A DNA stretch of 58,933 nucleotides, filler included, from Dugesia japonica (taxonomy: Eukaryota), in NCBI GenBank assembly GCA_001938525.1. It is 5 parts of 5 records of this genome, joined end to end, with 100 filler letters (N's around TTAATTAATTAA, not from the genome) between each part and the next. Parts side by side here need not be neighbours in the genome. Positions count along the whole stretch, not along the records: positions 8,917 to 17,134 come from MQRL01300197.1; positions 17,235 to 32,538 come from MQRL01627956.1; 3 more parts are not named here. The stretch is one strand, 5' to 3'. The position numbers and the translations under genes were made by a program. Below, piece after piece: positions 1 through 58,933 of the stretch (positions are counted from its first letter, which is position 1; each line of letters begins with the position of its first letter). The notes under the pieces are model-generated. The model searched no databases. It was not told where the DNA came from and saw nothing but the letters and a program-made list of their open reading frames with translations.

Positions 1-74
1 ATTCGGCTCCGGCCTTAGAGAGAATTTACAAAAATTCAATTGTTCTTTTCATGAATAAATTTTAGCTATAATAG

Positions 75-465
75 GTGTAAGAACTGTTCTTCTTCTCAGT
101 TTTAACTATGAGGGGTAACAAGTTTTTCGCTTTAAAATTTGAGATGANNNNNNNNNNNNNNNAGCTTCCAGAGCTCTCGAAAGCAGTGAAAATTCTCTCT
201 CTTTTTTAAAGTGTAAGAACTGTTCTTCTCAGTTTTAACTATGAGAGGTAACAAGTTTTTCGCTTTAAAATTTGAGATGAATCTGTCATTCGTCGAGCTT
301 CCAGAGCTTACGAAAGCAGTGAAAATTCTCTCTCTTTTTTTAAAGTGTAAGAACTGTTCTTCTCAGTTTTAACTATGAGGGGTACCAAGTTTTTCGCTTT
401 AAAATTTGAGATGATTCTGTCATTGACGGAGTCTGGAGAACTCTTGAAAGCAGTGAAATCTCTTT
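75..465. repeat. ~135-bp tandem repeat, 3 copies (probably subterminal to a Polinton-like end)
   Basis: Unit GTGTAAGAACTGTTCTTCTCAGTTTTAACTATGAG...GAAAGCAGTGAAA starts at 75, 211 and 345. Confidence 0.9.
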
Positions 466-494
466 AAATTGAAATTAATTAAAGTTCAAAACAA

Positions 495-824
495 TTTATG
501 GTAACCATAATGACGTTGACCTACTTTTTTTGGAAACGACCTTGACCTAGTTTCCGTTGCTAAGGACGGTTGCCATGGTAACCAACTTCCTCGATACCGT
601 TGCTAAGGACGGTTGCCATGGTAACCAACTTCCTCGATACCGTTGCTAAGGCGGTTGCCATGGTAACCAATGACCTAGATAATGTTGCTAAGGCGGTTGC
701 GATGGCAACGACCTTGACCTACATTTGTTGCCATGGAAACGACCTTGACCTACATTTGTTGCCATAGGAACGGGGGGACCCCCCGTCGACCTTCTTTGTT
801 CTGGTGTCCTCCTATCTATCTACT
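495..824. mobile_element. Putative Polinton/Maverick terminal inverted repeat (right end)
   Basis: ~43-bp and ~31-bp tandem units, a perfect hairpin ACGGGGGG-A-CCCCCCGT (770-786), and a terminus CTATCTATCTACT at 824. Its reverse complement AGTAGATAGATAG has the 5'-AG, short-tandem style of Polinton termini. Confidence 0.55.
569..771. promoter_or_regulatory. Cluster of six RFX X-box-like palindromes plus TGACCT half-sites
   Basis: GTTGCCATGGTAAC at 569, 612, 654; GTTGCGATGGCAAC at 696; GTTGCCATGGAAAC at 727; GTTGCCATAGGAAC at 758; repeated GACCTTGACCTA. Confidence 0.55.
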
Positions 825-1185
825 GATTGTGACTATTGTTCTGGAAAGAAGAAAAATTTGAAGAGAAAATTTATTATATTTACAATTATTGTGAGAATAA
901 TTATTGGATTTAACCATTGATCGGATTTGAGATTTCATTAAAATAAGATAAGGCTTCGATCAAAACAAAACAAAATTTATTTGTAAAAAAAGTTCAAATT
1001 TTCGACAATTGTCTTCTTCAGGAAAAAAGGAAAGAAAATTTATTATCCAGAGTCTAATAAAAGACAATGTTAATCAATTTATGTAATTAAATTCATGTTA
1101 TTAAATAAATGTTAGTTTAAACAGACTTTATATTTTTTGTTTACTTTAATTTTTAAAACAAAAATTTATAAAAAAAAATTTCAAC

Positions 1186-1572
1186 TAATCAGAATCGAGT
1201 ATACTAATTGTGTCGATCACTGACTAAAAAATTTTTAAGAAAAAACGATGAGTCATGATCTATAAAAACGATGAGTCATCATTAACACTTTCAAAAATTT
1301 CAAATAATCAGAATCGAGTATACTGGATCACCAACCAATCAGAATCAAGGATACTGGATCACTGACTTAGAAAAAAATTTAAGAAAAAACGATGACTCGT
1401 GATCTATAAAATCGATGAGTCATGATCTATAAAAATTGTTCTAGTCATAGATGAGTGATTGCCTTGGTTTGAGTCATCGATTAGTCATACCTAAGACTCC
1501 TTGCCTTTATAATGAAATTTTTTTGTTTAGAGGAGAGGGGGTGATTCAGTGCGCTACTATCTACCTACTACT
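1186..1572. mobile_element. Second putative Polinton-like right end with AP-1-like and AATCAGAATCGAG repeats
   Basis: Repeated GATGAGTCAT and AATCAGAATCGAGTATACT units; ends in GCGCTACTATCTACCTACTACT (reverse complement AGTAGTAGG...). A near-identical terminus occurs at 32655-32673. Confidence 0.45.
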
Positions 1573-4500
1573 ATCGACTGATGGTACATAATCATAAAAG
1601 AGATTAACTAATTTGGAAATATCACAAAATTTACAATCTCTGTGAACAAAAAGAACAACTGAAAAGATATATCTAAAAATCATTAATGGCCAAAATAGCG
1701 GAGGAAATTAAAAATATACTTTTCAAAGTGAATCATGCTTGTATAAGAAATTATAATATGGAAGAACATGTCTGTATTACTATGTAAATTTAAAATATTA
1801 AAATGTTATTTATAAAAGTATGAAACGAAAAACTTAGAATAGATTTTATCGAACTCATTTTCAGACTAAATAATTCGAAAAATTTACAAAACGAATAAAC
1901 CTTTAGTACACAGAACAAATTGACAAAGTTCAAATATAGTTCTCATTTTAATATTATTTAGTTCCATCAAGTTTAGATAAACACAAAAATTCATATAATT
2001 TGCAACATTCATGTATTTTATTATTATTTACTCAGCACATTTAGATAAAATTGTCTTATCTAATCTTAAAACCTGTTTTAAAATTACATAATATTTTTTT
2101 TATTTATTAATGAAATTATTATTAAGAATAAGGTATTAAATTAAATATTTAATAATAATAATTAATTCAAGCAATTATTAAAATTATTTGTAGAATTTAA
2201 ATGTTATCATTTCAAAATGTTATGTAATTAAATTTTTAAAGTAAACAATTGCTTATTTTATACAAATCGCACTTATTGTATTGTAGCAATATTATTACAA
2301 ATGAATAAATATTGAATTTTCATTTTGAAAGGTTTTAAATTTATATGAAAATTACCAGACTAGATGAAATAATTTAAAGTTTATTTTCCTATTGAATAAT
2401 TATTAATTGGACAATAATAAATTAATAACGTTAATTTTATCTTTTAAAAAATCAAATAAAATTTCATTTCAATGGAAATTTAGTTAAGAAACCATTAATT
2501 TAGTTATAAAATATTAAAATTAAATCAATTCGTTACAACTATTGAAAAAAATGTATCCAATTTTAAATCTGAATTTTTTTTAATCTTTTAATTATAATGC
2601 CGGTAATTATTTTTTTAAAATAAACTTAATTTTTTGTTCAGATTAGAAATTTATATTTGATTATTAAAAGAAATTAATAAAAATGAATTAACAATTGATT
2701 TATTTATAAATTCCAAAACATATGATCACACTGAAAAAATTTAGGAGTAAAATGACATTTAAAATAATTTCTAAACATGAACCAATTAAGCGGGTAATTA
2801 ATTGAAATAATTGTATAATGCTGCCTATTTTAGAGGACTCTGTCTGAGTGGGATGGTCGCAATCGATTCATAGAAGCACCAGTCTGCTGACATGCACACA
2901 CGCACAAAATGTGCAATGTAGTCAGACTAGTTAATAAGGTGAGATTTTCTCCATCTCTCATTCGCCTTCGGTAGTTGCTTGGTAATCGTCATAATCATTT
3001 TTTCATTCACAACTGGTACCAGATCTATAAATCTGGTTCTCTTTGATTTCTTGTTCTCGAACGCAGCCCTGACATGTGTTATGTTTGTTTCATTTATTTC
3101 ACATTGAATTTTCGAATTTCAAATCACCCATAAAAATTAACGGATTTAATATTATTATGTGAGTTATTTATTTTTTTGTTCCTTACACTTAAATTTACAT
3201 TATTTCATATAAAATATTTTTATCAATAATTTCTTTAAACAGTAAATCATTTAATGATTATTTTATTAACAAATAATTTAGTATCATTCTTTTTGTTTTA
3301 ATTATTCTTTAAAAATTTTGTATAAATTTTCATATATTTTAATTTATTTCATGTGGAATTCTTAACAAATTTTCTAAAAATTTCTTCTTAATTATAATAT
3401 TTTTGCATCTTTTTTAAATTAGCCTTAGTTTCGTATTTTCATTGACAATTTAATGTTTTGAGATGTTTCTTTAATATAGTTATTTTGTTTTAATAATTTG
3501 GTATAGATTAATACACTAAGTTAAAGATGAAAATAGTATTATAATATGGTTTAAATACTACATCTATAACAAGTTCACAAAATTATATTTATTGGAATAG
3601 ATTTTTCTTAAAGCTCTAATAAATTCATGAACTTGTTTCTATGTTTATTTAGAAGTGTTTTAAATAAATAATTTATCAAAATAAAACTGATTGGTATCAG
3701 TAAAAGCCTTATTAATTTTCATTTTTTNNNNNNNNNNNNNNNNNNNNNNNNNNNNNNNNNNNNNNNNNNNNNNNNNNNNNNNNNNNNNNNNNNNNNNNNN
3801 NNNNNNNNNNNNNNNNNNNNNNNNNNNNNNNNNNNNNNNNNNNNNNNNNNNNNNNNNNNNNNNNNNNNNNNNNNNNNNNNNNNNNNNNNNNNNNNNNNAT
3901 TAACAATGTATGTATTTTTTAAACTTGATTGATTGGCTGTGTTTATCCTAATTATTGAGATTTAATAAGCGTATAGAGTCTATCGGGTAACACTGAGGAA
4001 CGTGGAAGATGCTTTATGCCCAACGGTATTTAATATTACACCAATGTTTAATTTGCAATGCAGAAAAAATCATACATATGTTATACTAATTTAATATAAT
4101 TAGAATATTAGAAACTGATACAATAAACTATATCAGATTAATTAGATCATTTACAAATCAATAATTCTTAAGATACAGAACACTGCCAAAATAACAGTTA
4201 GAACTTTCATAATGGAACGAAGAGAAGCTTTTTGATATTGTGCGTCGAACATCAAAGCAAAAACATATTATAAAAGTTTTTACACTTTGGTTTCTAAAGT
4301 TCATTTTAAAAAGTTGAATAAAAAATTATTTTAAATTGACAGTTGAGACTGGTTGAGTTGATTCAAAAATTGCAAAAAATTCCCCCTATGATATATTACA
4401 AAGGAGTATTTATTAAATAAAATAAATGTTTTAAAAAAGTTTAACCTGAATGAGAATACTCTTATTCGCGAATAATTATTCTTTCTTTCTTTAAATACGA

Positions 4501-7500
4501 AACACTGTTATGAATCATTTTCGGTTGAAATTTATAATGGAATATCCTTGTAAGATTCTTGGAATTTTAAATTGGTTCTAAACAAATATAATAGCATATT
4601 GGAAGTCAAATAATTAGGATAGGTTTATGAGTGTTATTTTAAGTGTTTTGTGCTAATATTCTTAAACATAGATTAAATAAAAATACTATGAATTCCTTAA
4701 AAATGTTAATATTAATTGATATTGAACAAAAACAGAGTTAATAGAAAATAATAACGATTTCTACATGAAAAATTTTCTGCATAAAGAGATCGAGGTGTAA
4801 TACAAAAATAAAACACTGCTTTAGCATATTATACTGTAATTATGAAGTAAAGTGAGAGTTTTAAGATTTTTTAATTAGATCGAACTCTGATTTTTAAAAT
4901 AATTTTAAAAATATTTTGAAATTATATTTTGCAAAATAGTTTGTAAAATAATTAATGAAAAATATTTTTAAATATATTCAAATGTAATGCTAAATTTATC
5001 ATTAAGTTTTCAGTCATAATTTTAATGTTTAATAAAATACTGACTATTTTTTTTAAATACATTGGAATAAGAATTAATCATTCTTACTTTTATGATTTGT
5101 CAACTTTAGGTTTTAGACATTTGATTGTTAGAATTAAAAATTTGATAGAACATTGGTATGATTTAACAATTTTTATTAAAAATGACTTATTCTAATCAAT
5201 GGGCTTCGTTAAAATTGGTTTGTAACATATAATTGGATAACATTCACAATATTTATGATAACCTCTTTTTCATTAATATGTAAATTATAATTAATAATAA
5301 TATTAATAAAAATTAATAATAAAATGATAATTGTTAATAGAACAAGGCCTGGTTCTAATTAACAAGTCCATAATTTTAAGAAATAAATGTAATTCTTAAA
5401 TTGTAAGACTTGTGTTTTTTGTGATGTCTAAATTTTGTATATATTTTCATATTTTATAAAGAAGTTTATTTACCAACACTTTAATATTTGATGAAAAGTA
5501 ATTTTGTGAATAAGATTGAAATTTGGTTTAATTAGCTTGATTTTAAATCTATTTTCATTTCTAATAGAAAGCAATCGTTACACTATATAGTTACAATGTC
5601 TAAGAATATTTGAGTTCACCACCATTTTTCATTGAATTTTAAATCGTACTATAAGCATTTTGGGTATATTAAAACTAAAATTTGTTTGAAAACAAGTTAG
5701 AACTTATAAATATAATAAAGAAAATTCAATGACAACGAATTAAATCGATTTAGTAAAAATGAATTTGTTTGTTCATGATTAATGAACAATTTTGAAACCG
5801 CTAAAAACAAGAAATTTCAAAGGATGATTCATCAAAGTTATAAATTATAAAGGAAAAATTCTATTTCACCTAAAGCGGAAATTCAATATTATTATCATTT
5901 ACAAATAATTAATTACTGTAAAAACTAATTAAATCGAAATACATGATTTTCATTTAATAATAAAATAAATTGTAGAAGCCTTATATTCTGTTTTGAGAAC
6001 TCCATTTCTGAGAAATCGAAATATTCTAAGCACTATTATTGTATTACTAGATTAAGGAAAATCTGAATCATCATTTATTTGTAGGTGTGCGAAATTATAT
6101 CTATTAATATTTTACAAAATATACTTTATTTAAAAATTGATGAACTCGGAATTTTTGTACTTCATCGATTTAAGATTTTTCAGTAAATTATTTAAATTAA
6201 ATAGTCACGCAAAGCCGAATAGCTGTGGTTATTGGTGAAGACATTTTAAATAAGTACAATAAACGCCAAAATAAAATATTACAAAATCACTACATAATAA
6301 ATATTTCTCACCACTTTTGCACACGAAAATTATCATTACATAATTCCATCATCACTACCACTAGCAGTAACTGTATGGAACATGACAAGATTGTTATCTC
6401 TCATTTACCTGTATATTTTGAGTGTGCCCTGCGTGCAAGTGTAGGTGTTGTTATGAGTGTGTGCGATAATATTTGTGTCAATACAATCAAAACGAGGACA
6501 ATCAAATTTGATAGATTTTCAAGTGAGTATCTGTAAATGATGGACAGAATCGAATCATTTGACTAGGTCCTGCCATAATCAATTATTTGTGCTCTACTAC
6601 AAATAAATTTAATTTCAATGATTAATAGAATAATTTTAATTAATATTTATGGATGATTTAATGATGTTTACCTAAGGTTAGTATTGCAATTGACTAATAA
6701 ATTTTAATTGATAAAAATAAATAAGGATAATTATTTATTACTTTTTATTTATTTATAACTTCTTAAGTGCTAATGATATTTTAATCTTATTTTGTTACAA
6801 AATTCTTTAATATAATTTTTAAAAGAAATCATTTTATAATGTATTAAGTTTCCAGCATTAAAAAGCTGAGAATGGTTTATTAGTTGCAATTTGATTGGTT
6901 ATTAACGAATATTTATGTTGTAGGAAATTTTTTTATTTGAAAATATGGGGATGTTGATTAAAGCTTCGTTATTATGAATAAAAAATTTGGATAAAATTCT
7001 TGATATCAATTGTAAATTACTATAAGAATATTGTTTTTTTTAATTCGGTTTATTTATTAAATATCAAATATTACTTTCAATTTTCAAAATAAATTTTAGT
7101 CAAGAAAAATAGACTTTAATATTTTTTAAAAAATTAGATTATTTAAATTTTTTACAGTTGTTCGTTTCGTAAGTTATATCGATTGAATANNNNNNNNNNA
7201 ATTTATTTACAACACTCAATTTAAACGAATGAAACGTTTCATTAAATAAATTTTCATAAAATTTCATTCAAAAAAAATTTCACTAAAAGTAATTTATTTT
7301 TTCAAGTTTTGGAATTTTGATAATTTAATTAAATTAGAACATACCTTCGTGATTTTTAGGATTTTATAAGTAAAAAATTTGACTACAATTGTATTTTAAT
7401 AAGTCATGGAATATTATTTCATTTTTTTTAAAAAAATCAATAATAATTTAATCTATTTAACAAGTTGAATGCAAGTTAATGAAATTGACCATAGGTACAT

Positions 7501-7654
7501 ATTAACACTTATCATATTTGAGAACCATTTATTTGTTTGTTATTTCATTCCGAAATTTGTTAATTAAAAAAGTAATATTTTTTAAAGAAAATCAATAAAA
7601 TTCTATTTTCATTTATTTCATTGTGGTGACCAATATACATCACTTAGTATACTA

Positions 7655-7906
7655 TTATATATCTCCGTTCCATTTTCTTCTTTGTCTTTTTCTCCACATA
7701 AATTCGCACATATAAGAATCTATCATTCTTTTATGTGTTCCATTATATTTTTTATTACACTCTTTCGCAGTATTCCACACCCTCCCAATATTTTGAGTGT
7801 GTGGAAAATATTTTTGACACTCACTTCGTTTACATATCCAACGATCTTGAATTTCACCCAAGCACAACAACATTGAAACAAATTTTGATATTGTGCAAAA
7901 TTCCAT
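7655..7906 (-). pseudogene. Merlin/ISXO2 (IS1595-family) DDE transposase fragment, internally deleted
   Basis: HTQNIGRVWNTAKECNKKYNGTHKRMIDSYMCEFMWRKR matches the C-terminal HTQxIExxW...G...YLxEFxWR signature; it is joined directly to an N-terminal-type WIC..C segment. Confidence 0.75.
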
Positions 7907-8376
7907 GTTACTGGAGAACTTGTATTACTTGATTATTTGTCATTAACTATTTCGAAAGTGTAATCTGATTCATGGGATTAGAATAATTAAATTATTATCT
8001 TGTTAACTTTCTGCAATCAATAACAATCAATATATTACAATTATAAATCTTTTTTTAATTAAACAAATTTTGAGGTGAAATAACAAACAAGTACCATATC
8101 GAAGCCTATAGGCGGGAATCGAGTTGTTTTCTCCACAAAATAATCTTGGATACCAAATAAAATTGGAAATTACTAATTCATCATAAGTCAAACTTTTCAT
8201 CTGGAAGTTCTAATATTACTGTAATTAAAATTTTGACATTCTATTCGAGTTATTTTTATTAAAACTAAAGATTTTCTTTGATATTGATTTTAGAAATGTT
8301 TTCAGAGTTAAATGAAATTTTAATGTGATCTTTTTGAATACATCTAATTCTGTTTTTACGAAATTTTACTTTACAG

Positions 8377-8476
8377 GAATTTGATTTAACGCGATTCAAA
8401 AAATCATTTAATTAAATCAAAGAAAATTGCGTTAAAAGAACGTAATGAGTGTTTTCAATCGCGTTAAATCAAATTC
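8377..8476. repeat. 100-bp miniature inverted-repeat element
   Basis: GAATTTGATTTAACGCGATT (8377-8396) and AATCGCGTTAAATCAAATTC (8457-8476) are a perfect 20-bp inverted pair. Confidence 0.7.
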
Positions 8477-8860
8477 AATTAAAAAGAATTAAATGTAATT
8501 TAATTAATAATGATAAAAATTAATTTGAATATTGATGTGAAAAAAATGTCATACAATATATTAGCAGAAATTAGATTACATTTTATCAAAGAAATTTTAT
8601 GATCTTGACATTTTATTAAAAATAATTTTGGTACCATATAAAAATTTATTTGTTAAATAAACCGTCAATTATTTAAAGAAATATTCGATTTATTAATAAA
8701 TGATTTGTCTATTAAACTTTCACCAATTAAATTATACATATTTAAATAATGTCGGCTTTCTAGTTAACGACAGATTAAATTAACAGATTAAGTGCATATT
8801 AAGTTATCGAAATAACNNNNNNNNNNNNNNNNNNNNNNNNNNNNNNNNNNNNNNNNNNNN

Positions 8861-8872
8861 TTAATTAATTAA
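8861..8872. other. Artificial scaffold spacer TTAATTAATTAA inside N run
   Basis: Identical 12-mer, stop codons in all six frames, centred in ~100-bp N gaps; also at 17179-17190, 32583-32594, 48394-48405. Confidence 0.9.
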
Positions 8873-9339
8873 NNNNNNNNNNNNNNNNNNNNNNNNNNNN
8901 NNNNNNNNNNNNNNNNTAATCAATTCTTCGTTTTCTCGACAGCTTTTTACAACTTTATTTTCTTTTTATTGTTTTATCCTAGATTTTATTTGATATTTCT
9001 TACACTTTTAACTTCAGTTATTATTATTTTATAATCATTTCCTGATCATTTCACAGATAAATATTTCTTTTATTTCGTATTATTTTCTTATTCATTTTCT
9101 TATTAACCTTTAATTTATTTCCTTCACTGTTTTTCATATTTCATAAAAGGCTGTTTCAGCCCAACATGTTTTTATAAAATGTACTTGATTTAATTCACTC
9201 TTGGATGAATTTTTCAGATATTCCAAAGCTATTCCAACAATTGAAAGACATTTGTTTTCTATTTGTTTTGAATTTTCCAATAGAGTTTTTATTATTCTAA
9301 TTTTTTTTGTTTTAAATTTGTACTTTTATTATGTTTTCT

Positions 9340-10249
9340 ACTTTATAGCTTTTATTTTGTGATCATATTTGTATTGATCTGCTGCTGTTTGAGGGATAAC
9401 TGGACTGGACTGACTTGGCGACATCTGAGGTGTGAATGACTGGTAGAGAGTATTGTGAAGGAACTCTAAATATCGTATTTCTTCTTCTTTCTCTTTTAAC
9501 TTCTTCTCCTATACGGATTCTAACTTTTTTCTCTTTTCCGTAAGTTTTTTCACTTAAGCTCGTAGGCCTTCGATCATTTTGTCCTTCTTTTCATCCCATT
9601 CTTTGGCGACCTCTAATTCTTTATTTGTTACAATGTTTTTCTTCATATTTGTCGTAGCTTGCTGCATGATTTGCGGGGCCAATATGGCGTCTAATCTATA
9701 ATTGTCCTTATTTGCCGCTATCAGCCCACTTTGTATATTCATTTCAGTTCACATTTCTGATTTTTGACTCTTTGCACTGTTTAACTTTCCAGCATCTGAT
9801 TTCAACTTGCTTAGTTTCCCTTGCACAACTTTCAGGTATGTCTCGAGATCCTCTACCTGATTTTTCTTTTTATCCGTCTTAACCACTTTATTTTTATTGT
9901 AGTCTCTAAGCATGGCCATCTGTTTCCAATGCTGGGCTTCTTATATAATATTTCTGTTTGGGTGTCGCACATATCTTAGTTCGTTCACTTTTCTTTGATT
10001 TTTCGTCCTCTATCTGGTCCACTTGTTCGTTTATTATATGATTCAAGAGTCGATTTCGTAATTTTAATGATATCGTTTCTGCTTCTACTTTTGGGCCTGT
10101 CGGATTGTGGCCGCCTATTGGTATTGAGTTTTGCTGCAAGGAATTTTCTTTAGGTCTTCCTCTTTAACAGGTTCTCCGGAGTATAATTTGTTTCTCAGAC
10201 GTCCGATCTGATCTCGAAGTATAGTTGGGTTGTTTGACAATTCTTGCAT
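9340..10249 (-). pseudogene. Degenerate ~300-aa Lys/Glu-rich, probably coiled-coil accessory ORF of unknown function
   Basis: Begins MQELSNNPTILRDQIGRLRNKLYSGE at 10249 and continues through track ORFs 9906-10139 and 9554-9742 with frameshifts and stops, to ...EIRYLEFLHNTLYQSFTPQMSPSQSSP. Confidence 0.5.
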
Positions 10250-10364
10250 CTAAATGATAAAGCGATTATAATTTGTTATAATTATTAAATATGATTAACT
10301 ATTAAATCGATTAGTCATTATGAATAAAATGAATGTGGATTAATATTTAATTAATATTTTAATA

Positions 10365-10473
10365 TTTTAATATTTTAATAATTTAATATTTAATTAATAA
10401 CCCGTTTAATAATGCTTATATTTTAATATTTTAATAATTTAATATTTAATTAATAACCCGTTTAATAATGCTT
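10365..10473. repeat. ~56-bp AT-rich tandem duplication within an intron-like spacer (10250-10764)
   Basis: TTTTAATATTTTAATAATTTAATATTTAATTAATAACCCGTTTAATAATGCTT occurs twice. Confidence 0.8.
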
Positions 10474-10996
10474 TGGGAATGCTTAATAACTCAATGCTTG
10501 TTCAATTTATAGTTATTAATTTTATGATTATTAACTCGTTTAATAATTTATTTTAATGATAAATCGATTATCATTATTATACCTTGTTGACCCATAGTTT
10601 TATAATTTAGTTTTCTTGTGTAATTATTAATTCGTTTAATAATGCTTCAACACTCGTTAACTAAAGTGACATGATTATCATTAAATAATTAGATTATCAA
10701 ATCGTTTAATAACACATTATTAATGTATTTAATAATCCGTTAAAATATAATTGAATTTGTTACCTTTACTTTCAGTACTCAACTTTGATTCCTTTTATCT
10801 TCTGGATAATTGAGTTTTTGTATTTCTTATTTGGCACAACTTTGCAATTACTTTCACAATTCATTTTCTCGGTACATGATTTGTTTGGTATTTTTATTTG
10901 AAGATTTCTACTTTTACTGTTTTTGTATTTTTGGACTTCTTATGCTTTTGTTTTTTATAATTTACAACTTTATATATACATTTATAATTTACTTTC

Positions 10997-12373
10997 CTAA
11001 CCCACGTTCCTTATCTCGATGAATATGCTATCATTTTTTACGAAGTTTGATAGCACATTTTTAATTGTTATAAACGTTGGGGATCATGATCCTAAGTTCA
11101 TCTCGCATGTGGGTTTCTGTTAGGAGATCCAGCTTGGTTTGCATTCAAATGTTTCACCATGTCCTTCTGACCACCTGTCGTATCCTGGGGTTATTCTCAT
11201 ACTGAATTTGTTTGAGATCGACCATTTCAACTTGTCATCATATTTTTCTTTCCTTATTATAAAGAAAACATTTATATGGTTTCCTTTTCCTGCGCCATCC
11301 CCATGAGGATAAATTCTTAGAGACGCGAGGTAACCTTCTTTAAATAAGTAAAATGGTGGGCTGGTATACTGTCCATCTTTCTCGTCGGGGAAGGATCTTG
11401 CAATGACCAATTTGGCGAGAAAATCTTCTATTTGCCATATATAATGGCATACAGAATACTTGGCATCTGATAGTGCTGAGGGTAAAGATATAGTGGTTTG
11501 ACTTGAATTTTCTTTTAAAGCACTCCATAATTCGTTTTTAGTTTCGTGTATTTTGCTAGATAAAACGTATATCAATTGAAGGGTATGGTTCTTTAGATTT
11601 TCTTATTATTGGTTTATTCTCTGTTCTAAATTAGAAATGATAGCCTGGATATGTTCTTTTGCTTTGTTGAACATATATTTGTTTACTTTCATTCGGGTTC
11701 CTTTAAATTTACATAGATACGGGCATTCTTTAAGTTCTTTAATGCATGTTGATTTATGAGCACTCACTTTTACTAATTCTTCACAACAATTGTTGGAACA
11801 TTTAACTATGAGTTCCTGGCATACTTGTATTTTAATAGAATTCAGGTGATTCTTCATTAGTTTTCTGAGAATCAATCGGTTGCAATTTTCACATTTTACT
11901 TCTACCATGAGACATGATTCGTTAACACGATTCTCTTTGTCGAGTTTAAATAGTAGTGTTTTACACTTTTCGCACATTATAGGAACTGTAGAGCAGTTCT
12001 TTGTATGTTCTTCCAGATTCATTATCTTTTCTTCTAATTCACATTTTTGGTATGGGCAAGTTCCTTGTAGCTCTGCTACTTCTCTGGTTATTGCTCGGTC
12101 GAGTAGTACTTGAGTAACTTCTTCACATTCGATATTAAAACATTTATTTACGTTCTCTCTAAGGTGTTTACTGATGCATTGATAACAATATCTGCATTCA
12201 CAGCTAATTTACATCTGTTCAAGCATTAATAAATTGCATTTGGTACATTTGAACCGCGTTTCTATTTCTTCTGATGACTCGAGCTTTTGTATTAGTTTTA
12301 CAAAATTATCTACTTTCTTGGCAATAAGTGTGAAATCTGACTGAAGTATACTGATTGGATTTGTTTATTGCAT
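10997..12373 (-). pseudogene. TRAF: Intronless TNF-receptor-associated factor (TRAF2/3/5-like): RING, TRAF zinc fingers, coiled coil, MATH/TRAF-C; about 6 premature stops, no frameshift
   Basis: Single frame of 459 codons. RING CTKC...ISCECRYCYQC...CFNIEC; DRAITREVAELQGTCPYQKC; zinc fingers in ORF 11606-12022; MATH YIWQIEDF...TSPPFY..EGYL..LRIYPHGDGAGKGNHINVFFII.K..YDDKLKW; C-terminus QKPTCEMNLGS..PTFI...FVKNDSIFIEI. Confidence 0.92.
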
Positions 12374-12510
12374 CTGAATATTTACAATTTGTTAATTGTT
12401 TCCATAATTATAATTCTATTTATCAAAGACTACGTAAATATAATAGAATTAAGATTTGTAAATTAGTCAGGCCTATACATTTATTTACAGTTGATTTTTA
12501 TTCTTTCGTT

Positions 12511-13008
12511 TTATTTTGGCAACGTTGAAAAAGATATGAATTGTTCATTCTCTTTACGTCTTTGTTCCTTATTAATCATTATATCTAATAAACTTCGTGT
12601 GCCTCTCGTATCTTCTAGTTCAATCTGCAATGCAACATTGTAATTTGTAATAGTTTGGATTTCTATTTTATTATTATCAATGATGTTTCTCTGCTGTTGG
12701 ATGATATTCAAGTAATAGTGGTGGGTATTGGTTGCTTCCAATAATAGGCGACGAGCTTCTAATAAAGCCGATTCTGTTGAAACTATTAATGAATTTAAAG
12801 TACCACAATGCTGTTCCCACAATTATTCTGTTGTAATATTTTTATACACTGGTACATCTAAGAGATTTATTTCATTTGCTGCTATAACTGGTGGATGAGG
12901 AAATACTATTTGAGGATTAAGTGACCTGAGAAAATAAATTCTGTTACTTATATTTGACTGTACACTGGAATGAAAGACTAGTCGTAGTAATTGATTAGCT
13001 TCTGCCAT
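12511..13008 (-). pseudogene. ~165-aa accessory ORF with C-terminal coiled coil, one premature stop
   Basis: Track ORFs 12823-13008 and 12511-12822 abut in the same frame across one TAA; heptad-like ALLEARRLLLEA...IELEDTR. Confidence 0.6.
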
Positions 13009-13109
13009 CTACAATATTATTTTTTTTATCAATTTTCTATATTATTTTCATAAATACAAACATATTCTGCATTGATATACTAATAATGTTTTGTGCAATA
13101 GGAGTTTAT

Positions 13110-15498
13110 TCATGTGAACTTGTATTGCGGTGGTCCACCAATATCATTTGACCACCTGATTCCGGCCCTATCGAATGGTAGTTGCTAATTATTATTTTCT
13201 AGGTTTCGCATTGCCACAGGAAGTTTTAATCCTTTATGCTGCCCTCTGAGTCGTTTGACTACTAATATTGTTGCTATTATACAGATTATGCAAAACATTA
13301 TTGAGGTTGTTGCTGCTAAAACATTCGCCTTCTAGTTCTCCATCTTTGATGTATCTATTGGAATTGCTGAGCTTATTTTTATTATTCCCGCATTGTAAAT
13401 TGATGCAATTTTCGTAGCGTTTGGTTTAGGCATATTTTTATTATTTGTTCTAGAAACGCTTCTGGTTTTGGCGTTAAAACATTAACTTCGTCTATTTGTG
13501 GTTCTGCTTGTTTTGTTTCTGCTTCTTTTACCGTTGTTATCTTTTTCGTAGTTAGTTTTTTGTGGTTGGTACCTTGGCTGTAGATGACACATTTTTATAT
13601 TTTATTTGTTGGATTGGTATTTGTCTGTTCTTCATTATAACAAGCTGTACGAATAATTTATTGTTAAATAGTACGAATTCTCTAATTAAACTGCCTCTCT
13701 CGAATCCTGAGCGTTCTACTGCTAATCTGTTCGTTGTATTTAACCATTGTTCAAGAATGTGGATCTGTTTGACTATTAAATTATTTGCATCTAGACTAGT
13801 CCACTCTTTTTTCGCAGTTTTGCTTGAATGTCTTATAAATGTGTTTATTTTCGTTTTCATTGTTATGGATTGCTTTTTTAGTTTCATAATATGTGGTTTG
13901 GTATCCTGCATTCGATATCGTTCAACGTTTATTTCTTGTCCAGAGAAATTCAGGACCATCACATATATTTTGTTGTAATTGAATTTTATTAGTTGTACGA
14001 TTATTATTGTTTCTGCCATTGAACATCCATTGGATTTTCCAATCCTGAATGTCTGCTTGGTTGTGGTAGTATACATATTCCGCTACTGTGTCATTATACT
14101 AGTTTCATATTCATTAGTGGACTTATTGTATTTGCCCACTCTTGTAAACCCTTCGTGGTTATCCCAACTGTCGTTGTTGTATTGGAATTTTACTATTTGT
14201 ACTGGTTCTGAAGCTTACAATTTTATATTCAGTCCTTCTTTGTTGTTTTTGAGTAACTTTCTTGTTTGCGGAGGCAATGCTGATCCACCTGCTATTCGAG
14301 TAAGAAACCATCTACCTGTTGATGCTCAGTATTTTTTAGCACGACTAGATTCTCGTTTTAAATGTTTCATTCGTTCTTCTACACAGTGATGGCAAAGTGT
14401 TTTTCAACATTTGGGTGATATTCGGATATTTTCGAGAAATTTATTATCACATATCGTTCAAGCTCCATTTTCTTGTCTGATTTCGGGATAATTAGCTAAT
14501 AGTTCTAAGTCATTTTGATGTTGATCCCATTCTTTGTCTTGCTTTTCAAATGCATGTTTCTTGTTGGATTTACGAATTTGGGTTTGCATTGTATTCGTTT
14601 CTTTAGTGTTTGATGTCACCTATTGAGTCTCTTGATCTTTGACTTTCTTGTTCTTTATTTCCTTGGAGGTTCTCTTTGGTGGCAATAGGGTTTCCATGCT
14701 CACTTTTTTTAATTTTACATTAATAGATCGTTCTATGCGTATTATTATCTCAGTAGTGCTTTTTAGACCGTTTATACATATTTATTTTGCGTATTTCATA
14801 GTAATTGGTAGTGGTTTGTTGATTGTTGTATCATCATAAAGACATCTTTTCTTTTGTTCATTTGCTTCATGAATTCGTTTAATTTCTTCTCTGACTCCAA
14901 ATGCAGAAGTTTCTAACTTACTTCTGACAGTTATTAGACAGTGGTAACACATTTTCTTTAATTATTTTCTGCTTATTGGCAATGTTGACGGTCGTAATTT
15001 TATATAAACTAGACATTTGATCTGCTTTGACTCAATTGGTTTTTCGGTTTTGTTTTCTTTTTTATTCTGTCGATCTTTGGTTTTCTGTTGAGTTATTGTC
15101 TGGTTGAAACCTGTGGTAATTGGAGTTATAATATTCTTTTTGCTGAAGTCGACTTCTCTGTTTTCTTGAAACTTTGACTGCTTAAAGTTCAGATACCATT
15201 CTGCCTGTTTAAATCCAACCGCTCTAATTTCTTGTCATTTTGCTTGCATAAAATTAGCTGCTTTAACTGTTTCTATTTTGTTGTCATTAGACAGTAAGCA
15301 CAATAATTCTTTATACATTCTTTGTTGATAGGAAGTTGTTTAGGTACTTCGCGGTATCTAAAACATTTATTGTCTTTGGATTGGTGTCTGTTTTTATCCT
15401 GTGTACGGTACAGTTCTCTCCATTATAGAGCTACCGTTGACTCTGATACCATTAATTCCTATCAAAAATAAATATTACCTTGGTAAAAATAAAATTAT
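13110..15498 (-). pseudogene. Degenerate env-like type-I membrane protein (~800 codons)
   Basis: Hydrophobic signal-like IILFLPR*YLFLIGING (15498-15448); Cys-containing ectodomain broken by stops and frameshifts (includes ORF 13552-14076); Thr-rich stalk; TM VLAATTSIMFCIICIIATILVV (13322-13257) followed by KRLR; tail ending GGPPQYKFT*. Lies directly 3' of the integrase. Confidence 0.6.
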
Positions 15499-15609
15499 AC
15501 TGTTCTTTGATCTATTAGTATTTTATTTATTCGTGTGACACCACATTTTTTACAAGAGTTTGTTTCTGATTTTTTGCTGACTTGTAACATACAAATTTTG
15601 TTCTGGCTG

Positions 15610-16890
15610 AGATCTGAGATCGTAATCTTTAACTTCTGTTGGTGATTGAATTCGTATTTCTTGTGGTTTTCGTCCACGTTTTAATCCTTTATACGGCAAT
15701 TTTTGCTCATTCTACGAGTCACTCGATGAGTATTGAGTTGGTTCTGTTCCTTCTAATTCTTGTACTTCTGTTTCTTAGATTTACGTGATGATTTGTTCAT
15801 CTGTCACTTTTGTTAACGCTTCCTTTTTGCATCGATTTACATGAATCCATAGTAGTTTCTGGAGTATTTTACCAACTAATCTGACTTTTATATTGGTTTC
15901 TGTGACTGCTAATACTTCGTAAGGCACTTTACCTAGTTTCCTATCCTTTGCTATCGTTCCGATTTCTATTTCCGGAGTATTAACTAATACTCTATCTTCT
16001 TCCTTGAACGCATGGGGTTTCGCTTTCTTGTCATGATAATCTTTGACACTTTCTTGATAATATTTGATATTTAATCGTGCTTCATTCCAGATCTCCTGCA
16101 TTTCCTCTTTCATTCGAATGATATACTCTTCTTGTTCCATATACTATAATATTGGAGGCTGGTATTCCAAATCGATTAGTAAATTACATTTTCTTTCAAA
16201 AAATGGAGTGTATTTTGTAGCTAAGTGTACTTGTGTTCGATAAAAAATAGTACCAAATGTATAAATTGATCCCAGTCTTTCTGTTTTCTGTCGACATAAC
16301 AATATATCTTATTAATTAAGGTTCAGCTAAATCTTTCTACTAGCCCGTCTATTTGTGAATGATATGGTGATGTTCTCAATTTTAATATTGGAAAATATCT
16401 AATGACTTCTGTAAAAATGTCACTCATGAAATTTCTGCCTTGATCAGTTAGGATTTTCTTAGGTGTACAATATCTGCTTCAAATTTACTTTACAAATATT
16501 TCTGCTATCGTTATGGTTTTTTGATTTTTCATTGGAAATGCTTCAGGGTATTTAGATAGATAATCCATACATACAAGAATGTATGAGCTTCCATCTACAG
16601 TTTCGGGTAATGTTCCGACTACGTCCATCGCCATGATCTCCATCGGTTTAGTTAGTATTGGCATTGGTTTTGATGATGCCTTTTCTAAAGTTCCTGTTCC
16701 TCTTCTGGAAGCGACTATTGACAATGTGCTATCCAATCCTTCACATCTTGAGCGATTCTTGACCAATAGTATTTGCGTCTTAATTTGGCTTCGGTTTTTC
16801 TTGCTGACATATGTCCTCCGACGACTTCATTATGGTATTTTTGTAAAATTCGTTCTCTGTGCAATTTTGGTACAATTATCTCCATTCTGT
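15610..16890 (-). pseudogene. Ty3/Gypsy integrase (zinc-binding, DDE core, GPY/F-like C-terminus), disrupted
   Basis: IVPKLHRERILQKYHNEVVGGHMSARKT..LRRKYYW..IAQDVKDWIAHC; MDVVGTLP...YILVCMDYLSKYPEAFP; PKKILTDQGRNF...TSPYH.Q.DGLVERF; ORF 15781-16140 with VPYEV and WIHVNRCK; in-frame YDLRS at 15624-15610. Confidence 0.93.
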
Positions 16891-17404
16891 GCCATTAACC
16901 GTCCCTTTTTAATTGTGTAACGACATCCATTTTCAGTAAGTGTTCTCTCATTTCTGGGTCACATAGTGATATGTATAATATCAACGATATTATTAACAAT
17001 AGCAATGGTGTTATAATCGATAGTAATATTAGCAATAATAATAATTTTAAATAATCTTATTAATATCTGATACTAATAATACTAATAGTAAGAGTATGAA
17101 TAATAATAATATTAGTAATAATAATAAGAAGAAGNNNNNNNNNNNNNNNNNNNNNNNNNNNNNNNNNNNNNNNNNNNNTTAATTAATTAANNNNNNNNNN
17201 NNNNNNNNNNNNNNNNNNNNNNNNNNNNNNNNNNTATTATTCTTTTATTGATTTGCCACAAAAAAATTCCCCGAATCAATCTGTCTATTTAATTTACCTC
17301 ACACCGACCACTGGCTTAGATTATAGATTGTTAAATGAAGTTGCAGAAAGACCAATTTTTCCTATTCCAAACAATAAAGATTTAGACGATCTCATCAAGA
17401 ATAT

Positions 17405-17450
17405 GCCGCCAGGGACGGGCNGCCCCTGCCCCTCGATATCTGCGCCACTG
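17405..17450. mobile_element. Isolated DNA-transposon terminus (reverse complement CAGTGGCGCAG...)
   Basis: GC-rich ...GCCCCTGCCCCTCGATATCTGCGCCACTG in an AT-rich background; a related left-end-like CAGTGGTGTAGC...GGCGCCCCC at ~24448-24503. Confidence 0.4.
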
Positions 17451-18339
17451 GTGTATATATTTCTCCTTTTCTAGATTTTCATTAATAGATATTATGGTTC
17501 ATATAACAGTCTTCTAACAATAGCGGTAAGGCATAATTATTTTTTACACATTCAAATTCCAATTTACACGTAATTCAAATGGATACATAATAATGTATAA
17601 TTTATAATAAGGTATTGAGATTTGCAAATTTAAAATCAATGATTTGAAATCAAAAAATAATTTTTAAATAAATTTCGAATGTTGGCATTTTATGTCTAAT
17701 GAATGAATAATTTTTTTACTAAAATACCAGAATATGACAAAATCCTCAGAAGAATGTCTTGAATATTGGAATTGTGGTTAGTTTTTTAAAAATATAAATT
17801 TTGGGAGTTATTTCTTTTATTATGCTAAATTCTTTAAATTTACAAAATAGCAATTCTAACCGGTATAATGGAGGATAAGAATCCATATAATAAGTATCAA
17901 TAAAATGCTATTCACAATAAATCCGTAGATCGCAGACATGACAGAAATAGAAAAACAACAATATTCCGCTAAACGTTTACAATGTACACAGTATGTATTG
18001 ATTTACTTTTCAAAATGAACGACTTGAGAGATTGCCAAAGGATCTTTGCACGGGACGTTAAAATATCCGTCCCAAAGAGCAGTGTTATACATGAGAGGTA
18101 TTGAAAATATATTTTAATTTAGATTCAAAGTTACAAAAAAAAATTTCAACAAAAATATAGATTTCATTAATAATAACTTTTACAAATTTCTAAATATAAT
18201 TCTAACTAACCATAACGATTTTTTATATATTCATAAAGATACAAATGCAAAAGAATAACTTACTAATACTATAGAATAATTTTTCTTCAACTGTTCGAAT
18301 TCTTTGATTAAAAAATATACATAGTTTATTTCATATACA

Positions 18340-18613
18340 TAACTGGTATTAACACTAGATATGCGTTTATGATGGTCTCTGAGTTGGTCAATTATAGAAT
18401 TCATTTGTTTTATACATTTATTTGGCACTTGAGTTTTTTCCTGAGATAATTAATCACAAATTTATCGAAGTAAAGAAATTAAGTGATATTTACATTCGAA
18501 TTACTACACTGATGTTTTATCTTTTCAATTATTCTATTGATATGTATTTGTTCGATTTTAAGAAATTGATTGGAATACCATTCAGAAATATTCGTAAATT
18601 CCAATTTGAATTT
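18340..18613 (-). CDS. Two probable exons of an unidentified host gene
   Basis: ttcatag|KFKLEFTNISEWYSNQFLKIEQIHINRIIEKIKHQCSNSN|gtaaat, short AT-rich intron, ctcag|EKTQVPNKCIKQMNSIIDQLRDHHKRISSVNTSY|gtatat; frame is preserved. Boundaries approximate. Confidence 0.45.
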
Positions 18614-19838
18614 CTATGAAAGAAAAATAAAAAATTTAAAAGTAAAACAATGCTTTTACATATCAAAACAGAAATAACAAAGCACTATAATAAGTTCTTC
18701 TTTTTAATATTGAAAGGATTTATCGTCACAAACGATTGTTAGCAAACAAAGATGGATTGTTAAATACACAATTCTACATAGTTTTTATTTGGAATTAGAT
18801 AATGATTAACAATAGAAATTTCTTATCTATGTCGTGAGGTTAAATTACTAAATAATTGTATATGGCGAGGAAAAGTTTATTGGGAGACTCCATTATTATT
18901 AGACAAATCAATTATTTTTCGATATTTTGAGGGTAACTTACTCAATATTGTAAAATTAAAAGCCTATGTGAAACGCTCATGACCGGATATTTCATTGAAC
19001 TGTTACAATATATTATATAAATATTTTAGTAGTATATTTTCTAAAACTAGGTAGGTTGGAGCCCAGTGTAAAGTATTGAATAGTTAAGAGCAGTTACTCA
19101 TAATATTAAATGGCTTCAATTGCATTACTATATATGATATATTATATATGATATTAATATTATGTTAATATAAAAGTTCGTGCGCCGTGTTAAAATAACG
19201 ATTGTTTATGCAAGAATTTGTTCAAAAATAACAACTATTCTTCAAAAATGATCATCATTGTTTACAACTATCTAAGCGAAGCTCAAAATTTATTATTTCA
19301 TAATCAGACATCAAAAACATTAATAAAATTTTATAACACTCTTAAAATTAGATTAAAAAAACAAAAAATATTATATATTGTAACACGTTGCACGAACTTT
19401 TCCCCTCAACTTTTCTCACCTTTATGGAAAGAGAAAATTGTTCATTATTATAAATTTTAGTTATTATTATTTAAACGAATGTTATTAAGAGAACTTTCAA
19501 CTAAGATTTCTTTATTAAAACAAATTGATTTCTTTAATAGCTTTACAAACATTCTCTGAAATTTTCAACATCCAAAATTGCTCTTTTTGCAATTTTCTGA
19601 TTGCTAATTATTACTTAATCAAATTATTCATTAATTTCAATTAATTAAAAAGCACAAATAAGTTTCAATAAATTACTTTATTTAAATATTAATAAATACT
19701 CAAAATAATTTAACATTTAATTCATGAAAATTTCAACAAACATTTTTGATTTACCAAAGAAGTTTGAAATTGCAAAATAATTTATTCTTTATCTTGGAAA
19801 TTTAAACGCTAAAAATATTTTACAAAATCATATAACTA

Positions 19839-20596
19839 CCGTGTTACCCCACTTAGTGTGCGCGCGCACTATAAGTGGAAATTATAAAAATCGACATAAA
19901 AACAAACATTTTGTATTTTTGTCGCTTATAGTGCGCACTCGTCTATATTGCGCATCAAAAATGGATTATTTTAAATGTACAAGTATATGAAAAATTTATT
20001 TATACAGTTAAACCTATGTTGTCTCCATTCGGCATTATTCTCCACGCTGTTATTCTCAAGTTTTTTTCTAAAACATTATTTTAATACTGTATATTTTGCT
20101 TATATTACTGTCTGGTTTTACTATCTTCACGTATGAATCAGCTAGAAACACTTATTAGAAAGTGTTCGTATGGCTTAGATTAAAAAAATGATATTAATAC
20201 ATTAAATTAAAAACAAAATTTATTTTAATTATATAAATCAATGTTTTTTTGAGCGTTTAATATTTAATAAAGCGATTATTAATAAAGAAACATAATATTA
20301 ATTATTTATATTATATTCAATTTTTTTTTATTAAATGTGTATTCAAAGTGGAAAGTATTGTATTTTTATTATTATGTTTTTAATAAGAATAAGTTATTTA
20401 AAAAAATCCCAAGGTTTGATTGGCTGATTTTTTAAAATCTGACTGATTTGTTTAAATATCATACCATCAAAACACGGAACTTTTTATTGAGAAGATTATT
20501 TCAAAAAGTTTTTGTTTTTTGTCCACTTAGAATGCGCGCGCATTAGAAATAAATTATATTATATCCAGATATAGTGCACTAAGTGGGGTAACACGG
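19839..20596. mobile_element. Non-autonomous Tc1/mariner-superfamily (pogo/Tc2-like) MITE, 758 bp
   Basis: Perfect 20-bp TIRs CCGTGTTACCCCACTTAGTG / CACTAAGTGGGGTAACACGG; TA on the left flank and GTA on the right; subterminal GCGCGCGCA motifs. Confidence 0.85.
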
Positions 20597-21484
20597 GTAA
20601 CAATCAAAATACATATCTCAATCAAGTATTTGGGATTTCCAACCGAAATCGATGAATAAAATATTATTAGAAGTTTTAAAGTATTTCATTACGATTTATA
20701 AATTGTATTTTCTGGTGTATTATTTAAAAGTTAAATATTGTTGATACATTTTTTTAAAAAAAACGCAAAAAACAACAGTTTTGTATTTGTGAATTATATT
20801 ATACATTATGGATAAATCTATATTTTTACCATATATTTTAAAAGTAAATAATCTATGCAATGAAAAATATATTTGCCTCCTTGGTGGCCTTAAAATAATA
20901 ACTACTGAGGTTTATAGTGTTTGCGGTATTTCTTTTCCGACACTGATACCCACCATTTCTATTAGAATAAGAAATGCTGAAGCAAAAAAGATTTGGCAAG
21001 CATTTTTAAAATCGAAATAATTCAACAAAAGTGCATTTGTACATCAAACAAAATCAAAAAATTAATGTAATGAGATTTCTTTCAAATCAATGACCAAGGA
21101 AATTTTTCCGGACACATTTCTATATCATTCGTTGGAAATACAAATNTGTTTAATGTTTAAAGGAAGAATCCCGAAAGTCACTCTTTCAAATAAAGAAAAC
21201 CAATAAAATCAATTTTGAATATAAAACACGCGTCTACACAGTAGTTAAAAATTAAACAAAATATTCTGGTAAAAAAAACCCAGTTAAAACGAAAAAAAAT
21301 AAATCTACCAAGTGAACCCGAATGTCCGACAATTCAATAAAATTTGTAAAAAAAAACAACAAAATTTATAATTAAATTGTAACATAAAATATTTCCTGAA
21401 AACTTACGATTTAATTTTTAATATATAGAAAAAAAATAAAAAGTATTGATCAAGAAAAATTTAAAATAAATCTGACTAGCAACC

Positions 21485-21698
21485 TGTTTCAATGTTTTCA
21501 ATCTGTTTTCATAATAACTTCTGTCATGTTTACTATTGAGAATAAGGGACTCTATTTTTCTGTTGAGATTCGCGTTCCACTCATCTAATTTGATGTCGTA
21601 AACTAATGATAATGCGTGCCGCAGTTTAGAGAAACTCGATCGTTCCTTATGACCATTCTTCAAGTAATTACTCAATAATTTCTCATAATAATCAATAT
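21485..21698 (-). CDS. Probable exon of an unidentified host gene (helical, charged)
   Basis: tttag|..IDYYEKLLSNYLKNGHKERSSFSKLRHALSLVYDIKLDEWNANLNRKIESLILNSKHDRSYYENRLKTLKQ|gttgct; core of track ORF 21418-21675. Confidence 0.45.
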
Positions 21699-21976
21699 CT
21701 AAAGTAAATCACATTACAAATCGATTTTCAAAGAAAAGATAAAATGAAAACAATTTAAAAATTATAAATTAATAAAACAAAGATTAAAACAACAAATTAT
21801 TATCAACAAGAAAATGTAAATATTTAATTTAATAAAAACTTTATATGTAAATATATAAAAATATTGTTCAAACACGACGAACGTTTAGAAATGTAATTTG
21901 AATAACTTTGCTGCAAATTATTATTGTTAATACTTTGTGCATAACAAAACTTAAACCCAGACATGATGACCTAACC

Positions 21977-22100
21977 AAGACCCTAAAGATGAAGCAGCTA
22001 TCGAGAAGACAAAGATAAATAGCACCCCGCTTTTCTGGAGTAGCTTTGAAGTTTTTACTATTGCAGAACTCACTAACTGCCATTTTAGTTTTCGTTCAAC
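21977..22100 (-). CDS. Possible exon, frame uncertain
   Basis: GC-elevated segment between attgtag| and |gttagg; open in two frames. Confidence 0.3.
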
Positions 22101-23032
22101 CTACAATACAATGATGATTTTTGACAGATTATCCACAACGTAATTTATTCATTTTTGATGAGAAAAATTTATACATGTTGTTTATAATGTTATTTATAAA
22201 ATAACATTAAACGTATTTAAATATATCCTATTAGAAAACCGTAGAAACAAAGCGAGTGATACTTTTCAATAGATGTGACTTGAATCAGCGAGATTTGATT
22301 TTGTTGCAATAATCTAGAAAAATTTTCAAGCGAGCTTTTCCTAGATAATGGATTCTCCTTGTTTCCTATCCAATTTTAATATTGCCATATCATCATTCAA
22401 TTATACAATAAAACTGCTAAAATAATGAAGAATTTAATAAATAGATATTCTTAATATAATTAAATCAATGAAATATATCCGGTAAAATAATTCATTTTCT
22501 TAAGAGTGAGAAGACTCATTTTTTGAATAAGAAAATCACGTAGCAATCCGATTTAAAATAAAAAAAGTTTAACTTAACACAAATAATAGAGTAAGAACCA
22601 GGTGTCAAAAATATATGTATAGAAAGTGACTGTTATCCGCAGCTTTCAGAATTATGGACTGACCTTTCATTCATGCTTTATATTCAAATACTCAGAGCGT
22701 GCTTCCAGTCGGGTATTTGAACCAGCTGGCATCCTCTCAATGGCCATGATCAGAATAAACTATCATGGTAATCAAATCAGTGCTGTTTCAATTCTAAACT
22801 CCATAGAAAAAAACACGAATAAAGATAAACATTTATTTAAAAAGAATCAATATAAATTTCATTTCAGAAATTAAAATTTTNNNNNNNNNNNNNNNNNNNN
22901 NNNNNNNNNNNNNNNNNNNNNNNNNNNNNNNNNNNNNNNNNNNNNNNNNNNNNNNNNNNNNNNNNNNNNNNNNNNNNNNNNNNNNNNNNNNNNNNNNNNN
23001 NNNNNNNNNNNNNNNNNNNNNNNNNNNNNNNN

Positions 23033-23060
23033 AATATTTCGGCTATGCCTTCTTCAGGAA
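23033..23060 (-). ncRNA. Minimal hammerhead-ribozyme-like core (Penelope-type)
   Basis: Minus strand reads CCTGAAGA-AGGCATAGCC-GAAATATT, i.e. CUGANGA, a GGC/GCC stem II and GAAA. The 3' part falls in the N gap. Confidence 0.45.
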
Positions 23061-23896
23061 CTATTGCTCAATTCATTCTGGTTATAAACGTTTAAATAGA
23101 AACACAATTTAAATATATCTGATTATCTTTAAGGATCAAACTATCTTTTTAAGCAATAAACATAGCTAAAAAGCCAAAGCGATATCACAGAAAAGCTATC
23201 GAGTTCATTTGAAAAGGATAATTAAAAATAATTAAATATCAAACAAAAATTTGATTAATTAATTTAATTAAAAAAATGATTTCTTTAAAATATTCACAGC
23301 TTAAAATATACAAACGGTTTTCCTGATAAAAACTGAAATTCAAAAAATTGAAAGAAAAAAGTGATTTAAGGAATATTTTGATCAGTTTTCACCTTTATTG
23401 AAAAGAATACATAATAAAATGGTGTCAAGCATGAATACAACTCTAAACATTTTGCAAAATGTTATTAGGAATAGTAGAAATGATGGTTTACCTGTAGATG
23501 ATAAATATCAACAAATGATAAATGGTACTTGATCAATAATAACTCATACTATACAAATAATAGAACAAAAACTAATTTAAGTTACAATTAATAAACATAT
23601 CAGAGTAATATAAAAATACCAACAGTCGAACTGAATGAACTAGTTCCAAATTATCAAAAATCAACATTAAAAAGAAGACTTATTATTAACAGATAACTCA
23701 AAATAGTGTCACTAATTTTTATGGAGTGGGGATACTATTTGGAGTTATCCGTTATACCTGATATAATGAAGCTATTATTAACTGTGTGCATCCTGATAAT
23801 CTAACAATAACAACAAATTTAATTAACATATCAAAGATAAGAACTGGAAACATGATGATACATTTGACTCATTGGAATTAACAGATATATTCTAAA

Positions 23897-38830: not shown

Positions 38831-41331
38831 TTTACAACAAATATTCACTCTTTTATGATAAAACAGAGCTTGGTAATTATCCACATCTCGACAAAACACC
38901 GTAAATCTGTTTCGTCGGGATGCTCTACTAACTCGGGAAATAGCAGATGCCCGATGAGTTGTTTGCTACGTGCGGTCTTCCGCTGTTTTAGAATTAAACT
39001 CTTTGTATTCTAAAACTCTGTTGGCATATCCTAAACTAAAATGATAATTAAGACACTTGGTCGAACCCCTACGTTGATAAACAATACATTTGTAGTTTAC
39101 GGCAACGCGATATTTATGGAAATTAATAAAAAAATTAACTGTAAATCCTGTAGTCCCAGTCCCGAACCGAGTACTGGGATTAATATCGGTTAAATACTGA
39201 AACATGGCCGTCACTTCACCAGAAGGTTGGTTGGTGATTTTAATTTGCAATGTAATCATCGGAAGATTTATCACTGGATAAAATCCACATAAGTTGTACT
39301 AATTTGGAATCATATTAAATTAATGAAGGTTAAATAATTTTGATCTTAATAAATTTAATATGTTGAGATGTCTTTGGGATTTCGCAAAGGCAAATCAACG
39401 ATTTTAACGTGAGCTCTATTAATTTACTTTTAATAAACGAAATCCGATAATTTTTCACTTGTAAATATCGTTATCAATGTTTTCTATATCTTAATATGTT
39501 TAATATATAAAACAATATATTTATAAATAGACTATATAGTCACCTTAAATAATAGAGACAAAAATTTACTTTTTATTATTACACTATATTATTGTGCGTT
39601 AAGATTTTTTTCTCCGGGTCTGTTACTATAAGTATTAGACCTCTTTGAGAACTAAAAATTTTTGGAGTGAATATAATGAAATTATGACGACTATTTATAC
39701 TATTTGATCATACATACAGAAGTCATAAAATCAAAATATTCCATAAAATATAAATAAAAATTATTCACATAAATAAATAAAATTTATCCACGTACTTTTA
39801 TAAAAATTTATGAAATCCAAATCGATCGTCAAACATAATAAAATTTATAAAGTCCAAGATATNNNNNNNNNNNNNNNNNNNNNNNNNNNNNNNNNNNNNN
39901 NNNNNNNNNNNNNNNNNNNNNNNNNNNNNNNNNNNNNNNNNNNNNNNNNNNNNNNNNNNNNNNNNNNNNNNNNNNNNNNNNNNNNNNNNNNNNNNNNNNN
40001 NNNNNNNNNNNNNNNNNNNNNNNNNNNNNNNNNNNNNNGTTGATTGTTTGTGTTTTATTATTGTATGTATGTATGCTTGTTATATTTTATTGTCTGCTTT
40101 CCCCAACAAATAAACACGAAAATGATAGTAACATAATTGAATAATAAAGTTTTAAAGAGAAACTCCATTTTATTGACATAAAATGAGATAATGTTGAAAA
40201 ACGTTAATTGAAAATCGGAACCGATTTCAATGGATGAATATATGCACCAATTCTACACATAACTTGCGTTGTGACAACAATTCCGAACGTTTAAAGCGTG
40301 GATTCTATTAGTATGTAAAAAAAGAAACCTCGAGAGTGTTTTTGTTGCTGGCCCTCGATGAGTTCCAAATTCGACGAGGAAAATGAAAGAAAAATCATAG
40401 TATGAAAAATCTCCTTTGTTAAATCCGTTAGATAGTCTTGTGAGTAACAGTTGGCATAATCCAGTACTACGAATTTCACAAAATAATTCCAATTAATCAG
40501 GATTTTGATTCATTACACGAGGACTTAGGCATACACGAGGATAAAGCATAATTTTTCTAATTACTTTTATTAACTCTTCATTATGTTGTGATATTATATT
40601 TATCCATTTAAAATTTTCTCGATTTCAGCACCCTTTCATTATTTAATATTGATTTATCTTTGATATGCAGCTTTCGATTGAATATTAAGATAGAATATTT
40701 TCTCTTTTCTTCTACTTTGCCTATGTTTGAGGCCCTTGCCAACTAGTATTTCCCTAATCGGGTGTTTCACCCCAACAATATTAATTAAATATCCTGGCCC
40801 AGCACTCACGCTTTTCTCTTATATTATATTCAATAGATTTCCTTCATCATTCTCATATTTCGTGCTCTCATTTTATTATGCTTTTTCTCAGTGCTCAATC
40901 CACTGTTATTATCGGTCTTTTCGTTCTAGTCCAACAATATCAATACTTGTGCAGCCTTTAAATCTTAATTACTAAATTTTCGGTTCATAGTAAACTATTC
41001 CCGAGTTATGGATAAAATGTATCGAGCAATTTAAGAAATACTTTAAAACATTTTCGTTAATATAATTTGGTTTAAAAATAATTTTAATCATCCTATCAAA
41101 TTATTAAAAAATTAATTTTTTATACTATCTATTTTCTGTAAATTTTGACTAGAATTTTTAAATTCAAATATCGTATTTATCCAAAAATAAACCAGGGATT
41201 TATTTTAAATTTTCCACAGAAATTTGGCCCAAGGCTTATTTTCGGAAAATTTATCAAGTAAAATTTCAATAATTTAAGTATATTTAATAAATTTAATATT
41301 TATTCTAAAACAATTCATTCAATCTTCATAA

Positions 41332-41554
41332 TGTTGCTGGTTTATCACTTGATTTTCGCCATAAATTTCGGGTTGATTAAGATCTTGTTATACATACGCT
41401 TAATGTTAATGTTTCGGTCATGGTTGCTTTTATGTCTGATAGATTCTACTTCTGGACCCGCAAACTAGAATGTAGTGCATCCGTCCATTGGATACGTTGA
41501 TGCTAGTCCTGATGATTCTTAAACCTTAGTCAAGAGTGCTTGAGCGCTACAACA
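41332..41554. mobile_element. Putative solo LTR (~220 bp)
   Basis: Bounded by TGTTG...CAACA; the internal TTGATTAAGATCTTGTTATACATACGCTTAATGTTA recurs at ~42852-42887. No clear TSD. Confidence 0.4.
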
Positions 41555-42123
41555 ACCATTATTAGTGACAATACATTTNATTAGCGAGTAAATATCAAGG
41601 AAAAGGATAATATGAACTATGATAATAATATACATAGTAAGCTTAATTGCTACGTTAAATAATGCGAATGAGTTAAGTAAAATTAATTGCAATAACCATG
41701 GCGGAAACCGTAATCGTGGCAGTTTGGGCAATATATTCAATAACTTAAAGATTAATCCTTATATCTATAGTGTCAAGGCTAAGGTATTCTAACAAAATTA
41801 ATTACAATGTTCATGATCTCAATGACGTAAAATAGAGACTATACACACTAGTAAAGATTATGACAATAATCAATAGTAAAAACAGGGAACATAATAATAA
41901 TATGAATATGAACATCGTTATTAATAGTGATCATAAGAATAATAGTTAATAACCATGTTAATAATTATAATCAAAACTAATCATGGAACGAATAATATAC
42001 ATAATAATCATTAACACCAATTTAAATAATAATAATAGTCCTAATTGACAATCATAATAATATCTATTTTAACCATAAGACTACCAGTACTAGTGATAAT
42101 AACACTTAGTAATAATTAATAAC

Positions 42124-42124
<1 letters not shown>

Positions 42125-42185
<61 letters not shown>

Positions 42186-42235
42186 NNNNNNNNNNNNNNN
42201 NNNNNNNNNNNNNNNNNNNNNNNNNNNNNNNNNNN

Positions 42236-42275
<40 letters not shown>
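42125..42275. repeat. (AAT)n microsatellite interrupted by a gap
   Basis: Perfect AAT array either side of the N run. Confidence 0.95.
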
Positions 42276-45200
42276 GTATTAATCATAACCATTGTAACAA
42301 TATTAAAAGTGGTAATAATAAAGATGGAATCTTCAAATCCCGTACTACTAGTAGTAACATCTCTAACGATAATAATAACAACCATAGTAAAAGTTAATCT
42401 CTAGTAATAATAATTAATGGTGATAATAGTGGTAGTAATAATAACGAAAGTACTAACAACAATGATTGGAATAATTATCTAATCGATAATAATGCTAAAT
42501 CATACCGATGGTGTCAAAGCAGAGTGAGCTGTAACTGAAATTAATAATATCAAATTATATTAATGATAATTAATGAAATTATTTATCCATATTTATTTGA
42601 GTTAAAAGAAAATAAAAATAAAGTCGTTAAAATTAAAAAAATTAATTAATACTATAACTACATAATATAATATAAAATATCTAAATCATTCTCGTTGATA
42701 TCTACGGCTTATTTTCTGTAAGGCTGGAATTTGAATTGAAGATGAAATCAGTCTGCTGTACTGGCGATATTACCGAAGTTATCGAAGTTATCTGAATTTA
42801 TAGTTAAAAGATAAAAGGATTTTGTGATATTGAAAGAATAACTTCCTGATTTTGATTAAGATCTTGTTATACATACGCTTAATGTTAGTGTTGAAAAGAC
42901 AACTGGCACTGATAAAGAGAAGCAAATTTTAAGAAAACTGGAACAACTTTGACAGAAATAAGATCTCAGTTGATGATTAATAATGGTGACCCCAAAATGG
43001 CGACTACTTCAAAATAACGATGATCAAAATAGCAACTACATAAAAATAACGATCATTCAAATAATTAGTATAAAAACATCCGCTTAAAAAGAAAATATCA
43101 AAGAATTGATATTAAAATATTTCGTTTAAATATGGTTTAAATTCAATTTATTCAAATTTGAAGACTTAAGTTGTGTGCAATACCAAGAAGATATTCGGAG
43201 ATAAATTGACGGCTGCACGGAAACTTTTGTGAGCAGTTGAAAATTTTCTAAAATGTGAAAATTTTAATTTAAAATTTCCACTATTATTTTCAAAAAAATG
43301 AAAATCGTTAACTAAGTCTCTGCTTGACTTACTGATCAAAAATTTTGAAATCGGCGAACTTTCCTTATTAATTTAATTGATTGTTTTTTTCAAAACCTTT
43401 ATTTAGCATTCTGATGGTATTGTCCTCACTGGTGGATTTTGCTTGATTATTATCATTAATTATTCCAAAAATATTTAATTCCCCGTGATTAGGAAGTGGT
43501 TTTTTATAATTAATTTTATCGATTAATTCGTCATTTTTTCCCGATGCCCATTCATTTATTTAATGAAATTCAAGATTATTCAAACTTTCATGTTTTTACG
43601 AAACGCTCAAAGTTTTTTCTGTTTAAATATTTTATTTATTTAACATTTGTTTTTGTTTAATTTTAATGTGTTTTCCTTTTTCTTTTTTTACAACGGTTCG
43701 AGTTTTTGTTTTGGTTAGAATTTAGATAATTGTAAAAATTGTAGCTTCAATACGAAAATTTAAATAAAAGGATATCATGAAACATTTATTTAAGTATTTT
43801 AATGAAGATGTCGAATTAGAAAGTGCATTATAAATTGAAAAACAATCGTTAAGTATCAAAATAATCATATATGTATTTATAATGCTAATAACATCACAAA
43901 GATAATTTTTGTTTTCACTTTACACGTGTTACATTTATCAGTTTTTCATTAATTAAGATGTTATTAAAATTTTAATTCCAGGTATATGTAATACAAATTA
44001 TTACAATCCTCTTTCAACTACGTAAAAGAATTTCATACTAATTATATTCAGAAATAACTTTTCATGAATCTAATCGAACATTTTCTTGAAAAATATAAAT
44101 AGGAAAATAGGATAGCCAATACATTTATATTTATAATTTTCGTCAAATGTATTATAAAACATCAAATATTTTAATTATTGGAGTATTAATTATAGATGTA
44201 ATTAGTCAATTTTAATTAAAAAATTTTACAAATTTGTACCCTAAATCAAAGAGTTCAGACTGAGACTCTTGAACTGGATACGCTAATTTATTTTTAACAT
44301 AGTAATTTAAATTATTGTTTTAAAATTAGTTTTGTACACAAATGTACTACTTTATTTTTTTAAATATAAAAAACAAGTTAAATTTTTAAAAGTATTTAAT
44401 CGATATAACGTATAACAATGTTTTTTATTAAATCCGGTTAACATCGCATTAGCAACTTTCCTCTTCATTTTGTTGAGTATCCATCATTTCTTCGGTATCA
44501 AAATCTATTAAAAATTATAAATTATATACTTTTTCAGCGATATTGCGCACACACACAAAGAACCAATCATAATATCACACGAACATACACATGTCTATAT
44601 TATGTGAATTAATTCGTCATTATAATTACATGAAGAAACAAAACTAAAGAAATTTCTTAGATAAAAATTAGCTACATAAGCAAAATCAATAACCATTTTA
44701 CTTAATTGATTAGTTTCAGTGGATTTGATTCAAAATATTTGCAGCTGATATTAACACTTTGTAGATTAATTTAATCAAGTCCTCTTCCCGTATCGCTTCA
44801 CTTAAATCAAATCTTCAAAACTTCATTTGTTGAGATACTTTAGGGGATTAATTGTCAAAATAAGTCAACAATGCGTGAGTTTAATGATCGAATTTTATAA
44901 TTGGATTAATCCCAATATATATTGTTATATAAATTTTTCTATAGGACTTAATATGTTCATTATAAATAAATCAATATGGTATAAATAGACTATATAGTAT
45001 CCCTTATTCAATGAATTAAAAATTACTTTTCAAAATTTATAATTAAATAACAACGTGTATTCTACAATTATCTTTTAACAGTAATAAAAACAAGTTAATA
45101 TTTTTAGCTTTTGGTTGTGGATTTCAAAAGGTCCAAACACTTTATCAGCTTTTTATGAGGTTAATTACATTAAGATTGAATCCACTATTTATACTAGTGG

Positions 45201-45964
45201 CTATCTAATGATCATGCGTATAAATTAGTTAAATTATTAATATTTACAATAAACTTAGATTAAACTTAAACCTAAAATATTCCATAAAAATAAAAATTTT
45301 CCATAATATTATAAAATTATTGTTTACGTTTACATAAAAATCCAATAAAATTATATAATTAAGAATTTAACCATGAAGTTTTTTTTGAAAAATATCAATA
45401 TTTTGACACAGTCTTCATTTGAAAAGATTGTTCTAAATGTTATTGATGAAAAAGTTAAAATCAAATTTATAAAGACCTATGGTTAAATATTTATTCTAAA
45501 ATGTTTAAATAGGTTAAATATTAACCGAAATTGTGTTGATCGAAGTTCCATTGATATCATTAATATTTATTTGATTATAATTGACATTTTCAATGTTGAT
45601 AATAACAGGAGTATTGATAGCCTTATTGTATGAAGGATGATCTGATGAAATCACAAATTCCTGATTGTTGAATCAGTTTGATAAATATTCGTAATTATTT
45701 CGTATCACTAAAGAATCATAGGATGGTGGAAATGTTACTTCTTCAGGATTAGTATATTTAATGGAACACCATGCACTAACCTTTATCATTAAAGTTATAA
45801 ATTTAATAAAAGTTAAGAATCGATTTTGAAATGAAGATCATTACAAATAACCAAGTGATCGTTACTATAGGCTTATTTAATACTTAGTTGTGACAAATAA
45901 ATTATTCAATACAAAAAATTTAATAAAATAAAATTAATTATCAATGAAAATTAGCATATTACCT

Positions 45965-46076
45965 AGGGGTCGTTCATAAATGATGTCACACAATTTCTGG
46001 CATATTATTGACACACTCCTTCCACCTCGTCCCTATTCATTACGAAATGTCCGATCCCCCCAATATGACGTCACAA
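45965..46076. mobile_element. PIF/Harbinger-like MITE end
   Basis: AGGGGTCGTTCATAAATGATGTCAC...TGACGTCACA resembles the GGGGCCGTCCATAAATTACGTCAC type of terminus; partner end not found. Confidence 0.45.
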
Positions 46077-48449
46077 AGATTCTTCACAAAAAATTCTTTT
46101 TATATTTCATCTTTGACTCAGCAGTGATAAGAAGGTTTAAAACACGCCAAAAATAATATTTAAACGTAACAGCTGCAATATCATTTCAATCATTCAAAAA
46201 ATACTATTTAAGATTGTTTTAAATTAGAGTTAAATTTTTTGCCATCTCAGTTGAAATTTTTCTATAAAATATTTTTTTAATTTAAATTAATTAAAAAATG
46301 ATAGAATTAAATTATTAAAAACTATCAGTAATAATTGTTAACTTTTTATTTATTTTTTTAAAATCAAACTTTTAAATAGTGAAATTTTATAAATATTTAA
46401 CTACATTTAATTTATTATTTTTAAAATAATTTAAAATAATTTGTTTTTTAAATTTCTAATTAATTTTTAAATTTATTTAGAAAAGAAAGGAATACAAATT
46501 TTTAATTTTTTAAAAAAATAATTGGTTTATCTAAAATTTATTAGAAGATTTGTTTTAAAATTGTAAATAAGGTAATTAAATTAAATAAATGATTTAACAA
46601 AGTAATTAATACACTTAAATTTTCTTGCAATAATTTATATTTAGAAATAAATTAAAAAATTTTAAAAATTATGTAAATTTCAGTTGAGATGCAAATTATT
46701 TGGTTTTGTTTAATTTGATTTAAAAAAACAAATATTTGTTCTTTGTTTTATAATATATTTTAAATTGAAACGTCTACTCTTTTAAATTCAACAATGAGTG
46801 TCTTAGACTCATCTAACATTATTTAATATACTCTGATTCTATAACATCGCGATATTCAAACAATATTTAATAATATCACTATTGAATAAAAAATAAAACT
46901 TTGATTGTCACTTGAGTTCNNNNNNNCTATCAATTTTTACGATTTATTTTCAATTACGATGAAATATATCTGATCAATATTATAAATAACAAACACATTC
47001 AATCTACAAACTGAGAAATACAAATAATAAAATCAACGTTTCATCCTTTTGATGAAAAATCCTTTTAAAAAATTACCAATTAGATATTTTATATTTGAAA
47101 AAAAAAATTTCAATTCCAGTAATGAAAAATTAAATCAATAAATCAATTCGAAAACAACAGTTAATAATAACAATAATTATATCAGGATAGCCTGATTGAA
47201 TCAAAATATAATATCTGCGCGTGTTCCAGATATTTGATTATATTTATATAGCGGTAAAAATACCTCAACGTTATGTAAGTTAATTTTTTCAAACAATAAA
47301 ATCGAAAAACATTTTGTGTTTAAAATAAATATTTAAGAGTGCTCTTAACATATTTGTTTTTTTAATTTGCTTACATAAAAACAAAATTGAAATTTCTTTT
47401 TGGTTTTTGTTGAGATATAAATTTGAAATTAAATGTTATAAACAAAAACAGGTGCAATCAATCAATTCAGAGAGTATTTACATATAGGAAATCGATTTAA
47501 TGAATATTGCCGGTGATCATAGTAATAGAAGGAAAGGAATCAATATAATGAATAACAGAAAGTCGATATACTAAATATTGAATTGTTGTTTATCGTAGAT
47601 AGTTTCTGGATCAGGACGAATCTAAAAGAATTTGAAATAGTCTCTTTTTGAGTCCAAATAGTCTTTTGCGGTTATCATCGGGAATCTTCTGAATATTCAG
47701 TATTTTGTGGTGCATGCTTATAACCATATTTTAATTTAATGTATATTGTATTATATTTTATGATTTACTCGATCTCAACGAAATTGTTTTAATAATAAAG
47801 TCAACAATACACGAGTCTGGGATATATAAATTTAATATATGGGTAATATTTGGTGATCCTGTGTAATATTAATGTTTATTATAGATAGAATGATAAAATA
47901 AACATATTTTATAGCTATGTTTTTCAAATTTTTAAAAGTATTTTTGGAGGCACAGTCGGGATCTACTAGATTTGAAAGGAAATGAAGGAATGAAAATAGA
48001 GAATACCCGGATTTATTTGGAAGAAAATGCAATATCTGGAATAATTTGAATAGGAAATGCTAGAAGGAAAATGAAATTAAACCAAATTACAAGATGCAAA
48101 GAGAAGAAAGCAAACTGAAAAGGTTCTAGAAATAGTTCTAGTTTTACTGAAAAAGCTTGCAAGTTCCAATAATTGACTTAGTGATCGAATTATTTGTTAT
48201 TATTAAATCATCGATCCGTTTGTTGAATAATGTTGGAATACTAGCTATTCGAAACCATCATTATTAATTTGTCACTGATTGTTAGCCTGTTTTGAAGATC
48301 AAGTTATTGGAGAGAAAATTTTATTAATATTTTATTTTATTTGAAAATGNNNNNNNNNNNNNNNNNNNNNNNNNNNNNNNNNNNNNNNNNNNNTTAATTA
48401 ATTAANNNNNNNNNNNNNNNNNNNNNNNNNNNNNNNNNNNNNNNNNNNN

Positions 48450-48513
<64 letters not shown>
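48450..48513. repeat. (TAA)n microsatellite
   Basis: Perfect array at contig edge. Confidence 0.95.
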
Positions 48514-48515
<2 letters not shown>

Positions 48516-50084
48516 ATTAATAAGCGCACTCAAAATTATAAGATCGAATAATCTACCAACAATAATTATTTGTATTTTATGGGGTTTTATATTTATGTTA
48601 TCCATACGACTCAAAACCTCTTTTGAAATAAATATTATTATTAAGATTCATAACTAATACATTCATAATACATTCATAACTAATTCATTAACTAATATAT
48701 TAATATGATTGTTAGAACATTTCGTTTTTAAAGAAGACATGTTAAATTTATGTTTGGATATTTTTAACTTAATCTTTTTTCCATGTCCTAGTTTCTGCTC
48801 TCTTAATTTTCTTCTGCATAAAATATTTATCAACAATTTGCTACGAGATGTCATTATTTTACAAATTTAGTTTCATAGCGTTGATAGACCACCGTTTTTT
48901 CTATGCATTAAAGTGCTGATATTTTAACTGTATTTGGTATTCTGATAGNNNNNNNNNNNNNNNNNNNNNNNNNNNNNNNNNNNNNNNNNNNNNNNNNNNN
49001 NNNNNNNNNNNNNNNNNNNNNNNNNNNNNNNNNNNNNNNNNNNNNNNNNNNNNNNNNNNNNNNNNNNNNNNNNNNNNNNNNNNNNNNNNNNNNNNNNNNN
49101 NNNNNNNNNNNNNNNNNNNNNNNNNNNNNNNNNNNNNNNNNNNNNNNNNNNNNNNNNNNNNNNNNNNNNNNNNNNNNNNNNNNNNNNNNNNNNNNNNNNN
49201 NNGATGAAATCCAAGTGTTCCGCAAGAGATTTAAATTTTTAATAAAGTTCTAGAATATAAAACAGTTTCTCGCAAAATTTTTTAGTCTGCAGTACACCAA
49301 AATTTAAATTTATTCTAGAATTTAGAAAAATTCTAGATTGTTTTTGGGTAATAAACAATGTTTAATAGATAGAATGGACAAGTATTTAAAACAGAATAAA
49401 AATTCAATAAAAATTGGTGTGCCGTGTGAAAAAAATTTATATTTTGGTGTGTCGCAGACTAAATTGTATTAGCAATTAGCAAAAAATAATATATTGATCG
49501 CAAAGAAAAAATGTTGAAGTCAAATTAAATTCGACTGTTTAAATTTCCGTTTATACGCCATTGCGACTATCGCATTAACAATGATTATGTTTTCAAAATT
49601 ATTGATTAGCTGTGTTTATTTTAATTATTAAAACTTAATAAGTATGTAGACAATAAAACGTTGTTTTGTTTGACGTAAAATTTTATTTAAATTTTAAATA
49701 ATTTCATAATAATTATTGTTTGGTTCATGAAAAATGTCATGATAAAAATGATTTCATGAAAACAAAAGTTTAAGAAGCATTGCTATTGATTAATCTGTAA
49801 TATTGACTAATCAAAATCAAGTTTTAAATAGAATTTCAATATCAAATAAGTAAAACAAAACAATTCAATGATTTAATTGAACTTATTGGCTGAATATCAA
49901 TTTTATTAATTGATCAATGATTATCATTATCGATTTAACTTTAAAAATGAGTGATATCGCCTCTTTTGAGACGAAAGTTCATGGTAAACGGGGGGGGGAG
50001 AGAGAGCGCTAAAGGTAAATTTNACTTTCAGAAAAAATATTAATTAAAATAAANAAAAACATACTTTTAAGTAAGTATATTTTT

Positions 50085-50411
50085 GTTTTACTGGCTTTTC
50101 CAACTTCATATTTGGTTGAACGAAGATTTAGCGTTACAGTTCAGTTCTTATCAAAATAGAGAAATCGCTTACAAATATTATCCAACTACGAGTCAAATAT
50201 GAATGAATTGACTGAGCGTAATCAACCCCAAGGGTCACATTTAATCAAGGTCATTGATCGTAATAAAAATAAAACTCCTTATAAAAAATTTTGATATTAT
50301 TTCTATTATTTAAAAATTTCTTTATAAAATTTTTAATAATTTTGAGGAGGCGCTGAAAAATTAATTTTATGAAAAAGTGAATACTGGATCAAAATAGTTT
50401 GAGAACCACTG
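50085..50411 (+). mobile_element. hAT (Charlie/Buster-type) transposase C-terminal fragment and right TIR
   Basis: LLAFPTSYLVERRFSVTVQFLSK*RNRLQI...NQPQGSH, then terminus TTTGAGAACCACTG at 50411. Confidence 0.8.
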
Positions 50412-51751
50412 GTTTAGATTAAGGAAACGATTTGCTGTTGTAATCAACCATAAAACAATTGAATTGAATAGTTAATGAGAAAATTAATATTATTGAAGAA
50501 TTTATAAAGTAAAAATCACGTTAAATTTTTAATCCTTATCAAATGAATGTAAAATCTAAGTTTTTCACTCAATATAATAAAATTGCAAACTTTAATTATT
50601 CAAAAGAAATTAACAATCACTAAATCAGTTATTTTCTGATGTTGAAAATTGAATGAAAAATTTTATAAAATTTTTCAATTCACTAATTCTGCAAATAAGC
50701 ACATTTGTTCTATAAATAAATTGGAAGAAAGAAAAAAAAATAAATTTCTAACTGATTTTATTTTAAACGTATTTTGATAAAAGAAAAGCTTGTAAAATTT
50801 TTAAAAAAAAATTAAATATTTAAAAATAATTTTTAAAAAATATTTTAATTTTTAAAAGTAAGTATTTTTAAGATTCAATAAATTAAAAGGCGAAAAAAAA
50901 CAAAAAAAAATTATTTCATTTCTTGTTTATTTTCTACAAAAAAAATGAAATTAATAAATTGTTTGTCACAATAAAACAAAAATTTTTTAAAAAAAATAGG
51001 AAATATACTATATAAAGAATTTTACAATTTTTAGTTTGATTCACAATATTACAAGTTTCTACAAATAAATTTAATCAGTTGTTTTTTATTTGTTAAAAGC
51101 TAAAAAGACAAAATATTCTTAATATTCAAACTAATTTAACTCATTTAAATATTTCAATTAAACAATGCAATTAAGATAACCCATGCCTCTGAAATTCAAA
51201 AAATATTTATAACCTAAAATTTAAATATTTATACATTCAAAAATAAAATCCAAATACATATTTTTAATATTTAAAATTAACCTTTCAAATAAAATTTTCA
51301 AATAAAAACATACTAAAATAATTTTAAGGATAAATTGTAATAAGCTATAATTGTTTTAATACACTCTAAAATTTAAGAATTTATTATTTATCTTAAATTT
51401 TTTATTTATAATAAACTTATTAATAATTAGCAAAACATTTGATACATATTCAAGTTCTTTCTCATGTAGTTAATAAAAGTAATGTGCAACCATTGATTAC
51501 GAACTTTTCTTTTTTAAAATAATCAAGTACTGATCATAAGATTAACATAATTATTTATTTTTTTTATTGTGAATCGCAACTAACCGAAAAATTTCAATTT
51601 TTTTATGTAAATTTCCTGTATGTAATAATAAAAATTGAATATTAAAAATATAAATTTTCATTAATAATTTTGCTTTAAAATTTTTTAGATATTTGTATAA
51701 TTTTATTGAAAAATTTTTTTTGAAATACAAAATTTTAAATATTTAATTTTA

Positions 51752-52754
51752 GGGTTAATTACAAAATAACCCACTTGAAAAATTTTATAACCCACATTTA
51801 AGTTTTTTTTACAAAAATAACCCACAATCAAANNTTTTTTTATGAAAATAACCTACTTGAAAAAATATATGACTTAAATTAAACTCAATATTGACATTGG
51901 CTTCAAAAGTAATATAATTTTAAGACAATAAAAATATAAAAGATTTGTTATGACAGTTTTAAAATAAAATAAAGATAAAAAATTAATTTTTATTTTTATT
52001 TCTTATTTTCCGGGCACTTATTCTTATTATGTCCTTGTTTTCTGCAAATACTGCATTTATTAGCCTTTAATAAAGCGACTTCTCCAGCAGATTTCTTCCT
52101 TTTGGATTTCTTAGGACGTCCAGCACGATTAGTTTTATAAGCATTAACAACATTACATTTTAAAATCATATCTGGATCGATATATTTCATAGTATTTGCA
52201 TATAAAAGTTTTAATGAGTTCAGAGCTCTTTTGGGGCTAATAAAAATTTTCTTATCAAATCCATTAATCATTATTGCCGCCGCATATGCGTGTTTACATG
52301 GAAATATTTCAATCCAGCTATCATTCCACAACTGCAACTAAGTTTATTAAAATCCACTATTCTATAAATTGTTGATGTACTCGTACTAGTAACTTCAAAC
52401 ACATTACCAATGGATTTAGATGCAGCGTTTAAGAATTTGCCTCGTGAAGCAGATAACAAGGACATAATAAGAATAAGTGCCCGGAAAATAAGAAATAAAA
52501 ATCAAAAATTTTTTTTATCTGTATTTTATTTTAAAACTGTCATTAATATATCTTTTATAATTTTATTGTCTTAAAATTATAATACTTTTGAAGCCAATGT
52601 TTAATTGAGTTTAATTTTGAAGTTTAATTTAAGTCATATGTTTTTTCAAGTAGGTTATTTTCATAAATAAAATTTGATTGTGGGTTATTTTTGTAAAAAA
52701 AACTTAAATGTGGGTTTTAAAATTTTTTAAGTGGGTTATTTTTGTAATTAACTC
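51752..52754 (-). mobile_element. MULE/Mutator-like element, 1003 bp, ~290-bp inverted arms, 9-bp TSD
   Basis: Arms 51752-~52037 and ~52457-52754; TSD TTAATTTTA / TTAACTTTA (8 of 9); repeated AACCCAC motifs in the arms. Confidence 0.9.
51996..52456 (-). pseudogene. MULE transposase C-terminal fragment (SWIM finger and CCHC knuckle)
   Basis: YRIVDFNKLSCSCG / FPCKHAYAA (SWIM, frameshifted), GRPKKSKRKKS, CSICRKQGHNKNKCP. Confidence 0.88.
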
Positions 52755-52942
52755 TTAACTTTATCGAAATACATTTTACAAATAGAANNNNNNNNNNNNN
52801 NNNNNNNNNNNNNNNNNNNNNNNNNNNNNNNNNNNNNNNNNNNNNNNNNNNNNNNNNNNNNNNNNNNNNNNNNNNNNNNNNNNNNNNNNNNNNNNNNNNN
52901 NNNNNNNNNNNNNNNNNNNNNNNNNNNNNNNNNNNNNNNNNN

Positions 52943-53209
52943 ATTACTACTATAATAATAATAATAACAATAATAATAATAATTATTATTATTATTATTA
53001 TAATTATTATTATTTTTATTATTATTATTATTAATATTTTTAATATTAGTATTATTACTATTATTATTATAACAATAATAATTATTATAATTATAATTAT
53101 AATTATTATTATTTTTAATATTATTATTATTACTATTATTATTATTTCTATTAATATTATAAAAATAATTATTATTAATATTATTATTATTATTACTATT
53201 ATTATTAAA

Positions 53210-53252
<43 letters not shown>
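52943..53252. repeat. Degenerate (AAT/ATT)n low-complexity array
   Basis: Direct inspection; flanked by gaps. Confidence 0.9.
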
Positions 53253-54323
53253 NNNNNNNNNNNNNNNNNNNNNNNNNNNNNNNNNNNNNNNNNNNNNNNN
53301 NNNNNNNNNNNNNNNNNNNNNNNNNNNNNNNNNNNNNNNNNNNNNNNNNNNNNNNNNNNNNNNNNNNNNNNNNNNNNNNNNNNNNNNNNNNNNNNNNNNN
53401 NNNNNNNNNNNNNNNNNNTTTTTATGTATTAAAAATTTTTATTAATATCTTTCTAAAATAAAGAAAATTCTGATATACAAAAAGTTAATTTGAAAAAATT
53501 CCAATTTCATGAAAACTAGACAAATATTTGTTCAGAGATCAACATTTAGTGTAGAATAATTACTGTTTATCAAGACAACTGCTGACGTGATTGTAGTGAG
53601 TCAGTTTTTTTTCATTTCTGAAAACTATAGGCCAGTCGATCAGAATTACAGGGAAATATTTGATTGATAAGAACTTTCAATAGTTGATAATAAATAAATC
53701 TACTGAAAATAAAAACATATTTAAAATAGAAAGTAATGGAAAATTTCAAAAAAATAAATGAAATTCTTTTCGATTGAGTTGTTTTGTTTTATGTAAATCT
53801 AATTGACTTTGACTACAAAAATTTGAGATCATTCGTTTTTACTGTTGAACAGAATGATTAATCGTTTTATTAATATCAGTATATATTTATTTTTTGTTTA
53901 AATCAACAGTAAAATTTTCGACATTTTCTACAACGATATCACTGTTATAATAAACTAATAATAAAAATTTCTGTCTTTCTTAAAGTAATTACTTCTTCAT
54001 ATTTTTTTCACAAACAATATACAAAATTATAAACAAAAAGTAGGTCATAATAAAACAAATAAAACACAATAAAATCAGATTTCTTTGGAGTTTGAAGTTT
54101 AAAAGTTATTTTTTTAACATATTCTTTTTAAAAGTAAACTATGTTAAACCCAGAAATTAGGTAAGTCCGAAAAATTATTATCTTAAAAAGAGTTCATTGG
54201 TAAAAAATGCAAAAAGCCGGAATTTTTCAAAACCGGCTGAAACCGGATTTATTAGAGTTTTGTAACAAGTTGAAAGAAATACGGGAAACATAAGAATTTT
54301 TCAAAAATACTCATGTTTTTATA

Positions 54324-56342
54324 TTTATGGGGTATTATTAACTAAATTAATAAGTCAGTTGTTTAAATATTATAATAAATCTTTACTTAACATTTGAATT
54401 CTTATTACTGTATTCTGAAATCCGATGTTGAAGATAGAATAACTGGCGACTACGCCAAAAATATTAATAACAAGATATCAAGAGAAAAAATTAATTATTG
54501 ATTCACTTTCGAAGAAACCACAAGACTTGTTAAGTTTCAATNTTCGAAAATATGATGNACNAAATTTTGAAGAAGCTACAAAATAGATTACAGATATTGA
54601 ANAATGGCTGCCAGTAAATAATTTGTATTTAATGAGTGCATTCCATTTATTACTATCTGATGAGACTGTTGGTTTATAGAAAGATTTTACAACCAATTCC
54701 ACAACAAAAGATTAAGCAAAATCTTGGTTTATCGATACATCCACAATATAAAAATTCGATTTCAGATATGTTTGTCGAATTAGCTGGAATTAAGCAACAA
54801 GATAATGAAAGATTTACAACGTTCAAGATAAAACCTCGTTTGGATATTTTTATCCAGAATTAAATCGTGTCGAAATAAGAAATTATGTTATTTCAAAACG
54901 ATCAAAAGGTTCTGCTTTAGAAGATAAACTAATTTAAAAACCGAAAATGAGCATTGAAGAACAAAATTCAGTTGAATCAATTACAAAATTCAGTCATAAT
55001 TCTGAGAGAAATTCGGGAAGTAATTTTTCATCTGGACTTATAATTTCTAATAGAAATTTTGAAATATTTAATAATAGAAATAACTAGAACAATGAAAATT
55101 CAAGATATCAACCATCAGTTTCAATGAAGCATATTACAAGAAAATTGTATAATAAATACAATGGATTGCACAACCAAAAGATGAAATTTTAAAACCAGGT
55201 CAATGTTATTGTTGTGAAGAAAGAGATCATTTAGGTTTTGAATGTCCATTAAAGAACAAGTGTTTGATATGTGAAAAAGAAGAACATTTATTCAGAAATT
55301 GTCACTTATTGAATAATCGGAATAGGAATTTTAATAAGCCTATATTATGTATTTATGATGAAAATAATGAAGAGTATTGTGAAGATGAAATAGTAAATCA
55401 TGATATTGAAGAACAAAAAAACCAGAACAACCCTGTTACTTACATTTCGTACGTGTGGTTGAATCAATAAATGATCCTGTAAATCAAAATGATATGAAGA
55501 ATAATGCGATGAACCAGACGAGTGATGGAAGGCAGTGGAGTAGTGTGGAAGTTGAAAATGTTGCAATTAAAATGTTGTCGGACTCAGGAGCTGCGATAAA
55601 TAAAAATTGTGAATAAAAAGCGTTGGGAGAAGATTGGAAAACCGTATTTATTAGATACGAATATTATGCTCAGTGGTGTATTTTCTAGAATGAGTGAAAA
55701 GCCGTTGGGATCTGTGTCAGTAAATGTGAGATGGAACGTTTAGATTCGATTAGTAAATATATTAATATTAATTTTTCTAAATTTCATTGGTGGAATAGAC
55801 ATAATGAAGAGTTTTGGAATAAAACTAGTAGAAATAAACAATATTGATACTTCTATAATCAAAAACAATCATTCAGATACAGAAAGAATCAGAATTGCCT
55901 TAGAATATTTCAATAATCAAAACAACAATACATTGAAAAATTTGATAAAAATCTATGGAAACATTTTTATAGATTGAAATTCGATCTGGGTCATACAACA
56001 TTGATAAAGCATGAAATAAAAGTAAATAGTGCACCAGTACTGATACAACCCAGATGTCAACCAATGCACTTAGAATCAAAAATCGACGAACTAGTAGAAA
56101 ATATAATCAGAAAGAAAAATGATTTTCAATATGAAGGACTATTTCAGATAATTAGATATATTTATCCTCATCAAGTGGAATTCAGATGGAATTAAACAAC
56201 GAAGAATAAAATGGTTAAAGAAGTGGACAGTTTCTTAAAGAAAGGGAAAGTTATGGCGTATTATTAATTAAAATATTATTTAACTATTTATATTATAATA
56301 AATCTTTGCTAAGTGTGTTACATTTGAATTCTTATTAATGTA
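54324..56342 (+). mobile_element. Internally deleted Ty3/Gypsy LTR retrotransposon (~2 kb) with short LTRs
   Basis: Diverged direct repeats TTATGG.GTATTATTAA...TATTATAATAAATCTTT...ACATTTGAATTCTTATTA.TGTA at ~54325 and ~56251; PBS-like TGGCGAC at 54444; PPT AAAGAAAGGGAAAG before 56251. Confidence 0.8.
54500..56195 (+). pseudogene. Degenerate gag-protease-RT start fused to integrase tail
   Basis: Two CCHC knuckles CYCCEERDHLGFEC and CLICEKEEHLFRNC (~55204-55302); protease LSDSGAAIN (~55575); DLGHTTLIKHEIKVNSAPV.IQPR (pre-RT) running into YEGLFQII (GPF-like). Confidence 0.8.
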
Positions 56343-56544
56343 AAGTTTAATAGTTTTTATTTTGTGACTAATTTTAATTTCCATTTTTCTCTCAACAATT
56401 TTAAGCCCAATAAAAATCTTATTAATTTTCAAAAAAGTATATTTCAAAGATCAAGTGCCTATTTATTTTTTTCGTCGTTTAATTTTTGTTCTTATTCTTT
56501 TCATTTCATACTTTAATCGTCAATCATTTAAATCAGTTTTCTCA

Positions 56545-56760
56545 AAGATATTTAAAAAAATCAATGCATTCAACATTGGAAATTGCAGACGGTTGCAAAG
56601 TTTTGTTGAAAACTCTCCACTACCGAAAATTTTCTTTCGCTTTCTGTTGATGTTGGTTGGATAGGTTTCGAACCATTGTCCAGTTTTGTAACATTATATA
56701 GCGGACATCAGTTGCTTCATAGAGCTTCAATTCCTTTTGCAGCTGTGAAAACGAATCAGC
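56545..56760 (-). pseudogene. hAT transposase dimerization-domain fragment
   Basis: Across frameshifts: LQKELKLYEAT..., IQPTSTESERKFS, FSTKLCNRL..PMLNALIFL. Confidence 0.7.
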
Positions 56761-57209
56761 CTTTTTAGGCAGAGTTAAAGTTACTTAAACTATCTATTTT
56801 GCTTTAGTACTGTTAGGCTTAAGTTTACAAATATTATCATTGTCGGCATTACGCTTTAAAGCGGTTATAGTTTTATTAGCGATGGGTTAATCGATAATTT
56901 CTAAAGTTATTATTCTCTTTTAAATTTTTTTATTTCATTTTCAACCAATAAATATTTTGAATTACAAATTTATATATATACAATTTCTAAGTTTTATATT
57001 TGATTTAAAGTTATGCAAATAAATTTTCTGTTTAATATTTACTTAGAATATACCACTAAACATTAATTTTGTGATTTAAGATGTCAAATTAAAATTATTA
57101 TGAAAGGAATGAATTCTAAATTATGGATGTCTTAGGGAGTTTTGATTTTGAAGCAAGTTTTTCCAACTTGATTGTTAATAACTTTCTAATAAATTAGTCT
57201 AACTTATAA

Positions 57210-58130
57210 TGTTTCCCCGAAAATAAGGAACTACACATATTGATATGTCATAATAAACATAGCTGATTTTGAGTGCTTCTTTGACGATCTGATGATGAGA
57301 CTCTTCAAACACAGATAATTCTAAGAGAATTGGAAAGAGCTTATCTGAAAACACAAGAACACGCCAACAATCAAATACGAAGTGGTAGACTCATTTTTGG
57401 ACTGGAAATGCGTAAGGTTATCTCTAGACAAAACACCAGACAGACTTAGTCGACACTGCTGCTTCACTTCTAAGATCGCTCGAGATCGGGTGTATCCAAC
57501 CTTGTGTGAGTCTTAGGGCAAAGAAAACACCACACACACATAAATGTGTGTTATGTAACATCAATTTTGATGACAAATTTTCTGCATTTAACATATCAAG
57601 TCATAATATCCAAACGAGGGTCATGTTATTCAACCAATACAAATTCTTTGTTGATGGTAGAGATTTTTCTAAATCTATCTTTTCAATATGATTACCATAT
57701 AAAATGTATGGACCAAGGATCTATAATGACAATTGACTAGCAAAATGCTTCGTCAATCTGAATTGCCTCAACGTGTTATTAAAATGCAAGAGTTATGTTC
57801 ATTTAATGAAAGTTTTGTTGACAAATATAAAAATAAGAATAAAAAATGGATTCGCGAAAAGTTTAGGATTTTAGATTGTATGACGAAATTCAAGAAAAAG
57901 ATGAAATGATTGTGTTGAAATAAATGAAAGGATATTTTAATGTTATACTTATTTTATGTATGCTTTAAAAAATAATAAGGTTTTTACGATAAAAAAAACT
58001 TTGAAACATAATATTTTGTTTTGTCTTTTTGGTTTTCCCGGGAAATTTTAGAACCTAACTTAAAAATAAGTCATTTTACGTTTTCCAGTTGAAAAATTAA
58101 TAAAAGACCGGGTCTTATTTTCTGCGAAAC
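57210..58130. mobile_element. Degenerate Tc1/mariner-superfamily (Tc2/pogo-like TIR) element
   Basis: TGTTTCCCCGAAAATAAG at 57210 and CTTATTTTCTGCGAAAC ending at 58130 form an imperfect inverted pair; interior is heavily decayed. Confidence 0.5.
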
Positions 58131-58895
58131 TTGATAGTTTTACTTTAAGAACTTCGTTTAAATATTATTCTACTTTTGTAATTTCTGTAATTTTATCAAA
58201 AGGAAAAAAATGAATCTAATTTCTTGTGGTCAAATACTGTTCATGGTGTAATAATTAAGAAGTAGTAGTAGTAATAGCAGTAGAATGTATGTTAGTCCTC
58301 GGATACATACCCCCATACCAGGGGGGGGTTATTTTTTAATTTAATTAAACACTTTTAACAATAAAAAGCTGGTGAGCATTTTAGGATACTTTCATTTTTA
58401 TTTGATAAACTGAATGATATTACAAAAAATCGATTTAATTACAAGATATTTATAAATAATTATTATCATCTATCTGTTTAAAATTATTTGGATTTTTATA
58501 TTTATTATTCTCATTTTTAATTTCACTAATTATTATCTGATTATTATTTACTAAAATAAAATATAAAAACTTACTTCAGATTTATACGAAACCATAAAAA
58601 AGTAGTTTCTTTTTTCAGTTTTAATTAGATTATCTTTAACAATTCATCCCAAATTAAAGACTACCCTACAAAACGAAAATGTTTCCGAAACTTCCGAACA
58701 ACGTCAAAAGAGTCTCCCCACCATGAGGCTCAATAATGTTTTTGATAACGCTAAAATGAAATAAATGATATTGAGAAATTGCAAATTAAAAATCGAAAAC
58801 ATGTAAAATGAACTCGATCAAGTAACTTAGTGCAAAAATTGATGTTGTAAATGAGGTGGGTAGTTGGTGGAAAAATCAAAGCAGACATGAAGTCC

Positions 58896-58896
<1 letters not shown>

Positions 58897-58933
<37 letters not shown>
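58897..58933. repeat. (TTA)n microsatellite
   Basis: Perfect array to the window end. Confidence 0.95.

What the first reader, a model, noticed from the sequence alone, without database searches (positions are those of the whole stretch)
8916..16960. Complex Gypsy-type retroelement carrying an env-like gene, a full-length TRAF and two more accessory ORFs
Seen: on one gap-free contig, all on the minus strand and tightly packed, are a Ty3/Gypsy integrase (16890-15610), an ~800-codon type-I membrane ORF (15498-13110), a ~165-aa coiled-coil ORF (13008-12511), a RING-zinc finger-MATH TRAF (12373-10997) and a ~300-aa ORF (10249-9340). All share the same A-rich strand bias and similar decay. Known: ordinary Metaviridae have at most one ORF after pol; TRAFs are the E3/adaptor hubs of TNFR and TLR signalling and cell death. 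Inference: this is the 3' half of a giant, possibly infectious retroelement with a multi-gene accessory region that manipulates host immune or apoptotic signalling. I do not know of a described LTR element carrying a complete TRAF, though I cannot search the literature here.
Basis: partly seen in the sequence, partly recalled or inferred. Interest (0 to 1): 0.93.

Follow-up and report, generated by a model that had tools for sequence, protein, structure and literature searches.

The report
Dead Gypsy-type fragment beside membrane-protein/TRAF gene block
A decayed Gypsy-type integrase is followed on the same strand by a broken membrane-protein, coiled-coil and TRAF gene block that survives intact in an unidentified organism, but whether the block belongs to the retroelement is unproven, and TRAF-carrying giant Gypsy elements are already described in planarians.

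Summary
On the minus strand lie five broken reading frames: a Ty3/Gypsy-like integrase (HHCC finger, DD35E core, GPY/F-like tail), a ~770-codon type-I membrane ORF, a ~165-codon coiled-coil ORF, a full RING/zf-TRAF/coiled-coil/MATH TRAF, and a ~300-codon K/E-rich ORF. All five decay alike (0.6-2.2 in-frame stops per 100 codons; background 6.7).

New here: the membrane-ORF C-terminus, the 163-aa ORF and the TRAF recur in the same order, with similar spacers and intact frames, on short contigs from three environmental or sequencing data sets (42-58% amino-acid identity). TRAF paralogues there show dN/dS of about 0.19. Three of the four post-integrase ORFs start directly after YAG, which looks like a splice acceptor.

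Not shown: any link between this block and an integrase outside this window, and any LTR, PBS, RT or gag. "Env-like" rests on position and topology only.

The novelty claim fails. Planarian Burro/GYPSM1 Gypsy elements are published as carrying RING, Smc, MATH_TRAF_C, BIR, BCL2-like and env-like parts (PMC6431247). This copy is dead, not infectious.

Best reading (about 0.5): the 3' part of a complex, env-position-bearing Gypsy-like element, a new variant of a known kind.

The parts
17034..17134 (.). (AAT)n-type microsatellite running to the end of the piece. From about 16960 upward the minus strand turns T-rich and nothing RNase H-like is seen.
15781..16960 (-). Ty3/Gypsy-like integrase, broken (5 in-frame stops, 2 frameshifts). 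It has an HHCC finger, a DD35E core and a GPY/F-like C-terminal module. It is cut off at its 5' side, with no RT or RNase H upstream.
   Evidence: Pfam Integrase_H2C2 E 2e-17 and weak rve; motifs read; Ty3 Gag-Pol 7q5b is the best PDB hit; counts
15547..15780 (-). Spacer between the integrase stop and the first in-frame ATG of the membrane ORF. No LTR, PPT or PBS signature was recognised.
13110..15546 (-). Type-I membrane ORF in the env position, broken (17 in-frame stops, at least 1 frameshift). It has a hydrophobic N-terminal stretch (start uncertain), a long K/N-rich ectodomain, and a transmembrane segment plus basic cytoplasmic tail. The tail region is its best conserved part.
   Evidence: no Pfam family; AF2 model of a 174-aa piece unusable, pLDDT 36
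12511..13008 (-). Homologue of the relatives' 163-aa ORF, broken (1 in-frame stop). It has a disordered N-terminal third followed by one ~100-residue helix. It starts directly after TTGTAG.
   Evidence: tblastn 43% identity over 159 residues; alignment A5; AF2 helix 50-152, pLDDT above 90
10997..12373 (-). Full-length TRAF in one frame, broken (6 in-frame stops, no frameshift), with no intron. Domains: RING variant (~12250-12120), TRAF zinc fingers (~12010-11700), coiled coil, MATH (~11446-11009). It starts directly after TTCAG.
10346..10740 (.). AT-rich repeat block (GC ~21%) between the TRAF and the 3' ORF. A 56-nt unit occurs twice exactly, with five degenerate copies sharing a CGTTTAATAAT-type core.
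9340..10249 (-). K/E-rich, coiled-coil-like 3' ORF, broken (3 in-frame stops, at least 1 frameshift). No homologue and no Pfam family were found, so its membership of the unit is unproven. It starts directly after TTTAG.
8917..9339 (-). A-rich non-coding tail running to the end of the piece (GC ~24%, stops dense in all frames).

Best explanation
The piece is the dead, 5'-truncated 3' portion of a complex Ty3/Gypsy-like retroelement in an AT-rich, probably metazoan genome.

After pol (only the integrase survives) it carried, in order: a type-I membrane glycoprotein in the position where errantiviruses carry env; a small protein that is essentially one long helix; a complete TRAF2/3/5-like RING/zinc-finger/MATH protein; and possibly a fourth K/E-rich ORF.

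Inferred working of the live ancestor:
- The downstream ORFs were expressed from spliced (cis- or SL-trans-spliced) sub-genomic RNAs whose acceptors (YAG) abut each ATG.
- The TRAF acted as an element-encoded E3/adaptor, possibly together with the helix protein and the conserved cytoplasmic tail of the membrane protein. It would have interfered with or mimicked host TNFR/TLR-type signalling or cell death, as proposed for planarian Burro elements and shown for the iridovirus TRAF ORF111L.

Shown: the domains, the order, the shared decay, and the conservation and selection of the three-gene block in relatives.

Inferred: that the block and the integrase are one element, the splicing, and every functional statement.
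For: - Five modules lie on one strand with short spacers and the same A-rich bias, non-coding stretches included.
- In-frame stop densities are homogeneous, 0.6-2.2 per 100 codons against 6.7 background, chi-square p 0.37. This fits one inactivation event.
- All ORFs are intronless. The TRAF reads in one frame against a 452-aa relative.
- The membrane-ORF C-terminus, 163-aa ORF and TRAF are co-linear, intact and similarly spaced in L001, L006 and L007, which come from three data sets. Identities are 58%, 43% and 42%.
- Relatives are under purifying selection: TRAF L002 vs L004 dN/dS 0.19.
- Several diverged copies or paralogues occur in one sample: L002 vs L004 are 80% identical in nucleotides, including flank.
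- This TRAF lineage is far from all named cellular TRAFs, at most 26-31% identity.
- YAG lies directly before the ATG at 3 of 4 ORFs (P about 0.002) and is conserved in relatives.
- Precedent: Burro/GYPSM1 (PMC6431247), and env-carrying Gypsy elements across metazoans (PMC13524379).
Against: - No relative's contig links the block to an integrase or RT. All are 1.3-2.8 kb.
- There is no LTR, PPT, PBS, TSD, RT, PR or gag in the piece.
- The first ~70 codons of the membrane ORF have near-background stop density. Up to ~480 nt after the integrase may therefore be non-coding and could hold a short LTR.
- L002-type TRAFs stand alone, not preceded by the 163-aa ORF, and face a convergent, selected 83-aa gene. 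That layout looks like ordinary cellular or DNA-virus gene organisation.
- The membrane ORF matches no Env, F or gB family.
- The homogeneity test has low power.
Confidence: 0.5

Rival explanations
1. Host gene cluster beside an unrelated Gypsy relic. The membrane protein, helix protein, TRAF and perhaps the 3' ORF form an operon-like cellular gene cluster, resolved by SL trans-splicing, or a retro-copied duplicate of one. It has decayed next to a truncated Gypsy integrase fragment that merely landed upstream.
For: - Spacers of 100-140 nt with an acceptor-like YAG at the ATG resemble trans-spliced operons.
- Relatives' contigs hold the block or a lone TRAF with no retroelement gene.
- L002/L004 TRAFs have a convergent, selected neighbour gene.
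- TRAF families are hugely expanded in some invertebrates, for example planarians (PMC6109357).
- The integrase fragment is truncated and lacks LTRs.
Against: - Four consecutive intronless genes all pseudogenised to the same degree as the adjacent integrase.
- The same strand and composition hold throughout, spacers included.
- The TRAF lineage is absent from all named genomes searched and at most 31% identical to named TRAFs.
- Several diverged copies occur in one sample.
Confidence: 0.22
2. Another kind of mobile element or endogenous virus. The integrase would be the transposase of a Ginger-type DNA transposon (Gypsy-integrase-related), or the block would derive from an integrated large DNA virus or another virus. 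In either case there was never an RT.
For: - The integrase sequence starts abruptly ~25 codons before the HHCC finger, with a possible ATG and no RNase H upstream.
- Family assignment rests on integrase alone.
- Relatives are AT-rich, compact and intronless, with genes on both strands (L002/L004).
- A DNA virus with its own TRAF is known: ISKNV ORF111L (PMC3352826).
Against: - The stretch upstream of the HHCC finger and the GPY/F-like tail are as in Gypsy pol.
- The composition flip plus microsatellite at 16960-17134 looks like truncation or a contig end, not a gene start.
- No terminal inverted repeat was found.
- No relative was found in the viral contig collection.
Confidence: 0.13
3. Burro-like layout read across an element boundary. 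The integrase ends element A, a short LTR lies in 15780-15300, and the membrane ORF, helix ORF and TRAF are upstream accessory ORFs of a tandem or adjacent element B. This would match the Dugesia tigrina Burro-like element, where the MATH_TRAF_C part lies in an ORF upstream of gag-pol.
For: - PMC6431247 describes such an upstream accessory TRAF ORF and notes decayed Burro fragments in another planarian.
- The stretch 15780-15300 is of doubtful coding value.
- An AT-rich tandem repeat lies after the TRAF, as drawn for Burro.
Against: - No TG...CA LTR ends, PBS or PPT were recognisable there.
- The ORF after the TRAF is a ~300-codon K/E-rich ORF with no gag or zinc-knuckle signature, followed by non-coding DNA rather than a giant polyprotein.
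Confidence: 0.1

Closest known systems
Burro / GYPSM1 giant Gypsy-like LTR retrotransposons of planarians (Jurka 2007; Grohme et al. 2018; reviewed in PMC6431247)
   Same: A Gypsy-type element associated with a RING + coiled-coil (Smc) + MATH_TRAF_C module, an env-like part, tandem repeats and accessory ORFs. Decayed fragments with stops and frameshifts are reported in one species. The proposed role is meddling with host apoptosis and ubiquitin signalling.
   Different: In Burro the TRAF-like part sits inside the gag-pol polyprotein or in an ORF upstream of it, and env lies between gag and pol. Here the TRAF is a separate, complete ORF downstream of the integrase, after a membrane ORF and a small helix ORF. 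No BIR, BCL2-like or ankyrin parts are in the piece. Sequence relatedness to Burro could not be tested because no Burro sequence was at hand.
Errantivirus-type (env-carrying) Ty3/Gypsy elements of metazoans (PMC13524379)
   Same: A membrane glycoprotein ORF directly after pol (GAG-POL-ENV order) in a Gypsy-like element. Such elements are widespread in invertebrates.
   Different: Their Env is F-type or herpesvirus-gB-type. The membrane ORF here matches neither by sequence, and its best conserved part is the transmembrane segment and cytoplasmic tail. Errantiviruses carry one post-pol ORF, not three or four. In flatworms the reported order is GAG-ENV-POL.
Bdelloid-rotifer LTR retrotransposons and foamy-like fish ERVs with captured additional or accessory ORFs (PMC5408684; PMC6431247)
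   Same: LTR retroelements that have picked up extra ORFs after or around pol.
   Different: The captured genes there are different (env-like, GDSL esterase/lipase, dUTPase, unknown). No TRAF is reported.
Viral TRAF ORF111L of the iridovirus ISKNV (PMC3352826)
   Same: A parasite-encoded TRAF-family protein acting on host death-receptor signalling. This is a functional analogy.
   Different: It belongs to a large DNA virus of fish. Relatedness was not tested here and no sequence was fetched.
Cellular TRAF2/3/5
   Same: RING, TRAF zinc fingers, coiled coil and MATH in the same order. The MATH part is closest to TRAF2, TRAF3 and TRAF5 in the PDB.
   Different: At most 26-31% identity to named TRAFs. 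The RING has Cys where RINGs usually have the His ligand. The gene is intronless and sits in a same-strand block next to an integrase.

Membership tests
Ty3/Gypsy (Metaviridae) LTR retroelement | Integrase with an HHCC zinc finger, DD35E core and GPY/F-type C-terminal module | tested here: met
   Integrase_H2C2 E 2e-17 and two weak rve matches. D, D-35-E and a GPY/F-like motif read. Best PDB hit is Ty3 Gag-Pol, E 0.0095. Ginger DNA transposons share this integrase type, so the feature is necessary but not sufficient.
Ty3/Gypsy (Metaviridae) LTR retroelement | RT, RNase H, protease and gag upstream of the integrase | tested here: inconclusive
   Only ~175 nt lie upstream of the integrase. They are T-rich low complexity plus a microsatellite with nothing RNase H-like. 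The piece ends there.
Ty3/Gypsy (Metaviridae) LTR retroelement | Long terminal repeats with PPT, PBS and target-site duplication | tested here: inconclusive
   No long direct repeat and no tRNA-like or PBS signal. The only purine runs lie inside K/E-rich coding sequence. A single 3' LTR cannot be recognised without a second copy.
Ty3/Gypsy (Metaviridae) LTR retroelement | Dispersed multi-copy family with the same internal order | not testable with these tools
   No eukaryotic genome DNA search was available. Exact look-ups of window ORFs found nothing. Relatives' contigs are too short.
Retroelement Env (F-type or gB-type fusion glycoprotein) | Sequence or fold homology to a known fusion glycoprotein | tested here: not met
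   No Pfam family for five pieces of the window's ORF or for the two partial relatives' C-terminal proteins, at E up to 0.1-5 depending on the piece. The AF2 model of the largest piece has pLDDT 36. The test is weak because the ORF is broken and no intact full-length relative was found.
Retroelement Env (F-type or gB-type fusion glycoprotein) | Type-I topology and position directly after pol | tested here: met
   Transmembrane segment and ~50-aa tail confirmed against intact relatives. The ORF follows the integrase after ~235 nt. The N-terminal signal-like stretch is doubtful.
TRAF family | RING, TRAF-type zinc fingers, coiled coil and C-terminal MATH/TRAF-C domain in that order | tested here: met
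   zf-TRAF and MATH in the window. TRAF3_RING (weak), zf-TRAF and MATH in intact relatives. Full-length collinear alignment. PDB hits are TRAF2/3/5.
Burro / GYPSM1 family | TRAF-like module inside or upstream of the gag-pol polyprotein, env between gag and pol, and BIR, BCL2-like and ankyrin parts | tested here: not met
   Here the TRAF is a separate ORF downstream of the integrase, and no BIR, BCL2-like or ankyrin match occurs in the piece. Sequence kinship to Burro was not testable.
Complex-retrovirus-like expression of accessory genes | Splice acceptors upstream of each accessory ORF, used in sub-genomic mRNAs | tested here: inconclusive
   YAG lies directly before the ATG at 3 of 4 ORFs and is conserved in relatives. 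No transcript data were available to show use.

The most novel reading that the evidence does not exclude
A retroelement (or virus) lineage carries its own complete signalling cassette, and live relatives still circulate in an unidentified invertebrate. The cassette would comprise a receptor-like type-I membrane protein with a strongly conserved cytoplasmic tail, a one-helix adaptor and a dedicated TRAF, each expressed from an acceptor abutting its ATG. Instead of recruiting host TRAFs (as EBV LMP1 does), the parasite would bring the receptor, adaptor and E3 together.
Probability: 0.2. Interest if true: 0.8.

Novelty: new variant of a known kind. Interest (0 to 1): 0.5.

Why it matters
If the block truly belongs to the Gypsy-like element, it is a second, differently built case of an LTR retroelement carrying a whole TRAF, after planarian Burro. 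Here the TRAF is a stand-alone post-pol gene beside a membrane protein and a helix protein, and relatives kept the genes intact under selection. That would make 'retroelements that carry host-signalling hubs' a recurring theme rather than a planarian oddity. It would also offer intact natural proteins (P0001, P0072, P0069, P0085) for descriptive structural and expression work. If the block is a host cluster, the finding reduces to a pseudogenised TRAF locus next to a dead transposon.

Tried and rejected
- Alternative genetic code as the cause of the stops: rejected, because TAA, TAG and TGA all occur in frame in roughly background proportions.
- Word-indexed protein search with the 200-aa TRAF piece: nothing, because of the length filter.
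- Exact look-ups of two window ORFs to find the source record: not on record.
- Pattern scans for relatives of the TRAF, the membrane-ORF tail, the 163-aa ORF and the integrase tail in JGI metagenome contigs and IMG/VR: none. L008 is a weak, probably chance hit (26% identity) and was not pursued.
- Pfam on membrane-ORF and 3' ORF pieces: nothing.
- AF2 on the 174-aa membrane-ORF piece: unusable. No fold search was run on it, or on the single-helix model of the 163-aa protein, since the matches would be meaningless.
- Rfam and tRNA scans: empty.
- Similarity between sequences downstream of the relatives' TRAFs and the window's 3' region: none.
- Sample accessions in the literature: no hit.
- The Grohme et al. 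2018 paper is not held.
- The source organism could not be identified. Named distant TRAF hits are all metazoan.
Full report
Only 8917-17134 was analysed. Relatives were obtained only through searches seeded with the finding's own proteins or their hits. Broken genes were searched piece by piece.

While choosing piece bounds and reading frames, my working reasoning located a few individual breaks, and one script print-out shows the first three codons after each ATG. None of these places is listed in the notes or in this report, and nothing was deleted.

**1. What is in the sequence.**

The piece is 30-37% GC, and its minus strand is A-rich in every 500-nt window. Stop-codon density picks out long stretches of one minus-strand frame at 1-3 stops per 100 codons, against 6.7 on average.

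- *Integrase.* Pfam gives Integrase_H2C2 (E 2e-17) and two weak rve matches for 16885-16326.
  - Translation shows the HHCC finger, both Asp residues, a Glu 35 residues after the second Asp, and a GPY/F-like C-terminal module.
  - These motifs are spread over three frames.
  - The only informative solved-structure hit is the Ty3 Gag-Pol polyprotein.
- *TRAF.* Pfam gives zf-TRAF (E 7e-8) and MATH (E 1e-14) for 12022-11123.
  - The whole TRAF, 12373-10997, reads in one frame.
  - It contains a RING variant, zinc fingers, a coiled coil and a MATH domain.
  - The MATH part is closest to TRAF2/3/5.
- *Membrane ORF.* It runs from 15546 at the earliest to 13110 and is K/N-rich. Its transmembrane segment lies in a shifted frame.
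- *Break counts.*

| Module | In-frame stops | Frameshifts |
|---|---|---|
| Integrase | 5 | 2 |
| Membrane ORF | 17 | at least 1 |
| 163-aa-type ORF | 1 | 0 |
| TRAF | 6 | 0 |
| 3' ORF | 3 | at least 1 |

- Stop densities do not differ among the modules (chi-square p 0.37). TAA, TAG and TGA all occur in frame, so this is decay and not a ciliate-type code.
- Upstream of about 16960 the strand turns T-rich and ends in an (AAT)n microsatellite. There is no RNase H, RT, gag, LTR, tRNA-like site or Rfam match in the piece.

**2. Relatives.**

A full HMMER scan of 1.84 billion representative proteins with a 200-aa TRAF piece found only two close clusters (47-56% identity). Everything else was at or below 35%. 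A second search from the intact relative P0001 found a small subfamily: P0001, P0072, P0002/P0069, and more distantly P0004. The nearest named protein was a Trichoplax TRAF at 28%. Other named distant hits are a planarian TRAF-4, a brachiopod and sponges, all metazoan.

*The conserved block.* P0001 lies on L001, a 2.75-kb contig from JGI sample 3300016484. L001 carries three intact same-strand genes: the C-terminal 183 aa of a protein, a 163-aa protein, and the 452-aa TRAF.
- The partial first protein has a Thr-rich, mucin-like stalk, a transmembrane segment and a ~50-aa tail.
- tblastn places the three on the window at 13439-13116 (58% identity), 13008-12520 (43%) and 12361-11009 (42%), in the same order.
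- The spacers are similar and partly alignable.
- Near-identical copies of this arrangement occur in a Logan assembly (L006) and an ENA assembly (L007).

*Lone TRAFs.* A second TRAF type (L002, L003, L004) occurs in the same samples on ~2-kb contigs.
- It is not preceded by the 163-aa gene.
- It faces a convergent 83-aa tail-anchored ORF whose differences fall 9:9:38 by codon position, which marks it as a real gene.
- L002 and L004 are 80% identical in nucleotides, flanks included, with TRAF dN/dS of 0.19.

*Limits.* None of these contigs is long enough to show what lies upstream of the membrane protein. Scans of the metagenome and viral contig collections found no further relatives. The key test, whether the block is linked to an integrase elsewhere, therefore could not be made.

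**3. Extra anatomy.**

- The 163-aa protein folds as a disordered N-terminal third plus one ~100-residue helix at pLDDT above 90. This confirms 'coiled-coil'.
- The most conserved part of the membrane protein is its transmembrane segment and juxtamembrane tail, 68% identity against 42% for the TRAF. That pattern fits a protein whose inner face matters.
- Three of the four post-integrase ORFs begin directly after YAG (TTGTAG|ATG, TTCAG|ATG, TTTAG|ATG). Only 7.7% of ATGs on this strand do so, giving P about 0.002. The first two sites are conserved in L001, L006 and L007. This suggests splice or trans-splice acceptors.
- Between the TRAF and the 3' ORF lies a 21%-GC repeat block with an exact 56-nt duplication.
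- The 3' ORF has no relative. Downstream sequences of the relatives' TRAFs are unrelated to it, so its membership rests only on strand, decay and the YAG|ATG start.

**4. Interpretation.**

*Best reading (confidence about 0.5).* The piece is the dead 3' part of a complex Gypsy-like element. Its post-pol region carried a membrane glycoprotein in the env position, a helix protein, a TRAF and perhaps a fourth ORF, all expressed by splicing.
- The arguments for one element are the shared strand, tight packing, shared composition in non-coding stretches too, equal decay, absence of introns, the distance of this TRAF lineage from named cellular TRAFs, and several diverged copies per sample.
- The arguments against are the missing linkage in relatives, the missing LTR and RT, the doubtful ~480 nt after the integrase, and the cell-like layout of the lone TRAF loci.

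*Rivals.*
- A trans-spliced, operon-like host cluster decayed beside an unrelated Gypsy relic (0.22).
- Another element type, either a Ginger-type transposon whose transposase is Gypsy-integrase-like or a DNA-virus fragment (0.13).
- A Burro-like layout read across an element boundary, with a short LTR after the integrase (0.10).

*On 'env-like'.* No F-type, gB-type or other Env family matched, and structure prediction failed. The label therefore means position and topology only.

*On function.* Interference with, or mimicry of, TNFR/TLR-type signalling or cell death is inference from what TRAFs do. It draws on the published proposal for Burro and the characterised iridovirus TRAF ORF111L.

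**5. Known or new.**

- GYPSM1/Burro of Schmidtea carries RING (AIR1), Smc, MATH_TRAF_C, BIR, ankyrin, BCL2-like and env-like parts.
- A Dugesia tigrina relative has the MATH_TRAF_C part in a separate accessory ORF.
- Dugesia japonica holds decayed fragments (PMC6431247).
- Planarians also have about 100 expressed MATH/TRAF genes (PMC6109357).
- Env-carrying Gypsy elements are widespread in metazoans (PMC13524379).

Three things differ here. The TRAF is a separate, complete gene downstream of the integrase. It has a fixed partnership with a membrane protein and a helix protein. Intact, selected relatives exist. I rate this a new variant of a known kind, conditional on the unproven linkage.

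**6. Verdict.**

- This copy is dead. 'Giant' and 'infectious' are not shown.
- Interest is 0.5.
- The most novel reading not excluded is a parasite-borne receptor-adaptor-TRAF cassette with live relatives. Its probability is about 0.2 and its interest would be 0.8 if true.

Noticed in passing
L002:1558-1809 (-) and L004:1543-1794 (-): An 83-aa ORF with a C-terminal hydrophobic anchor lies convergent to the TRAF in two paralogous loci. Differences fall 9:9:38 by codon position, so it is a selected gene. No Pfam family matched and there is no counterpart in the window.
   Followed up: partly
window 13008, 12373, 10249 (minus-strand ATGs); L001:686, 1291; L006; L007: YAG lies directly before the start codon of three of the four post-integrase ORFs and is conserved in relatives (TTGTAG|ATG; TTCAG(A)|ATG). 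The sites look like splice or trans-splice acceptors.
   Followed up: partly
window 13298-13188 (-); L007:1-642; L001:3-551: The transmembrane segment and juxtamembrane basic tail (…CIIATIL..KRLRGQHK.L.LP…RNLE) are the most conserved part of the membrane protein: 68% identity against 42-43% for its neighbours.
   Followed up: partly
window 12250-12120 (-); P0001 residues 42-82: The RING of this TRAF lineage has Cys at the position where RING fingers usually have the His ligand, and unusual spacing of the last ligand pair. Pfam RING matches are only weak.
   Followed up: no
P0069 / P0002 versus P0001 and the window (alignment A1, columns 128-154): The L002-type TRAFs lack a 27-residue stretch, one zinc-finger unit, that is present in P0001 and in the window's TRAF.
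   Followed up: no
window 10346-10740: An AT-rich block contains an exact 56-nt tandem duplication plus five degenerate copies sharing a CGTTTAATAAT-like core, between the TRAF and the 3' ORF. Its role is unknown. Burro elements are also drawn with internal tandem repeats.
   Followed up: no
window 16960-17134: The strand composition flips from A-rich to T-rich on the minus strand and the piece ends in an (AAT)n microsatellite. This is probably why the contig ends here and where the element is truncated.
   Followed up: partly
window 15697-15678 and 13242-13223: A 20-nt direct repeat (90% identity) links the integrase/membrane-ORF spacer with the region coding the membrane protein's tail. It is probably chance.
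   Followed up: no
L001, L003 (JGI 3300016484); L002, L004, L007 (ENA ERZ27292660); L006 (SRR6423791): The same two sequence types recur at 98-99% nucleotide identity in independent assemblies, so one organism, still unnamed, underlies these data sets. All contigs are 1.3-2.8 kb and A-rich, and L001 ends in an A-rich run, so they may be transcripts.
   Followed up: partly

Follow-up and report, generated by a model that had tools for sequence, protein, structure and literature searches.

Three minus-strand ORFs at the downstream end of a decayed, likely Ty3/gypsy element each begin at an ATG placed directly after a YAG trinucleotide (sites at 13008, 12373, and 10249), as a first-pass annotation had stated. 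This YAG/ATG geometry is a real, non-random feature. The three sites are likely splice acceptors, judging from the sequence around them. The best reading, held tentatively and with somewhat less than even confidence, is that they would be used in alternative cis-splicing from one upstream donor of the element.

Element layout

The window (the whole stretch of 58,933 nucleotides analysed, along which all positions are counted) is AT-rich, with GC mostly 0.16-0.30, and contains merely 5 ATG-started ORFs of at least 100 aa. The three-ORF cassette sits in an 8.2-kb contig (8917-17134) with N gaps on both sides. On the minus strand, from about 16960 to 9340, the sequence is A-rich and coding GC is 0.31-0.37, compared with about 0.2 in the flanks. 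The order along this strand is integrase, broken membrane-protein ORF (15546-13185), ORF A, TRAF, and ORF C. The features are as follows:

15781-16960, minus strand: retroviral-type integrase, broken by stops and frameshifts (Pfam Integrase_H2C2 PF17921, E 2.5e-16; rve PF00665, E 7.3e-11)
13185-15546, minus strand: broken membrane-protein ORF, ~770 codons, at the env position
15478-15494, minus strand: candidate fourth acceptor, a T-rich tract and AAG/G (AG at 15480-15479), before a hydrophobic signal-peptide-like stretch
13009-13184, minus strand: spacer 1, 176 nt, acceptor-like TAG at its end
13008, minus strand: junction of ORF A, TTGTAG/ATG
12511-13008, minus strand: ORF A, 165 codons, 1 internal stop, no known family
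12374-12510, minus strand: spacer 2, 137 nt, acceptor-like CAG at its end
12373, minus strand: junction of the TRAF gene, ATTCAG/ATG
10997-12373, minus strand: TRAF-type gene, intronless, 458 codons, 6 internal stops (degenerate RING, TRAF zinc fingers, linker, MATH)
10250-10996, minus strand: spacer 3, 747 nt, AT-rich, with short internal duplications and an acceptor-like TAG at its end
10249, minus strand: junction of ORF C, ATTTAG/ATG
9338-10249, minus strand: ORF C, ~300 codons in three frame pieces, with two frame changes and stops

Nine coding pieces have in common a third-position A of 0.40-0.54, and in eight of them stops occur at 0.006-0.016 per codon (the ninth has 0 in 43 codons). 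Strand, third-position A, stop density, and GC fit the view that the pieces belong to one element decaying as a unit. That unit is likely a Ty3/gypsy LTR element whose reverse transcriptase (RT), gag, and both LTRs would lie beyond the gaps. Pfam detects both an H2C2 zinc finger and a DDE core in the integrase. Upstream of the zinc-binding region no recognisable coding sequence was found up to an AT microsatellite and the N gap at 17135. No LTR pair is present among the largest 20 of at least 60 repeat families; the element ends fall in gaps. Among viral contigs, none of 18 pattern matches to the integrase core was confirmed as a relative, and Rfam gave 0 matches in 10500-58933. A search of sequencing runs listed no RNA run; small shares (at most 0.14) were seen for 9 of 24 rows, which speaks neither for nor against expression or relatives. 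All coding regions of the cassette are intronless. Since none of the three accessory ORFs is intact in this copy, spliced expression would concern the active family and not this insertion.

The accessory ORFs and the membrane-protein ORF

ORF A has one homolog among 68 candidates, P0004, a 165-aa protein identical at 126/165 positions (76%) over the full length. It has no Pfam match, and its best atlas hit (score 0.88) is unnamed and not usable. When loci of P0004 relatives were sought, 0/5 viral-contig and 0/94 metagenome-contig pattern matches were confirmed.

The gene at 12373-10997 belongs to the TRAF family, with a RING, TRAF zinc fingers, and a C-terminal MATH domain. In Pfam the TRAF-mep_MATH match is strong (E 2e-21), and zf-TRAF and RING are weak. 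The sole match at E<=1e-20 among 2493 candidates, P0005, aligns over the full length with 232/452 identical residues (51%). Its top solved-structure matches are TRAF2, then TRAF5/3; residues 36-165 resemble the N-termini of TRAF6/5 and residues 302-444 resemble TRAF-C domains. None of 48 candidate P0005 loci in metagenome contigs was confirmed. A recoded genetic code was rejected because the 6 TRAF stops align with at least 5 different residues in the homolog.

The C-terminal part of ORF C is K/E-rich and probably forms a coiled coil. No homologs of this piece were found among 100 candidates, and for ORF C the sole Pfam match is sub-threshold. Past ORF C, about 58 open codons on the minus strand (9130-9305) possibly represent another decayed small ORF. 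The ENA contigs of the homologs are small (1078, 2018, and 712 nt) and have no bearing on separate mRNAs.

The membrane-protein ORF contains an N-terminal hydrophobic stretch (KD 1.62 at 15501) and a C-terminal transmembrane helix (KD 2.61 at 13313). It is type I membrane-like; CxxC motifs recur in it, and basic residues cluster near 14340. It has no Pfam match, and the searches run gave no F- or gB-type homology. Among 1.84 billion proteins searched, the homolog found was 1 unnamed fragment (P0007, 67% identity), for which the atlas scores (0.76) were uninformative. The position, hydrophobic N-terminus, and transmembrane helix of the ORF fit an env-like protein, and env is a candidate identity.

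A possible fourth acceptor, absent from the first-pass annotation, precedes the hydrophobic stretch at 15479. The T fraction is 0.5 in the last 20 nt, compared with 0.2 in the two preceding bins. In the frame of the hydrophobic stretch, the G that follows the AG occupies the third codon position, the phase that a donor exon ending in AU would need. Since this phase match is one-in-three and the A at -3 fails the YAG filter, the site is a lead only. The membrane-protein ORF could also begin, unspliced, at an in-frame ATG at 15543.

Start-site geometry

On the minus strand of the gap-bounded contig, YAG precedes 13/169 ATGs, or 10/166 (6%) when the three sites are left out. In the whole window the pattern is found at 13/892 plus-strand and 27/950 minus-strand ATGs, and among internal in-frame ATGs of the ORF pieces at 2/44. 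The less specific AG/ATG occurs at 18/169 ATGs on the minus strand of the contig. The probability of three out of three by chance is therefore 2.2e-4 when the 6% rate, the most conservative one, is taken and 1e-5 when it is computed from the local composition upstream, with the caveat that n=3 and that the pattern was selected post hoc from the same data. This supports the earlier claim that the coincidence is improbable, and with the membrane-protein ORF scored as a miss the chance is still ~9e-4.

Each site also has a T at -5, and the stretches free of another AG measure 26, 40, and 47 nt. Under thresholds set by the analyst (Y at -3, T at -5, and a zone of at least 18 nt), 17/573 element-strand AGs qualify, the three sites included. 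Long AG-free zones arise more readily in the spacers, where AG is scarcer (0.025-0.04 per base).

The three ATGs are genuine coding starts. GC rises across each of them, from 0.16, 0.19, and 0.17 to 0.32, 0.29, and 0.40, respectively, and the starts were thus not picked for their AG. The natural homologs of ORF A and TRAF (with homolog starts as predicted) open at the same Met.

Other signals that the first-pass annotation had read upstream of the junctions fare less well. The tracts are AT-rich, as described, but not pyrimidine-rich: the T fraction at -22 to -4 is 0.26, 0.42, and 0.53, values which are ordinary for this genome. The branch-like motif is of no use as evidence, as YTRAY, TAAC, or TGAT is found in 46% of random 30-nt windows of the genome. 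The flatworm acceptor motif UUNYAG is matched in full at 1/3 sites. The proposal of separate spliced mRNAs consequently keeps the geometry, the element context, and the precedent of spliced gypsy env in its favour and loses the branch motif; splicing itself is inferred.

Proposed splicing from one upstream donor and its alternatives

The spacers are non-coding and 137-747 nt long, so the 3' ORFs need some route to translation. Under the cis-splicing reading, a donor near the 5' end of the element would, in the active family, be joined in cis to one of the acceptors at 15479 (membrane-protein ORF), 13009, 12374, and 10250. One subgenomic mRNA would result per accessory gene, and the unspliced RNA would be both genome and gag-pol message. 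With the ATG at base +1, no spliced message would contain upstream out-of-frame starts, and a single LTR 3' end could serve all messages. The target of the TRAF protein may be NF-kB or cell-death signalling in the host, as has been suggested for the cargo of Burro.

Economy favours cis-splicing to several acceptors in a row over the other readings, although our confidence in it stops a little short of even. Its economy comes from four points: gypsy env is made in this way, its acceptor is conserved, one LTR 3' end suffices, and a donor beats a spliced leader (SL). According to passages of PMC12992720, errantivirus env is translated from a spliced subgenomic RNA and in the springer subclade the exon ends in an AU dinucleotide; an excerpt of PMC13669377 describes the acceptor as the conserved part. 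That an upstream cis donor wins an acceptor from a spliced leader is stated in a section of PMC4558846 that cites Hastings 2005. Against cis-splicing, the contig is without a donor or LTRs, the pyrimidine tracts are weak, and the branch motifs are at chance level. The zero spacing between AG and ATG is not required by cis-splicing and counts against it.

The zero spacing is better explained if the sites are trans-splice acceptors, at which the 3' cassette would be resolved in operon-like fashion into monocistronic, SL-capped mRNAs. In flatworms the SL ends in AUG and acceptors follow the motif UUNYAG, according to parts of PMC12582326, where it is also suggested that in parasitic flatworms retrotransposon transcripts may receive an SL. 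With such a leader, an acceptor directly before the ATG would keep the leader AUG in frame. Spacers 1 and 2 (176 and 137 nt) come close to the operon spacing of Macrostomum (~100 bp in a portion of PMC8629364), whereas spacer 3 has 747 nt. The availability of an SL in the host is an assumption, and just one of the three sites has the complete motif. AATAAA is at chance level in the spacers (0.58 per 150 nt) and was rejected as a sign of internal 3' ends on account of this background rate. Genomic RNA would moreover be severed at any internal 3' end, and a donor upstream should prevail over the leader. Trans-splicing is unlikely overall, if worth serious attention. Its full form, in which an enveloped gypsy-type element in a flatworm-like host has its orphan/TRAF/coiled-coil cassette cut by an SL, with each acceptor at the ATG and the leader AUG in frame, is likewise unlikely, and a little more doubtful.

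The AG may also be no splice site at all but chance or start context, with the ORFs reached by reinitiation, internal entry, or internal promoters and the 5' ends unspliced. The small, post hoc sample, the frequency of AG/ATG on the strand (18/169), and the weak tracts all agree with this, and in 2/3 sites the TAG doubles as an in-frame stop bounding the ORF. Long reads described in passages of PMC11952523 have MDG1-group accessory sORFs expressed without splicing, so extra ORFs do not imply splicing. Such an account has to accept a chance of 2e-4 to 1e-5 for three out of three, in addition to the shared T at -5 and the AG-free zones, and we consider it quite improbable. The spacers appear too long for simple stop-restart coupling, which was rejected since they are non-coding over 137-747 nt.

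Gypsy-like integrases occur in DNA elements too. Introns can be kept by a captured host cluster or by an element that moves as DNA (Ginger- or Polinton-like), and the acceptors might then be local: a separate promoter and a short intron in the 5'UTR could belong to each gene, or an intron could start just past the upstream stop. Donor-like GT-A hexamers are present in each spacer (13080 and 13057; 12488; 10992), the one at 10992 directly after the TRAF stop, and the contig shows no RT or LTRs. These hexamers are common in AT-rich DNA, however, and 4 are found in the integrase-membrane spacer as well. No coding region contains an intron, retrotransposition would remove a constitutive intron, and the integrase appears to begin as if mid-polyprotein, with no start of its own. 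Local introns are the least probable of these explanations, and very unlikely.

Use of the acceptors in cis would mean that an invertebrate element whose cargo includes a full-length TRAF expresses its genes in the manner of complex retroviruses. Use of a spliced leader would instead give retroelements a polycistronic strategy of a new kind: SL trans-splicing would be exploited by a virus-like element to express its genes, and the element would be a vehicle for the spread of a TRAF gene. Either would offer a possible way in which the large expansion of TRAF genes described for planarians (a section of PMC6109357) came about, if the host is a planarian. A planarian host is a tentative guess based on AT content (>70% in part of PMC11410931) and on the precedent of TRAF in Burro. 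In the searched literature, as far as the sources extended, no description was found of how downstream cargo is expressed in giant invertebrate gypsy elements.

Other features in the window

Remnants of other elements were also observed. A broken P-loop ATPase (GPSGSGKT) at 34772-35376 on the minus strand resembles Maverick/Polinton packaging ATPases. SWIM-like and CCHC motifs at 51996-52337 (minus strand) are likely a MULE transposase remnant, and a fragment at 7655-7924 (minus strand) resembles the C-terminus of an ISXO2/Merlin-like transposase. A second decayed gypsy-like element lies at 55156-56195 on the plus strand, opposite to the first, with two CCHC zinc knuckles and a piece like an RT N-terminus. 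The interval 69-757 has tandem repeats of 133 nt and 42 nt with the palindrome GTTGCCATGGTAAC. The gaps at 8817-8916, 17135-17234, 32539-32638, and 48350-48449 each consist of 44 N, a 12-nt TTAA linker, and 44 N. Several apparent inverted repeats in the window were rejected as artefacts of this padding (TTAA linkers) and are not genomic.

Comparison with known systems

TRAF-carrying gypsy elements (Burro) and spliced env are already known; a row of three 3' genes with a putative acceptor for each was not found in the literature searched. Complex retroviruses and foamy-like fish ERVs carry several accessory genes 3' of env, each with its own alternatively spliced mRNA. To our knowledge, accessory ATGs of complex retroviruses are not as a rule placed at base +1 of the acceptor, and these viruses are vertebrate Retroviridae. 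Foamy-like fish ERVs with 3' accessory ORFs are mentioned in PMC6431247. In the passages searched, drawn from papers other than the two main Burro ones, there was neither a gypsy element in which several 3' accessory genes have an acceptor each nor an SL-resolved retroelement cassette. The portion of PMC8532177 covered makes no mention of TRAF.

Insect errantiviruses (gypsy, ZAM, springer, idefix), as far as described in passages of PMC12992720 and PMC13669377, have a membrane-protein ORF after pol, as here, and produce env from a spliced subgenomic RNA; the phase of the AU donor agrees with the candidate site at 15479. For these viruses a single spliced env message is described and no row of further acceptors. 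Platyhelminth errantiviruses are reported, in passages of PMC13524379, to be arranged GAG-ENV-POL with a gB-type env, an order unlike the present one. SL-resolved operons of flatworms and nematodes share the head-to-tail genes, the short AT-rich spacers, and an acceptor just before the start, but these are host chromosomal genes and not retroelement cargo, and SL addition is here a proposal (sections of PMC8629364 and PMC12582326).

The closest likeness in cargo is with Burro/GYPSM1, giant gypsy elements of dugesiid planarians which carry MATH/TRAF and coiled-coil (Smc-like) cargo, are found as decaying copies, and in one species have the MATH/TRAF domain in a separate upstream accessory ORF (PMC6431247). 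MATH/TRAF cargo in a gypsy-type element, a Burro feature, is present here as well. Burro elements are further marked by a giant gag-env-pol polyprotein and by BIR, ankyrin, and BCL2 cargo; BIR and ankyrin had no Pfam match in the pieces scanned here. Burro1 cargo reportedly aids regeneration (second-hand, in an excerpt of PMC13465017). In Burro, env lies in frame between gag and pol, and MATH is in ORF1 or upstream of ORF1 (PMC6431247). Here the integrase and a separate membrane-protein ORF are followed on the 3' side by a full RING-zinc finger-MATH gene and two further ORFs, an arrangement unlike the one described for Burro.

Follow-up and report, generated by a model that had tools for sequence, protein, structure and literature searches.

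A decayed full-length TRAF gene behind a Gypsy-type integrase in DNA of a probable triclad, likely the captured accessory gene of a retroelement

Gene content of the TRAF contig

The window, that is, the whole stretch of 58,933 nucleotides analysed here, is AT-rich eukaryotic DNA with many gaps. A TRAF pseudogene is located in the contig at 8917–17134, which has a gap at each end; there, five coding units (integrase, ORF-A, ORF-B, TRAF and ORF-C) follow each other on the minus strand, the TRAF being the fourth:

15550–16963 (−): Gypsy-type integrase, decayed and 5′-truncated (Integrase_H2C2 E 5e-17, rve E 1e-10)
16963–16717 (−): H2C2 finger of the integrase
16700–16266 (−): DDE core of the integrase, with the D, D and E motifs located
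up to the stop at 15552–15550 (−): C-terminal module of the integrase
13110–15546 (−): ORF-A, about 810 codons, decayed and frameshifted (frame-wise stop counts, hydropathy)
13257–13313 (−): predicted transmembrane helix of ORF-A (Kyte-Doolittle 19-mer mean 2.61)
12511–13008 (−): ORF-B, 165 codons with one stop (frame-wise stop counts)
10997–12373 (−): full-length intronless TRAF pseudogene with six internal stops
10253–10996 (no strand): AT-rich non-coding spacer with short tandem repeats, between TRAF and ORF-C
9338–10249 (−): ORF-C, about 300 codons, decayed and frameshifted, lysine/glutamate-rich and coiled-coil-like
8917–9337 (−): A-rich 3′ tail that contains numerous AATAAA words and is cut off by an assembly gap before any visible element end

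The integrase carries stops and at least two frameshifts; upstream of it lies low-complexity sequence and then, 170 nt away, a gap. H2C2 finger, DDE core and C-terminal module are all present, as in the integrase that closes pol in Ty3/Gypsy elements, and the nearest proteins are three Gypsy Pol-type proteins (37–44%), among them a complete PR-RT-RH-IN polyprotein and one labelled 412-type Pol.

ORF-A starts with an ATG at 15546, 3 nt past the integrase stop, and occupies the env position. It is predicted to end with one transmembrane helix and a short basic tail; the helix is the sole segment above 1.6 on the Kyte-Doolittle scale in the three frames of 12400–15600, and a single C-terminal transmembrane anchor in a post-pol ORF, a trait of the errantivirus type, thus appears to be present. 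No family was matched in Pfam (three frames), among longer proteins or in the PDB (best E 0.59), nor did Pfam reveal homology to Gypsy Env or baculovirus F, with decay lowering the sensitivity of these searches; the matches in the Atlas are unnamed and of low recognition. A single-sequence model had a pLDDT of 32 and an uninformative fold, and a furin site (R-x-K/R-R) is absent from the main frame. The cytoplasmic tail ends with a PPxY word (13139–13110, minus strand), which may be due to chance; words of this kind are bound by WW-domain ligases and act as late domains in viruses. There are also two similar CxxC words in ORF-A, at 14949 and 14394 (minus strand), the second with RING-like spacing; a RING considered there on account of the Cys spacing (about 14450–14390) was dropped as it has no support from Pfam. 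ORF-B gave no informative family match, Atlas included, and ORF-C none above the Pfam cut-off. Neither tRNA nor Rfam matches were obtained, and BIR, BCL2 and ankyrin domains are lacking in the roughly 8 kb seen.

The TRAF pseudogene and its relatives

The initial annotation had joined an unannotated RING, two shorter ORFs and a C-terminal tail into one TRAF frame interrupted by point stops only, which is confirmed by translation and alignment. The minus strand from 12373 to 10997 reads as 459 codons, terminal stop counted, with internal stops at codons 3, 55, 256, 257, 418 and 430, while the remaining two minus-strand frames contain 42 and 33 stops; composition alone would predict 36 stops in the TRAF frame (P(≤6) = 8e-10). 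The earliest stop is at codon 3, so the copy is dead from its start, and with six internal stops no intact protein can be read from it; it is without a function of its own. Compared with intact relatives, the protein aligns over its whole length (51%, 99% of the query covered, E 3e-144), and since the largest insertion relative to them is seven residues and frameshifts number zero, the gene is intronless. Its domains are in the order RING, zinc fingers, coiled coil and MATH:

12125–12247 (−): RING finger, Cys replacing the usual His ligand (matched by TRAF6 RING-zinc finger chains at E 4e-11)
11708–12061 (−): TRAF-type zinc finger region (zf-TRAF E 0.012, under the Pfam cut-off; Cys/His columns)
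11507–11695 (−): coiled coil, TRAF-N (helices 227–254 and 259–289 in the model)
11009–11446 (−): MATH/TRAF-C domain (PF21355 E 2e-21; Foldseek TRAF3 4ghu)

With stops replaced by X, the protein matches Pfam TRAF-mep_MATH (PF21355) above cut-off, and the TRAF-C domains of TRAF3, TRAF5 and TRAF2 are matched with E values of 3e-20 to 2e-17, that of TRAF3 being the lowest (3e-20). Over the whole protein, 25 of 27 conserved Cys/His columns are kept. A structure predicted from a six-row alignment (mean pLDDT 62) contains the zinc-finger region, a long coiled coil (pLDDT about 75–82 for residues 241–280) and the MATH sandwich, its best Foldseek match being TRAF3 (4ghu, E 5.5e-13). Judged from sequence and model, the window copy has the marks of the family: MATH/TRAF-C, RING with TRAF zinc fingers, and a coiled coil ahead of MATH. 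Human TRAF3, TRAF2 and TRAF6 (PDB 1kzz, 4ghu, 1ca9, 3hcs) have the same TRAF-C fold and RING-zinc finger module but a His ligand in their canonical RING, and they are non-mobile host genes.

The RING was found at 12247–12125, practically where it had been placed, and the motif ISCECRYC, with Cys in place of the usual His, is indeed there; it is not, however, peculiar to this copy. Cys occupies the position in 19 of 22 rows of the TRAF clade to which the copy belongs versus 5 of 112 rows outside, where 78 of 112 have His, and the Cys-type RING also occurs in named, host-annotated TRAFs including three Dendrocoelum proteins. Being common to the clade, it is a trait of the lineage and no mark of capture, and was rejected as an element-specific feature.

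The closest proteins to the window TRAF are free of stops: P0002 (52%), P0159 (50%) and P0010 (43%) over full length, and the partial P0009. With these four it forms a clade (support 100/100) on a long stem (1.05). The parent clade (100/100, 24 rows) contains all four named triclad TRAFs, that is, Dendrocoelum lacteum TRAF-2, -4 and -5 and Dugesia japonica TRAF2-like A; it is from this placement that the host is taken to be a probable triclad. These trees were made with FastTree (134 rows of 250–740 aa, longer multi-MATH and non-TRAF rows excluded) and IQ-TREE (32 rows, 8 of them outgroup rows chosen from the 134-row tree). The triclad host TRAFs, to which Smed-TRAF-2A/B also belong (TRAF passages of PMC7586133), have the same domain order as the window copy; in contrast, identity to the nearest named one is only about 29%, and the window lineage lies on its long stem and in a block resembling a mobile element. 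No close parent gene is among the protein matches and no intron-bearing one among the sequences compared. Of 125 deeply conserved columns, the window copy retains 68 and its relatives 75–79. As four relatives at 43–52% are stop-free, the pattern fits long purifying selection on the lineage with later decay of the window copy; the relatives are on contigs of 1.3–2.8 kb, and so this selection could have acted on them as host genes.

Four further loci, L001–L004, were obtained among 339 pattern matches in metagenome contigs, each 1.1–2.1 kb long; viral contigs (0/35, 0/1 and 0/8 pattern matches) and prokaryote genomes (0/113) contained no related loci. L001–L004 encode TRAFs of the same wider clade, of a lineage different from the window copy and with a mutual similarity of 71–80%; they are intronless over the part seen, some are broken, and their short AT-rich flanks are without integrase. 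They look like a separate multicopy, partly decayed subfamily of TRAF-like genes in which the zinc-finger region is shortened and the upstream DNA is alike (71–80% identity); the MATH domain of L003 is reached through frameshifts. The same loci bear on the earlier suggestion that the lack of introns reflects capture of an mRNA. The gene is intronless as claimed, but with L001–L004 likewise intronless and no integrase in view there, the absence of introns alone is no proof of capture via mRNA and was rejected as such.

A second case of integrase next to TRAF may be represented by P0021, a single predicted protein in which about 60 residues before the TRAF match the C-terminal module of the window integrase in frame (16/36 identical, E 4e-6; none of 1,000 shuffles as good). 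A profile of integrase tails, which included the tail of the window's own integrase, matched one of 153 proteins, P0021, with E 1e-7 (next best 1.8); scored only against the three integrases from outside the window, the match becomes borderline, with 4, 2 and 6 of 1,000 shuffles doing as well. The TRAF of P0021 groups with D. japonica TRAF2-like A (100/98), outside the window clade, and this different lineage suggests a separate integrase-TRAF association and, with it, repeated capture.

The carrier and the origin of the TRAF

The gaps between the first four units, from integrase to TRAF, are 3, 101 and 137 nt. Ten of eleven 1-kb windows within 10990–16990 combine a strand A-T skew of at least 0.2 with a GC content of at least 0.30 as opposed to 0 of 93 outside the contig, a contrast that partly reflects coding versus non-coding DNA. 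Stops per 100 codons, counted in frames picked by eye and with ORF-C excluded, amount to 1.3 in the TRAF, 1.2, 2.1 and 1.8 in the integrase pieces, 2.0 and 0 in those of ORF-A and 0.6 in ORF-B; the TRAF is within the range of the integrase. The fraction of A at four-fold sites, 0.49 in the TRAF and 0.49–0.62 in the other measured units, was rejected as strong evidence because L001–L004 likewise have 0.39–0.58. Owing to their like composition and like decay, integrase, ORF-A, ORF-B and TRAF look like one unit that decayed together, and the composition and level of decay common to the measured units make the TRAF most likely element cargo. The retroelement setting asserted by the initial annotation is upheld to this extent, as the TRAF and a Gypsy-type integrase belong to the same compositional and decay unit.

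Taking all evidence together, the TRAF is very probably cargo of an integrase-bearing mobile element, and there is a good case for that carrier being an LTR retroelement. On the preferred reading, a Ty3/Gypsy LTR element in a probable triclad likely captured it long ago as an accessory gene: the element would have taken up a host TRAF and carried it under selection, and the copy in the window would later have died as a whole.

Alternatively, an intronless host TRAF may have turned pseudogene and come to adjoin a Gypsy fragment by chance in a repeat-rich region. L001–L004 are same-clade intronless TRAFs in AT-rich flanks without an integrase in view, the host family is large (121–282 MATH transcripts according to the TRAF passages of PMC7586133) and transposon debris makes up most of the window, all of which would suit such an event; it is nevertheless improbable, as the units lie on one strand with 3–137 nt between the first four, are similarly decayed and continuous in composition on either side of the TRAF, the block extends beyond the TRAF into ORF-C, and the nearest named host TRAF is so distant. 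Synteny is of no help here: Pfam recognised no host gene in the flanks, the single match among 65 flank ORFs being an A32-type ATPase, and host synteny is therefore unreadable.

The carrier could also be a DNA transposon of the Ginger type, equipped with an integrase resembling that of Gypsy, in which case the TRAF would be mobile without having been captured by reverse transcription. Neither gag, protease, RT nor RNase H was found by tblastn with full Pol, and self-comparison yielded no LTR pair, target-site duplication or flanking direct repeat; RT and LTRs are invisible because the contig ends in gaps, and tblastn missed gag/protease-like debris at about 55–56 kb of the window and is therefore of limited sensitivity for decayed pieces. 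While this lack, and integrase homology that starts directly after low-complexity sequence, would agree with a Ginger-type carrier, the integrase matches include the PR-RT-RH-IN polyprotein and the 412-type Pol, the membrane ORF right behind the integrase stop and the A-rich strand bias fit an element with an RNA stage, and inverted ends were not seen, which makes such a carrier quite improbable.

Highly improbable is the possibility that the TRAF was a passive passenger, a processed copy that landed in one copy of the element and was never of use to it. The copy is dead from codon 3 on and its gene order did not turn up at a second locus, as such a passenger would lead one to expect, but the TRAF is no more decayed than the integrase, and its lineage has stop-free members at 43–52% identity with conserved zinc ligands; furthermore, the hallmarks of a processed pseudogene are wanting, there being no poly(A) tract 3′ of the TRAF stop and no close parent gene among the sequences compared. 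A Polinton as carrier was rejected because the ORFs are all on one strand, the nearest matches are Gypsy Pol, and the ATPase fragment of the flanks is 18 kb off, beyond two gaps.

Expression, function and relation to known elements

A YAG directly precedes three of the downstream starts:

12374–12376 (−): YAG directly 5′ of the TRAF ATG, splice-acceptor-like
13011–13009 (−): YAG directly 5′ of the ORF-B start
10252–10250 (−): YAG directly 5′ of the ORF-C start

This is 3 of 4 downstream starts versus 13 of 166 sense-strand ATGs (binomial 0.002, without the TRAF 0.017), a pattern noted post hoc; of the three starts, that of the TRAF alone has homologues behind it. In each case the 12 nt before the YAG are free of any other AG and a branch-like word lies upstream, which suggests, from sequence features, that the downstream ORFs were reached by splicing; for the TRAF, spliced expression in the active element seems about an even prospect. 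The active element would express it from a spliced message with the YAG before the ATG as acceptor, either in cis from a 5′ leader or by spliced-leader trans-splicing. The former is how complex retroviruses express accessory genes. The latter is known in S. mediterranea and resolves operons in flatworms, as described in a section of PMC12582326.

TRAFs couple receptors to signalling for survival, death and immunity, and more cells died when two planarian TRAFs were knocked down (TRAF passages of PMC7586133). Further, apoptosis of stem cells is reportedly averted by the captured IAP of Burro1 (Lee et al. 2026, PMID 41916287, as cited in a passage of PMC13465017). The element TRAF protein would act as a trimeric adaptor and RING ubiquitin ligase, and might bias the death and immune signalling of its host so that the cell carrying the element survives, as the Burro1 IAP reportedly does. 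Such a pro-survival role, argued by analogy from TRAF signalling and the Burro1 precedent, is tentative and somewhat less likely than its absence; a decoy role is a possible alternative.

TRAF/MATH cargo in planarian Gypsy elements has already been published: the giant Gypsy-like LTR retrotransposons Burro and GYPSM1 carry MATH_TRAF_C, BIR, BCL2-like and env-like modules; MATH is either part of the gag-pol polyprotein or encoded by an accessory ORF upstream, and env is placed between gag and pol (PMC6431247). Compared by published description, these and the window element are alike in being flatworm Gypsy-type elements that have a TRAF-family module and cargo related to apoptosis and ubiquitin, together with an env-like region, further accessory ORFs and tandem repeats in their interior. 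Burros exceed 30 kb and carry BIR, BCL2 and ankyrin cargo; about 8 kb of the window element are visible, and none of these domains is in the part seen. The window element also departs from the Burro layout because its TRAF is a complete RING-zinc finger-coiled coil-MATH gene, in a separate ORF behind integrase and membrane ORF, 3.2 kb downstream of the integrase stop. Burro1 B-IAP, as far as it is described in the passage at hand, is likewise a captured host signalling gene with a RING borne by a planarian Gypsy element, but it is an IAP and no TRAF, and was shown to be functional whereas the window TRAF copy is dead. With env-bearing Gypsy elements and complex retroviruses that have 3′ accessory genes, such as the foamy-like fish ERVs (PMC6431247), the window element has in common pol, a membrane protein and accessory ORFs on one strand; it differs in that ORF-A is without detectable Env homology and in that its integrase is of the Gypsy type. 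The new feature here is that a TRAF of full length follows an integrase and an env-like ORF. Among the titles and abstracts searched, a set with few subscription papers and no Repbase entries, none describes a full-length TRAF in such a position or credits the TRAF expansion to element cargo.

This expansion (121–282 MATH/TRAF transcripts in planarians; TRAF passages of PMC6109357 and PMC7586133) is of a significance called unresolved in the corresponding passage of PMC8807557. The TRAF passages of these three papers draw no link from the expansion to transposons, the stems “transpos” and “retro” are absent from PMC7586133, and the portions of PMC8532177 and PMC11410931 consulted do not mention TRAFs. 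Part of the planarian TRAF surplus may be transposon cargo, and element cargo as a cause of TRAF expansion, put forward in the initial annotation, is plausible. If whole TRAFs travel in Gypsy elements, some of the MATH/TRAF transcripts counted are cargo of mobile elements; inventories of immune genes and RNAi screens would then have to be read anew, and the Burro1 IAP would exemplify a broader strategy by which flatworm retroelements carry host survival-signalling genes. A broader scenario, possible yet rather doubtful, is that triclads contain Gypsy elements other than Burros which bear an env and are laid out in the manner of complex retroviruses, that these captured whole TRAFs several times independently and steer host death and immune signalling through spliced or trans-spliced accessory expression, and that they account for a substantial part of the planarian TRAF expansion.

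Further probable or possible mobile DNA, and tandem repeats, occur elsewhere in the window. At 34160–35376 (minus strand), short decayed ORFs are clustered, among them an A32-type packaging ATPase (Pox_A32 in Pfam, E 1e-6); this is probably Polinton/Maverick debris. Zinc-knuckle-like, protease-like and RT-start-like peptide debris at 55156–56195 (plus strand; zf-CCHC_2 E 0.02) probably represents another Gypsy fragment, unrelated to the first and lying on the other strand. A pair of 316-nt inverted repeats (89%) around some 400 nt is located at 51745–52761, which resembles an internally deleted Mutator-type DNA transposon; inside the pair, at 51996–52337, a SWIM/zinc-knuckle-like peptide is encoded. 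Another pair, of 130 nt (87%) around a gapped interval (28146–28275 and 29071–29194), is possibly a small non-autonomous DNA transposon. Finally, tandem arrays with units of 133–134, 43 and 31 nt are found at 75–770, the shorter ones with a common GTTGCCATGG core.

What the first reader, a model, noticed from the sequence alone, without database searches (positions are those of the whole stretch)
13110..15498. Unclassified env-like membrane protein with Thr-rich stalk and PPxY tail
Seen: signal-like hydrophobic stretch (15498-15448), CxxC-type motifs (CYHC, CHHC) in the ectodomain, Thr/Lys-rich juxtamembrane region, a 22-aa TM followed by KRLR, and a 48-aa tail ending GGPPQYKFT (PPQY at 13133-13122). 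Known: PPxY binds NEDD4-family WW domains and acts as a late-budding or trafficking motif; invertebrate LTR elements gained env genes independently from several virus groups. I cannot assign this ectodomain to a known fusogen class by eye. It could be a new fusogen/attachment protein or a receptor mimic acting with the neighbouring TRAF.
Basis: partly seen in the sequence, partly recalled or inferred. Interest (0 to 1): 0.7.

Follow-up and report, generated by a model that had tools for sequence, protein, structure and literature searches.

The report
Retrotransposon membrane protein beside captured TRAF
A decayed copy of an abundant jumping gene carries, after its integrase, a gene for an unclassified protein with one membrane anchor and four cysteine repeats next to a captured TRAF signalling gene; it likely worked as a receptor-like accessory protein that recruits the host's ubiquitin machinery, rather than as a fusion protein.

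Summary
The motifs are real and lie in a real but decayed gene of about 811 codons (15546-13113, minus strand; 13 in-frame stops, 4 frameshifts). It sits between a Gypsy-type integrase and a full-length TRAF gene in a high-copy element of an AT-rich genome, probably a planarian (inferred from the resemblance to Burro elements). New here: the cysteines form four internal repeats with RING-finger-like spacing (Lys at the His position, no last cysteine pair). The terminal stop recurs in register in a diverged copy. PPQY overlaps a PxQxxF TRAF6-type motif. Only one homolog, a 156-aa fragment, was found among 1.84 billion cluster representatives. No fusogen feature was found, but the folds were too poor to exclude one. 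Best reading (0.4): an accessory type I membrane protein whose tail recruits NEDD4-type ligases and/or TRAFs; binding is untested. TRAF/MATH cargo is already known from Burro; this membrane protein was not found in print. The scan holds no look-alike sequence, but noted a different post-integrase surface protein in this genome.

The parts
15780..17000 (-). Gypsy-type integrase, broken over three frames (HHCC zinc domain, DDE core, GPY/F-like C-terminal part); cut off upstream by the N-linker at 17135
   Evidence: Motifs seen in translation (motif names recalled); Pfam rve E=0.0034, below its cut-off
15549..15780 (-). Pol C-terminal extension in the same frame class as the ATG and signal of the membrane gene (4 stops); fused or separate gene not resolved
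15448..15546 (-). ATG at 15546 and signal-like hydrophobic stretch 15498-15448, with stops at 15525 and 15477
15285..15398 (-). Cys repeat R1 (own frame, no stop, 4 Cys)
13552..15282 (-). Main frame (P0001, 576 codons, 9 internal stops): repeats R2 (14982), R3 (14811), R4 (14427), then a predicted beta-meander and helix (residues about 380-525, low confidence)
   Evidence: homolog P0011 67% identical over residues 137-292
13404..13590 (-). Thr/Lys-rich patch (about 13590-13500) and stalk, across a frameshift
13257..13322 (-). 22-residue transmembrane segment; net charge 0 before it, +5 after it (KRLR)
13110..13256 (-). 48-codon tail with one internal stop; ends in PPxY (13133-13122) overlapping PxQxxF; terminal stop 13112-13110
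   Evidence: terminal stop in register in two diverged contigs (table 7)
12511..13008 (-). Small accessory ORF (165 codons, 1 stop), no family found
11000..12367 (-). Intronless full-length TRAF-like gene (RING, TRAF zinc fingers, coiled coil, MATH), 5 internal stops
   Evidence: Pfam PF21355 E=2e-21; homolog P0006 51-52% identical, whose best PDB hits are TRAF2, 5, 3, 1
9338..10252 (-). Lys-rich, coiled-coil-like decayed ORF (11 stops in 303 codons) after an AT-rich spacer; probably part of the same element, not tested
   Evidence: no Pfam match

Best explanation
This is a decayed gene of a high-copy Gypsy-type element, placed between the integrase and a captured TRAF, for a protein with a signal-like start, four cysteine repeats, one membrane anchor and a short tail, which likely acted as a receptor-like accessory protein that recruits host ubiquitin machinery and likely was not the element's fusogen. 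Shown: the coding frame, the repeats, the TM, the tail motifs, the neighbours and the many copies. Inferred steps: (1) The signal and the positive charge after the TM give type I topology, with the repeats outside and the tail inside. (2) PPxY binds WW domains of NEDD4-type ligases (established for other proteins, recalled), giving ubiquitin-driven sorting. (3) The overlapping PxQxxF end recruits a TRAF, host or element-encoded, so the element could switch on survival signalling in the cell that expresses it, as EBV LMP1 does. This matches the apoptosis and ubiquitin cargo described for Burro elements.
For: Coding frame: 9 stops in 576 codons vs 43.8 expected. A natural homolog is 67% identical and 85% similar without gaps, and reads open across three of this copy's stops. 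Family: all 30 bins of 10800-16990 are covered in 4 of 4 runs laid, with 4,620 and 9,801 contigs in the two DNA runs, most under 95% alike. Four deletion joints link the pol end, this gene and the TRAF in other copies (tables 5, 5c). C-terminus: two contigs of run X5 align up to 13112, carry a different stop codon in register and diverge just beyond it. Topology: charge 0 before vs +5 after the TM. Motifs: PPxY p about 0.0009 and Px[QE]xx[FYDE] p about 0.004 in the last 10 residues by shuffle. The TRAF6 consensus PxQ/ExxF/Y/D/E and the C-terminal LMP1 motif are from PMC10776578 (passages). The intact TRAF homolog aligns to TRAF2 at E=1e-24, including the SSF and SGCP segments (their role in the peptide groove is recalled). 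Burro elements carry MATH/TRAF, BIR and BCL2-like domains and place env between gag and pol (PMC6431247 section 7). Flatworm errantiviruses are GAG-ENV-POL (PMC13524379 passages). So a post-integrase TM gene need not be the fusogen.
Against: No binding was tested or modelled. The tail fits the TRAF6-type motif, but the MATH hits of the element's TRAF homolog are TRAF2, 5, 3, 1 and 4, with TRAF6 matched only in the N-terminal part; the tail lacks the T/S of PxQxT. The motif p-values are after the fact, from one copy that mostly differs by 5-20% from its relatives. Letter-level conservation of PPxY in other copies was not seen. The repeats do not fit the six-cysteine TNFR pattern and have RING-like spacing, which suggests cytosolic metal binding and sits badly with a lumenal position. 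N-glycosylation sequons are not enriched (7 vs 6.3 +/- 2.2). The homolog ends exactly where this copy has a stop, which may mean a stop shared between copies. The joints rest on one contig each at 80% likeness, one with only 21 letters on a side. The host taxon and the gag/RT part are not known.
Confidence: 0.4

Rival explanations
1. It is an accessory surface or attachment protein for particle release or cell-to-cell spread, working with a separate fusogen upstream of pol. PPxY acts as a budding or sorting signal and the TRAF is independent cargo.
For: Type I anatomy with a stalk. GAG-ENV-POL order in flatworm errantiviruses (PMC13524379 passages) and env inside ORF1 of Burro. An earlier unchecked note describes another post-integrase surface protein in this genome.
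Against: No adhesion or receptor-binding fold was found (folds inconclusive). Late-domain PPxY motifs usually sit on Gag or matrix proteins (recalled). The upstream env cannot be seen: the piece ends at 17134.
Confidence: 0.25
2. The repeats are cytosolic, degenerate RING fingers (a ubiquitin-pathway decoy or scaffold). The region is either two genes or a membrane protein with another topology.
For: The RING core pattern with the His position free occurs 3 times in 117,862 residues: once in the TRAF RING and twice in these repeats (shuffle mean 0.0009). The form with Lys at that position is in R1, R2, R4 and in the homolog's R3. Helices are predicted after R2 and R4 (low confidence). R4 vs the element's TRAF RING gives p=0.004. 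The homolog ends at one of this copy's stops.
Against: A RING profile gave E >= 0.05, profile-profile probability was 0.3%, and Pfam gave no RING match for 4 of 4 repeats. There is no His and no last cysteine pair. R4's spacing runs across the stop in question. No second signal sequence exists in the main frame (maximum 19-residue hydropathy 1.39).
Confidence: 0.15
3. It is a fusogen of a class not yet described, in the usual env position after pol.
For: Position after the integrase, size of about 810 residues, signal plus TM plus short tail. No relative in known families, so a new class is not excluded.
Against: One RxxR, followed by a polar stretch (mean hydropathy -0.35); no internal hydrophobic peptide; 9 of 10 main-frame cysteines lie in the repeats. 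PMC5408684 (passages) warns that TM, cleavage and glycosylation features do not identify env, and shows post-pol ORFs with other functions.
Confidence: 0.12
4. It is a captured host gene carried along without a role for the element.
For: This copy is dead. RNA reads over the gene are few and none is 99% or more alike.
Against: The homolog shows conservative change (85% similar at 67% identity, no gaps). Diverged copies keep the terminal stop and diverge just past it. No host homolog was found.
Confidence: 0.08

Closest known systems
Burro / GYPSM1 giant Gypsy-like LTR retrotransposons of planarians (PMC6431247, section 7 read; Burro1 B-IAP function seen only second-hand in passages of PMC13465017)
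   Same: Gypsy-type element in very many copies that carries MATH/TRAF, RING-type and coiled-coil cargo, accessory ORFs and tandem repeats; cargo tied to ubiquitination and apoptosis.
   Different: In Burro, MATH lies inside ORF1 or in an upstream accessory ORF, and env lies between gag and pol. Here a full TRAF and a TM gene lie downstream of the integrase. The section read describes no such membrane protein. No sequence comparison with Burro was possible.
Platyhelminthes GAG-ENV-POL errantiviruses with HSV/gB-type env (PMC13524379, passages and supplement searches)
   Same: Ty3/gypsy elements with membrane proteins; ectodomain flanked by signal and TM.
   Different: Their env precedes pol and has a five-domain class III fold. 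The paper has 0 occurrences of TRAF, and 0 of 5 short motifs from this element occur in its 7 supplements (long cells are cut and no integrase sequences are listed).
EBV LMP1 (PMC10776578, passages) and LMP2A (recalled)
   Same: Viral membrane proteins that mimic receptors: LMP1 ends in PxQxxY and binds TRAF6 directly; LMP2A uses PY motifs for NEDD4-type ligases (recalled).
   Different: No homology; LMP1 is multi-pass without an ectodomain (recalled). This is a works-like comparison only.
TNF receptor superfamily (CD40, TNFR2; recalled)
   Same: Layout: signal, four Cys-rich repeats, stalk, one TM, short tail with a TRAF-type motif.
   Different: The repeats have 3-4 cysteines with RING-like spacing, lie 57-128 residues apart and fail the six-cysteine pattern; no Pfam match.
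sORF2/FAST-like proteins of MDG1-group retrotransposons (bioRxiv 10.1101/2025.03.14.642691, abstract and outline)
   Same: Non-env TM protein of a Gypsy element used for spread.
   Different: sORF2 is a short protein; this one is about 810 residues with a large ectodomain.

Membership tests
Ty3/Gypsy LTR retrotransposon | DDE integrase with HHCC and GPY/F-like parts | tested here: met
   Motifs in translation; Pfam rve E=0.0034, below cut-off, on a 113-aa piece
Ty3/Gypsy LTR retrotransposon | RT and RNase H before the integrase; gag | not testable with these tools
   The piece ends at an N-linker at 17135; no genome held
Ty3/Gypsy LTR retrotransposon | Long terminal repeats and polypurine tract | tested here: inconclusive
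   No LTR pair or purine run plus TG in the 8.2-kb piece, which is a fragment
Ty3/Gypsy LTR retrotransposon | Dispersed multi-copy family | tested here: met
   4,620 and 9,801 contigs laid in two DNA runs, 30 of 30 bins
Burro elements | Carries MATH/TRAF | tested here: met
   feature from PMC6431247
Burro elements | Over 30 kb, giant ORF1 with env, BIR, BCL2-like and ankyrin domains; sequence kinship | not testable with these tools
   Upstream part missing; no Burro sequence at hand; none of these domains in the 8 pieces scanned
F-type (class I) env | Furin site followed by a hydrophobic fusion peptide | tested here: not met
   One RxxR followed by a polar stretch; maximum 19-residue hydropathy 1.39 in the main frame
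F-type (class I) env | Fold with a trimeric coiled coil | tested here: inconclusive
   Models at pLDDT 33 and 39; searches uninformative
HSV gB-type (class III) or class II env | Five-domain or beta-sheet fusogen fold with spread disulfides | tested here: inconclusive
   No Pfam or PDB sequence match; one Cys in the last 277 residues of the main frame; fold not resolved
TNF receptor superfamily | Six-cysteine repeats | tested here: not met
   Recalled pattern absent from P0001, P0011 and R1; no Pfam match
TNF receptor superfamily | Single TM with a cytoplasmic TRAF-binding motif | tested here: inconclusive
   TM and charge bias present; motif fits PxQ/ExxF/Y/D/E; binding untested
RING-HC finger | Core spacing C-x-H-x-hydrophobic-C-x2-C-hydrophobic | tested here: inconclusive
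   Spacing met in R1 and R4 with Lys for His; strict pattern 0 matches (pattern recalled); profiles not significant
RING-HC finger | Eight zinc ligands including the last cysteine pair | tested here: not met
   No last pair after any repeat in this copy (cysteine positions)
PPxY late-domain / NEDD4 ligand | PPxY on the cytosolic side | tested here: met
   13133-13122; side inferred from charge 0 vs +5
PPxY late-domain / NEDD4 ligand | Conserved among copies and binds WW domains | not testable with these tools
   One search shows only 40 of 1,419 differences, none inside the motif; no binding data
sORF2/FAST-like fusogens | Short TM protein | tested here: not met
   About 811 codons vs 'short' in the abstract

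The most novel reading that the evidence does not exclude
A retrotransposon encodes its own receptor-adaptor pair: a TNF-receptor-like membrane protein, built independently from duplicated RING-derived cysteine repeats and ending in a joint NEDD4/TRAF-binding motif, plus the TRAF that reads it. This would give the element a self-contained survival-signalling module, and would make part of the unexplained planarian TRAF expansion transposon cargo.
Probability: 0.15. Interest if true: 0.85.

Novelty: new variant of a known kind. Interest (0 to 1): 0.5.

Why it matters
Complex Gypsy elements with apoptosis and ubiquitin cargo are known (Burro), and one is reported to help planarian stem cells survive (seen second-hand). 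None of the papers found describes an element with a receptor-like membrane protein beside a full TRAF. If the pair works together, a transposon would manipulate host signalling from the cell surface as herpesviruses do. If the host is a planarian, it also offers a testable source for the large TRAF/MATH expansion reported there (121 domains; PMC6109357 passages). The ectodomain has no relative in Pfam or PDB and only one fragment in 1.84 billion representatives, so it is a new protein family whatever it does.

Tried and rejected
Homolog searches with the main frame: 0 hits among 4,679 candidates of 317-1010 aa; 1 among 684 candidates of 30-316 aa; 1 in 1.84 billion representatives; proteins over 1010 aa were covered only. 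The TM-plus-tail piece was scanned against Pfam only. Locus scans found nothing: viral contigs, metagenome contigs. PDB sequence searches: one chance hit each for the main frame (E=0.86) and the repeat profile (E=1.4). Single-sequence folds had pLDDT 33.1 and 39.3. The best structural match for the beta region was Z 5.7, to propeller blades, within the range of common arrangements; viral Foldseek TM-scores by query were 0.12 or less. No fusogen was listed, which excludes nothing. ESM Atlas: P0011 best feature score 0.76 and TM 0.37 by query; small ORF 0.92 to unnamed clusters with low recognition; the main frame itself was not searched there. RING and TNFR readings were tested and not established. 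Two of three window references and two pieces were in the wrong frame; they were redone. No RNA holder listed. The tail-MATH complex was not modelled: the stop-free end of the tail is 24 residues, too short for the complex tool. Rejected: nested unrelated fragments (stop depletion over 576 codons); the Thr-rich patch as strong evidence (compositional). Earlier-finding look-ups by sequence, words and place were empty. The Grohme 2018 and Lee 2026 Burro papers are not held.

Full report
Setting. The window is AT-rich (13-36% GC per kb) and repeat-laden. The finding lies in an 8.2-kb piece (8917-17134) bounded by two 100-nt N-linkers, so DNA beyond them need not be a genomic neighbour. No whole genome is held. 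On the minus strand the piece reads: integrase (about 17000-15780), pol tail, the membrane gene (15546-13113), a 165-codon ORF (13008-12511), a TRAF (12367-11000), an AT-rich spacer and a coiled-coil-like ORF (10252-9338). The integrase shows HHCC, DDE and GPY/F-like parts (names recalled) and a weak rve match (E=0.0034). The TRAF matches MATH at E=2e-21. The host is not identified; a planarian is inferred only from the resemblance to Burro elements and from unchecked earlier notes on this genome.

Observation. Every motif is at the stated place, but the gene is broken: five pieces, 13 in-frame stops and 4 frameshifts in about 811 codons. The stops include one in the signal-like stretch, one before the TM and one in the tail. 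The main frame has 9 stops in 576 codons against 43.8 +/- 6.2 in 2000 shuffles, and 57 and 40 in the other two frames. The TRAF has 5 in 454, a similar rate. So this was a coding gene that decayed with the rest of the element. The Thr/Lys patch is short, about 60 codons before the TM, and partly compositional. Sequons are not enriched (7 vs 6.3).

Relatives. One homolog was found: P0011, 156 aa, an unnamed ENA record, the only hit among 1.84 billion representatives and among 684 short candidates; none among 4,679 near-length candidates. It is 67% identical and 85% similar, without gaps, and open across three of this copy's stops. It ends exactly where this copy has a stop, inside repeat R4; a contig end, chance or a shared stop cannot be told apart. 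The TRAF has an intact homolog, P0006 (51-52% identical). Of 24 runs listed I laid 4 on 10800-16990 at 80% likeness. All 30 bins were covered in all four. The runs gave 4,620 of 8.8 million contigs (X1), 9,801 of 10.0 million (X2), 1,414 of 29.1 million (X5) and 496 of 13.6 million reads (X8, a quarter of the run). Summed depth over the membrane gene was 2,061-49,648 in X1, against 6-18 for that run's single long contigs; the tool warns that this is no copy number, but the family is clearly large. Four deletion joints (15215-15793, 14713-15552, 13985-16826, 12063-13352) keep the order pol end, membrane gene, TRAF in other copies; each rests on one contig per run, and one has only 21 letters on a side. 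One of the 40 differences shown (of 1,419) falls in an internal stop, where nearly all laid depth differs from the window. Two X5 contigs align up to 13112, have a different stop codon in register and diverge in the next eight bases while staying in register further on; this marks the C-terminus as the real end. RNA reads in X8 come from relatives, not this copy (0 at 99% or more, 412 of 496 under 90%, 57% running on unlike); they are thin over the membrane gene and lie in both orientations.

The cysteine repeats. Four repeats of about 35 residues carry [LI][PR]I-x5-K-x2-C. Pairwise scores against shuffles with two positions held fixed give p=0.0005 (R1-R2), 0.001 (R2-R4), 0.014 (R1-R4), 0.015 (R2-R3), 0.07 (R1-R3) and 0.10 (R3-R4). 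Their spacing is that of a RING-HC core with Lys at the His position. The pattern with that position free (recalled) occurs three times in 117,862 six-frame residues: once in the TRAF's own RING, and in R1 and R4 (shuffle mean 0.0009). The repeats are not independent and the pattern was relaxed after the fact. Profile tests did not confirm a RING, and no last cysteine pair follows. The six-cysteine TNFR pattern is absent. RING-like repeats on the side that the charge bias (0 vs +5) places in the lumen remain unexplained.

Fusogen tests. There was no Pfam or PDB match. One RxxR is followed by a polar stretch, no internal hydrophobic peptide exists, and the last 277 residues of the main frame hold one cysteine. 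Single-sequence models were poor (pLDDT 33, 39); both suggest a beta-meander and helix at residues about 380-525, and the fold searches were uninformative. A class I fusogen is unlikely; classes II and III and a new class are not excluded.

The tail. PPxY falls in the last ten residues in about 0.0009 of shuffles, and Px[QE]xx[FYDE] in 0.004. The second is the extended TRAF6 consensus of PMC10776578 (passages), where the C-terminal LMP1 motif binds TRAF6 directly. The MATH domain of P0006, however, is closest to TRAF2, 5, 3 and 1, whose motif is PxQxT in the same paper. Direct pairing with the element's own TRAF is therefore possible but not favoured over a host TRAF or a WW-domain ligase. No complex was modelled.

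Mechanism. Most likely (0.40) an accessory type I membrane protein whose tail recruits NEDD4-type ligases and/or TRAFs, so that the element tunes ubiquitin sorting and survival signalling in its host cell. The anatomy and context are shown; topology, partners and effect are inferred. Rivals: attachment or budding accessory protein with a fusogen upstream (0.25), cytosolic RING decoy or two genes (0.15), new fusogen (0.12), passenger gene (0.08).

Comparison and literature. PMC6431247 (passages and section 7): Burro elements carry MATH/TRAF, BIR, BCL2-like, RING and Smc-like domains and an F-like env between gag and pol; in one Burro-like element MATH is an upstream accessory ORF. PMC13524379 (passages; supplement list and searches; figures and cells over 400 characters not seen): flatworm errantiviruses are GAG-ENV-POL with gB-type env; TRAF is not mentioned. 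PMC13465017 (passages) reports the Burro1 B-IAP survival role from Lee et al. 2026, which is not held; Grohme 2018 is not held either. Either, or their supplements, may describe this gene. PMC5408684 (passages) warns against calling post-pol TM ORFs env. PMC6109357 (passages) reports the TRAF/MATH expansion in planarians. PMC8532177 and PMC11410931 (passages) added nothing on this gene. bioRxiv 2025.03.14.642691: abstract and outline only. PMC9597381: listing only. Searches listed no description of such a membrane gene beside a TRAF; the library lacks most subscription papers.

Verdict. A real, decayed, multi-copy gene for a protein family without known relatives, in a known kind of cargo-laden Gypsy element: a new variant of a known kind, interest 0.5. 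The boldest reading not excluded, an element-encoded receptor and TRAF pair, has probability 0.15 and interest 0.85.

Noticed in passing
window 8817-8916, 17135-17234, 32539-32638, 48350-48449: Four 100-nt blocks of 44 N, 12 bases and 44 N (the 12 bases read as a TTAA repeat at the first). They look like artificial linkers, so the window is probably five separate pieces.
   Followed up: partly
window 12511-13008 (-): 165-codon ORF with one stop between the membrane gene and the TRAF; covered at high depth in other copies; no family.
   Followed up: partly
window 9338-10252 (-): Decayed Lys-rich coiled-coil-like ORF with the same A-rich strand bias as the element; may correspond to the Smc-like cargo of Burro.
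   Followed up: partly
window 10260-10800: 18% GC spacer with a perfect 56-bp tandem duplication.
   Followed up: no
window 15549-15780 (-): Pol tail with an RGRK and a YDLRS motif, in the same frame class as the ATG and signal of the membrane gene; a pol fusion is possible.
   Followed up: partly
window 34772-35376 (-): Broken ORFs with a Walker A motif that look like a Polinton/Maverick packaging ATPase (label recalled, not searched).
   Followed up: no
window 51996-52501 (-): Broken ORFs with SWIM-like and zinc-knuckle-like cysteine motifs, like a Mutator-type transposase end (label recalled).
   Followed up: no
window 55156-56195 (+): Second Gypsy-like remnant: two CCHC knuckles, then protease- and RT-start-like pieces (labels recalled).
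   Followed up: no
window 69-463 and 546-693: Three copies of a 133-bp unit and a short array of 42-43-bp units with an internal palindrome.
   Followed up: no
P0006 and window 12367-11000: The element's TRAF RING has Cys in place of the usual His in both the window copy and P0006, and P0006 is one uninterrupted 446-codon ORF on a 2-kb contig, as expected of retroelement cargo.
   Followed up: partly
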